DNA of 64,000 nt from Podarcis melisellensis (lineage: Eukaryota), in NCBI GenBank assembly GCA_964234715.1, contig OZ174276.1; one strand, given 5' to 3'. Of this stretch, positions 1 through 64,000 are shown one piece after another (position 1 is the first letter of the stretch; each line of letters begins with the position of its first letter). The translations under genes and the position numbers were made by a program. The notes below the pieces were generated by a model. It was given only the letters and a program-made list of their open reading frames with translations. It was not told the origin of the DNA and ran no database searches.

Positions 1-67
1 ATTCATTTTCTTCCAGGCACACCCCTTGTAAGCATTCAAAGCAGATAGCGAGGGGATGGCTGGTGAA

Positions 68-69
<2 letters not shown>

Positions 70-131
<62 letters not shown>
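70..131. repeat. (CT)n microsatellite
   Basis: Visible directly. Confidence 0.95.
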
Positions 132-135
<4 letters not shown>

Positions 136-3100
136 TTGGATTTTGCTTTTAGTTGTTCAGGAGGATTCAGATATGGGTTTGGGTGGGGGTAGCTCAGGGG
201 TGGAGGAGGCGAGGGAGGGTCTAAAGGATGTGTTAACTGTAATTTTTCCTCTCTTACTTTTTTTTTAAGGGGGTTCTTTCCATGCAAGTCACATTTTAGG
301 CATGATCAGACATATTCTTTTATTTCCCCCTTTCTTCTCTGTCTTTTTTTCTTTTCTTTTCTTTAAAATGTGGATTCAACTGTTAGAAGCCCAGGGGACT
401 GGATAAAGATTCTTCAGTAAGTTTTCAAACATTTCTCAAGGTCTTGCTCCAGGAGTCCGGAGCACATCTCCATATAGTGGGTGTGGGTGGGATCTTTGGA
501 ACAGATAGGTATACAGTATAGGGGAGCAACTGGCAAGTTTCTCACGTTTATTAATTACTTAGATGCCTATGTAGGGAACTCATGTATGCATAAGGACACC
601 TAATCTGCCAAAGAGAATGCACACCTCCATCAGCATATCCCAAATATGCGAGGAGCCGAATAAACTTTGAAACTTTTCTAGGGATTTAAGCCCGAACCTG
701 AACCCTCTGAGGCATGGGCTTAATGACTTCAGAGTATTGGAATTAGGGAGGATACATCAGGACATAAGACTAATAAATATTCGAAAGCCCCCTTTAACGT
801 TTGGTTAAATATTTATTATGTAAGAGTGGTATATTGAATATTTAATGCAGCTGTTTATTGTCAATCAATGTATGTTCACGGTGCCTTGCGACCTTTATTC
901 TGCCAGCGAAAGAAAAGGCAGGGGGGTGCACTGAAAAAAAAAAAAAAGGATTCTTATTAAAGTCATTTGTCCTTGTATTTGGTCTCTTGGAGTCTCTCAG
1001 CGCCCACCCTGTGATTCCCTCAGATTTTTAAAGCCGGAAGAAGGAATATTTGTAAAAGGTGTCTTGTAGAACATTCCTCCTGACTTTCAGACAATTGTTA
1101 ACCTAAAGTGTCTTCTTTCAGTCATGATCCAGAAAGCCATGCTATAAAGGCGTTTAGAGAATATTGACAATTGATAGAGGCTGCTGGCATATCCACTAAA
1201 GTCCCCCTAAACAAAGGATGCGTGCTTAAAACTCTCCTGTCTTTCAGATGATCTGGAGCACACATCACACAGGCTCATCAAACAGATTTTGCGCCTGAAT
1301 TGACAACTTTTTCATTTGTTTTTATTTTATTTTTTAAAAAGGTCCTGTAATTGATCTGCAAAGAAATAAATAAAAATGTTTAGTTTCCACCTGATGCAAA
1401 ATATCTCCAATATTTTGTTGTCTTTTTGCTCTCATCTCTGCCTTTATTTCTGTTTTCAATTCACTTTGCTCTCTTCAAAGAAGTGTGTGTGTGTGCGTGC
1501 GTGTGTGTAGGACCCAACAACTTTGCTTTGTTTACATAGAATCCTCCCGCCTTAATCTCCATCGCTGGCTCCAGTTTTGGACAGTTTAAAAGCCTCATAA
1601 CAAAATTCACACAGCATCAGGGGGGCAAAATGACTTTACTAGTGATATCCTGTCAATTCGTGTTGCAGTAAATTAAACTCTCAGGAACAAATAACAAAGT
1701 CCAGGAACATGGCGGGCTGGTATATAAGAATATGTGGGAACTGAGGGGTTGTTGTTTTTTAACGTGATGGTTTTTGTGGTTGTGAAGCTTTTCCTTTGGG
1801 TAAGCCTTGAACAAATCCTTAAAAAGAAGAAAAATCTAGCAACTTGTGATACAAAAGGAGACGCTCTGCGATGACCTCATTTGCCCCATAATTCATTTTA
1901 ATTTGGGAGGCTCTTCTTACTTTTAAAATCACCAGGTAGAGTTTAGTCAGCAGGTAGAACAGATACCTAAGCAGTCTGCAGCGACGAAGACGCCCCAGGA
2001 AAGGAAGGGACATCTGCTGAAACCAAAAAGGGAGGATGAGATTAATGAACAGAATGACTGAAACGAAAAATGATTTTTGGTCACGGGGAGGAAACTGACT
2101 ATATCGGACAGGAGATCAAAATCTTTAAAGGTCGTGTGTGACTCGGGACTGAAGCATAGCCTTAAAAACCACAATGGGACTTTTATTGGGTGGGTTTCTT
2201 TCAAATCCAGAGTCTTTATTAAGTGATCCTACAGACAAAACCTAAAGAAAACATGGCGGCTCCTGCTCTCTCTTTCTCGTGAAGCCCTCTGATCAACCTG
2301 TCCTTTTAATTTCATACGCCTACGGGCGACGTTCTTCACTTTCGACTGTTCTGCGTCTTTGGGCGTAGGATGCCTCGCCCGCAGTGGGTTCAGATAAACG
2401 CGCCTCCAGGTTCCAAACCATTCTGAGCCTCCTCACCAAATACACACCTCTGCGCATGGAGAAGAAGAGATGGGTGTGTGTTGTGTGTGAGAGAGGGGGG
2501 ACAGCAGTAGTGCAAGGCTTCTGCAGGGATGGTCTGTTTTGGCTCTCTCCTTCGCTCTTCCATTTATGAGTTGGATGCTTCTTTAGACACAAACTTTTAA
2601 TTAAAGTGTCAGGAAGCCTTTAACTACCCCTTTTTACGCAGCAATATTCATGCTAACTACAAACGAATAAAAATATTGTTTACGGGGATCATTATTTTCC
2701 TCCACTCCTTCTTACCAAACACTATTTATTGAACCTGCCCGAGGTGGGGTGGGGAAACTGAAGAAATTCGCAGTGCTGGGTGCTGTTTCGGAATGGTTCT
2801 GCAACATCTCTTGCAAAGTGAGTTGCCCCCGCCCATTCCCCCCCCACCTCTTCTTCTTTATTCCTTCTTTCCACTTTTCCTGGTGGGGCAGAAATTTCTC
2901 CTGTGTCTCATCCGGCTGCATTGGTGGCGAGCAGAAAGGGTCTAAAGCGGGTGGCTGTTGAAAGCATGTGGGGTATAACACACAGGATATCTCTTCTAGG
3001 TGTGCGAATAATTTATTGCTCTTAATAGGTAGATATAAGCTCAAGCGAGCCCCAGTGCCGTTGTGTTTTTTAAAGCCCGGTTTAAAGTATAGGATTTGTC

Positions 3101-6100
3101 GGCTTCCTGCGAAGAAGCACAGAAAAGACAGCTGTGGAGCCACAGCACTTGAATTTGAACCACCAAAGTCAATTCCCTGACTACCATAAAACAGAAGAAT
3201 GAAGGCTGGAAGTCTCACATTCCTTTTGGTCTCCACTTAGAAAAAAATATATAAAACAACACAAAAAACCCAACAGCCCATTGAGCATAAACCGTGAGTG
3301 CTTTACTCGTTGATAGATTTCATATTCACAGCCAAGAAATACTTTTTAAAAACTTTTTTTAAAAAAATTAGTTGTCTAAAAACCCTCTTTAATATATACG
3401 GGGGAGAGAGAAGAAGTAAGAAAAGGAAAAACCTTTCAAAGTAGGTGCGTTATGACAGTGTCTCCCCAAGTTGTGTGATGGTGTGACTCACTATGAAGAT
3501 GCATAAGAGCAGAGCAGAGCAGGCAGAGAGAACAGGATTGTGTCAATTGCCAGGAAGAGCTTCCTAGGTGTAATTAGACATATGTATATGTTCACCCGGT
3601 TGGTTGTTTGTGGCTCGCCAAGTGTACTTCAACATGGCATTGCTGTGTTAATCAGGCAATACATTCCCTTCTTCTGTTGCCGGGTCATTTGCCCGACAGA
3701 ACCAAGATCACACTATAAACACATCCCAGTATTTTGTTATTGTTATTATTATTTAGGCAGAAAATTGTATCCACGTGGACAAGACTTTCTAGGAAACGTA
3801 CTTTTCTGTGGGTAAAATGAACTTTGAAAGAACCCAGCTCCGATTATAGTTGTGGCGGGTTTAGCCAAAGAAATGTTCCCATCGTGGTCAGGACTCCGGT
3901 CCCTGGGTTTGTTTGTGTACATTAAGCGAATCAAGACTGAACGGTACATGATGGACAAGGCGGATTTGGGCAAAACTAGCAAACATTTGCCAACTAGTCT
4001 ATGGACGGCAAAGATTTCTAGGTGTGGTGGAAACCCGCCTTGGATTTCATATGAACTAGTTTCATCGTCCTCTTATCAGTTTGGGGGATAAATTAACATA
4101 TGTAAATCAGTGCAAATTTCGATTAACTTCATGGTCCACACCGATTAATGCTTTCATTGAGAGATCGCCATACTGGTCTCTCTTTTAGAAATGTGCAGGC
4201 TAGGACACAAAGACTACCTTGTAGAATATGCATAAATGTAGATATTCTAATTTAAATCTCTTTTTTCCCATCTCCCAGAATCCCAATCATAGGCACATGT
4301 ACTACCCAACCCTAAAGCTTTTCCTAGGGAGAAATGGGGTCACGAAAATGTTGTTTACCTCTTGCCTTTTGGCCTTTTCTTGCCGGATTTCCCCCGAATT
4401 TCAGAATGAAGCGGACGCCCCTTTGATATTTCTACGGCCTACAGTAAGATAGGTTCTCTATACAGGGGATGAAGGATTACTTTTGTGAGGTTTGGGCATG
4501 GGAAGCCACCCAAACCTTTCAAGCAGCCGTTTTCGCATGCCTTCTTTGGGCCAAAGAATCCCAAACTTTTGACGCTTTAGGATTGTGACATGTGAGTCTT
4601 CAGCGATGCAGCTCACTGGAAACAACTGAGTCCCACTGAATCCTATGCAAGTGACTTACAAGTCAATGTGTTTGGGATCACAGCCTAGGAATGATTTTCC
4701 CCCCCGTGCAACAGCAATGCAATTACTTCCCAAGGAAAAATAAAATACCCCGATGTATTTAAATCAAGCCAAAGGGTACTACAAACCTTCGCCAGCAAGC
4801 AGATTATCCTCGACTGCTTGTGTGTTCAGGAAATCCGGGGCCAGAGACAATAGCTACAAGTAGGAAGCTCTTGGAAAATATTATTGTCCCCCAATGGCAA
4901 AGATAAATTTAATTGGATATAAGCCAGCCTACTAAAGACGACTTCATAAGCTGCTAACGATTCAAAGCGGGGAAGCGAAGAGGGGGGGAATGTTTCAGAT
5001 CTTCCACAGGCCAGGGTTGCAAGTTCAAAATCATGTGGACCCAATAAAGATAAAAGCTGATAAGCGGTATGCTTCCCAGCCACACGCAAAGTCAACAGTG
5101 AGCAGTATAGCTGCGCTGAGGGATGCCCGGACTAGATGCCCCACGCAGAATTCTCCTCTGCGCATTATTGGGGTAATATAAACCATCATAATTGGGAGGA
5201 TTGCAAATGATACTTGGCATATTGCAATGAATAATAAAGTCCAGTGATTGCTCAGTAGGGTCTGATCCTGTGCACACAAGCAAGTTCGATTGAAGGCCAT
5301 TGTCTACAGAGGGTTGCTTGGCTTTACTCCCAAGAAAAACGTGCATTGGGTTGCGGCCATATCAATATACATGTAAGGATCGTTAGGTCAGTTCCACTAG
5401 TTAGGAAGCTAGAAGCGAATAAAAGGAACTCTTACGCCAACATATTTGGCCGACCCTTCCAGTCCAAACACACTTGAATATATATGCTACAAAGCCAAGT
5501 TCATTGGAGTTTGCCAATGGCTTATTCCGCTTTCCAAATGAAAGGGGACCTAGTAATTCACCCAAGAAGCCAATTTTCGGTGTGTTTCAGGTTCCTTTCA
5601 AAAAGAATAGCTGCACTGGATTGTGTTCAAAAGAAAGTGGGCCATTGACCAACATAATACACAAACGTTTTAAAAGCACCCAACGTTTTAAATAATAAAA
5701 TTCTACAACACGCAGAGAGTGAATAGACTCGCATAGGTTTTTTAAAAATGCTTTATTGTCTGGATGAGGTTCTCGGGATGTGGATCATCAAATCCCAGCT
5801 AAAGAATTTTTGTTTCACGTGAGAGTTCAGTTTTATTAGCAAATATCTCCGTATGCACGATATAAGCTGTATTGTAACGGGATAGCTTCTTATTAGATTG
5901 TGTGAAGGAAGACATAGCAGCCACTACGAGTGAGATTTTGCCAAAAGGGGTTTAACTTATATGAAACATTCTGCATTTGGTTGTGTGTATGAGCTGGATT
6001 TTTTTTAGCTTTTTAGTCTACCTTGATACCTACATTTCTTTCATTTCAGCCAGCAGGCTGCCTTTTTCCCATCAGACACACCGTGATCAAAGTGAATTCT

Positions 6101-6366
6101 CAACGTTTTTACAGGGGAGGGGCGGAAAGAAACTTCAATAGCTTACCCTCCCGCTCCCCGATGTAAGTCAGTAGGGCTGGAAGCAACCCCAGTATCCACA
6201 TTTATCAGAATAAAATGAAACAGAATGCCTGGGATAGTTGTGTGGTGACATTCGGCAAACATAGAAACCAGCTATAAGGAATGCTCATTACTTCAGAGCG
6301 CCTTTTGGCAATGCTATGAAATATCAGCCTCTTTGTTTGCATGGGGACGTGTGCGCGTGCGCAAGG

Positions 6367-6369
<3 letters not shown>

Positions 6370-6425
<56 letters not shown>
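6370..6425. repeat. (CT)n microsatellite
   Basis: Visible directly. Confidence 0.95.
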
Positions 6426-6430
<5 letters not shown>

Positions 6431-6890
6431 ATCTATGTGTCCCTCAATATATGCATATGAAAACAGTTGAGAGTAGCTTGATAGTCCACAAGTGCATCTA
6501 CAGACATCAATTGTTGGAAATTCGCACAGAAATGCAACTACAAAAGCATGACTCTATATGTGCTTTTTGTTTTGTTTTGAAATCTCGTGAATTATTATGT
6601 CTCATGGTTTCTAGAAATTAGCGGTAGATGAGTTACTTTCAGTGGGGTACAAGATCTAAATGATCCAGTCAAGATCCAGATCCTGTCCTTTAACAATAAA
6701 GTTGGGGGGGGGGAGTGTGCAGCAATGCATTTAACTTTCAGTCGTGTGCATTCCCTTGGAAATCCTTCTTGAAATCTCAAATTATATTTCTAAAATGAGG
6801 TACTTAGTTAAAAAAAATTTACTCGGAACAAAACCCAAATGCTGTATTTCTCCGTATGCCATTCCACTTATGAAGTCGAATAGTTATTGT

Positions 6891-7003
6891 GGTCACGATC
6901 CGGCCACAGTTAAATCCCACCAATGTCACTGAGGGACATACTTTATATACACACACTACCCTGAAATTAATTTAAAAGTGACCGTCTTTGGCTGGATCGT
7001 GCC
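6891..7003. repeat. Family B hairpin/MITE element
   Basis: Terminal inverted repeats GGTCACGATCCGGCCA / TGGCTGGATCGTGCC. Confidence 0.7.
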
Positions 7004-7058
7004 TTTGACTATTTACTTGTGTTACAGCTGTCCCCTCCCCATTTATAAACCCTCTTTT

Positions 7059-7189
7059 NNNNNNNNNNNNNNNNNNNNNNNNNNNNNNNNNNNNNNNNNN
7101 NNNNNNNNNNNNNNNNNNNNNNNNNNNNNNNNNNNNNNNNNNNNNNNNNNNNNNNNNNNNNNNNNNNNNNNNNNNNNNNNNNNNNNNNN
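7059..7189. other. Assembly gap (N run)
   Basis: 131 N. Confidence 1.
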
Positions 7190-9589
7190 ATAGATATATA
7201 CACACAGAGTGACTTACTAAACTGAAATTTAAAATATCTGTTTTCTTAGTAACTTTATATTGCTTTAGTTATTGACTTCATCCTACTATGATTCCGAAGC
7301 AGCTTGTCTGAAGTGCTGTTTGATGCTTCTATTCTCTCCCTCACGCGCACATTCCATCATTCTGCTTTCTTTATCAGACATACTCCCTTTGGGACTTCTT
7401 CAAATCTGCTATTCTGTGTCTGCATATAAATGGATATTTTTTTTTTACAGTAAGGAGTTTAGGAACTCACATGGTCGCATTGTCCATTTCAGTAAGCGAG
7501 AGGGGTGGCTGTAGGGAGAGCAAATCCAAAATTGTGCGTCCTCTGCACGCTGGAAAAGGATGCAGATTTGTTTGGCTTTGTTCTTAAAATACCTTTAAAT
7601 GCTAGCAGCGAGATACTAAATATTTTAAACTCGGAGTTCCCGTTGACTTCAAGGATGTGCACATAAGGATGTCTCCTCATTGTGACTCGTATCGTAGGTA
7701 ACGTGGCAAGAAGGCTGCTGATTACAACAAAAATAAAGCAACGCTAATTGATAATGTGGGACTGAAAGGAAAGGACAAGTATATTCCGTGTTTATTTTAT
7801 TTTTTTAAATACAAACAGAGGCCGTCTTTTTTGAGGTGGAGTCCTGTTTACCAATTTCCTCTGCCATGCAGGGCAAACGAATGAAAAAAAAGCTCTCCTG
7901 TGCCTTCTGCGCCACGCAGAAATCCCAAAACAAACAAATAAACAGGACTGGAAGTTCAAAACGGGGAAGAACTGCAGATAGCGCTGCAAATGCACATCTG
8001 GCATTAGTCTGGGAAGAGCCACACAAGCGCGCGCGCACGCTGTATAGATTAGGCGGCTTTGGAAACTGTCACTGGGAAATCTGTTCATTTTCTCTAATGG
8101 ACTAGGAGAAGGATTGTTGTTATATTCCTCGCCCATCCCACAACAATATCCTTGCTAAACAGCACGCACGAACGCCGGGTGTCAAGACAATATAAATGAT
8201 TGGGTTTGTGTTTTTTTGTTCATATGCGTTGCGGCACTGCCTCCTCAGCTAAGTAACAACTGTATTCGCTACCGCTATGGAGGAGGGCCATAGACCCAGG
8301 CGAAATTTATAGCGGCCCCGGCGTTGCGGTTATGATTTTGCTATGATATTACTTGGGAACAAAGTCCCATTGATTCCCTTGGAAATCTACTCTCTTGCAA
8401 AGGCGTGGGGTTTTTTTTGTTTGGTTTGTTGCTTTCCCTCCCTTACTCCCCCCTTACTCCCACGTCGCTGCCAATACGAGAAGAAAATGGGAAGGGGGGG
8501 GGGGTTGAAGCTACTTGGATAGCCTAAAATTATGGGTTGACCTCGATGGAGATTTAATTCTCATGCTCCCCTCCACCATCTTGCGGTGGTAAGGAAGCGA
8601 ACCTGCTCTTCTCCTCCGTCTCAGCCAAAACAAGGACTCCAGCCATTTTTCATAAGTTTCCTCCGAGAGGAAGACTTATCTTTCACCATAATGAGAACAG
8701 CTTTGCCACTGAGAGGGAGGGGCGCTTTCTTTTGGAGGGTGGGTGGGAAATAAATAAATAAAGCCTCTTTATTCACCCACTAACCCCCCACTTTCGCGCC
8801 TCTCTCTCTCTCTCTCTCTAAATTTCCTCCCTTCCCCTCTCTTCCACCACCCTCCAACCCTTATCCCACTCGCGATATCACCTTATCGGTTCAATCTATG
8901 TAAAGACCACCCACCCACTCCCCTCTTTAACCTCCGAATCCCTGGCAGATCTCCTGTGCGCAATTAGGCCCGTTCTGGGACCTCCGACGGACAACCTGTG
9001 ATATGAGAATGTCTATAATCCAGCCCTCCACAGTAGACAGGCTGCTCAAGACTTTGCAGGATCTCCCCTCATTTCCGCTCTTATTAATTTCAGGCGCTCT
9101 GATCTATCCAGCCCATCCCTCCCTCCTCCTCCTTTATTTAAAGATTATACGATTAAGACAAGAAAATCTAAACCCTCCTTTCCCTTATCCCCTCCCCCCA
9201 CCCAGTCTCCCCCTCTCCTTACCGAGCGAACTTCATTGTTTTCTGGAGGAAACCGTAATGTTGAGACATTAAACCCTAATTGGGCTTTTCTTTATGACGT
9301 TTAATTTCCTCCATCGCAGACGTGTTTGCATCTTGCTGAAAGAGGAGTTGTTTGAAGTCTGCAATCCCGGAGGGGGGGGGGAGAGGGAGGGGAAAAAAAA
9401 CTTTCCAAGCAGCAGTCGTCATGCGGACTTCTGGTCTCATTCCCACATAGTCTCACCCTCCATGCACCCCCACAGCCTTCCTCTTGATCGTTGCATTCAG
9501 ATAGCCCCCCCTCCCTCAAAATAAGAATGGTGATGTAAAAGAGAGGGGGAAATGGGCCGGGGGGGTGTTTAAAAAGAGAGACAGAGACC

Positions 9590-9690
9590 CATATGTTTAC
9601 TCGGGTAAGAAATGCGATGGCCATTTAGCTCTGTTGTGACAAATCCATGAAAATGGAGGACCGCCGTATACCATATAAGGTAGGATGCTA
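9590..9690 (+). ncRNA. HOTAIR: HOTAIR-homologous conserved block 1 (3' part of a HOTAIR internal exon plus splice donor)
   Basis: ATGTTTAC..AGAAATGCGATGGCC..AAATGGAGGACCGCCGTATACCATATAAG|GTAGG versus recalled human ATGTTTAC..AGAAATGCCACGGCC..AAATGGAGGACCGGCGCCTTCCTTATAAG|gt. Syntenic and antisense to the Hox genes. Transcription is not shown by the sequence. Confidence 0.7.
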
Positions 9691-12599
9691 ACTTGACCTT
9701 CACTTTGTAATGGCGGCCCCCGCCCACCCAGACAGACTGTTGTAAACAGAAGTCATCCGACCAAAAAAAAAAAAAAAAGATTAGCACCGGGCAGACAAGG
9801 TCTCGCAGAATTGCTAACACATTTGCTGGTTTTTAAGCTGCGGCAAACGAGGTACAATATTTTCTGAACTACAGTAGGGGACGGAGTGGGGGTGGGGATG
9901 GAGGAGGAGGAGGAGGAAGAAGAAGGGGCGGGCCTCATCATTGGAGATCAACAAAGGTCTTCCCAGATCTTTAGTTTGCTGTATTAAAGGGTTGTTAAGA
10001 GGGGGTCTCCCCAGATCGGGCTTCGTATAGATTACAGCGTCCGGAGCTGTTGTTGAATGTGGCCTTGAGGTAGAGGGTGGCTGGGTGACTGGGTGGGGGC
10101 GGCCGGCGCTTCTCTTAATGAATTTATCTGTCCAGATTCTTAAAAAAAACAGCAATTCATTACGATGACGACGAGGACGGACGATTTACGAATTCACTCT
10201 AATTTTAATGCAGGAGATCATTCAAAAAATCGCCTCTGCTTTTATTTAAATCTATAGAATGTTTTGTTTACGTCAATCTGAAATGGAAAGTGTTAAAAGA
10301 AAGCGCGAGTAGCCTTCCTTCTTTCCTTTTTAAGGAAGGCAACGAGAGTCTCCTGACTCGCCATTTCCGCAGCAGCCAAATCACAACAGTGGCAAAAAGT
10401 TTGTCAGAGTGCTGAAAATAGGTTTAGTTTTCCTTTTCGAAATGCTGTGTTTGGGCCCAGGCAAACGATCGGTTCGTGATTGTCAGTGCGGGGAGTTCAG
10501 CCTTGTATGGTGGTGGCGGCTGTTTGCGGGGAGGGGGGGAGGAATAGAGACTGTACCTGATCAAACAATATAATTTATTGAACATACCTTTTTGCTTGTC
10601 AGTTACCTAGACATAATGGAGCGCTATCGATAGACGGGTCATGGATCCCGATCCACTGCACGTATTAGGCGATCGTCTCCATTTAAGTCATTTTATCCCC
10701 CTTTAAACCAACCGAGTAATAATGGCCACCAAGTTATTGCATCTTTCACAAACTCAGAACTTTTAAAATCAGCGCCGCATACTTTACTGATGCAACGCCG
10801 CCAGTCGTTTATATAGATGAGTAACTAGGAAAGGCACGACCAAAGACCAATTAATTTCAATGAGGAAGTGCTTAATCGACAACAAGGGGACTTACAAGCG
10901 CTCCACCTTGACTGGATCCTGCCCTTTCAGGAATACAGAGGAGGCAGTAAACATAGGTATTGTTAGGCTGATATTGTATCATTACATTCTGACGCAAATA
11001 ACTGGCATAGCAAGCAGAGCATGTTTGCCTGTTTGCATGTTTATTTGTGTGTGTGTGCGCGCGCGGAGAAACACAACATTCTAATCAGACTCATCATAAG
11101 CATGAAAAAGGGTGAACGTGTTCAAGTCTCTGTCGGCAAACACAGCCACCTATTGCCCGGTCTTGGCGGGCTAATCGTCGCCTTCATTTCAAAGCTGGAC
11201 TCTCCCTTTGATTTTAGCAGCAGCTACTGGGAGGTGTGTTTTGTGGGTGTTTCAAGCCCTTCATTTGGTGGCCCTACGTGTACCTCTCAGACGGAGTACA
11301 TGCGTTCTCCTTTGTCATTTACATCCAGAGCTCTGGATTTCTTCCTTTGAATATTTATTCCTTTATTCCTATGGCTGTTTTGTATGGCCCCTCACTGGCC
11401 CAAAATTTGCACTACCACGCAAACGCATGCAGAATATGTGCAAATATTTTGCCCCCACTCAGTCAGGAATTCTCGAGGGACACAAGGGATGCCGGCAACA
11501 GGACTTTGCTGATTGTGCAACCTTTAAAGGACAATTCGGTGGAACTCCCTCTTCAACTGCAGTAAATGGCAGAGCTCTCGCAGATTTTGATGGTGAGTCT
11601 AGGAAGGCGCTAGCTGTTCGTTATTAGGACTCCCTCCTACTCCACCCTATTTCATATAATAATACTAATGATTCTTTCTTTCTCAAAACCTCACACAGCC
11701 TCATAATAGATTAATAGTTCTTCATCACAATGAGATGAATTTTCACATGCCCTTTAATTATCATCTCATCTCCAGCGAACACTGGTTTTGGAGAAGGTAA
11801 AGGCGGGTATTGGATACAACTACAAAGATGGTTCCCCCCCCCCCCTTGGGAAGATTAATGTTGGCTGTGATTCTTAAAAGATCTTCAGATATAGCCCAGG
11901 CTGCTTGCATAACAACAATCAACTACCACAAGGCCTTCATCACATCACTTTATTAAAGGGGGAAAGTATTTTTAGCCTGTCTGTTTCAGACCCAGCCAAC
12001 CATAAACAAAGATTCTTAAATGCAAATACGGTCTTATTTGGGTTCCAGAAAGGCAAATGAGATTTCTAACTTTTGGGCATGCCATAAAAGGAGAGTTTTT
12101 AAAGCCACCTTCACTCTTAATTATGGGAAAGCCCTAGCGTTTCCAAATATAGGAAAACGACTCAGTCCAAGTTAAGCGTCAACTTGCTTCTGAGTAAAAC
12201 TGGATAGGATCCGGCTGCAAAAATTATCGCTTTCAAGTGGGAGAGATTTAAACACCTGCTTTATAGTTATAGGCAGACACATTTACTTGGGAATAAGTAA
12301 ATAGGGGTAGGATGAGGGCGCACATCTCTTTGAACTCTATAGAACTCCATAGCCCTTAACTCAAGCTAGAATGTGTGCACATTTCCTTTCAAATTAAGGT
12401 TATTGGGAGATACACGTAGACATAACCTCATGTTGTTGTTAGTTTGTTGGTTGATAAGTGAGTGGTTTTCTTTAACTGATTCATCAACTCTGCTGGTTAG
12501 CATAATCTCGCAGAAACAAAGCCTGGCTGTAAGAAATTCTAAGCAAACTCTTATGGCTCCTGCAAGGAATACAAATGTATCCATCTTTGTATCTTTCCT

Positions 12600-12780
12600 A
12601 TCCTTTTCATCTTTATTATCACTCTTGTTAACAACACCAGCGAGGCTTGATACATATATCTCGTTTAAATGCAGTCAACCATGAAGCCACTGCAGTTGGT
12701 TGCTACAGACATATTAATTAATTTATTCTCTCAACAGTAAAATATTGCTGTGTCTCCTTGCTACCAACCAAGTCATATAA
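12600..12780 (+). ncRNA. HOTAIR: HOTAIR-homologous conserved block 2 (part of the human terminal exon)
   Basis: CATCTTTATTATCACTCTTGTTAACAACACCAGCGAG and TAATTAATTTATTCTCTCAACAGTAAAATATTGCTGTGTCT versus recalled human CATCTTTATGATGAGGCTTGTTAACAAGACCAGAGAG and TAATTAATTGATTCCTTTGGACTGTAAAATATGGCGGCGTCT. Same order and strand as block 1. Confidence 0.65.
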
Positions 12781-13214
12781 AAATCAGGGTTTATTTTTTT
12801 ACCCCCTCTGCAGTTCATTAGGCTTTACCTATAAGTTTCCATTTGAAATGATTTGCTTTAAAACTAATTACTCGTATTCTATTTCATTTCCCAATCCCGG
12901 AGTGTAAGATGGATTCAAAGGTGGCGTGGGTGGCATATGTTGGTAAACATTGCTAATTATTCCCACTCTGTCTTGATTGTGTATTTATGAACCCACCCAT
13001 ATAAAAGGGGGAGAAAATACTCAGTAAAAGGTGTGCTGGCATATTGATGATAATGGCACATGTTACTTAAAAGAGTGCAGTGTCGCTAGGGACAGTGTAA
13101 GATGATAATGTATCAGCCGAGATTTTGTTTAGCAGATTTCCACTTTGAGAATAAAATATTGGACTCACTCGCAGCACATTCCAATACACACCTACTCAGA
13201 AGTGAGCCTCTTTG

Positions 13215-13342
13215 AGGTTAGGCAACGTGGTGCCCTCCAGGTGTGGTGGACTGCCAAAGCCTATCAGTCCAAGGCAGCATGTCCAATGGTCAGGGATGAT
13301 GGGAGTTGGAGTCCAACATCTGCAGAACATCACAGTAGACTA
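13215..13342. mobile_element. Degraded short hAT-type MITE common in lizards
   Basis: Fold-back pattern GCCCTCCAGGTGTGGTGGACT...CCAATGGTCAGGGATGATGGGAGTTGGAGTCCAACATCTG; termini eroded. Confidence 0.6.
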
Positions 13343-13540
13343 TTCATGGTGTATATAGGACTGCAGTCTCAGGGTGAGGAAGAAGAGAATGAGGACCAGA
13401 ATTGCACCCTGGGGTGACAACAGAAGGCCCAAGCATAGGCTAGCCCTGCACAATGTCTACAGTGCGCCAGGTGTATTCAGAAAAGACTGTTTTGGGGCCA
13501 TGGCTTCTAGGGAATTTCAGGGACCTCTGTTTGCCTAATC

Positions 13541-13792
13541 CAGGGGTAGGCAACCTAAGGCCCAGGGGCCAGATGCGGCCCAATCACCTTCTCAATCTGG
13601 CTTGCGGACGGTCCAGGAATCCGTGTGTTTTTACATGTGTAGAATGTGTCCTTTTATTTAAAATGCATCTATGGGTTATTTGTGGGGCATAGGAATTCGT
13701 TCATTTTTCCCCTCCAAAATATAATCTGGCCCCCCACATGGTCTGAGGGACGGTGAACAGGCCCATGGCTGAAAAAGGTTGCTGACCTCCTG
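13541..13792. mobile_element. hAT (Charlie-like) MITE
   Basis: TIRs CAGGGGTAGGCAACCT / AGGTTGCTGACCTCCTG with GGCCC subterminal motifs. Imperfect TSD GCCTAATC (13533-13540) / GCCCTAATC (13793-13801). Confidence 0.8.
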
Positions 13793-14230
13793 GCCCTAAT
13801 CTCTGAGTAAATGCTGGCACATAGCTTCAATTGCAATCTCACTTCCAAACAAGTGGGCAGGGCAGATCACTTGCCAGGGGAGCTAGTTGATGGTTACACC
13901 TCCTGGGCTGACACACTTCCTTAATCCCAATGGCAAGGATTTGATCCTCTGTGTTTGCATTTGCTGAAGAGAGGTATGCCCACATCAGTGCTGTTAAGGT
14001 ATTTATTTACCCCTCCAGGGATATCTCTTCTGGTGTGTCTGAGGACTAGTATTGAAATAAAATCAGAAATGAGGGGAAAGTAGATGTTGCTTTCATTAAG
14101 CAGCATCTAAGAGTCCTCTCTGATGTGGTTTTAAGCTCTTCTGATGTGTTAGCCCTCTCAAATGGAAAACAATGGGACTTAAAGTGTGTTTAACTCTGAC
14201 TGGATAGGATCTATCATTATCATGATGAAG

Positions 14231-14338
14231 AATCCAAGAAAAGGTAACCACTTTAAAGTCCTGTTGATTACAGGAGCGTAATCAGAGTTAAACACCTGAT
14301 TAACTCAAAGAGCTTTTAATTTTGAGTAGATCGTGCCC
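14231..14338. repeat. Degraded family B element, with a partial copy at about 14150-14210
   Basis: AATCCAAGAAAAGGTAACCACTTTAAAGTCCTGTTGATT...TTTTGAGTAGATCGTGCCC; upstream AATGGGACTTAAAGTGTGTTTAACTCTGACTGGAT. Confidence 0.55.
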
Positions 14339-16504
14339 GTTTGTATAACTAACTCTACTACTCCCACATTGCACCTATATGATAGCGTACCTAGGGTGGC
14401 ATTAATATAGGGTGCCATATTAATATTTACATAATGTTATGTAAGTATTCATTTTTAAGCTTCCCGTTTAAAAAGGTTGGAGAGATTAATAATGAGGGCT
14501 ATAATATTTCCTCCGGAACACGCCTGGCCCCAATCTTCTGACCGCCCTTTGCTATTCGGTGTCCCTAAAGAAGATGCATTCGTAACAAAGCCTACCCTTT
14601 TTCGAAAATAGACACAGTTTGTACGTGGCAAATGGCGCCTAGTGTCATACACGAGCGAATGACCCTATATAATGGAATTTCATTTTTTAAATGCCCTTCA
14701 CGACGAGATTTGTTATGTTATCTTTTTTGCTTTCTCTTCAGTCTGCGGGGTCTTTCCAAAATACCAGAAGAGCATGGGAATGTTTGCAAAACATTTTTGG
14801 CTGCAGCCGTTGACGGGATGAAAGCCAAGGCAAGGGAAGAGTCAGACAGATAGCTTTGCCGCAGATCCTCCGTGAAGTCCAAGACCAAGGCTTGCTGACC
14901 CCCAAGCGAGGGACCATTTGTCAAGAGGGAAGACATCCCGTGCGCCCGGGAAACCGCGCGAAACAGTATTTCAATTGTCTTATATATGCTTCAAAATAGC
15001 ACCGATTATGAATTCTCAGTAAGTAGATATGTGGCAGTCAGTGCAGAGGCTAAGCTTACCGAAATATAAGATAGATACAGGGATTAGAGAGAGAGACAGA
15101 CAGATGGATAAGACGGACAGACAGAAAGCGGAGGCAGGCCAACCAGTATTCCACATTTGCACATTAGCACGAGACAATGGCGTTTTAATAATTTGAAATA
15201 AAACAAAAATTAATCACTGGCTTGCACTTTTTTTAAAAAAAAAATAATCCACGCTAACATTTCCCTAATTTGGTAACTTGAAGGAAATGTGTCAAATACT
15301 TGTTAGCATTGTTATCCGGATCATAAAAGCTGCCTTCTTACTTGGGAACAAGTTCCATTGGAATAACTATGCATAATGCGACATGCTGCTGCTGTTGGTG
15401 GTGGTTTAGTAAGAAGGAAAAGGACATCCTGTTAAACCGATCCTGAATTTTGGGTGGTAGTTGTGGTGGTGATGCGTGTGGGGCTTACCTGATACTGGCG
15501 AGCAAGCAAAACACATCGTTGGGGTTTTCTTGGGACTAGCATGCATCGCTTCAGATCTATAATATATAATTACTCTTTGCACCATCTTTCTGCGCTGAAC
15601 AATGACTATTATGTGCATATGTTCAGCCCCAGAGGGTAAATTCTCTATTTTCCCCCGATAACACATAAAACATTTGCTCACAACCCTTTCGGTATAGAGA
15701 ACACCTATAGTAAAAAAATACTAATAATGATAAAGATAAAGCATTACTTGTTTTCGGATCAAGCCTATGCGCTTTTGCATATTTCCCATAATTTTGGAAT
15801 AATTTGCACTGTTGAAATACAACTTAACTGGGTGTGTGCCTGTTGTTGGGGTTTCCCCCCCTTATTCTCTTGAAGGCAGAATTATTCCTTGCAATTCAGG
15901 AGATGGGGTTATACTTTCCGCTTCTTAATGAATTCATTTTAAAGCCATAGCTATGAAATACACCCCTATATAAAAAAAGCAGCAGCAGAAGCAGCAAGCA
16001 AGCTGAGGAACAATACGCACTTTTACTGCGAGCAACAATTTGTCCTAGCCACTCACTGGTAATAAATAAGTTTTATCTATTTGGGTGAGTGTTTAAGCAT
16101 CTTTGGAACCAAGCATTCCCTCTTCAAGGTGAACCGATCCACAATTTTCTACACAATTTATGCCTCTATATACAATCCAGGCTTGTTGGACATGATCCAG
16201 AACCCTATTCACTTCTGTGGAGCCCTTAACAGTCCTCATATGACAACCAACGTTCCGTGCACACCTCCAGTAAAAGAGGCAGAAATGATATTTGTGTGGG
16301 TACTTCTTTCGAAGAAATGAGAGTGAAAAAAGAAAAGAGAAACCTTGTGAGTGAAATCTATATCCTTTTGAAGCCAAGGGCAAGTCTCCAATTGATTTTA
16401 ATGGTGGTGAATGACAGCTCTTGAAAGCACGGTGGGGAGTGATTCAGTGAGATGGGCACCCCTAAACAGATGCACTTGAAAGAAAGTCCTACAGAGATAC
16501 ACCA

Positions 16505-16800
16505 AGGTCCTCTGCATCCTTACACAGAAGTAAGCCCCACTTAGTTGAATGCAGGTTACTCCCTAGTAAAGGGTGCATAGAGACGGTATTACTACTGCTT
16601 TTGAGTGTTCTGAGCACTTCAATCGCTACAACAACCTTGTACGGTAGGTCAGTGTTATTAAAGGTGAGCAAGGTGAGGTTGCCATGTTAACAGCGTGCCT
16701 AGCGCCTGCTAGGCTGAAACGCTACACAAATTTAGCTGCGAGTTAATTCCATTGAGCTTAGTGGGGCTTACTTCTGAGTAGGCATGTAGAGAATTGAACT
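16505..16800. repeat. Inverted pair of family A hairpin elements
   Basis: CAGAAGTAAGCCCCACT (16525-16541) and its exact reverse complement AGTGGGGCTTACTTCTG (16760-16776). Confidence 0.75.
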
Positions 16801-19800
16801 CTTAAGGGCCGCAGCGAGGTTTGTACCCTCAGCGAAACTTGCTTCCAGATAAACACCTTAGGCTCGAATTATTGCAAGGAAAAGAACGCACATAGAGTTT
16901 TCTGTGCTAGGGGAATCAAGAGTTACCTGTCCATACCTCGAGGCATCCATAGCCGCCATTATTAGCATTTAAATGAATTTGGGCCGGATTCTTAAGGGGA
17001 ACAGTGTGAATATTAGAGGAATCGGTGAATGTTTAAAGGATCGGGGCCCCGTTGTCTTGCAACTTCCCATAGATCTCCATTACTCTTGATGTATCATAGA
17101 AATAGTTTCCCTTGAAATGCATATTACATCCTAAAAGCTTCTGGGCTCATATCCAGCCCAGGTACTGAACTATATCGAGTTCCAAATGTAGAATGTTCAC
17201 CTACAAAGGCACTATAGCCCTATGAACAAAGAAGCAACGTTTTATATCATTCGTGTCATTAAATTTTAACTCATAGCCCGCTGTTATAATTTCTTCCTGG
17301 ACTTTATGAAGGATTTCCTATTAATTTCGCGGGCGCGCAAACACACACACAGCTCCACCCAGTATTTTAAATGCCTGCGATGGGGTCAGAGCTGAATTCA
17401 ATCGGATGCTGTTGCCGACAAATAAGAGGAGGCTGACCAAACCTTGTATGTTCACCTTTTAAATAATATTATGTACACACAATATACAAATCAATGCATC
17501 CCCCATGATCCGTCTCTGCTACCGAGACGTGTGCGAGTGTCGTTTGGGCACAATTGCACACAACAAGCCAAGCAGCCTCTCTGGCGCGTCAATATTGTGT
17601 ATGTTCAGAAGGGGGCGTCGCGGGTTGGGGGGAGGAGAGAGGCGTTAGCAAAGTGCATCACCAATCTCTAGCAATTGCCTTCGCGCAATCTCTTTCTTTC
17701 CTTAATGCACCTATACCATAAGAACACAGGACCTCTTTGCAAGGAAGTGCCTTCTTCTAATAACAGGACTAAAGAAAGCGGAGAGAATTGACTGGCATAA
17801 GCTCACACCTCTATCCTATCCCCACTTATTAAGAGCCGAAGGAGCAAAGGATTCTACATGGGGATGAGCAGTTCTTGATCCGCTTTTTGGAGATGGTCTC
17901 TCCCTCCTCCTCTTCACAATCCACTTATTGATCTTTTAAAAGGTTTTTGGCGTGCGCGCGCCTGCCGGTGTGTGTATTAATGCATTGCTCCAGCCGCCAC
18001 TAAATTTTATGGTTGAACCGAAGACCTGAAAGGTGGATAAAGTCATTACATGTAAATCTTCCTTTCCAGAGGAAGATTCCACCTCTCTCTCTCCCCCTAT
18101 ACATACATACATACACACACACCCATCCCCTACCACTCATACAACCTACACAATTCATGAAATTTAAATTGACTCTGTGGAATCGCTGCTATAAAGGCAC
18201 CTGGCTGGATATTCAGAAGAGAGAATAAAACACGAAGCCAACGGGAGGAATTAAATATGGGCTTATTGAAGAAGATCGAATCCAAGGCTCGTGAGGGTTT
18301 TTCTGCTTTGTTTGGGAGGTGGGGTATTTGTTTTGTTTTTGTTTATATTGCAAGAGTTGCAGTTTTAAATAAAAGTGTCTCTTAATTTAAAAAACAACAA
18401 CAAAACATCCATGTTATTTTAAATAAATAAATATTTCCCCCCTTTAATCTAGGGGAAGTTTGTCTTGGCCTCAGTTGCTCCTGAAAGGGGACAAAAAGAA
18501 ATAGACTGGTGACACTTCTCTTTCCCAGAGAACAAAATATCAGTAATGATTCCGTTTATAAGCAAGGCCATCAGGAACCCCCCCCCAAAAAACCCCCCTT
18601 ATATTCGCATTAAACGTTAACATCCCAGATTCATTTACTCTCTTATCTTCTTGGATTTTTTTTTTTAATTATAGGTATCATTGTGCTCCGAGGCACCCCT
18701 TACTTTACAACCTATTTTATATATCCACTTAATTATTTTTTTAAGGGAAACATGATCTATATACCTCCAAATGTTTCATTGGCTTATTTCTGTGTGCGCG
18801 CTACTCTTTTACTAAGCTCTCTCGGTCCTCCAACAGTCGATAGTAAATCACCAACCAGAGGTTTGAAACATTTTATTTATTATCAGAAATCACATAATAA
18901 TACATTCAATTTATTATTATTATTATCATTATTATTATCATCATCATTATTGTGAAACAACTTTTTACATGACTATATAAAGCCGGGGGAACGTGCTATG
19001 GACAGACATTTGCATAGGCCCTACATATAATAGCTTGAGGTAAGAAACATTACATATGGACTATATTGCCAACGATGCATATTTAACAACAGCAGGAAAC
19101 TAGACTAGAGAATAACAAGCGAAGGACCGAGCCACAGACACCGGGAACTAACACAAGACGAACAGAATTCACACGGAATAATAATACTTCAATGCAATCT
19201 GAACGAGAATATTGCATATATTTCAACTTCTTCATTTTCAAATTTTAAATTATCACTCCCCCTCCCTTTAAAAAAATCGTTGAAGTGGCAACTGAGAATC
19301 GCCTGCTATGTGCAGTTACACACCAAGGAGACCATTCTCAGGTCTCAAGATTCTTGCTGGTGGGTTGTGTATTGTATTTCTAAGCGTAAAACTCCTTCAC
19401 TGTAGATAGAAATCGCTCTCGGCGCGTAAAATATTAACATCAAGACAGTCTTTCTCTCTGTCTGTCGCCTGCCACAATTGTAACCGAACGCTGCGTTTTA
19501 TAACATTGCCCCGTAAACGCTCAAAACCCTGGTAAGCCAGCCCCGCCAACCCCTTCCAAAACGCAACCTTTTGCCAGCGAGTGACATGTCACATCTTTTC
19601 AAGAGGAAGCGATGGTAGCAAACCAAGTACAATACTGATAAGTCTGATTCCTCGAACATGTTCCTCCTTTACCGCACAGACACAAGTCTTCCCTTCTAAA
19701 TTTATGCAACACACCCCATGACATTTCAGTTGGCTGAAAGTCGTTATTTTGACCGAAAATGCTGCTTCTTTCCTATTAATATTATTGAGAAAACTGAGAC

Positions 19801-21745
19801 AAAATGGATGATGACAGCGCTACCGGCTTAAGCGGTTTCATCGGACTGCTCTGTACAAAGGAGGCAAAGCACAGGCTGGAGACAACGGGAATGGCGTTAG
19901 ACTGAAGCCTACAGTTTTCTGTTCTTCAAGGTACCTTTTTGGAGAAATAGGTAGGCGTCCTCCACATTTAGCCGCCTAAGAACACAGACACCCACATGTG
20001 CTCTGTTCATTGCACATAACTGGGGGGGGGGGAAATATATGGATGTCTCTCACACACGCCCCCCCCCCAATCTATTGCACATAATTGTGACTGGGTACCT
20101 ATTGGATTCAAAGCAACTCACAGGCAGAGGATGCCTCTTCTTTTACAAAGGTTAGAGTTTGTAAAGGGGAGACTTGATATACCAAAAGGGTGATACTGGG
20201 ATGGGGGACCTCTCAAAACTCTGGATATTGGGGTGGGGGCAGGGGGAAGCGGAATAAAGACAAGGAACGATGGCACAGCCATGGCAAGCAGACCTAAATA
20301 TAAGGCTTGCAAGGGTGGAGAATGAGCGGGGCGGGGGACACACAGAGGCATTTTAAGGACTAGACGGCATCCTTTGCAGCTCGTAAAGGCGAAGCATTCC
20401 TGCCACCGGCCATGACCATGAACGCCGGGACGGGGAGCCACGTGGTGACAATTGAGCCTGGCCCAGGAAAACGTTGCCTTTGTCATAAAATTAATCCCCT
20501 CCGATATAAAAACGAATGAAGCAAAGCCTATCGTAGCAAAACTCGCCGCTTAGACCGTCTTGACCCCCCTCACCCTACTTTGCTGTTGTGGCTCATTTGT
20601 CTCATCGTCCAGTTCCCGGCCGCTCCAACCCACCCACCCCCCGCCCCGCGACATTTTTTTTTTTTTAAAGTATGCAATTAGGAAACCAGCAGAACAGAAC
20701 GAGAATAGGTTCCTGGACCCCGATGAAATAAGTACCAGGAATATCAAGGGAACTTATTCCCAAGTCAATCATTTAACGGGCTGACAGGGAGAGAGATTCC
20801 TGTCGGGTTACTTCCACGGTGGAACAACCCTTGTCTGCCGCCTCCCCGCGCGCCTTCCTCCCCGCATTGAGTGGGAATTTAAGGAATGGGAGTTTAAGCA
20901 ATGCCCAAGCCTGTCAGAGCTATTAGGAAATCTAATGGTTGTCTGAGGCAGGAGCTGACCGGCAAGGCAACCCGCTCTGCGGTTCCCCTTCCTGCTCTGG
21001 GACTGTTCTACACCGGGGAAAGTACAAAGGGGAACCGGCGGTGGGGGTGGGAGTTAGACGGATGAATGAATGCGTTGGGCAGAAATTACCGTATATCCCC
21101 CAAAGCAGAATGCGTGCGTTTGTGGTTGTAGTGTGTGTGTGTTTGGGGGGGGGGATAAGGCGACACCCCCCATAAATGTTCAGAGTCATCAGCTGCTGCC
21201 TATGAAAAATCAGGAATGAAAATAAGTGTGTGTGTATGTGTGTGATAGAGAGAACATACACACAGACACACACACACACACGGGAGAGAAAGAGAGAGAG
21301 AATTTTTGATTCTTAAGGGAGAACTGCCGTGATTAAAAATAAAAATCTAACTAAATATGAGGAAGATTAAAAGAGGGGAGGGGTGGTGGAGGTAGAGGAG
21401 AAGCATCTCATTCATTTCGAAAATAGCCACCATTAAAGAAAACGTTTTTAATGCCAGAAGAGAACTCTCTATCTTAGAAGGAGGGAAGCTATTAATAGCT
21501 TAATTAGCTCCAAGGGGCTGCCACTATAGTTAATGTATAAAAGGGGGCATCCCCCCACCGCCCCTCGCCACCATCTTGATCATCAATAAACACAGTAGCA
21601 TAATAAGCGGGACGAAGTCTCCTTCAGTGGAGCTATTATCAAAACACAATTTGAAATTATTGTTAGCGTTCTGTAATGCTTATGGGGTTGTGGAGAGAGT
21701 AGACCCATGCAGGCGGCGCGGCTGGACTAGGAACGCGAGAGGTAC

Positions 21746-21824
21746 CGCGCAATTCTACACAGGTCTACTCTGAAGTAAGCCCCCCTGCTAAACCCCAGCA
21801 TGCCAAGGAGTATAGGGTTGCAGC
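21746..21824. repeat. Family A hairpin element (internally deleted)
   Basis: GCGCAATTCTACACAGGTCTACTCTGAAGTAAGCCCC...GTATAGGGTTGCAGC. Confidence 0.6.
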
Positions 21825-23017
21825 TGTAGCCTCTGAAAAGGTTGCATTTTTATAATACCCTAACATGACAAATCATTCCTCACTTTATGGGGTATTGGAT
21901 TAACTCGAGGTGGGTTTCTCCCCCCCTTTTTTTGGTGTTTTGCAGCCCAATCATAGGCGTTGTTTACTTGAAAGTATTCCCACTAGGTACACTGGCTCTA
22001 GGTACAGTGGGCATCCGCAGAAGCGCGCGTGTGGGCACCGCCTGCCATTGGAAAAGCCTTGGGGGTAGATGTCTACAAAATTCCATCCTCAGCTCGACTT
22101 TCCCCCAGAAGAGCATTCGAGTAAAGCACCAATATATTTCCCACCCGCCAAGCACGGGGGACAGCCAGCTGAACCTCGAAGTTTCAAATATTGGACACTC
22201 CTATTATTATCGAGATAGATACGCTGCAAGCCTCTATCTAGGTACTGAACTTTTTTCCGCCCGGTGTGCCCTGAAAATAAACCCTGGCAAACATAAAACA
22301 CTGGCTCGCCATTCTCCATCAGAATGGTTACGGTTGATTTAAGGTGAATGCCACATCCACTTAAGCTTTTACTCCAGAGAATGAAAAATCCCAACACACT
22401 AAACCGAGATATATATAGGACAGTGACTTTGCTTCCTGGAATGCTCTCTTGCTGAGGACCGGGTTACCGACCAAACAAAGCCAAGGCCAAGGCAATGGAG
22501 ACCCTCCCTCACTCTGCCCCACACAAAACAGGGAACCCTGTTGCTTAGAGGGGAAACCCTACCTGTGAATGCTCGCACACGCGTAATAAGAGCGAGAGTG
22601 TCGGGCTCAAGACTCACATTCAGAACATACTCAACGACACTGACTGACAAATCTTGGTGAACCATACATTAGAAAAGCCACGCTGATTGATGAGGGGGGG
22701 GGTTTCCTTTCTGCGTATTCACATTTTGTTCTTCCCTAACAGGTCCAGAAGTGGAAGAGAAGCATCCCACCCCCTCATACTCTCTCAATCACACACTTAT
22801 AACGTAGACACGCCTGCTGTTGGCTGGCTTTCTTTATCTTTTTTAAGGATACTGACTTTCGTTGGTTTGTTTTGTCTTAAAGGAAAAAATAATAATAATC
22901 TAAACTGGCTATTCAAACCAGATCAGGTAAGAGTCCCGGTACCACCAGTTGCGATGAAGAAGGCCGGAGAGTCTCTGTGGGGTTTTTTTTTTACCCGATA
23001 GCGGACTTGTCTGAACT

Positions 23018-23256
23018 TTAAAAGAAGGAAAGGGCTTGCTCTCTCAGGAGGAGTCTTTTCTTTTTCATACGCCGGTTCTGGAACCAGATCTTCACCTGCT
23101 GGTCACTCAGGTTTAACCGATCTGAAAGCTCCCTCCTTCTTTGGCGAGTAATGAATTCATTGACCATAAACTCCCCTTCCAGCTCCGCTAGCTGTAGTTT
23201 AGAATAGGGTTTTCGCTTTTTCCGGGACCTTGTGTGCATCGGGTACCAGGGAGCAC
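23018..23256 (-). CDS. HOXC12: Homeobox protein Hox-C12, coding exon 2 (homeodomain)
   Basis: Acceptor TTCTTAG|[81 protein letters not shown]. Joined CDS 804 nt = 267 aa; intron 23257-24899. Confidence 0.97.
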
Positions 23257-23624
23257 CTAAGAACAGCGTGATGGAAAGGAGATTTAAACACATGGAGGGG
23301 AAGAGAGATAGAGAAAGAAAGAAACGAAAAGAAAAAGGGGAGCGGGTAACGCTTTAAAAAAGGGAATGCTTCACCCCTCCATTTTTGACCCACACACGGC
23401 TCGTTATTTAATAATATGAGATACGCGTTTCTAATGCCCAATCCAGTAAAGATGCTTTAACTTCGAGAGAAAGGAGGATGGGTGGGAAGAAGACCTTTAC
23501 ATCTGCGTTTTAGATTCCAAGCTCCTGGGCTCCTGTGTCACCACGCATACCACATAAGTCATACATTGCAGGTTTTCGGAACTATTAGGATTTAAGGAGA
23601 GACCTTAAAAAAAAACTAGTTAGG

Positions 23625-23626
<2 letters not shown>

Positions 23627-23700
<74 letters not shown>
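23627..23700. repeat. Compound (CT)n(CA)n microsatellite in the HOXC12 intron
   Basis: Visible directly; a (GA)n tract is also at 24513-24541. Confidence 0.95.
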
Positions 23701-24510
23701 CGCTGGACATTTATAACCGATGGGAACTTTTGCTTATTTATCTTACAGAAAAATAAGCAACCTAAGCTAGCTCTTACAGATCCCGAACAGCCAAAAAGTA
23801 CCAGCACCACCAGCTAGAATGAATGCTAGAGTGTCTCTGTGGTTACCGTGTAAGACCTCAAGGCACCAGATGGGCTGGCATGCCTTAGGTATCCGGTTTA
23901 GGAGATGTCAGATCTGAAGTTTAAGGACGAGGAAGCCTCTGTCTTCAAGAGTCCCAAAGCCAGATTCTGCAGAGGGAATGAAACATCTCCAGCAGCCAGG
24001 GACGCTTCACAGGAGACGAGAACCAACTGGTCCTTGTTCCTGGAAGTGTTTGCTCACCAGAGGATCAGGCACATAACGGGAAGCTTTATGAGAGAGAGTT
24101 TGTTTGGGTTGGGTTTGTTTTTGTTTTTTTTTGTATTTTGGCAAATGGTGTCTCAGCATTGCGTGGAGATATATACTTTTCTTTATAGAACCTTCCCGGT
24201 TTTGTATGGGGATGGGCTGGGATGGCGGGAAGGCGAGAATTGGGTTTTGAAAACCAGGGTGTTTGTTTCTTTTTTTTAATGCAGAGCTTGGCACCATCCT
24301 TAAAATGGGTTTTTACCCAGGGTGGCTAATCTCACCGGGGACAGAAAACCTGTGGAAGTTTAGCCCTCCCAGCCCTGCAGTCAGACTTCTACCAAATCTT
24401 TCAAATACAATCACACACCCTTCTACATTTCATTTCTGTTGCAAAAGCTTCACGCACCCAGTGGCAAATTGTCCTGTATGTAGCGTGCCTGTTCAGATTC
24501 GGGAGGAGGG

Positions 24511-24541
<31 letters not shown>

Positions 24542-24654
24542 GCATGAAAATCTGTCTATCTGGGCCATCGCGATCTCTTTTATGGGATATTTACATGTTT
24601 ATAGGCTTTTCTTTTAAAAGAAGCAGCACCTAATAAAGCACGAGGCATTTGAGT

Positions 24655-24670
24655 GCTACCCCTAGTGGCC
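24655..24670 (-). promoter_or_regulatory. Candidate CTCF site in the HOXC12 intron
   Basis: GGCCACTAGGGGTAGC matches 13/16 of consensus GGCCACCAGGGGGCGC. Confidence 0.45.
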
Positions 24671-24899
24671 TCGGCACAAATAGACATGCTTCAGTCCCAG
24701 CTGCTAATTTCATGGAATTTATAACAGCAAGAGTCGCGAGCAGACTTTTTCAAGCGAGAGAGCGCGCGCGCGCGTAAGAGAGAGAAATAGAGAGAGAGAG
24801 AGAACACAAAATAAGAATAAAATAAAGAAGAGGCATTGCATAAATTCGCTTTTCTTATTCGTATATATATATATATATTTCCTGGTCGCACGTTCTTAC

Positions 24900-25464
24900 C
24901 CCCAGCGGAAAGATTGCTTCCTTGGTTGATAGGGGAAACCATTGTGGACGGCTCGCTGGTGGCGCCCTTATTGCCTTCATTGAGTAAGGAGGAGCTGGAG
25001 TCTGACTCCAAAGACTGACAAGAGGGGGGATCGTGGGGCACCGCCTCGGGAGCCGGATAGTCAAATTTGCCGAAACTGCCGCTCATTCCATTGGGGATCC
25101 CAGATTCGAGAGGCATCAAGGCATTGTCCCTAACCCTCTCTTCCCTTTTGAGGGGAGCGTTCTCCGAGCACGCCTCCCTATAGTAGCACTTGCTCTCTTC
25201 CACTCTAGCTAGGTCGCAGGCTCGGCTGAAGGAAGGGTTAATAGACACGGGGCTGCTGAGATAGGGCTGGGGGTATCCGTTGCAGGGTTCTGAGGATGCC
25301 CAGGGCAGAGAACAGACATTGTCCCTTCTTGGGTAGGAGAGAGACGGCAAGCCGGGCAGCTGTCCTCCGGAGGCTCGGAAATTGGGGAAATAGAAGGTGT
25401 CTCCCGTATGGATGTTCACCAACGGTCCCACAAACCCAGGATTAAGGAGATTATGTTCGCCCAT
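24900..25464 (-). CDS. HOXC12: Homeobox protein Hox-C12, coding exon 1
   Basis: ATG at 25464 (GAAATGG) gives [55 protein letters not shown]..., the HOXC12 N-terminus. Phase-1 donor GGGG|GTAAGA at 24900/24899; exon 565 nt. Confidence 0.97.
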
Positions 25465-25537
25465 TTCCGCGGGCCTGACCAAGAGCTTCTAGTTTATTGC
25501 TATCTGACATTAAACATAGTTAAACCTAAAGGTCCAC

Positions 25538-25565
25538 CCTATTGGTCCGCAGGGGTCACGTGAGC
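25538..25565 (-). promoter_or_regulatory. HOXC12 proximal promoter: E-box plus CCAAT box
   Basis: GTCACGTGA (USF-type) at 25555-25563 and ATTGG at 25541-25545, 80-100 bp upstream of the ATG. Confidence 0.65.
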
Positions 25566-28500
25566 GCCAACTTGCGTTGGAGAAAGGGTGCCACCCACCT
25601 TTAGCAATTTGAGACAAAACAAAACACTAAGTTCTGCCTTTCGGTTTTTTATATGCTTTTTAAAAAAATCATAAAACATTTTATAAAATAAAACAACGGG
25701 CTTTAAGCACTGGCCTGAGAAACCCAAAGCACTGTAAAAAATAAAAAATATTATCCCCCCCCTTCACCTTAAAGAAATGACACCCTTCTCCCCAGCTGCT
25801 TTTAGGGTCCCTTCAACAGCTGGCAAAATTAAGCAATTTTCTCATTAATTAGCTCCTTTATTAACTAAAACAGTTGAAATTTACAATATCTCTCAATAAA
25901 TTACTATTAGATATTGTGTCATATAAAGTTTACAGGCTCTTTAAGGAGACGAATGAGTCTAACCGCAACAGGCTCATATTTACAGATGATAGGGCGAAAG
26001 AGTTTTTAAATCTCTTCAACATTTCCACCTTTAACAGGGCGGAGTGCGGGGGGCTTCTGCCTCTGCGCCGCCTCCCCCCCCCCATTCTGTTTATTTATTT
26101 ATTTTTTAAAAGCAATCCAACAGCCTAGTTAGGGTGAATTTGTGTGTGTGTGTTTTCTGGGGGGTGGGTGGGTGTGCAAACATTGCCACGGCCAATTTCT
26201 GAGGGCTTTAAAAAAGGAATGATCACCCTTATGAAAATTAGATACATTAAAACAAAGGGAACTGGCGGGGGGGGGCGTCGTTTTATCCGCTCGGCTCACC
26301 TGAAATAACAGTGAGGAGGACGCGTTAGCGGACCTTCAATTAGTACCCACTCAAAGTGGGACGAATCGGTCCTTTCTAAAGCTCTGAGCTAGAGGAAGGA
26401 GGGAGGGAGGGGACCCCGAAAATAAGAGCTGGTTCTGTCTAGGAGAGAGACTGCTGGGGGCGTCCTCTTCAGAAATCCGATATACTGTGTCAGAGAGATC
26501 TCGCTTTGAGAAAGGAACCTTAAAAGGCAATCCCGATTTAGGAATGATCAGAACTAAGCTTCGTGGAGAACAAAGGGGAGAGAGGTTATCTTATGGGAAA
26601 GGGGGGTATATATATATTTATGGGGACTGCATCCCAAGCCGCCACCCCCCCCCCAAAAAAAAGAAGATCGGAGGAATTTTCTCTGCTACCAACTTCCAAG
26701 ACTACAGAATTCGACGACAAATTACCGTAAATACTCAAGTATACGTAAAAACTGATTTGTCGGAGGTCTTGTCGAAGGCACCGAACCCTCGACACCCTAC
26801 CCCATATAAGCAAACCAACATGAGGAATGGACGGCTACATACCTTTATTTTTATTTTTATTTAAACAATAGCAACCTACCCCCTATATTGATGCGCAAAA
26901 CCCCGGTGTTATTGAAATCCCTCGGAATACATTAGCCGGGACTTCCTTTACATTAATGGCTACTCCCCCTTCTCCCGACACGCTCCGTACTTTAGCTCTG
27001 CCAGCTATGTAGGAAGGGGGGAAATCACGTGTTAATCAAATAAACACTTTTCTTTCCTAGTTCTATTAAAGGGCCAGCTCCCTAATACCCCAAATTTCCC
27101 TTCCAACATGCTCCTCATACACCTATGTGTAAGTGGGCATCCTTTTCGGGCAGATACGTACCTTAATGTGAGAGCTTTGTATCCGGCTAAACACTGTTAA
27201 CCCGTCCTTACTTAAGGTTAGTACATTACTGCATTATTATTATTTTAAAAATTCAGGTGCAGTTCCTTGCACTTCTTTGATTTTAAATGGAGATAGTGCA
27301 TATCTCTTGGCGGAGTAAACCGTTTTACAGCCAGGAAGCGCATGATCGCCGCAGATCGAGTATAAATTTGGACCTCTTTTAGGGAAAAAGAATAATCGTT
27401 CTTTGTTTTAATCATTCTACCTTACATTCTCCAGCAGTCTTCGTGGCTTTGTTCTCTTATCGACACCGGAACATTAACTTTAGCCTCGCGGAGACATTTT
27501 AATCCTTCTTTCACTCGCTCTAACAGCGAGGGGAAGAGATAACAATAGTTGTAGAGGCACCGAGGTTTGCCATCCAAGAAGACCGTATCGTTTCTATATT
27601 ATGAGATAACGCCCCACCCTCTCAAGAATAAAGAGAGCGAGCGAGCGAGAAACCCAGATTATTCTCGTTGGCAGCAGGTCTCGAACCATCTTAAAACCCA
27701 AGAATAAAAACCTGGTGGTATCTCTCGGTTTGGCTGCAATCGTGTCCACCGCGAGACCTTTTCAACTCTGGTTGAATTCAGTGGGCTAGAAGCCGGTTGA
27801 CTCTGTCAAGACCGCAGCCCATAACGTCAGGAAAGCAGGTTCACAGGTACACAGCGTGACACCTTGATATATTTCTGGCCGGTTTAACAATGATAAAGCT
27901 TTATTGGTATTATTTTATTTGGAAACACCGCCCCTCCTCATTGCACCCTTTGCAGCGGTTCACACTGGAATAAATGATGTCGGAGGTCCAAAGGAGCCAA
28001 GGGGGGGGGGTGAGTCTCGGTGACGGTGTTTAAAGTCTCCAGGTTTCTGTGATAATCTATTTATTGCCAGTAAGGATGCCCATTTGGGTGGGAAAATAAT
28101 GATGATGATAATAATAATCTGACGGTTATGATTGTCTTTTCTTTTCTTTTTTTTAATCCACCCCGTTTACTTGCAGCAAGAGAATGTAATTACTTTACTG
28201 CGGACCTTAAAATAAAACATTCTAAAGACTCGACTAAGGCTTCTTCATGAATAATTTATATTACTAATTTAGAAGAAGAAGGGGGATATATTCTTTTGGA
28301 GGGAATATACATATCAGACTCCTTCTTGAGGGATTCAGGGATGCGGTTTTCCCCCCAGAGGGACCCAGTTCCATGCATTTCTACGTTCACATCGGATTTC
28401 TTTTTTTTAAATTACTATCACATCAAATACCCTAGCTAGACCTCCCCCCAACCCACACCCCAGACATACAAACATTCTGCAACAGCAGTAGCTATCGAGG

Positions 28501-30642
28501 AAAAAAATTAATACTAACAGGCCTGAAATCTACTATGAAGGCATAACGTTAGGGAGGAGAGAAATGTTTCGAAATTTCCCCCCATCGCCTGTCTTTGATC
28601 TAAAGGCATTTTGGATATTTCTGCAGAACCAGCGGAAAGCTCCCTTAATGATCCTTTGAAAATAGGGTGCTCACAGAAAGTCGAATCCGAGCCGAGATGG
28701 CGCTTGAGCCAGTTCAAGGTCACTGTCTAGTGTATTAAATGGGCTCTACATCTTATGCAAATGACTGTCTTGAAAGAACACCAGCTCTTGCCAGAGGAGA
28801 GAGAAAGGGAGACAGAGAGAAAAAAGACCCTCACTGGGTGGGGGGACAGCTTGCTCTTCCCCGTCGACTCTTTCCGAAGCTTTGTTCCAATGTTATCTTC
28901 AGCATTCTAAGATCTTCAATAAAGTATATATTTCTCTCTCTCTCTCACACACACACTCTCTCTCACACACACTGATTATACTCCCTATGCCCCCAACTTT
29001 TCACTTTCTTTATTTTTAGATTTCTGCTTGCAGCAGCTCTTTACCACTGCCTAAGCTTCTCCCGATTAAAACCCCCGCAAGTTCATATAGTGCCATCCTA
29101 TACCTGATTCCCCAAAATGTTGTTTAAAATTACATTAAAAATGGACTTAGGAAGACCTGGCAGTTGCTGCAAGAAAATACAATTGAACTTAACCTTCTAG
29201 CGGAAAATTCCTTTCCCCAACATAAAAACTATACCGCCTTCTATTTCCCCCGCTTCCTTTTTAACACCCAATTGACATAGTCTCAACTTCTCTTTTGTGA
29301 GTATGTTACCAGGCAAAACCCAAACTCCGCCTGCAGTCCTAATTGAATTGAATAGCCTGATCACTAAAATTAAAATTAAAAAAATAAACAACACCTCAAA
29401 CCATCTACTGACACCGCATGCATTTCATTCCATCCTTGAAAATGTCCTTTTTGAGACTAACAGAATATATTTATTAAGAGTGGACCTTACAAGTGGTCTC
29501 TAAAGGTTGATAAGGACCACCAATGTATATGGAAATTATTCTGTTTTATCTATCTGAGTGTGAAAGCTTGAACAGATCAAATTGGATAGTTCTTATGAAA
29601 TGCAGACGGGGAGAAAAAGATGGAAGGGAGTAATAGAATGAAATAGATACAGCAAAAGAAATGCAGAAAGAGTAAATCCTTTGGAAAGCATATATAAAAT
29701 TAGATTTAAAAGCGTTTTGCATGGACTTTGAAATCAAATTAGAAGTTCCGTCTACAGTCTCTCTCTGTGCATTGAAGAGTTAAATGCTTATGATGCAGCT
29801 ACATTTTCCCCAACACTGCCAGCAGAGGCTATCATTCTCCTGCTGGATTTATGTAAACAACTGCCTGCATCTTCAGTGAAGCAAAAGTATATCCCATAGA
29901 AGGCGAAGACAAAATAATTATAAGGGTTTCCTTTGTTTGGAGGGATGTTTATCTACATCTGTATATCGTCCTGCCTTGCTGTGCAATGTGCTTTTATGGA
30001 GCAGAGAAATCAATTCAATTCTAAATACTTTGAAATAAATCTCCTTGCTCTCAATTGGGCTCACTTCCAAGCAGAAAACTTTGGATCTCAATATCCAAAA
30101 GTTTTCTCAAACTTTTGTTAAAGGGTGACAAAATAAAGCAATCTAAGGCAACTCTCTCTCTCTTATTCTCTCTCTCTCTCTCATAGATCTGTGGATTTAT
30201 GGAACATACTTCACTGGTATGGTGTGCATATCTCATCCTCTTTTATTAATAAAACAATTCTAAATGTAATCTCCTGGACTGAGGGTACGAAGGAAGGAAG
30301 ATGATGAAGAGTACAGTGATTTAGCAACTTACCTCAGCTTATAGCTTGGTGTGAGAGCAAGCTTCCCCCTCCCTCCGTACAAAACAGCAACTTTAAAAAC
30401 TTTAAAAAACAACAACTTCAAGTGCAAGTGATACATGACTAGGAAATGGGAAAATGGAGGAAAGCCTTTTACTATAAAAGCCCATAGTTAAGAAGCTACT
30501 CAAAGCACTAAATACAAAGGAAAGAAAAGGCTAAACCTGGGAAGCTTCCTTTTCAGGCCTTTATTGTTGGTCATTAGGCCGTCTGTCTAGACTTGAAATG
30601 ACACCTTGTTTATCTGTAAACAGAAGCAAGGGACACTTTGGA

Positions 30643-30719
30643 GAAGATCAGCCCCTGAGTTGCTGCTAGAAGATCAAGTCCTGAGTTGTTGCAGGAAGAT
30701 CAAGGCTCTAGCCTTGTTG
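30643..30719. repeat. 26-bp minisatellite, 3 degenerate units
   Basis: GAAGATCA starts at 30643, 30669 and 30695; unit GAAGATCAAGTCCTGAGTTGTTGCAG. Confidence 0.75.
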
Positions 30720-32408
30720 AGTATTATGCACGAAGCTCGTGATGTCAAGGTCAAATAGGCCGCATAGTCACGGTCAAGGCTAGCCCAGCAGTGACGTTAT
30801 AGCGTTCCCAACCAACACCAACGACCAACAAACTTGCTCAGCACAAGGTGGACGGTCCCTGTGCATTCAGGGAGAAATGGGAAGGAAAGGGGAAACAAGA
30901 CCATCTTCCATGTCTGTGAAATCCACTGACAACCCCGCCTCCTAACTCCCCACCCCCAAAAGGTTGAGAATTCTGGGTGCAAATACATTAATTAGATTAC
31001 AAACAGGTTCCAGGCCCACAGCACTGGTCAATTGTACTGGTAGGTTTGTCGGAGGCTAGGCTTCACTTTTTACAATATCTTTTCTCCTTCCTCTTCTTCC
31101 TCACCAATTCTGCCTCCCCAAAGATGGTGAAGGTTGTAGAGACACGAGTGCTTCTTTACGATCACAGGTGCCTGTTAAAGTTTAGAGAAGGAAGGAGAAC
31201 AAGAGGAAGTAAACTTTATACAGCCGTGAGAAAAGGAATGGCGGAAACGGACCTAAGAGGGTACCAACACATGATGCAGAAATATTTTGATTTCCTCGAA
31301 CCCTGGTCTTTAAGGTATCTCTTTTATTTGGGGAAGGATAGAAGGGTGGATAGATGGAAGGAGACAAACAGAGACAGACAAACATATATACAGTACCCAT
31401 AGGAGAGTGCGCGTGTGTGCCTGAGCAGACGCTTTATTCCATGCACTTTTAGTATTTTTATAAAGTTTCTTCATTTGTGTACATTGACTCTTTAGACGTC
31501 CATATTCCCTTGAAGTCAGCAGCCAAAGTGCCTGGTGCTGGTGATTCTGGGACGCACTTCAACGCCCTCAAAATGAATTGTTTCTGGCTTCCTCCACTGA
31601 TCACTTTCATACAACTCTTCTCCGGATTGCGACACTTTTAGGATGCGGTAGGAAGTGAGGTGAGTTCTGGTACAATTCTGCAGCAACGCAATTCTGCAGC
31701 ACCTTAAAAGACACTGTTGCTCAAGCCCTTCGTAGACTCCACTTCTGGAGATACTCTCAAGGGGTCACCTAAGTTGTTATATAGGTAATATACATGGGTA
31801 TATAGAGGTGCCGAGCGAGTTTTACGAAGTGGGTCTCCCAAAGCTAAGAAAACTCGAGGCTAGTCCAAGACACAACACATTTCTATGCCGATCACAGATG
31901 TACATTTAAAATTATTGGGTGTGGGTGTTTAAGTTCAGTAAATATGGGGAGCGAGCGATATAGTAGTACACGAAGATCCGATTCCCATATAGGGGGTACT
32001 ATTGAATGGTATGGAAGATGCCAAGAGTCCTCTCCTGGCTGTAACATCTCGAGTTATTATGAACTCCGAAAGATCAATGAAGCCCCTTTCCAACTAGTCT
32101 GGATCGAACTGATAGAGATTCGGGTTTGAGTGAAGCAGGATGGAGAGAGTTGCCACCCCTCCAATTGCAGGGGCCTGGACCCAGAGATGCTGCCCTGTGT
32201 CCTTCTCAACTTAACCCAAAGCAAAGTGCTCAACAAGATCTGAAGAGGAGCGACGGGATCTGCCAACCTGCTAGTGTGTGAAGTTGGTAGGAGTCGCACC
32301 CCGATCTTCAACATACTTAGGTGGAAGTAAGGGTGCTTTTGAATATATCCTCGAAGTTAACATTAAAGGAAGATACGTTAATCGCAACCCACAGCATGCA
32401 AAGCCTAA

Positions 32409-32765
32409 GGCTGCAATCCTTTGCAAGGTTCGGAGTGAGCCACATGGAAATTCACTGGGGGTTTGCTTCCGAGTAAGCACACATAGAATTGGGTTGCTTA
32501 TTCCTTCAGTCAATGGGTCTGAACTCCCAGTTCATCATTCAAAAGATCATTTATTTTGGAAGGTTTTAGGGGACTAATTTCCCTTTAAATAATTTGCGGA
32601 ATGAAGTGGGCAACAGTTTTAAGAAGAAAACCCGAGTCTGCAGTGGTAGACACGCTTACCTAGGAGTGAGTCCCAGTGAACTCAGTGAGTCTTACTTCTG
32701 AGTAAGACTCTATCTGTTACTTCTGTTACCTATTTGTTACTTCTGAGTAGACATGGATAAATCAG
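32409..32765. repeat. Two family A hairpin elements, the second with local TTACTTCTG duplications
   Basis: GGCTGCAATCC..TTGCTTCCGAGTAAGCACACATAGAATTG (32409-32498). CTTACCTAGGAGTGAGTCCCAGTGAACTCAGTGAGTCTTACTTCTGAGTA (about 32655-32704), with TTACTTCTG repeated twice more before AGTAGACATGGATA. Confidence 0.7.
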
Positions 32766-35281
32766 CTTCAAAAACTCGGGCAGAATATGATCGGCAGCAT
32801 TTAGTGCTGTTGCCCCTCCTGTTAACTTGGAGGGGACGGCGGATAGAAGGGCCATCTAATACGTTTGTAAACCGCTTTGATGTATTTTCTTACAATCTAG
32901 CGGTATATAATCTGTATGTAATAAAGCAAACAAAAATAAATTTCTCCAGGAGCTCAGAGAAACTACAAGAGTTTCGTATTTTGCGGGGGGCGGGGAGGAG
33001 ATGTTTAAATATGGTACATTTTGCTCTCTTTCCCAATTTAAATTCTTTATTTGGCTGTTGATATTGTTTTTAGACAGAAAGCGCTTTCTTTCAGACATAA
33101 GAAGAGGGAACAAGCCGAAAACAATAACCAACTCACAATATGAAGCAATCAAGTCTGTAACTTGAAAGTAACGAGCAGTTCTTATATGCACAACTGAAAC
33201 TGGAATCGTTGGATTTAAGCAGATACACAGTCCGATGTACAGGCCAGCTAAGCTAAAAAAAAAGGGACCTCAGTCGATATTAGTGGAAACTGAAGACAAA
33301 ATGGCGTCGCTATCTCAATATCTAGGCTTAAAGGGGTTGCGAAATCAACTGCTGTACCGCCTGAACGCATTGTACTGACTACATCGCAACTTCATCCCAT
33401 ATAAGTATATTTAGGCTTATTGGCTTGCTCTTAATTCATCAAGTTTAGGTTGGGTCTGCAATCAATTGCTTTTGGGTTTTATCAATAGTAGGTTCAGTTG
33501 CTTAGGTTAAGGGGGTCCAAAAGCATATTATTTGAAAATCAATGGGTCTTGCCTGTAAAAAAAAGTGGGGCGGGGGTACGATCTACTCTAGCTAAACAAC
33601 AGCATAGTTAAATCCCGTGAACTGGCATATTCCTAAAGAGAATCATTTTCAATAGGAATAAAACGGAACTTTTTGATCAATGCATTTAAGATGGAGTTGT
33701 GGGCTTGTGGGAAGAGGGAGAGGTAATGGAACTTCAGTAAGCAGCAATTCAGATACCCTTCCTATTACCCCATAGCGAGACCCTGCTATAAGAACTCTTT
33801 GTCCATGTCCAGGGGTCATAACTGACTAAACTGGGCCAGACGAGACTGAATTCCATATGAGGAGAGTCATGGTTTTCTATCTTAATCGGACTTGACTTGA
33901 ACAGAGCGATATCTTTAGATCTCCCAAACGCAGGAGGGGTTCCTGCCCATATATATTTCCAGATTTTTTATTATCATTGTCAAACCCCAAATCCCAGCTG
34001 AGGTTAGGAAACTTGAACCGATCTATTTTTCACCTTCTACCTGGGTTTAAAAAACAACCGCCAAAGGACTCAACTCGGGTGAATATTTATAGTTTCTATA
34101 TTTAAGACGGGAAGGGTGTGTCCAGTGCATTTCTCTTCGAAACCAGAAAGAGAAGGGGTTGTCTTAAGAGTACTTCTACACCACGTACCAAGAACATGAA
34201 GAAGGCAGAAGCAGGGTGAGGGCTGGGGAAGATCTCAGAAACTTAAGAGTTCACAACAGATTGGATGAGTTGATTTCAGGGCCTATTTGATTTCGGTGGA
34301 GGGGAAATGAGAATCCACCCAGTCTTCTCTTGGCCGTCTTTACTGGTTGTGAGTGTGGTGGACCTCCATAAAATATGGTAGACAATCCATACGCTGTTGA
34401 ATATATGCGATAATTTTATAAGGTTCTGATCATTAGAGGGCATCGAAGAGTCTACTGTGCGTAGGCGGAATGGGTCATATGTTCTTGGGCCTAATTTACA
34501 GAAAGTTAAGCGCCTAATGCCATCATTCTGTGAATACTTCCTTGGAAATGCATTACATTGATATTGGTCAGGCTTTCCTGCTAGTAGTAAACAGAATTAG
34601 GACTTGGATGCAACAAGTTCCGTAAGATTCACATACCCCATTTAACTTACTCTGAACGGTCTTCACATAACAAAGGTTTGGGATATTAGGTACCTAATTA
34701 ACCTGTCGTGCGCCCCCCTTCTTTTTATTAACCGTCCTTTGCACTGCAGACAATGGATCACAACCCGGCAGCGTTGGGGGAGCTTGATCCACATAGAGTT
34801 TTAAGGGAATTGAAAAGTGAGCACAGCAGTACAGTACACAGGATCGTGGGCAGGAAGGGATTCTGTAGGACACGCAACATATTCAAAAAGCATCTTAGGA
34901 TATCTTTAAAAGGTACTCGAATCTACCTTCCTACCTATCTGCCCGCACTTGCTGTCAGCGACGGAACACTCTCAGGACCGGTTGTACGGGACATCGGTGA
35001 CTCCATAGGCACTCAATGTACGTAAAACCAACATTGGCTTAGCCTACATCGCTTTCAAAGCGTTTGCCGCTGACAATTTTACGATGTAATTAATTGGAAC
35101 AAATATTAAGGAGGGTAGGTCTTGCCTAAGGAAACAAAACTAGTAACTACTGAGAGTGGATTTGAGAGATCTTTGGATTTCCAAGGAGCTTTTTTGATCT
35201 GGTACTTCCCTCCTCACTTATTTAATATGCAAGGTTTAGCGCTAACTGAGAGCAGATGCACTTTTGAAAATCAGGACCTTT

Positions 35282-35465
35282 CCAGCTCGACCCTACAGGT
35301 ATTTACTCAGGAATAAATCTCACCGGGTACCACGGGATTTATTCACAAGTAAGAATATAAGAAGATTGGAGCCCTGCTCTGCTGAGCACTCTGGTTGCGA
35401 TCCTATACACCCTAAACAGGGAGCAAATCTCACTGAGCTCAGTGGGACTTACTGCCGAGTAGACC
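35282..35465. repeat. Back-to-back family A hairpin elements
   Basis: TTTACTCAGGAATAAATCTCACCGGGTACCACGGGATTTATTCACAAGTAAG, then GGTTGCGATCCTATACACC..CTCACTGAGCTCAGTGGGACTTACTGCCGAGTAGAC. Confidence 0.7.
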
Positions 35466-36381
35466 GCCTGTCTCTAATTCGAAAATCAGTCCCAGAGTCT
35501 TAAATAGGACGTGTTCCGGAATGAGGACGCACAGAGCTACAACAGTTCTCAGGAGACGGTAGTTGAACTCGTTGAGGCAAAGGAGACCTTTTCAAAATAC
35601 TGTAGAGCTTTCTGTGGCAGGGCAAGGTCGGGTGGTTTACTGGTCCTTCAGCAAAGTAATTTCCCATAAAGATATGAAGTCAAATGCCAGATTGGCTTGC
35701 TAGAGCACCTCTCAATGAGGTGCGCTGCTCCATCTTCTGCGTGTGGCTCCCTTTCCTATCTCATGTCCCAGCTATTCAGTCCGCTATTTGAAACAACCAT
35801 GGAAAGTCTTCTAAGCGCATCTCACAACGTATTCAATACCTCCTATGAAAAAATGTTAAAATATCCACGTTAGTTTCTCTCCCCCCCCCCCATTTCCCTG
35901 CAAATGTTCTCATCGCATCACCTTTATCTCAATAGATTTCAGTCGGCTGTACATGTGAGAAACAGGTTGGGATCCGTATGTGATCTACATATAAGTCACT
36001 CGTCTAAACGTGTGGGGGTTTCTTTAACTAAAAAAAAACAAGCCCCAAAACCCAACAAACCTGGGTTGAAAAACCAACCCAGTTTGCACTGCAAGCCTTC
36101 TCGACGCATGCTTCCCTCCTGGAGTAGTCCTATTGACAACAATGGAATTACTCTTGAGGAAGCAATGTGAGAATCTGGGTTTTCTTTTTTTTCTTTCTTT
36201 CTGGCAAAAGCCGGATTGGACTGTGGATCAGTCTGCGTAAATCTGAGCCTTTCTTAAAAAATGGAGGGGTGGCGGTGATATCAACTCCCCACTTCTCCTA
36301 GTATCAAAAAAAATAAGGTCAGCTAGCCATATGAGTTTTCCGAGGCAGAAAAAAAGGGGAGGGGGGGAAGAAAGAGAGAGA

Positions 36382-36387
36382 TTTATT
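36382..36387 (-). terminator. Candidate HOXC13 polyadenylation signal (AATAAA)
   Basis: First canonical AATAAA I found downstream of the stop, giving a 3'UTR of about 1.2 kb. Preceded by UGUA motifs including TGTATATA (36436-36443). An ATTAAA variant lies at about 37090. Confidence 0.5.
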
Positions 36388-36703
36388 TTTAAGAAATGTA
36401 TTCTGCATTCAGTACATATCATTCGGACACCACATTATATACATATACAAGACATTTTTTTTCTTTTAAAAAATGGATCGTTTTAACATGGAGAAAGAAG
36501 ACTGACTGCTCTTTAGTGACTGATAATGGGGTGAGGGGGGACAACAACAGAGCAACGTCGCGCACTTTCCATACTGTCGATGGAGAATAAACATTCCAGG
36601 CTTTTTGGCGGAAACAAACAAACAAACAACAACAACAACTCAACCTCAGTGAGAACATATTCCAGAAAATTAAAGGTAATAATAATAATAATAATAATAA
36701 TTA

Positions 36704-36823
36704 GAGACACGATCCTCCAGCATTAAGACTTGGAAATCCCATTTATACCCAGACTTGATTCCCTGCCCCCGCTATGAAAATCAAGCCGATCTGGAAGTGG
36801 CTATATTCGGCTGGATCGTGCCC
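36704..36823. repeat. Family B hairpin/MITE element in the putative HOXC13 3'UTR
   Basis: TA|GAGACACGATCCTCC ... CGGCTGGATCGTGCCC|TA. Confidence 0.7.
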
Positions 36824-37570
36824 TAGGAATTACACAGCCACGGTGCCACTTCAAATTCAGAAGTGACTTCAAATTGTTGGCGTGCAATACGGTCTAATAT
36901 CAGGAACACAGCAACAACAAAACATTTAGGGTAGCAGCCTTATTATTATTTTTCATTCATTTTTTTAAGGTCCACGTTTAAAAACAAACAAACAAAAGAA
37001 ATCTAGGATTTCTTCGCTGGATCCGCTGTCAATACCTTCTTCACAGATATATATATATCTATTTCTATATATATATATATATTTATCTATTTAATTATAA
37101 TTATTATTATTTTTACATCATCAGAGACAGAAACAGCCAAAGAAATGGAAAATCTTTGTTCAGCTGCAAGGGGAGAGGCTTGGACTATTATACAGAGCTA
37201 CAAAATAACATTCAGGATTCCAACGTAGCAAATCTACATATTTGTATGTGTGTGTTCTCCCCTCCCCTCTTTCTCCACCCCCCTCCTTGCTAAATGTGCA
37301 CATTGAAAACCATATCAAAATGAATGTTTAAAAAGGGCGACCGGATTCACAGTTCGAGACGGGAATGCAGGGACAAAGTAAACCGAAGATGGCGGTTAAT
37401 ACCCGCCCCCTCCGCCTTGGTGTTTTTAAATGATCAGATTATTCAAAGAGTTCGAATGCGTGTTCTTATTTATACAAATTTACCAGATAAATATTTGTAT
37501 TTGTTTGTTTGTTTCTCTCCCCCTTTCTTTTTAAATTTTATCTTTTTCCCCCTCCGGAGAGATTTCTTTG

Positions 37571-37827
37571 TCAGGTAGCGTGAAGGTGAGGTGTCTTAGA
37601 TTTGCTAACGACTTTTTTCTCTTTCACCCTGCGATTCTGAAACCAGATAGTGACCTGGCGCTCGGAAAGATTAGTGGTCGCCGAAATCCTTCTTCGCTTC
37701 TCTTTGGTAATGAACTTGCTGGCGGCGTATTCCTTTTCTAATTCTTTCAGCTGGATTTTCGTGTAGGGGACTCTTTTCTTTCGACCCCTACGGTAGCTGC
37801 TCACTTCGGGCTGGAGAGGTACCACAT
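37571..37827 (-). CDS. HOXC13: Homeobox protein Hox-C13, coding exon 2 (homeodomain)
   Basis: Acceptor TTTACAG|AT completes Asp. [85 protein letters not shown] is a group-13 homeodomain. Joined CDS 921 nt = 306 aa; intron 37828-40606. Confidence 0.97.
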
Positions 37828-37897
37828 CTGTAAAGATGAGGAGAACAGGAAAGGGGAAAAAAGCAGGAGAGAGAGAACGTGGAAGGAGAGAGAAAGA

Positions 37898-37898
37898 A

Positions 37899-37962
<64 letters not shown>
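37898..37962. repeat. (GA)n microsatellite upstream of the HOXC13 exon 2 acceptor ((CT)n on the sense strand)
   Basis: Visible directly; continuous with the purine-rich plus-strand tract 37835-37900. Confidence 0.95.
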
Positions 37963-37965
<3 letters not shown>

Positions 37966-40606
37966 GTATGTTACATTAAACAGCATCTGGTAAACTAACT
38001 GAACAATGTCTGTGCCAGACATTATGGAGAGAACAGAGAGAAAAATAAGGAAAAGGAGTTTGTATGCGTGTGGGGAAAAGGATATAAATTAGAGGAAGAG
38101 GGGGAAATGTGAAGAGGAAAGACCGAGGGAAAGAAAGAGCGGGAGGTGCTGGAACTCGGATGGGCTGGCTGGCTGGCTGAGCAAAGTATTAATATATTAG
38201 CATAGGGCCGGGGGGGGGGGGAACTGCTACTATTCCAGGCGATATTTGTCCAGGACAGATATAAAGAAGGAGACCAAGTCACGGACCAGGCATTTCGCAA
38301 GCACAGCACCCTTAACGTTAGCTCCAAAATTAGTAAAAATTGGAGACAGAATCTAACCTTCAGCTCTTCACTCCCCTTCTAAGCATCCGGTCAATTTTAA
38401 CCTGTCGTTTTAAAAGACAGATCCTCTGATAGCCTAGGCGACCTCATTAATTATGCTAGCTTGTAGGATCCGGGTAGGGGACTTGGTGAGGGGAAACAGC
38501 CGTGTGTGTGTGAGTGCGCGCGTCTGTGTTGTTCCAGAGATGCTCCGCACTGATTGATCTATGCAACACAAGGACCATCTGCAAGCTTGAGGGACCTTGA
38601 ACTAGCCTTTCCACATCCTTTGTCGCTTATGGTAGAGGCATTAAATAAAATAAAAGGGCCCAGCGGCTTTTTTGACGGTACCCAAACTGTGGAGAAATGT
38701 TACCTACCTACTCCTGGTCCAGAACCGGCTGTGGAATCAATGAATTCTCATCACCCTTAATGCATTCAGTCTTCTCCTTAATAGCCCCTTATGCTAAGAC
38801 TGTCTATGCCAATTCTTCATGATTAACTGTAATCACTTGCGCACCAAGTCTTTCCCTTCCCATGGCTTCTTGATCTAAAGATGCAGGCTTAAGACTCGAT
38901 ACGAAGTAAGAGTGGTTTGCGGAATAATAATATAAACACTGAAAAAGAGGGGATCTCTATTGAAGCAAAGCGAAAATCTCTCCAGTTACCCCAGCCGGTC
39001 TGTTCCATAACAGATATAAAATAAAGAAACAGCCTGAACTGCTTTTGAAGACACACTTCTCTGTGCGATTGCTCTTCCTTTGTTGCTAAGAAGTGTCTAT
39101 ATAAGCAACGTTTACTGGGAATCCTATCAAGGCCCAATGATAGGAAAAGAAGACAAAATTGTGTTTCACACTACTGCGAGCGCGCTGTCTCTCACGCACC
39201 TCTCAATGTTTGGGAATTGGTGTATGGCGGCTTAATAATATTTTCAGGGCTATACAAAAATGGGATCAGAATAAATAAGGTAATGGGGCGGGTTGGGGGG
39301 GTGTGGGAAGAGAAGAGAAGTTCATTTACAACGTCTTCCACCTTCCTCCCGAGCAATAGTAACGCACGGAGCAGGTCCTTCCAACCTCAACTACATTTTA
39401 GCCAGGCGGGTGAAAGCAACTGAGATGGGGATAGTCATCTCATGCTAGGAATCCCATGGACCTCTCTCCCCCACTCGCCAAACCCTCCCTTCAGCTTCCG
39501 CAAAGAAGTCTCAATGCCTTCTTTTTTTTAAAAAAAGCGCGGGGTGGGGACTTTCCCCCTGCCATCGACCCTTCCAAGGTCTGACACCAATATGTGGCTG
39601 CAACACAGTTAAGATCTGGATAGGCCTTCTCTCCCACACTCGCTACACTCTGATTCCTCTTCCCATGGAAAAGGGGAAAACCCATCATGCAACGCTCTGC
39701 GCAGGCATTGTTGGCAAGCCCTGTCTTATCCGATGGGGTATCCCCTCTCCAGTATTCCTAAGATAAATGTGTGTGTGTGTTCTCCTCCTAACCCCACCCC
39801 CTTATTTATTTATTTCCCCGGTTACTTTATCTTAATCTCTTCGCTCCAATCCATCCATTCGAATCATTAAGAGGGGCCTGTTTATTGATTACAGGGTAGG
39901 GACCCCAAGAGCAAAGGAGACGTCCGCTGGTCTTTCATCTTTCTCCCTCTCCCTCTCGCTCCCTCCCTCCCTGTTCTAAGTGGTAAGGCAATAAGATGAG
40001 CCCGGAGCACTCCCAGCTTTCAGGGTTACTCGCAGGCTGTCACTCATTCCAGATTCCTAACCAGAGGCAAAAGCAGCGCCTTATTTCTCGTTCTCTCCCC
40101 ACTCGTCTTACAAGGTTCATTTGTAAGATTCATGTCACTTGACAGCTACTTCTGTAATTGCAATATGATTTACTGTACCTTTCCGAAAAGCCCAGCCTTT
40201 CTGAGTAAAGAGAAAGAGAGGGGGAGAGAGGGAGAGAGATGCTACCTCTTCCTATGTTCTGAAATTTAATTTAAAATATTCAAAGCGCGCGGGGGGGGGG
40301 GGGAAATCAAAGAAAAAGATAGAGATCCAGGTAAGGGAGCCAACGCAGCGAGGGAAGGAGGGGCACGCACGCACATACACAGACAGACACAGGAGTGCTG
40401 TTGCCAAACTGGCTGCGAAAGCACCCTGGAGCTCCAAGGTATGTATCTGGATATGAGAACCGGCTGCTTTGTTTCACCTTCTTCCCCATACGTGCCCATG
40501 CAAGCGTCCCAAAGCCTATTTTACCTGGGCGGTTAAAGATTATAGCATATGCACGCGATCATGCCGGAGCAAAAAAGCGCAGAAGTCGATCTCAAGAGCA
40601 CCCTAC

Positions 40607-41270
40607 CTGGGAAAGGTGATTTCCAGAGATGGGTAGACTGTGATTGCTCCTTCGAGCAATAGACCTGCCCGTCCCAACCATTAGAAAGAGCCCAGTGTTG
40701 GTATCCTTCCATGGGAAGCAGCGCGTCGTGTCTTGGTTCTGGGTGGCCACTGATACCTGGAACCACTGATACGTCCAAATAACCAGGAACCGCCTGGTAG
40801 GAGCTGGCAAAGCTCGGGTAAAAAGCAAACTCTTTGGCCCTTGAGGATAGTTCTTCGCTGGGGAGGGAGCCGCTGGGCTCGGGGTATTTTTCAGCTGGGT
40901 GGTACGAACAAGGCTTCTGTTGTAAGTTCACGTTGTGGGAATGGGACAATCGGCATCCGTAGTAGCTGCCTCCAAAAGGATAGCCATAGCCCAAGGTGGC
41001 GTTGGAGGAGGCTGGCGGCGCGGGGCACTGCCTGGCGGCATCTGGAGCAGGTATATCCGTGTAGACAGAACCCTGGTGAGTCCCAATGGTGCTGGAATGA
41101 CGACCCAATACCGGGTGACTGATTAAATCCCTGCAGTGGGTAGCTGGGCAGTTCCCACTTAGCCCTTCCATTGCTGGGATTTTATTCTGGTTATTTTCAT
41201 TCGGGTTCTCCTCATACACGTACATGAAGGTATCCGCCCAGCGTGGATGCAAGATCAGTGAAGTCGTCAT
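40607..41270 (-). CDS. HOXC13: Homeobox protein Hox-C13, coding exon 1
   Basis: Translation MTTSLILHPRWADTFMYVYE...YGYPFGGSYYGCRLSHSHNVNLQQKPCSYHP...LSSRAKEFAFYPSF...WALSNGWDGQVYCSKEQSQSTHLWKSPFP is the HOXC13 N-terminal domain. Phase-1 donor CCAG|GTAGGG at 40607/40606; exon 664 nt. Confidence 0.97.
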
Positions 41271-41344
41271 ATCATGGTCTGCCCGAGCTTTTTAAAACTC
41301 GACTTCCCAAAGAGAGACACCTAATTTCCCCAACATATTGTTTA

Positions 41345-41520
41345 CGCAGGAGCATGCGCAGAGGCAGCGCGATGGGTTCGGTTCATTAAGAAATCCGCCG
41401 GGCCACGTGACCTGTAAATAGCTCTCGCTGCAGTTAGCTCGGCCATGTGACCCTCCGGCAGCCCTATCACATTGTTCCTCTTGGCTTGGGGAAGAGAGCG
41501 GCGAGCTCCCATTGGCTGTC
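41345..41520 (-). promoter_or_regulatory. HOXC13 proximal promoter
   Basis: Paired E-boxes GGCCACGTGACC (41401-41412) and GGCCATGTGACC (41441-41452), CCAAT box (ATTGG 41511-41515), NRF1-like GCATGCGCA (41352-41360); CpG-rich. Confidence 0.65.
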
Positions 41521-42963
41521 TCTCCGCGACAGAAACAGAAATCCTTAAAGGCAAAGGGAGACACCCATTGATTGTAAAGAGCGTGGGGAAATAAATAAGG
41601 GGAATGTGGGTGTTTAAAATTTGGCCGACACAAAGAGATTGGGCTATGCCATGCTAGAATCTTTGTGCCTTCAGATATCCTCAGGATTAAATATCAAACT
41701 AATGATAGGAATAATATACTTCAGAAAATCGATTATTTATATATATAAAGCCCTCTCGCTATATAGAATTGACCAGGAGCCTGGTGTCTTATATATCAAT
41801 GAACCGCAGAGGGGAAGGGTAGCTGGGAGTCTGAAAGGTGAGGAAAACCTAGAAATTGTAATACCAAGGGATATGATATAAAGCGAGGTGGCAGGTAGCA
41901 GCCAGTTTATCTGATAAAGAAAAAATAGTGACTATCTGAAGAGGCGCAAAACAAATGAGAGAAGCTCAAATTCTAGAAGACCAAATGACGGACTAGAGCA
42001 AGTGAGCTGGAGCTGTGGGGACTGGGGGCGCTTTTTAAAAAAAAAAAAAAAATCTTAAAATCCGCTTGCTGTCTGTCTGGCTTTCTTCTCCGTCCTTCCC
42101 CCTCCCTGCATCTTCTCTTTCTGGGAATCAAATATTGGATCTTACGGGAAGTAAGGAATCTGGACATTTATCGCCCAGGAAATTGATTTTCTCTCAGTCT
42201 GCTTCAGTCTCAAGAGTGAATGGGGAGATTAATATCTGTTTGCTAAATAAATAAATAAATAATATCAGCGGATACATTTGCTCAAAAGAATTGTGTGTAT
42301 GTTTTTCTTCCAAAGTACAGTACCTTATTTTTCACAGAAGAAGGTATGTGAAATTTTAACCCTTTGTTTGCTTAACAAAAGATCAACGCATACCTGCTCA
42401 TTATAATCGCTTTAGCTTTTATTCTAATTATTAAAAATACAATTTCCCACAGAAGGGACATATTTGACATCTTTAACTCCTCCTTTGTTTCTTTGAGGGT
42501 TATTTCTCTATTTCTTTTTTGTTGATTCTGCTTCAGTATTCTGCTGCTTTTGGGGCACAAAAGAGGAAGAAAGAAAACCGCCCGCCACCTCGCAAGAATA
42601 TAATAGATGCGTCCCAAACGTTTCGACGTTTTATGGGGTCTGTTCCTTGTATGAGTCCAACCCAATAATGCTTAATCTTTCGTGCTCAACCAACTGGGGA
42701 TGTTTTAAAGGGACTGGTTGTGATTATGATATTATGTTATTAATTTTTAATACTTGAGTAGTAAATATCGCAGCAACAATGCCTACTATTGAAAGTGTGT
42801 GAGATATATATATATAATGTTCTCAGTGTTGATTTGTGTGTGTGAAAGAAAATAAATGCAACTCACATCATACAACGTAAACAGGATCGGAGATGGATGG
42901 GTTATAATTAAACAGATGAAATAGAAGAATAGCAGACTACTCTGCCAGAGATTGATGGCTGCG

Positions 42964-42965
<2 letters not shown>

Positions 42966-43005
<40 letters not shown>

Positions 43006-43013
43006 ACACACAC
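42966..43013. repeat. (CA)n microsatellite
   Basis: Visible directly. Confidence 0.95.
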
Positions 43014-45061
43014 AACTTTCTCGGGGACTCATGTCCCCAACATTCAGAATCCCCTCACTGGCCGTTCCTGATTAGATTCTGATCGATGCTTTTGAAATAA
43101 TGTGAAATTTAACTGGAGAACATCAGGAGGACAGGCTCCTTCCACTCCCCCCCCTACCCCCACATTACAAAATATAAGTTTGACAAATCAGTGCATCCAG
43201 ACATGAGGATGATAGTGTGCTAATGAAGCTAGAGCAAAGAATTAATAGTTCAGACTTCCGTCCCGCACACAGCTTACAGGCCAGTGCTGTGCGTGCTTAC
43301 GGGGAAAAAGAAGTCTTACCGAGTTCAATACTTTCAAGCAATATGTACCTTCAAAGAAGGGTCGGTAAGCTTCAGTTCAAGTGAAGTCAATGAAATCCCA
43401 TTGCAGTCTAAGCCTCAGTAGTGGTCAAGATAAGCCAAAAATCTTATGGAACTCTCACCCAACTCTACCTACCCTAAGTTGTTCTTTTCAGTTGAGAACT
43501 TCAATACAAACAACTTTATATGTGATTATAAAGGCAGGTGAAAGTCCACTTGCTCTAAGACATAAGAGCATCAAATGCATGTAGTATAATGTACTGTGTT
43601 AAATAAACATCAATTCACCAGTTAGAATAATCATCATCATTTGCCCATTGTTTGGGAGCATGCCTATCACGTTTGGAGTTCTCAGTATGAATTTCCCCCA
43701 AATTCAATTCAAAATCCTTTATTAGGCATAGAAATTTCCCCAAAATAAATACATTTTTTAAAAAAATCCTCAAATGGCAATGTCTCTATTTGCAGCAGCA
43801 TTTGCTGCCTCCAAACTCCTTAGATCTCCCCGTCATCAAACTGCCATGGTCCAAGCGGAAACTAAAACAATTCCGCCAAAACCCCCAACAAAGAACCCCG
43901 TCTAGAAAATGGCTTTCAGAAATGAAGTCTTTAGCAAACGTTTGGTTTTCTCCTGGAAACGTTCTGCCTTCTCAAATGGACTCCATGCTTTTGAAGCAAC
44001 CGTTGCCCGAAGTCCTTTGGCCACAGCAACCAAATCAGTCCGAAGTCCAAGGTCAAGGCAAAAGAGACAAACTGGCTCGCAATTAGTGTCTAGACAGAAA
44101 AGAATGAACTTCACATATAGTGCCTATGTGGCTGGGAAGCCCTCGAATCCAAAGGAACGGCCATTGCTAGAAACGGGGAGTTGGGAGGGAAGGGGGTCAC
44201 TTTAAATAGTTGGAGGCAAAATAAAGTTAGGGAACCCTGGATGAAATCACATTTTAAAGCAGCGACAAGCAAGACACTTCAAGTTCCTGGAGTTGGTTGC
44301 AAGAGTTGGTGTCCAGAGTGGTTCACATCCCAGTGACCGGTTCTTCAGAAGATATACCTCATTAAAATATAGTTATATAATATATGGGGTATATGGGCAA
44401 TTGACAATATCAGCCCAGAAAGGGTGGGGATACATGCATGAAAAGCTGGACTTCTAATGTGGGTGATGGCGGTGGGGTGAGAGAGTGGCTCCGGTAACAA
44501 AGGACCCAGGTCTGTGCTTGCAGCAGCGAGGAAGACTCTTCCTATCGGAGGAGAGTGAGCGTTCCGAGGTTGCCTTACGGCAGAGGAGACACAATCTGGA
44601 AATGGACAGATTGATGGTAACCATAATAAGGGACACTACTGGGTTGTGCTTGGTTTTGAATTCGTGCAGAACAAAAACCTCATTTCTAGGATGCTTGCTT
44701 GCTTATTTATTTATTTATTTATTTAGGTGTGCTTCCTGAGTAAGGAGGAGAATAGTGGTATTAGTAAATAAGCAAAAGATGTCCGGTATTTATTTATTTC
44801 TTTATTTATTGAATGAACGCAAGGCCATTTACAATTCCTATTTCAATGACATATAGGTTTAATTAAAATTGGGGTTTTTACAATTCCGTTTATTGTGGCA
44901 CATTTGCGACAGGGAAAACGGGGGAAAACAGCAAAGACGAAAACTCGAGGAAAATTTGCACATTTCATGCTTCGGGAAATTAACACTGGCTTTAAACTTC
45001 GGTGGAAATTGCAAAATAAATAAGGCCGGAGGAATGAATCCATCCAGCCTTTTGTAAGAAA

Positions 45062-45101
<40 letters not shown>

Positions 45102-45401
45102 AAGGAAGTGGGGGTGGGTTTGCATTTCTTAAACAGCAGGTTTATCCCACGGCCTGGCGTCCCCTTCATTTATCTGCCTTGTCTTGAGCTGCTTTTCATT
45201 TCATAAATTGCTTAGCGGTATCTCATTTAAACGGGCTGATCTTGCTAAGATACGGAGCTGTGGATTGATAGCAGGAGTCAATTCTAGTGGGTTAATTAAC
45301 TTAAAAATGCATAAGGAGGCTTCTATCTCCGGGGGAAGAACACCGAGCAGATCTGTTTACTACATTTGCCGTGATGCAGTATATTAAAAGGGCCCCAATG
45401 C

Positions 45402-45402
45402 A

Positions 45403-45462
<60 letters not shown>
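45402..45462. repeat. (AAAG)n microsatellite
   Basis: Visible directly; (GT)n also at 45066-45098. Confidence 0.95.
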
Positions 45463-46245
45463 CATTTTCTTGGACTATATTAGTATCAGGTATCTGTTGT
45501 TATTGCCGATAAGGGGTACATCTCCCAACCGCCTCCTCAGAACAGTCTATGAGAACAATGCGATAAAAATATAAGTAAGAGCACTGAATAATTTTCGGTA
45601 TGGAAGTCGACATATACTGTGAAGTAAGTCTCACTCTGTTCAAGAAAGCTTACTCCCAGGTAACGATGTATAAAATTGCAGTCCCACATGCTAGTAAGAC
45701 CCATCTATATGCCTGGGATCCGACTCTTTATGTGTGAAAAAAACCTGTTCAGCCGAAAACAAGTTGCATAAGAACAATAACATAAATTTCAGATTGGAAA
45801 CCAGGAGGAGGAAGTAAATGCCAAATTCTTTATTAGTTTGATTGCAAAGTATATGATCTGATTTAGGAAATGAGGGGTGTATTTTTAAAATAATTAAATC
45901 AAAGTCCATCAATTGTTTGGGAACAATTGTCAATATTATACAATATTATACAATAGGTATTATCTATTGTAGGAGACAGAAAGTCTATGAGAGCGGTAAG
46001 TTTATTTCCCCCAGTACATTATTGTTAGAGAACTTTTGTCACCTGGACGGATTTTTTCCATGCTGTATGACATTTCTGTCAAAAGTCCAGAAACTAGCCT
46101 GACCTGATTAAGACATGAATCCAATACCTTCCATTTGTAAAGTGCTAGAACCCGGTGATGCAAATTCATGTATCTTCTCACCCCTACAAAAATTAGAAAT
46201 AAACATGTTTCCATTAAAATATATACTGTTTATAAACAGAGTCAT

Positions 46246-46423
46246 AGCACAATTCTATACACTCTGATCAGAAGTAAGTCCTATTGAAGTCGGCAAGGTT
46301 TGCTCCTTCTGCAAGTATAGGATTGCAGCATTACAGTGCAATTCTAAGCAGGACTACTCAGAAGTAAGCCCCACTAAGTTCAGTGGTACCTACTCCCAGG
46401 TAAGTGGGCATAAGATTGAATCC
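46246..46423. repeat. Two tandem copies of hairpin element family A (about 85-90 bp each)
   Basis: Best copy 46335-46423: AGTGCAATTCTAAGCAGGACTACTCAGAAGTAAGCCCCACTAAGTTCAGTGGTACCTACTCCCAGGTAAGTGGGCATAAGATTGAATCC, an imperfect palindrome. Copy 46246-46329 has the same core. Confidence 0.75.
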
Positions 46424-48302
46424 CTAATGTATGACCTGTGGGTAAAAACTTTTTTAAAAAAGTGTAGATCTTAATTCACTACAGTGGGGACATGTAAGTA
46501 TATTTTCATGCGAATTAGGGCATACAAACAGTGGGGGGGATAGCACCCCCGGAATATCTACACAGGGATAGTTAAAGGGGTTCACACAGGCAACAAAGTC
46601 AATAGGAAGCTGTGGAAGTTAACATTTCATATGCACACTAGAAGACCAGCAATCCAAAAGTAGTTCCTTGGATGCCCAGAGATATTTATAACTTCCTCAA
46701 CATACCCATCTGGTGTAATGATTTATTTGTAGTATGTGTTGTTATTTCAAAGGAAACATTTTAAAACACACACAAACCATAGGTATCCTTTCCATCTTCC
46801 TGCCACTGGTGGCTTTTGTGGCATCTCTTTATTCTTCCTCGCATTTCAGCCCATTGGTGGTTCCACCACTGAATTTTCTTTGTCCATAAATACTGTAGTC
46901 TGTAATTTTGGCTTTTCGGACCAGTTGCTCCCCACACCGCTGCAGAATCCCCATGGCAGATTCCCACAGTAATCTTTATATTAGCATTTCTAGCCCTTGC
47001 ATCAACAAGGAAATCTGTTGGGTCTGCCCGTCACTCGCCACGAAAGGCCCTATAATAAATATAGGGTTGGAAGGGAATTCTCTCATTCCATCAACATGCT
47101 GGGCAAGGAACATAGATTTTGAGCCATCAAGGGAAAACAAAATGCCCCGTACGGGGATATTTTAGCATTAACTGCATATAATTCCCCCCTGGAATGCAAA
47201 TTTAGCCAAGAAATTGTAACTCTCCGTCTCACGTTATACAAGCACTGTACGTTCTTTCTTCTACACCCCCCTTTCTTGCTTTGTGTGTGTATAAATATGT
47301 GTTTTCTTTGGTTTTTCAAAGACTCGTCTTCTGTTTTTGTTCAAACATGTTCAGTACAAAGCTAAAGCTTTGCAAACTTCTCCGCTCCATTTTGGAGAAA
47401 ATTAATGGTCATGGTTCCTTCACGGCAGAACTGAATGAATATAATTGTCCCAGGATTTTTGGATTCTCTCCAAGGTGTAGCAGAAGACTCTGAAAGTTTG
47501 TAAATCCCCCCTCGCAACCGACTGACTGCACACAGGGTTGTGTGTGGAAAATGGCAGGTCAGTGTGTGTGTTCATACCCAAAGCTGTGGGAGACAATAGG
47601 CGAAGCATCCACCATCCTATTTCCCCTACTTATTTTTCCCCTATTGACCATCATGAATTCCAGCAATTCACTTCTAAGCACATTTCTAAGATGTCCTCGG
47701 AGTACATCGGCTTCAAAGAGAACGTTGACATCATAGGCAGAGACGGTTCTCCAGAAAATCCAGGCGCCGTTCCGCTGCTCCTTCCTCCACGGGTTGGGGC
47801 CCAAGGAATCGTCACAGAGTGGAATTGCCTCGAGAAATGGGTTTAGCCATGTTTTTAGCCATTCCTCGGAGTGAATTTCTGTCCTCCTAGTAACATGTCA
47901 CGTCCTGGAGGCCTGTAGAAGTCTAGAATTTCACAGGGGCCCAGCCTCCTGGCTCACTTGTTCATTGTTTTGCCTGGCGCTGCAATGAGAAGAACTCTAA
48001 TTATTATTACAATAAAACAAGTGTTAGTGGGTGCTGAAATCAGTGCATTTATTTATCTGACGATGGTGGTGATGGTGATTATGATGATACTAATAGGATC
48101 CTTCCCTTGTCTTCCTTTGTTCCTTGTCATCCTTTCTCTATGCCACCCCCTTAGAATTTTCGCAATAGAGGCGGTTCAATCTCCATTGGTCGTCTTTTTC
48201 CCCATCCCATCCCTCAAGAAACGGCGCATTTCCTTTCTTTTCTTTTTAAAAAAAACATAAAACACCCTCTATTTTTCCTCGCCTTATTTTCTGTAGGGTA
48301 GC

Positions 48303-48386
48303 TCCTTCCTTCCTTCCTTCCTTCCTTCCTTCCTTCCTTCCTTCCTTCCTTCCTTCCTTCCTTCCTTCCTTCCTTCCTTCCTTCTT
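48303..48386. repeat. (CCTT)n microsatellite
   Basis: Visible directly; (GT)n followed by CGCGCG also at 48829-48878. Confidence 0.95.
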
Positions 48387-48825
48387 CTCTTCCTTTATTT
48401 CCTCTATCTCTTTAGGGAGGCCCTCAAACTTTTCCCCTTTCCATTCTCATTCCACTCCTTTCCTCCAGGATGAAAGTGAAGATGGTCTTGCTTCTGGATG
48501 CTAGGGATAAACAAACAAATAAATACCTCTTTCGTCGTAGGCTCTGACACATCATAACCTAATGTGACGTTCCTTCCAGCTGGCAGCGCTATGTAGTTCT
48601 TTGCAGCGACTGAATGGAGGCAGTCACAGCATGGAATACAGGAGGTCAACTATCCCCTTCATTAGAGCGTGCCCCCCCTTTCCTCCTAAAGGAGTATTCG
48701 CATCTTTCACCCCCACACCAATACACCCCCTCTACTCACACACGCATACTTTGTCTTTCTCTCTCCCTATAAGCATCGGTCTTAAGGACAAAAGGCTATG
48801 GGAAAATGGGGGACTTGTTCCAGAA

Positions 48826-48871
<46 letters not shown>

Positions 48872-49695
48872 CGCGCGCCCTTTATATATTCTTAGTTCCG
48901 ATGACTTCTCGGTGATGATTTTACACTCTTTTTAATAGAGCACTTTACCCGTTAGGAAATGATTCAGAGGCAGACAAATAAAAATATCTCCTCCAGCTTA
49001 GTGCCCTGTCTGGTCGGAAGTCCAAGTTCATTTCCAAGTTAAAAGAGGCGGCAGCCTTTCATTCTAAAGTCACAATGAGAAGGAGGGCCCCCCGTTTGGC
49101 CTTGTTGTTTGTGTCAACAAACGGGACACCTCCGAAGGTATTTATCGCTTTGCATCGTTTGGTCGACAATGTTCTTCAGAGGCAGCTGAAGGAAGCAAGG
49201 GAGATTTTATGTCTCTTCCTCTCTCTGGGAGTTCTCACACTTCATTTTTTAATTTAAAATAATAATAATATGATTTCCTAAATGAGAGCATTAGGAAGTC
49301 TAACAATAGAATTATCCATATCCACACCCTGAGTCTCCCTGATGCCAGAATAGTTGTTGACTATGGAAAACATCTAAGGAAAAGAATATTGCGATGCAAC
49401 CAGCAGGCCTCTGTGGGAAAAATCAGTGTCTTTGATTACATAAAGTTGTATTCAACAGCACTGAGGCAGGAAGGGTGTCCCATCAGGTATGTAACAATTC
49501 TTACTTTGTTTTCTTTCTTCCTCTGCCTTCCTCTTTTTAATTGCATTTATAATCTCTTTCTCCGGCTAATCTAAGGGGAAACCATGGGAGCCTCAGGCTG
49601 TGATGTGGAGCGCACCTATTTAGCACCTACCTAAACAGGAGAAGGTTGACTTGGCAATAAAGTTGGTTGACTCCAAATAAAGAATTGGAATGCTA

Positions 49696-49781
49696 GGCTG
49701 CAAGCCTATACACCTTTATTCGGGATTAAGCCCCCTGAATTTAGTGAGACTTACTTCTGAGCAGCCACATAAGATTACACT
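49696..49781. repeat. Family A hairpin element, TA-flanked
   Basis: TA|GGCTGCAAGCCTATACACCTTTATTCGGGATTAAGCCCCCTGAATTTAGTGAGACTTACTTCTGAGCAGCCACATAAGATTACACT|TA. Confidence 0.7.
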
Positions 49782-51812
49782 TATGCAATGGCCTTTTATA
49801 TTTTATCGTTGTTGTTTTTGAGATGAGCATCAAATTTCGGCAGAAAAAAAATTATTTCCACGCAATGCCGAAATCTGGTGTTGGCAATGTAACTGCTGGA
49901 AGAGTTACTGGACATCGTTTTGACGTCCAATGAAATGTACAGTGAATGTTGCAACTTTTTTAAAAGCCCTCAATGATCTCCCAAATATCTTCTGGGGAAT
50001 GCCTGAACACCTGAGGTTTGCATATGCTAGAAGCAAAAAGTAGAACTTTTCTAGTCTCTAAAGTAAACAGGAAATGGTTTCTCGAAACTTCCCGATGCAA
50101 TCCACCCCCGATTTTTCAGATGCCCTCAGATTACTCAAGTTGGCAATAAATTCCTGTAAACAACAACAACCGGACGTCCATTCGCTATATGGCCACTTGG
50201 AGCCTCCATCTCTGGAAAACCATTGCCATGATTATTCCTGCCGCTCCAGTAGCCTTTTCGTTGTCTTGAAAGTCTTATCCTGACGACAGACTTTCGACTG
50301 GATAGCAACAATGCCCTGCACATAAGGGGCTATCTTAAATATTAAGGATAATAAACGCCCCTCACTTGTTGTATGATACCTTCGTGGACCCAGCCGGCAC
50401 AACACACACACACGTGTCTTTTCTTTATATGCCTACTGTGCGTTCATCGTATGTGTTTAGGGGTATATTGCTGAATTGAAGACTTTCCCCCTCAAGAACG
50501 ATCATTTCTAATGGCTATATAAATTCTCCTTTTCAAAGTTAGTGTCAAAAGTCTGCCAAAGTCTGCCAGAGTCTTCCCTTGTGAGCTCTGTCTACAGTTG
50601 TTTAGTGGGATTTGCTGCAACAGGGCATTAAAACAAATTTATATTTTACTCCCCCAACGCCTGTGCCTTTGTGCTCATGTTAAGTCATCCTCCTTGCATA
50701 ACTCCATTTCATCATTGAGAACGGAAAGGGACCCTTAAACCAAAGAATTGTCAGTTCCTTCCACCCACACGTACATGGCTGAGGGACCCGCCATCTTTCC
50801 TCCTTGGATACGAAGATAACTATGCATTTCTATTGTAAGCAATGAAAAAAGAATCTCTGTTAACCGTAAGGAACAGAGAATCATCGACCTGTGATAACAC
50901 GACAGCAGCAGTGTTGGCTTCTTGTTCCTAAAAAATGCAAGGGCAAAACCTCTCGTTTACTGCAGTACAGCAGAATCGCAGTCTTTGAGAATTACTTGGC
51001 ATATTGTAATCGAAACGATATTCTGTATGTGTGTGTGCGGGAGTGAGAGAGAGATGACCACATGCTTACTGAGAAAGAAGACCCACTGATGTTAAACTTG
51101 CTTTGGATCGCTCTGCATGTTTGTCCTGGGACGTACACTGGGCTGGTGGATTTAGTAGACCTTCTATAATCAGCAAGAATTCATGGAGGCGCGGGAAACT
51201 ATAGGGCAGATAATATTAATTGACTGATTAATTCACCGACCCTGAAAAGGGTGGCACACTCTGATAGCCAACACATAAACTCGAACAATGTGTGCCAAGT
51301 ATACAGTTTACCCACCACGCTGCCAAGGGGTGTCACCTCTCCGCTGCTCTGCAGCATTTATGGTCAGCTGCTGAGCTGTGCAACAGGAATGCGCCTTGTA
51401 ACCTATACCACCAGAGGTATGAATTATTTACAGCCCGCATTTCCAGCAGCAATCTCACACATGTGAGATATGAAGGCTTTGAAATGGTCTCAGTACCTGG
51501 CTCGAAAGACTCCTTGCCATAGTGCTTATCAAATGGTGATGTGTTGGTTTCCCTTAACCCACCTCTAGGAAAGGTAGTTGCTCCATTCACACTGTATGTA
51601 CAGGATGGGGATTTTGACAGATTTCTGACAAATATGCCGAAGGGCTACTGCCTTGTCTCCACGTGATATTGAGAAGGCTCAAAAGTCGAGGGGGAACAAA
51701 CAAATAACCAGGCAGAAAGATTCTCATTCTCTTCTCTTTTGTCCACACGCTCCTGTGTGTGCTTAGGCAGACAATGATTATAGCTACATAATATGCTCCC
51801 AAGTTCCTATAA

Positions 51813-52273
51813 TGTTGTTGTTGTTGCTTAGTTGTTTAGTCGTGTCCGACTCTTCCTGACCCCATGGATCAGAGCACTCCAGGCATTCCTCTCTTCCACT
51901 GCCTCCAGCAGTTTGGTCAAACTCATGTTGGTAGCTTCCAGAACACTGTCCAACCATCTCGTCCTCTGTCGTCCCCTTCTCCTTGTGCCCTCAATCTTTC
52001 CCAGCATCAGGGTCTTTTCCAGGGAGTCTTCTCTTCTCATGAGGCGGCCAAAGTATTGGAGCCTCAGCTTCAGGATCTGTCCTTCCAGTGAGCACTCAGG
52101 GCTGATTTCCTTCAGAATGGAGAGGTTTGATCTTCTTGCAGTCCGTGTGACTCTCAAGAGTCTCCTCCAGCACCATAATTCAAAAGCACCAATTCTTCGG
52201 CGATCAGCCTTCTTTATGGTCCAGCTCTCACTTCCATACATCACTACTGGGAAAACCATAGCTTTAACTATAC
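51813..52273 (-). mobile_element. 5'-truncated RTE/Bov-B LINE 3' fragment
   Basis: Minus-strand ORF (VKA)MVFPVVMYGSESWTIKKADRRRIGAFELWCWRRLLRV...LKLRLQYFGRLMRREDSLEKTLMLGKIEGTRRRGRQRTRWLD is the C-terminal region of Bov-B ORF. Ends in a (CAA)n tail at 51813-51826. Confidence 0.93.
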
Positions 52274-54701
52274 AAAATAGTTACATGTAATTCAAGCATA
52301 CCGGTTTTATCTATTAAGTTAAACTGTTGATTGTTGTCCATCAATGACTAAGTTCCGGGATTTTACAGCAGATGTACGATATTAAAAAAGTTAAAGTTCT
52401 GTTTAATCTTTGAAAGTTCACCATAGCTCATTCCTCTCTTCGGCCATCTTTTTACATACATTTTGTCTTGTTATGCAGCTTCAGCATCTCTCTGTCGGTC
52501 CATCCATCCTTCCATCCATTATTCCATCCAATCAGCCTCTCTGTTTCTCTTTTCCTTCCCACCTCCATTTTCTCACTTGGTTTCCAACAAACCTTTTTTA
52601 AAAACTGAGAAACTTACATCAATACTAAATCACGGTTTATTATCACAAGATTATAAAGTGTTTTACAGTGTTTTCCAAGCATTTCTGTGCAGCGTAGTGG
52701 TCAATTGGGAGGTCACAAGCACCGTCGAAACAAGTTTTAAAAAGCAAACAATAAACTAGTTAGACAGATAAATAGATAGACAGATAGAAAACACTGCCAA
52801 AGAACTGACACACACACGAGAGAGCGAGTTTGCCCTTTACACCACTCTCTTAAGCACCCTGAATTCAACCCAGAAGAAAAATTAAGCACTTTTAAAATCC
52901 TTTAGAAATTAATGAGATTCTGTGTATACTTGTAAATCCTATTTAAGTATGCTGAACTTCCTCTGAGTTGAGTTTATTTGGAGACAAGTCCCACTGAAAT
53001 CGCTAGGATTAAATCCAAGTTAGAGTCGTGGGTGTAGAGCCCGAACAGGTTTATTATGGCGTGAGCTGCGATGTTGGCAACAGCCTATTTCATTTGCTTA
53101 GGAAAAGGTCATTCCGTAATGGGTGAGTTACACTTCAACCCAGCCTACACTTGGAAACAATAATTTATTGAAGCTTCCTACTCACTGAGATTCGGACTGA
53201 AAATACAAGGCTGCGATTTTCTGCACCCTGATTTATATGGAAGCCCCACTGAACTCAATGATGATTTCAAAGCAAACACAGAACTGGACTTTTTATCTCC
53301 CACTGATTCGAATGGCACTTAACAACGCTTAATTTTGTCTCCATACCATATTATTATTGTTATTATTTTGTTTGTTGTTGCTATATTATTATTACTACTG
53401 TTGTTGTTGTTTTGTTATTGGTACCATTACACTAGTATCGAAGAATGAATACAATCCAGCTGAAGTTAAGCGTTTTCGGTCAAATGGTTATGAATCAGTC
53501 AACCACCTCCTTCCTTCTCTTCTGCTGAAATCTAAATTTCGCTAAATTGGGACTCAACTTTGGTATTCATCGCATCCTGCTCCAATTCCATTGTGACGTG
53601 GTAATGTTTAATAGCCGATGCAGCTCGGAGCCAAAGAAATAGGAAGCCCACCAGCAACCGTTCCTTTGAATACACGGAATATTTCATGTGATGCCTCACT
53701 GGAACGTGTACACACCCCTGCGAATCTATTTTAATTGCTGATTTCCCCGTTTAACATCTGAACAACAACGGCGAGGAGCTCCTTGTAGTCTTTTAGTTTA
53801 TTCATTAATTAATGTGGCAAGTTTAAGGTCCTGACATCCATTTTGTTTTGCCTCTGCGCAGTTGTTGTCAATAGATTTACTTTGTGTTTATACCCAAAAG
53901 ACATAGTCTATCCGATCTAGTGTTTAATTGGGTTGTGTTTCGTAGTAAACAAATAAATTAAAATGTACTTAACCTTACCCATCTGTACTCTGTGCTTTCC
54001 CACCTCATCCCCCGCCCCCTTTCACTTAGGTTGTTAGTCTACTTTACTCACTAAACTGTTCCCATCGGAGTAGCGAGCAAAGATATTAGAGAGTGTCATT
54101 AAACGAATCTCCTTTTATAGAAAACATGCATTCAGTCTATGGAACTCTATTAAGGTAACAATAATACTAATAATACTAGTAAAAGACTCCCAGTGAAATA
54201 GTGGGCCTTCAGGAACAATCATCCTAAGAAGAACAATATATGCAACTCTATAATGAGTTAATATACTTCAAATATGGCAACTAATTAGAATTCAAAGACA
54301 TATTAAAAAGTTTCCATCCTGATTGCCTCTCCCTTAGAAGCACAAAAATAGTCAGACACCGCAGGATGCCTCGTGGGAAATATTCCATATACACATTTTT
54401 GTTATGTTGACCCACAAGAAAAAGTTCACATTTAGGGCAATTCCTTTGTTAAGCTAAGTAAAATGTCACAAAATACTGTGCACGTTTCCGAGTTCTCCAG
54501 AGCTCTTCGTTAAGGCTAGATGGTAAACAAAGGAAGGAAAGGGGAGGGATTGGCAAGCGCTGCCTGGATGGGGTTCACATTTAGTCACAGTACTAAGATG
54601 AAATGTGGGAGGAGGGAGCAGGAACCCCCTGTGTAGAATTTAGAACCTACGTAGTCATGGATCTCAGTTCCAGCCACGTATACTCTGAGGTAGGTCCCAT
54701 A

Positions 54702-54800
54702 GACCACAATCCCACGCAAGTCTACTCAGAAGTAAGACCCACTGAATTCCATGGGACTTATCGCCATTGACGTGTGTGCACTGTATAGAATTGCAATCTT
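54702..54800. repeat. Family A hairpin element
   Basis: CACAATCCCACGCAAGTCTACTCAGAAGTAAGACCCACTGAATTCCATGGGACTTA...TATAGAATTGCAATC. Confidence 0.7.
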
Positions 54801-57464
54801 AATTTCGAGGGTGTTTACCCGGCGCATATAGATCTGTCTGTGGGTTTCACTCCATTTATCCTCTCCTGAAAGCCAGTGTTGGCTGGGATCAATTTTTGAC
54901 AAGGTGTTTTTCAGCAGGAAGTCAACGTGGCTGCTTCCGAAGAAACCCCACCATTCACTGAAACTGGGGCTTGTGAATGAACGTTCGTCAGTGGTCGGAG
55001 CCTTCTGACAAACCACTGATTTAATTAAAATAGTTTAAACTTACGGTGGCATATAAAAGAACGTGTAGTTCAAAGTTTCCAAAGTTTTCAAGAAAGGACC
55101 ACGATGATCCCATTTCAGGTTTTATCTATTTTCAAGATTTTTGTTAGAGCTGAAACAAGATAAAACAAGAGAGATATATTCATTCTTCCCCACCCCCCTG
55201 CCGCTCAGATTGTTAGATGGATAAATTTCCCATTGTTTCGTAAGACCCAGACATAGATCTTGTCGCGTTCTGAAAGGAATAACGAGATAGTGGTGTTTGT
55301 TTGTGTTTCTATACATAGATAAATCCATTTTTATTATTTTATGTAAAGAGTGGAAATGTATGCACATATATGATCTCTTACAGGCTTGTCTTGCAGTTCT
55401 GCTGCAGAGCGAAGACCTAGACTCGTAGCTTAAAGTCACTCCTTACGCAACTTGAATTTATTGATATTTCTTCTCCCCGCCCCCCTCGCTAATGTTCTGC
55501 ATGCGGTACAAAATAAGCGTTTGTTATAAGCCGCTTAGTGCACAGCTTACTGCAGAAAGGCGGCATATAAATAGAGGAAATCAAGTCAATCAAACTTACT
55601 TAAATGGAAATACTGGAATGAGAAATGTTCCAGTCGAGTCAATATGTATCCTAAACAAAAGCATTCACTTCTTCAGTGAGAGAGGGCTGTGTCTCCTGCA
55701 ACAAAACCGCATCTGGAACATAGCTCCTTAGAGTAGACCTTTTTAGCACACCGGAGAGCTTCTAATGGGGGAAACCAGAGGCGGGAAGGCATTGACAAAC
55801 TTGCTCTCTTTAAACTGAACTTTTGCACTTGCTTTCAAGAACATTATCGGGGTGGGTTTCAGGCCCCCTTGGAGACTCGCTTTCCATGCTAAATAATTAA
55901 TTAACGCGCAGCTGCATCGCGGCCGGGGCTCTCCCGGCTCTTCATACGGCCTGCAAAACTTGCTCCCAAGAAATCATTATACAACTGGGCTGCTGTTGCT
56001 TCTCTTTGGCTGCCGTCCTAGGGTCGTGTGCGAGTCACCCGACTCTTATTTTTCTCCCTCTCACTGCAAGACTTTCACGTCTCAGACAGCCGAAATTTAA
56101 CAAGCATCGCTTGGGAAGAAATGGAAAGGCGATTACATCTTCCACCCCCACTTTAAAAAAAGAAAGAAAGAAAGAAAATAAAAGATGTGGGAAACGTTTA
56201 ACGGGATGTATAAAGAAATTAATTGCAATTCTATGAGCACTTACTTCGGAGTAAGCTCCAATGAACTCAGCGGGAAGGACATGCACGTGAATGTATAATA
56301 TGGTCGCCATGGGCAGCAAAATGAACACGCGTGTTGTTTTGCTTGCACAAACGCGATTTTTAAGGAGAGGGTGCACGTGTGTTACAGCATTTTATCCGAC
56401 TGGCGATTTTTTTCTTCTTAAATCTGGACCCAGCCAACATGTACACCCGCAGGCCTCAAAGAAGGGACACCCAAGGCTTTTTTTGGAACCATCCCAAACG
56501 AAACAGTAACTTAAGCTGGAATGCTGGCGATCTGTTCCCTGGACTCAGTGCTGGACCTCTACCCTTTCTCTCTAAAAGATACCCTGGAAATTTGGGATTC
56601 CACTCACTTCTCACTGTATGAGGGAAAATCCTCAGGCCATTTATCCCCGGGGCATATTGGCTTCATAAGATTTTAAGACATATCCAGGAACGTGTGTTTA
56701 GGACTGAAATATTCAGCCGAAGGTGAAATATTTCCGCCAATACCAACCACGTCAAATCTACACCTTGAAAAATGTCCACTCCTTCTCCTCCTCCTCTTCG
56801 TTCTTCTATTTTGTCCTGCTTTAACAACAACAAAGAGACCTGCTGGCACCTGAAGGTCTAAGGAACTCATTGTGGAGTAAACTTTCTTCGTGGACCCGAG
56901 TCTACTTTATCCGAACCCTCCTCTGCTCTAGCGATGCTTTTGTCGGGAGATATTCGCTGGGGCGTTTAACGCAGCTATTCATTTAGGAGACAAGAAGGCT
57001 AAAAGATAAAGCTAAATTAAGCGTCAATTGAGTCATTAAACCTCAATCTCCAAATGTAATCAAGATGCTATCATGATTCTAGCCTAACTGATGCTCAGAA
57101 GCATTTTAAACACATCCCAGAGAAAGTTAAGTCTTATTGATTTCAAAGGGGAGACTCGAACCCGCGCTTATCTCTTTTTCCCACGGGAATCAATGGGGTG
57201 TAGAAAAGCTCAACTTCGGCGCCATCCCCCCAAAAAACGTGTTTAGGATTAGGGTGCAAAAATTCAGTACGTTCTTCTGGAGTTCTTGGAAAGTGAGGCG
57301 CGGGAGTGGGGGGGAATGTTTACAATCAGATTCCAGCAACTCAGTTCTTGTTCCCCCAGATGTATAAAACTGGAATGAACAATACCTTCCATTCCTAGAG
57401 TAGGACACGTAGGCAGTCTTGGGAGGACAGTCAACTATCATCTATGGGCATCAAAGATCAACCC

Positions 57465-57617
57465 GAGCGCCATCCAGCCCGAAGTTAAGGCATTGTCACG
57501 TCCATTGATTTCAGTGGGGGAGAAGGTGCGCACGCCTGTTTTATAAAGCACATACTCAACCCTCCGCTTAAAATCAGTGACACTCAAAAAGTGCCTAACA
57601 TTGGCTGAATCGTGCTC
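57465..57617. repeat. Family B hairpin/MITE element
   Basis: GAGCGCCATCCAGCCCGAAGTTAAGGCA..GTCCATTGATTTCAGTGGG..AAATCAGTGACAC..GTGCCTAACATTGGCTGAATCGTGCTC. Confidence 0.7.
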
Positions 57618-58254
57618 CTTTTAGTAAAAAAGTATTACGTTCTAAAATTAAAATTTGTCAAACAAGGTTAAATAAAAATAACACCAACGGCTCAATTGGT
57701 CTAGAACTGTAGCCATCTTCATTTTCCATCGTTTTGTAGCCAACATTTCGGGGAAAAAGAATTCCATTAAGTAAACAAGGGAGCTGTTAATTCCGTATGT
57801 ATAGGGGAGAGTGCCTGGAGTAATACTTCTCACCAACCTTTCTGATGGAAATGTCGCATTCTTGCCATCGAATTCCATTTGAAACTGAAGGATGTAAACA
57901 TTTGAGACCGTATGTGCGTGGCGCTGGAAATATATATTGTAAGCAATGAGATCTGAGGGAAATGAAGTGCACAAAATACAGGGTGGATGATAATTAGGTA
58001 ACTAATTAACATACCTAAAACTCAGGATACAGTTGAGGAAATGGACTCTAGTCCACGTATGCTGATGCCATAGTATGTATATTTAAGGTGCCACAACTAT
58101 CTGTTACTTTCCCTGCAAGAGACTAGCACTGCTGGAAAAATCTTCCAACAGTAGTTGTAAACTGCCCTGAGCTTTGGAGAGGCAACATGGTTATGATTTA
58201 AATTAACATAGTGTTGGGGGGAGCAACATTTTGATTGTGTCTATTTTTGGCTTA

Positions 58255-58606
58255 AAAGGTAAAGGGAGCCCTGACCATTAGGTCCAGTCGTGGCCGACTC
58301 TGGGGTTGCAGCGCTCATCTCGCTTTATTGGCCGAGGAAGCCGGCGTACAGCTTCCGGGTCATGTGGCCAGCATGACTAAGCTGCTTCTGGTGAACCAGA
58401 GCAGCGCACGGAAACGCCGTTTACCTTCCTGCCAGAGCGGTACCTATTTATCTACTTGCACTTTGACATGCTTTCGAACTGCTAGGTGGGCAGGAGCTGG
58501 GACTGAGCAACGGGAGCTCACCCTGTCGTGGGGATTCGAATCGCCGACCTTCTGATCGGCAAGTCCTAGGCTCTGTGGTTTAACCCACAGCACCACCCGC
58601 ATCCCT
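58255..58606 (-). mobile_element. Full-length Sauria SINE (lacertid-type)
   Basis: Minus strand starts GGGATGCGGGTGGTGCTGTGGGTTAAACCACAGAGCC, has a B-box-like GATTCGAATCCC, a TAAATAGGTACCGCT core and a CCCTTTACCTTT tail. 13-bp TSD TATTTTTGGCTTA at 58242-58254 and 58607-58619. Confidence 0.9.
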
Positions 58607-58695
58607 TATTTTTGGCTTACTCAGAAAAAATTAAAGCAGAGGAGAACTTCAGCCAGACCACGAAGTGCTCCTTGGAATCAAGCAGTAGTTCCTCC

Positions 58696-58872
58696 AGGAA
58701 TAGGAAAATGCCTTTGATTGACCTACCTGACTTAGAAATGTCTACACTTCCTGGCAGTGACTCTCCAAGGGTTCAGGCAGGGAAGCTTTCCCATTTCTAT
58801 CTGGAGATGCAGGGTATTGAACCCTGGGCCTCCTGTGTGCAAAGCAGATGCTCTAACACTGAGCTCTGAACC
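58696..58872 (-). mobile_element. Degraded tRNA-headed squamate SINE (Squam2/Anolis SINE2-like)
   Basis: Minus strand AGCTCAGTGTTAGAGCATCTGCTTTGCACACAGGAGGCCCAGGGTTCAATACCCTGCATCTCCAG (A and B boxes), then ...CTGCCAGGAAGTGTAGACA... and TTCCTATTCCT end. Confidence 0.7.
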
Positions 58873-59162
58873 AGGGACTGTCCAATATACTTTGCTGCCT
58901 GAGGGAGATAAGATGACACCTCTCTCATCCCATGTACAAAAGGTGGCCAGACTGGAAGCTGAATCTTATAACGGAACAGCATCCTCCACTAAAATTTATC
59001 AATTTTCTCAAAAGTTTTCTTCTCCTGGAAAAAAGGCCTCCATGATTTTCCTGCCTGGAACCTCTCCCACACATACACAGAATAGAAGCCTCAATGGTGC
59101 CCCTCTGGAGGCTTCACCCAGGACAAAAAAACCAGGTATCCTCCCCCCCCTGCCACCGCAAG

Positions 59163-59551
59163 CAGCGGCGTAGCGTGGGTTGTCAACACCCGGGGCAAGG
59201 CAAGTAATTTGCGCCCCCTAACCCCTAACCTGCCGTCGCTGCCAGCTTCTTCTTGCTGCTGCCTGGTCTGGTCTGGTGTGGTTCTCTCCCACGCTCAGCG
59301 CTGCGCTGGGTGGCCGCTGCACTGTCCCTCCCCCAGATAGTCCCTCGCTCTCTCTCTGCACCGCACGCCTGGCACCCACCCCCTCCACAGTGGGCGGCGA
59401 CCCGGCGGCTCGGATCGGATTCGCACAGCCAGCACTGCAGTGAGAGAGAGTGAGCCAGGTAGGGGCAGAGAGCTGCAAGTGCGAGCGCGCCCCCCCAGAT
59501 GTTGCGCCCGGTGCGCCCGGCCCCCCCTGCACCCCCCACGCTACGCCACTG
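59163..59551. mobile_element. Non-autonomous hAT DNA transposon
   Basis: 17-bp TIRs CAGCGGCGTAGCGTGGG / CCCACGCTACGCCACTG (1 mismatch). 8-bp TSD ACCGCAAG (59155-59162) / GCCGCAAG (59552-59559). GC- and CpG-rich interior. Confidence 0.85.
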
Positions 59552-59832
59552 GCCGCAAGCTATGGCACTGCCTCAGGGCACTTGAAAATTTCTTTAGGTT
59601 TTCAAGGTGTGTGTGGTTTTTGAACATAGGTGGCTGTGGGTGGTGCATGCCTTTTTCATTTCAGTAAATATTTTTCCTGCACTCTTCAGCCTCCTTTGGC
59701 CATGCTTCCTGATGTGAAAAAGTCCCATGGGGTGACTTTCCTCATGATGTCTTCCTCTGGGTCTTTCTTGAAGCATGTTTAAGGTTTTTTGTATGGAAGA
59801 ACCCTCAGGTATGTGAAGCCACACCAACTTCT

Positions 59833-60087
59833 GGGAGCCAGTGTGGTGTAGTGGTTCAGAGCGGTAGACTCGTAATCTGGTGAACCGAGTTCGCGTCTCC
59901 GCTCCTCCACATGCAGCTGCTGGGTGACCTTGGGCCAGTCACACTTCTCTGAAGTCTCTCAGCCCCACTCACCTCACAGAGTGTTTGTTGTGGGGGAGGA
60001 AGGGAAAAGGAGATTGTTAGCCGCTTTGAGACTCCTTAAGGTAGTGATAAAGTGGGATATCAAATCCAAACTCCTCCTCCTCTTCTT
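59833..60087 (+). mobile_element. tRNA-derived CORE SINE (MIR/Ther1-derived, Squam3-like), copy 1
   Basis: GGGAGCCAGTGTGGTGTAGTGGTT (A box), GAGTTCGCGTC (B box), CORE-like GCTGGGTGACCTTGGGCCAGTCAC, tail CCAAACTCCTCCTCCTCTTCTT. Confidence 0.85.
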
Positions 60088-60332
60088 GTGAGCCAGTGTG
60101 ATGTAGTGGTTAAGAGCGATGGACTCGTAATCTGGTGAACCGGGTTTGATTCCCTGCTTCTCTACATGCAGCTGCTGGGTGACCTTGGGCCAGTCACACT
60201 TCTCTGAAGTCTCTCAGCCCCACTCACCTCACAGAGTGTTTGTTGTGGGGGAGGAAGGGAAAAGGAGATTGTTAGCCGCTCTGAGACTCCTTAGGGTAGT
60301 GATAAAGAGGGATATCAAATCCAAACTCTTCT
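60088..60332 (+). mobile_element. tRNA-derived CORE SINE (Squam3-like), copy 2, head-to-tail with copy 1
   Basis: Near-identical to copy 1 and begins immediately after its (CTT) tail. Confidence 0.85.
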
Positions 60333-60684
60333 GTGGTCTGAAATAATACAGAGTAAGCATAGGATTACTATCTTCTTGAGAATTGGGCCGTCATAAGCAA
60401 CATTTTGCTAGTAAAATACAATCAGAAAGGGTAAGAGGAGGAAAACAGCCCACAATGTTGTGTTTGTTCATAAGACACAACACAGAATAGGTAGATTCTG
60501 TTCTGTACACAAGTATATCCATTGTAGGCTAGTGAGAGCAGTGACTAGGACAAAAGTGGAAACAGGCTCTGAGACACTGCCTTTCTTTGGCATAAGATGC
60601 ACACATTAATGAATTCATATTCCAGTTCATCCTGTCCATTGCTGAATGCTAGCAGAGTAAGACTGTATCAGATACTTCTTGGTT

Positions 60685-60860
60685 ATCGTTCCCATCTTCC
60701 AAGGAGCTTAAGTAGGTGGACATAGCTTTTGTCCTCACAGCAACCCTGTGAGTATGTTAGGAAGAGAGGAAGTGACTAGGCCAGCAAGATTCATGGATTT
60801 TCCCCCAGGCGTTCTCCAGCCCTAGTTCAGCAGTGAAATCACAGCACCACAGTGATTGGC
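60685..60860 (-). mobile_element. Old degraded CORE/MIR-type SINE
   Basis: Plus-strand TCCTCACAGCAACCCTGTGAGTATGTTAGG..AGTGACTAGGCCA..TTCATGG..TCTCCAGCCCTAGTTCAGCA..CACAGCACCACA is the reverse-complement pattern of the same SINE class. Confidence 0.6.
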
Positions 60861-60991
60861 AATGACATGTATACAAACTATCAATCAATTATATACTTGT
60901 TTCCTTAATTTCCACAAGTAGATTAATTTATTAAAAAATCTGATACTGTATCTTCTATGGTCTTTAATGTTGCCATGAAAGATGGAGAGAG

Positions 60992-61210
60992 NNNNNNNNN
61001 NNNNNNNNNNNNNNNNNNNNNNNNNNNNNNNNNNNNNNNNNNNNNNNNNNNNNNNNNNNNNNNNNNNNNNNNNNNNNNNNNNNNNNNNNNNNNNNNNNNN
61101 NNNNNNNNNNNNNNNNNNNNNNNNNNNNNNNNNNNNNNNNNNNNNNNNNNNNNNNNNNNNNNNNNNNNNNNNNNNNNNNNNNNNNNNNNNNNNNNNNNNN
61201 NNNNNNNNNN
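60992..61210. other. Assembly gap (N run)
   Basis: 219 N flanked by GA-rich sequence. Confidence 1.
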
Positions 61211-61344
61211 GAAGGAGGAGGAGGGGGAGGGAAGGTGGACAGAGCAGAACATACCCCAATGGTTGTGGAGGAAGTCACTGGCAGAGCATGAAAGTGAAAA
61301 AAAGCTAACTTTTTGAATTTCTGGTCCATGGTCTCTCCTGGCTT

Positions 61345-61486
61345 TGGAGGTGCTGATACATCTCGTTGCCAAAGCACAAGGGGCAGCAGTGGGCATTGAT
61401 ACACCTTCTTGCCAAGGGTGCAAGGGAGGAGGGGGTGCAGATACAATTCCTTGCCAAGGGCACAAGGGAGCCTAGGTATGCCTCTG
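61345..61486. mobile_element. Right end of a probable hAT element with three 42-43 bp subterminal repeats
   Basis: GATACA-N5-TTGCCAA..CAAGGG recurs at 61355, 61398 and 61440; ends in TIR-like CTAGGTATGCCTCTG. The left end may be in the gap. Confidence 0.55.
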
Positions 61487-62682
61487 GCTGTGAGTACACT
61501 GACAGGATTACTCCTCCAGAGTGACTATCCTGCACTGACCTTCCTGCTGCCATGCCCCTTTCCCTCCAGGTAAGTGGCAATAAGACAGCATCATGGCTCC
61601 ACACAATCTATTCATCCTCCTTGCTGACAAATAAGAGGCACTATTACAGTTCGAAGAACAACTGTGGAGCAGGGACAGAGAGGAGTCTGGCCAGGGGAGA
61701 ATATGTGCCATGGAGAGAGTCCTGGGAGCCAGATAGAGAGGTTGGAGGTTCGTGATTTGCTCCTAGGCATAAGAATCCCCATTCCAACATATTGGTAGGC
61801 TGGGACTAAGCCACATTGGTCTCAGTGGAAGACAGAAACTTATTTTCTCAGCTTCTCATTTAGTAGCATTTGGCAATCGCCTCCCACACTGTTTTGGTAC
61901 AGGCGTTTATGGCTCACATCAAGATCTGTTGTTGCCTACATATCCTACTACTAGTCAGCTATGTATATCAACTGTAGTAGTCTTCAGCTGCTCAAGAGAA
62001 GCACATTTGTTCAACATTTATACATCCTCCAAGAGGTAATTCCAAAGGAAATGAAAGAGGGAATGTCCAAAACATGTTTATAAAACAAAATGCCTTAACA
62101 AACTCTTCCTTTGTCATATTTTTTGATATGAGGCTGAACTAAGAGCACTAGATTTGGACATAGGTTGCTACAATATTAAGATAATCCTAAATGAGAGCTG
62201 AAGATTCAGTAGGTAGTTAGTTTCACCTTGTTCAGCCAGTAGGGTTGTGAATTATTTTGCAAAAATATATGTAGATTATAAAAACTTTCAGCCTCTGTAA
62301 AATAAATTACCTGCTTGTTTTGTATTGTATTATGTCCCTTGGATCCTGTAGGGTTACCTGGAAAATGCCTGGGAATGGGGCAGAGGAGGTACAATATCAG
62401 TTGTTATAGACAGAAGGAGATACTGGGAAGGGGTAAGGCCAGGCCATTTGAAGAGAAAGGGGATCTCAGCATTTAAGATCTGTTTCACCTTCTGGTCCTC
62501 TCTTCAACAGCAGTATTCTAAGCAGTAATGCCAACCTACTTTCATGCTTTAAGGAAATTTTAAGGCTGCTGCTTAGTGCCTGGTCAGTTCATAACAAACA
62601 TTGCTCACCTGATCATTTTATTTCTTATCAATAATATGGGAAGTGCCATTTGGATTTTTCTTCCTCAGAAACTGCTGCATCC

Positions 62683-63234
62683 TCTCTTTCCTTTCCCTTA
62701 TCTGCGTGCGCGGAGCAGCGGTGACTCTTTGGCTCTCTCGGCTCCATCTTGGCAACTGAGTGTGGAACTATGCAACTCTGTATTCGTGCTCAGAATCTGA
62801 ACAACCTTGAGGTGTCTGGGCAAGAAACAGTAGCTCACCTTAAGGCCCACATCGAGTCCTTGGAGGGCATTGTGCCTGAGGATCAGGTGATCCCCTTGGT
62901 GGGACCCCCCTGGAAGATGATGTGGTCATTGGGCATCAGTGACCTCACAATGCCGGAGGTTACTGCACACATGCTGGGTGGTAAGGTCCATGGCTCCCTG
63001 GCTTGTGCTGGCAAAGTGAGAGGCCAGACCCCAAAGGTTGCTAAGCAAAAGAAGAAGGAGGAGGAGGAGGAGATTGGCCGTGCCAAGAGGCGCATGCAAT
63101 ACAACTGCTTCTTTCTCAACATTGTGCCAGGCTTTGGCAAGAAGAAGGGCCCCTATGCCAACTCCTAAGCAGCACCCAGTTACCTAATAAATCTGATCTT
63201 AGCTTGGGGGAAAAGAAAAAAAGAAAAAGAAAAA
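62683..63234 (+). pseudogene. FAU: Processed retrocopy of FAU (ubiquitin-like FUBI fused to 40S ribosomal protein eS30); ORF 62770-63168
   Basis: Intronless MQLCIRAQ...MLGG|[22 protein letters not shown]...[10 protein letters not shown]...[12 protein letters not shown]. Pyrimidine-rich 5' end at 62683, AATAAA 63186-63191, A-rich tail 63211-63234, perfect 16-bp TSD AGAAACTGCTGCATCC at 62667-62682 and 63235-63250. Confidence 0.95.
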
Positions 63235-63697
63235 AGAAACTGCTGCATCCAGGCTTGAAGGAGATAGTTTCACATAGTTCAACTCCATTTCCTTCCACTA
63301 GGCCCCACAAGATAATGTCACACTTGGCTTATGTTGTAACAAAAGCTGTTTATTCAGCTAAGGATACAGCTTCTGTGCTGGTGGCTTTCACCTCAGGGCC
63401 TTTTGCATGGTTCCCTTGCCCTGGTTGCTACTCCAAGAGTCTGAGTCCTCATGGGGCCTGCACAATCTTGTGCCAGATTTCCTACATCTCCTTCTGCCTT
63501 CTGAGCTCCTCCACTCCCTTTCCAGCTGGGGATGCCTCTCCTCCTGCCACTGCAATTCCTGTCTTACTCCCAGCTGTTTTAAGCAAATCTCCATCAAGAA
63601 TGCAAGTCATCGGCCTGAGACCTTGCCCTTTCATTTTCCAACTCTTTCCCCTCCTTCATGTTGTGCCAGCATGCTTTTCCTCCTTCTTCTCTCCAGC

Positions 63698-63842
63698 AGC
63701 TGGATAGCTCAGTTGGTTAGAGCATGGTGCTGATAATGCCAAGGTTGGAGGTTCAGTCACAGCTGCATATTCCTGCACTGCAGGGAGTTGGACTAGATGA
63801 ACCTCGGGGTCCCTCCCATCTATATGATTCTATGTTCTATGA
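63698..63842 (+). mobile_element. Short SINE with tRNA-Ile-derived head and CR1-LINE 3' tail
   Basis: AGCTGGATAGCTCAGTTGGTTAGAGCATGGTGCTGATAATGCCAAGGTTGGAGGTTC resembles tRNA-Ile. 3' GGAGTTGGACTAGATGAACCTCGGGGTCCCTCCCA..GATTCTATGTTCTATGA is a CR1 terminus. Confidence 0.8.
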
Positions 63843-64000
63843 CCACCCTCTGATCAACCCTCATCTTCTTAAATCCTGGTCTCAGAGGCTTAGCATTTCC
63901 CCTATTGTTAACCAGTTATCCTCTTAGTTAGCTTCCTTGGAGTATATGGATACTCCAAGACCAACTACACTTTATCTTTACTCCTCTCTCACTTTCCTTT

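Follow-up and report, generated by a model that had tools for sequence, protein, structure and literature searches.

HOTAIR is a textbook lncRNA whose age and mode of action, as an RNA or as a DNA element, are disputed. The literature dates the transcript to marsupials or to mammals. Its exon 4 has been described as an internal exon with high conservation in every species (Yu et al., 2012; PMC3541083), and its exon 6 contains a conserved domain (He et al., 2011; PMC3103462). A 32-nt conserved noncoding element (CNE) of HOTAIR sits at a distance of 8 nt from the upstream exon's splice site, and a complementary paralogue of it lies between HoxD11 and HoxD12 (Nepal et al., 2020; PMC7139118). Alignments of the CNE flanks, termed the 'corresponding HOTAIR exons', extend to non-teleost fish and tetrapods, and the human region is described as an enhancer, poised or active, that produces eRNA (PMC7139118; preprint 10.1101/250621). 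For coelacanth, a host transcript that overlaps the HoxC CNE is tabulated (PMC7139118); antisense transcription may therefore be old. The same study records a narrow SRF ChIP peak in human ES cells at chr12:54359673-54359803 (Table S7), which spans the CNE and the exon end and is overlapped by SP1 and TCF12 peaks. Conservation of the element and of its flanks has already been published, and the gain from the locus described here is incremental.

The window, which is the whole 64,000-nt stretch of DNA that was analysed, contains the HoxC cluster of a lacertid lizard. Both HOXC13 and HOXC12 are encoded on the minus strand. Exon 1 of HOXC12 is 100% identical to the Zootoca vivipara Hox-C12 entry, and both exons are matched by a full lacertid protein (P0149). 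The flank covered by the window is the HOXC12 side, and HOXC11 lies beyond it. The HOTAIR-sense letters are located on the plus strand, 13.3 kb past the HOXC12 stop, which agrees with the antisense orientation proposed in the initial annotation. The features of the locus are as follows.

9284-9367, no strand assigned: conserved module on the upstream side, containing homeodomain-type motifs (TTTATGAC, TAATTT and TAATCC), outside the exon-homologous block
9491-9500, plus strand: acceptor-like TTGCATTCAG
9576-9679, plus strand: block with homology to an internal exon of mammalian HOTAIR, from Rfam HOTAIR_3 and the turtle, Xenopus and whale alignments
9605-9606, plus strand: second donor-like GT (CGG/GTAAGA), found only in the lizard
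9671-9680, no strand assigned: CArG-like box, CC(A/T)6GG, comprising the last 9 exon-homologous bases and the G of the GT
9680-9687, plus strand: donor-homologous GT and 8-nt spacer ahead of the CNE, from the lizard, turtle, whale and frog comparison
9688-9719, plus strand: 32-nt HOTAIR CNE, from the match to the sequence of Nepal et al. (2020)
9720-9891, no strand assigned: downstream conserved flank, intron-homologous
12557-13115, plus strand: second, colinear block, counterpart of the mammalian terminal exon domain, from Rfam and amniote alignments
23018-25464, minus strand: HOXC12 (exon 1, 24898-25464; homeobox exon, with its end at 23018), from open reading frames; it sets the orientation of the cluster

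The whale locus has the same arrangement relative to HOXC12 as the lizard locus, and the matches to Rfam HOTAIR_3, HOTAIR_2 and HOTAIR_1 agree between the two species in their strand and order relative to HOXC12. An inversion in the lizard, where the Rfam matches fall on the HoxC-sense strand, was considered and rejected. The whale matches share this strand, which is therefore a property of the models.

In an Rfam scan of 23 kb with 4227 families, HOTAIR_3 matches 9576-9678 with 33.1 bits (E 8e-4), a score that is below the gathering threshold of 80 although the E-value is significant. The same model gives 122 bits in the whale, with position and strand relative to HOXC12 unchanged. The block aligns with turtle (80% identity, E 4e-18) and Xenopus (75%, E 2e-9), and an alignment of lizard, turtle, frog and whale covers it. 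The homology to a HOTAIR internal exon that had been proposed for this DNA is thus borne out, and the mammalian counterpart is probably HOTAIR exon 4. HOTAIR_4 and HOTAIR_5, which represent upstream HOTAIR exons, have no match in the Rfam scans of the lizard stretch. The plus-strand motifs from which the homology had been recognised are present at their named coordinates: ATGTTTAC at 9593-9600, AGAAATGCGATGGCC at 9608-9622, and AAATGGAGG... at 9651-9679, with the GT behind it at 9680-9681. The letters were read correctly, but the gap between ATGTTTAC and AGAAATGCGATGGCC is 7 nt rather than 8. The conserved core of the block begins at TGTTTAC (9594-9600) and includes an invariant AAATGGAGGAC. 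No conserved RNA structure was found in the block with the four-species alignment (RNAalifold, -0.52 kcal/mol).

Downstream of the GT, positions 9688-9719 match the published HoxC CNE on the plus strand at 30/32 positions (2 mismatches). Elsewhere in the 64 kb, with both strands considered, the best place has 13 mismatches (19/32), and the published HoxD paralogue of the CNE agrees with the lizard copy at 28/32. The CNE starts 8 nt after the GT at 9680, with equal spacing in whale, turtle and frog. The short, deeply conserved element mentioned in the initial annotation is present next to the donor, and the YY1-like TAATGGCGGC noticed at 9708-9717 belongs to this published 32-nt CNE, of which it is the 3´ part. 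A TGACCT half-site is also contained in the CNE. By alignment, the stretch at 9576-9719 is the true counterpart of the mammalian HOTAIR exon, its donor and the adjoining CNE.

The junction reads AAG/GTAGGATG in both lizard and turtle, AAG/GTACGATG in whale and AAG/GCAGGATG in frog. AAG/GT is common to four amniote lineages (lizard, turtle, rhea and whale), in keeping with the proposal that an intact GT occupies the mammalian donor position, at 9680-9681, and the donor GT is older than mammals. The GT is retained across these amniotes and lost in a passerine, and Xenopus has GC in its place with unchanged neighbouring bases. The lizard donor, AAG/GTAGGA, agrees with the consensus MAG/GTRAGT at 7/9 positions. 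Sites with at least 7/9 agreement occur once per 478 nt on the plus strand; the weight therefore rests on positional homology, not on the motif. The other splice signals suggested for this exon fared less well. The letters of the acceptor ending at 9500 are present, but the turtle orthologue lacks the motif there, and at the second donor (9605) turtle and whale have CC and frog has CT. No conserved acceptor for the block was found in the comparisons with turtle and other orthologues.

The second block lies downstream on the same strand. HOTAIR_2 matches 12597-12662 (E 3e-9; 47.5, below the gathering threshold of 60) and HOTAIR_1 matches 12707-12744 (E 0.45; 22.9, below the threshold of 44). 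Identity to turtle, alligator and rhea is 77-79% over approximately 540-566 nt and reaches 88% in a 200-nt core. Identity to Varanus is 89% over 689 nt, and in squamates conservation within the interval is highest in this block. No match to it was found in the Xenopus locus. In stretches of HOXC12 with a 10-kb flank, the gecko, Varanus and alligator sequences reach the second block only and the snake and echidna sequences reach neither block. A candidate acceptor for this block at 11989 was rejected because it is not conserved in turtle. An AATAAA is located at approximately 13150, outside the conserved block. From the species in which the copies align, the DNA of both blocks is older than the literature date of HOTAIR, the first being at least tetrapod-wide and the second at least amniote-wide.

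Conservation around the first block is not confined to the exon. Between lizard and turtle it spans approximately 550 nt and crosses both "exon" edges, with identical aligned columns of 80% in the upstream flank, 80% in the exon block and 84% in the downstream flank; conservation of the downstream flank is thus at least that of the exon-homologous block. Approximately 45 nt over the junction are identical in the two species. The first 33 nt of the downstream flank are 91% identical to frog. The upstream module is 94.5% identical to rhea over 55 nt, 79% to the passerine over 183 nt and 65% to whale over 189 nt. Lizard and whale share four blocks, two of which are exonic in mammals; the others are outside the exon-homologous blocks. 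When the lizard is compared with frog or with whale, the exon-homologous block is kept better than any other part, the further flanks included.

The junction also coincides with the CArG-like box, which reads CCATATAAGG in lizard and turtle, CCATTTAAGG in frog and CCTTATAAGG in whale, so that from frog to whale it changes only from A/T to A/T. A GC box, CCCGCCCACCC, opens the downstream flank at 9720. On the plus strand, the core from 9594 to approximately 9733 comprises the forkhead-like TGTTTAC, AAATGGAGGAC, the CArG box, the 8-nt spacer, the CNE and the GC box in this order. In mammals, the core as far as the CArG box forms the 3´ portion of the HOTAIR internal exon, and the next intron starts with the remainder.

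Several explanations can account for these data. We consider it fairly probable that a conserved regulatory module, present throughout tetrapods in the HOXC12-HOXC11 interval, has its lacertid orthologue at 9284-9891, with the GT kept alongside. Most likely, the locus is an ancient HoxC enhancer core that is also used as an exon in mammals and possibly in all amniotes. The motifs and the human ChIP data suggest that constraint on the lizard letters would be mainly due to transcription-factor binding, the candidate partners being SRF for the CArG box, SP/KLF for the GC box, and factors of the forkhead and nuclear-receptor types. Such an enhancer may act in cis on the posterior HoxC genes. The GT would be carried along inside the constrained stretch and could therefore serve as a donor each time the site was crossed by antisense transcription. 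A doubtful but possible alternative is that lizards have a spliced plus-strand HOTAIR orthologue in which the block serves as a working exon; the antisense transcript would enter upstream of 9576, use the donor at 9679/9680 and end in or beyond 12557-13115. The two readings are compatible, and mammals have both. A spliced exon would account for a 7/9 donor exactly at the mammalian donor place, 8 nt ahead of the CNE, and for the GT retained in lizard, turtle, rhea and whale. The colinear second block, best conserved in squamates and matching the mammalian terminal exon domain, would be explained as well, and the better-kept exon block at frog and whale distance would fit an RNA-level role too. 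However, a conserved acceptor is absent for the first block and also for the second, where the one candidate is at 11989; the upstream HOTAIR exons have no match, every Rfam score is under its gathering threshold, the GT is GC in frog and lost in the passerine, the four-species alignment gives no RNA structure signal, and transcriptome-based surveys put HOTAIR in mammals only. Conservation that is blind to exon edges, extra splice signals found only in the lizard and the lack of RNA structure would argue against exon-specific constraint. The stronger proposal that HOTAIR is pre-mammalian, with a spliced antisense RNA that uses the same donor and ends in the second block and that would have persisted from the amniote ancestor to living lizards, is unlikely. 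The initial annotation had left open a reptile spliced RNA or an older regulatory element with a pre-mammalian GT. We lean towards the older element, because conservation ignores the exon edges, frog has GC and the boundary doubles as a CArG box.

Two further explanations carry little weight. Long sense transcripts arise from Hox clusters, and the block is upstream of the expected place of HOXC11 beyond the window; the letters could then be kept for a HoxC-sense transcript on the minus strand, such as a distal HOXC11 leader exon or HOXC12 read-through. We regard this as very improbable, as the data give no sign of a minus-strand exon and the human data consist of enhancer marks and HOTAIR-strand transcripts. 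A minus-strand exon was rejected because the open reading frame at 9301-9624 has no relatives in a protein-word search and the human transcripts are on the HOTAIR strand. That short motifs resemble human HOTAIR by chance might be suspected from the frequency of donor-like motifs (one per 478 nt), but the probability of this is negligible and it was rejected: the CNE match stands at 30/32 against 19/32 for the next best, the colinear Rfam matches have E-values of 8e-4 and 1e-8, and turtle, frog and whale have orthologues at the equivalent position.

The two best conserved exonic pieces of mammalian HOTAIR are much older than the claimed age of the transcript, and the exon-intron junction is also a conserved CArG box adjoining a known CNE. 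These findings support the idea of a pre-existing enhancer over which the mammalian exon was laid. If a spliced lizard HOTAIR were true, a reptile system would be available for separating the RNA role from the enhancer role.

Compared with mammalian HOTAIR (PMC3541083, PMC3103462), the lizard locus has the two homologous blocks in the same order and on the same strand, with the GT intact at the junction. It differs in that its copy scores below the Rfam gathering thresholds and its upstream exons are undetectable, and it is known here from DNA alone. The lizard CNE resembles that of Nepal et al. (2020; PMC7139118; preprint 10.1101/250621) in sequence (30/32), HOXC12 side, orientation and 8-nt distance, and it has the 'A' that the paper gives for non-mammals at one position. 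The table of that study contains no squamate and lists no bird HoxC copy; a lizard copy is added here, together with a shortened copy in rhea and passerine. The GT state outside mammals and the CArG box across the junction are not discussed there. The MKL1/SRF CArG box described for HOTAIR (PMC5796349) is another site, located in the promoter, whereas the lizard box lies at the exon-intron junction. As in SRF-bound CArG boxes, the lizard letters at 9671-9680 match CC(A/T)6GG perfectly, and SRF binding at the homologous place comes from human ChIP.

The homology to a HOTAIR exon that the initial annotation proposed at 9490-9720 is borne out by colinear Rfam matches, the 32-nt conserved noncoding element (CNE; Nepal et al., 2020) with two mismatches, and the same arrangement in a whale. 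The lizard stretch is securely homologous to the HOTAIR exon, its donor and the CNE. In a permissive Rfam scan of positions 1-23000, three HOTAIR models were matched in colinear order:

9576-9678, minus-strand match: HOTAIR_3, 33.1 bits, E 8e-4
12597-12662, minus-strand match: HOTAIR_2, 47.5 bits, E 1.4e-8
12707-12744, minus-strand match: HOTAIR_1, 22.9 bits

All three scores are below the curated gathering scores; therefore, no lizard HOTAIR match is obtained at the default Rfam threshold. In the right whale locus, which was fetched via HOXC12, the same models exceed their gathering scores on the HOXC12-sense strand, and their order going away from HOXC12 is that of the lizard. Both the CNE and an oligo of HOTAIR RNA, given in HOTAIR sense by Nepal et al. 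(2020, PMC7139118), align to plus-strand positions 9688-9719 with two mismatches, and the next best place for the CNE in the 64-kb window has 13. At first sight, minus-strand Rfam matches seem at odds with an RNA antisense to HoxC. Because the CNE matches the plus strand and the whale matches are HOXC12-sense, the three Rfam models apparently run in reverse complement to the HOTAIR RNA. The lizard arrangement is equal to the mammalian one. The matches to these models (RF01904-RF01906) lie on the HoxC-sense strand at 9576-12744 in the lizard and at 18599-21138 in the whale locus L009, and the HOTAIR_3 model ends one base before the exon end. All motifs named in the initial annotation lie where it placed them; the pair ATGTTTAC (9593-9600) and AGAAATGC... 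(9608-9622) is present, with a gap of 7 nt rather than the 8 nt described, and the YY1-like motif makes up the 3´ portion of the CNE.

The window contains the following further features:

40533-41270, minus strand: HOXC13 exon 1, with the homeobox near 37.6 kb
24898-25464, minus strand: HOXC12 exon 1, with the homeobox exon ending at 23018
7059-7189 and 60992-61210: N runs
13180-13330: SINE-like stretch, a repeat-like insertion just past the second block
51828-52259, minus strand: LINE reverse-transcriptase-like ORF fragment, a repeat-like insertion
58810-58865, minus strand: tRNA-like match (Rfam, 36 bits), probably a SINE head

HOXC11 is not present in the 64-kb window. HOXC12 exon 1, searched alone, finds a Zootoca vivipara entry at 100% identity, and both HOXC12 exons are matched by a lacertid protein (P0149; Lacerta, Podarcis, Zootoca). 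These matches identify the animal as a lacertid lizard, so the 'reptile' of the initial annotation is right. In the Zootoca entry 'Hox-C12 isoform X2' (P0001; window 23200-23293), a short extra segment is followed by the homeobox exon in a different reading frame, and the homeodomain is thus missing. About 2.5 kb separate the N run at 7059-7189 from the exon-homologous block downstream of it; by distance, the human HOTAIR promoter region (Nepal Table S7) would map roughly to this N run. A GT/CA microsatellite (21221-21281) gives spurious weak mir-297 and mir-466 matches.

Comparison loci were fetched via HOXC12 proteins with 10-kb flanks; the exon-homologous block falls outside this flank in snake, gecko, Varanus and alligator, and the comparison of this block covers turtle, Xenopus, whale, rhea and a passerine. 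The cross-species searches used lizard letters up to 9673 and from 9716, and the junction stretch was compared by eye across loci; the Rfam scan of the whale locus took in the whale counterpart of 9674-9715. The exon-homologous block (9576-9679, plus strand) is 80% identical to turtle (Mauremys; E 4e-18) and 75% identical to Xenopus (E 2e-9); the whale block was located by Rfam.

Positions homologous to the mammalian exon-intron junction (slash) and spacers before the CNE
Lizard: CCATATAAG/GTAGGATG, 8 nt
Turtle: same as lizard, 8 nt
Whale: CCTTATAAG/GTACGATG, 8 nt
Xenopus: CCATTTAAG/GCAGGATG, 8 nt
Rhea: GGAAG/GTAGGC, 12 nt
Passerine: no GT at the homologous place, spacer not applicable

The intact donor GT claimed for the lizard is present at 9680, with the CNE starting at 9688, the 8-nt distance from the splice site that Nepal et al. 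(2020) give; the GT also occurs in turtle, whale and rhea; from this six-species comparison, the GT is common to four amniote lineages and is not universal. In rhea and the passerine alike, the exon-like block has diverged strongly and the CNE is reduced to its first two thirds. These HoxC CNE copies (rhea locus L002, 21260-21310; passerine locus L003, 20640-20690) retain approximately the first 21 nt and the GC box in very GC-rich surroundings.

No other piece of the interval is as well conserved as the second block (12557-13115, plus strand), the counterpart of the mammalian terminal exon domain. Its 200-nt core shows 88% identity to birds, turtle and alligator, and over 689 nt the block is 89% identical to Varanus; the Xenopus locus (HOXC12 plus 10-kb flank) lacks it. 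The second block is real and at least amniote-wide. Further sauropsid-conserved noncoding blocks lie between HOXC12 and the second block:

14758-15064
15862-16220
18600-19436
20345-20544

The stretch 18887-19223 is also common to whale and echidna.

Conservation extends past both exon edges: in aligned columns, lizard and turtle are 80% identical both upstream (9338-9575) and within the exon block, and 84% identical downstream (9716-9891), and ~45 nt spanning the junction are the same in the two. Frog and whale retain a core from TGTTTAC (9594-9600) through the CNE and GC box, which begins inside the Rfam exon match and not at its upstream end. Lizard and whale share blocks beyond this core (9219-9389, 12593-12782, 18887-19223), and the conserved blocks are not limited to exons. 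An upstream module (9284-9367), in which 55 nt align to rhea at 94.5% identity, contains TTTATGAC, TAATTT and TAATCC, which by eye are Hox/Cdx-like and Pitx/Otx-like. The acceptor at 9500 and the second donor GT at 9605, both suggested previously, proved lizard-only in the species comparison. Both GTs (9605, 9680) agree with the donor consensus at 7 of 9 positions, and sites at least this good occur once per 478 nt on the plus strand. No conserved RNA structure was found by RNAalifold. The last nine exon-homologous bases and the first intron G form a CArG box, CC(A/T)6GG, in lizard, turtle, frog and whale, with only A/T-to-A/T differences; the T of the GT, which is the base differing in frog, falls outside the box. 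In human ES cells, a narrow SRF ChIP peak (chr12:54359673-54359803; Nepal Table S7, PMC7139118) spans the CNE (54359707-54359739) and the exon end, and is overlapped by SP1 and TCF12 peaks.

The lizard letters are most likely kept mainly as a cis-regulatory module; the GT would be an old passenger of this module that serves mammals as a donor. A spliced RNA could also be made from this stretch in the lizard, compatibly with cis-regulation. It would be favoured by the presence of the GT across amniotes, by the strength of the second block and by the fact that the exon-homologous block survives better over long distances; we regard such an RNA as rather unlikely. A search for sequencing runs covering 9000-13500 gave six, from this species and two close relatives, all of unrecorded kind and none listed as RNA.

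No report of a squamate HOTAIR RNA was found in the literature searched. Other papers restrict HOTAIR to mammals or place its birth in marsupials, and an amniote-wide second block contradicts the published idea that the exon-6 domain first appeared in marsupials. The CNE and the conservation of its flanks are already published: Nepal et al. (2020) describe the conserved sequence around the CNE as 'much longer' and coinciding with an enhancer RNA (PMC7139118), and the preprint (10.1101/250621) maps flanks 'corresponding HOTAIR exons' in non-teleost fish and tetrapods. The 2020 species table lists alligator, turtle, frog, coelacanth, gar and shark, with no squamate, and gives no HoxC CNE copy for birds, for which unassembled HoxC clusters were blamed (PMC7139118). 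New here are the squamate instance, the GT state in six lineages, the CArG box spanning the junction and the shortened bird CNE copies.
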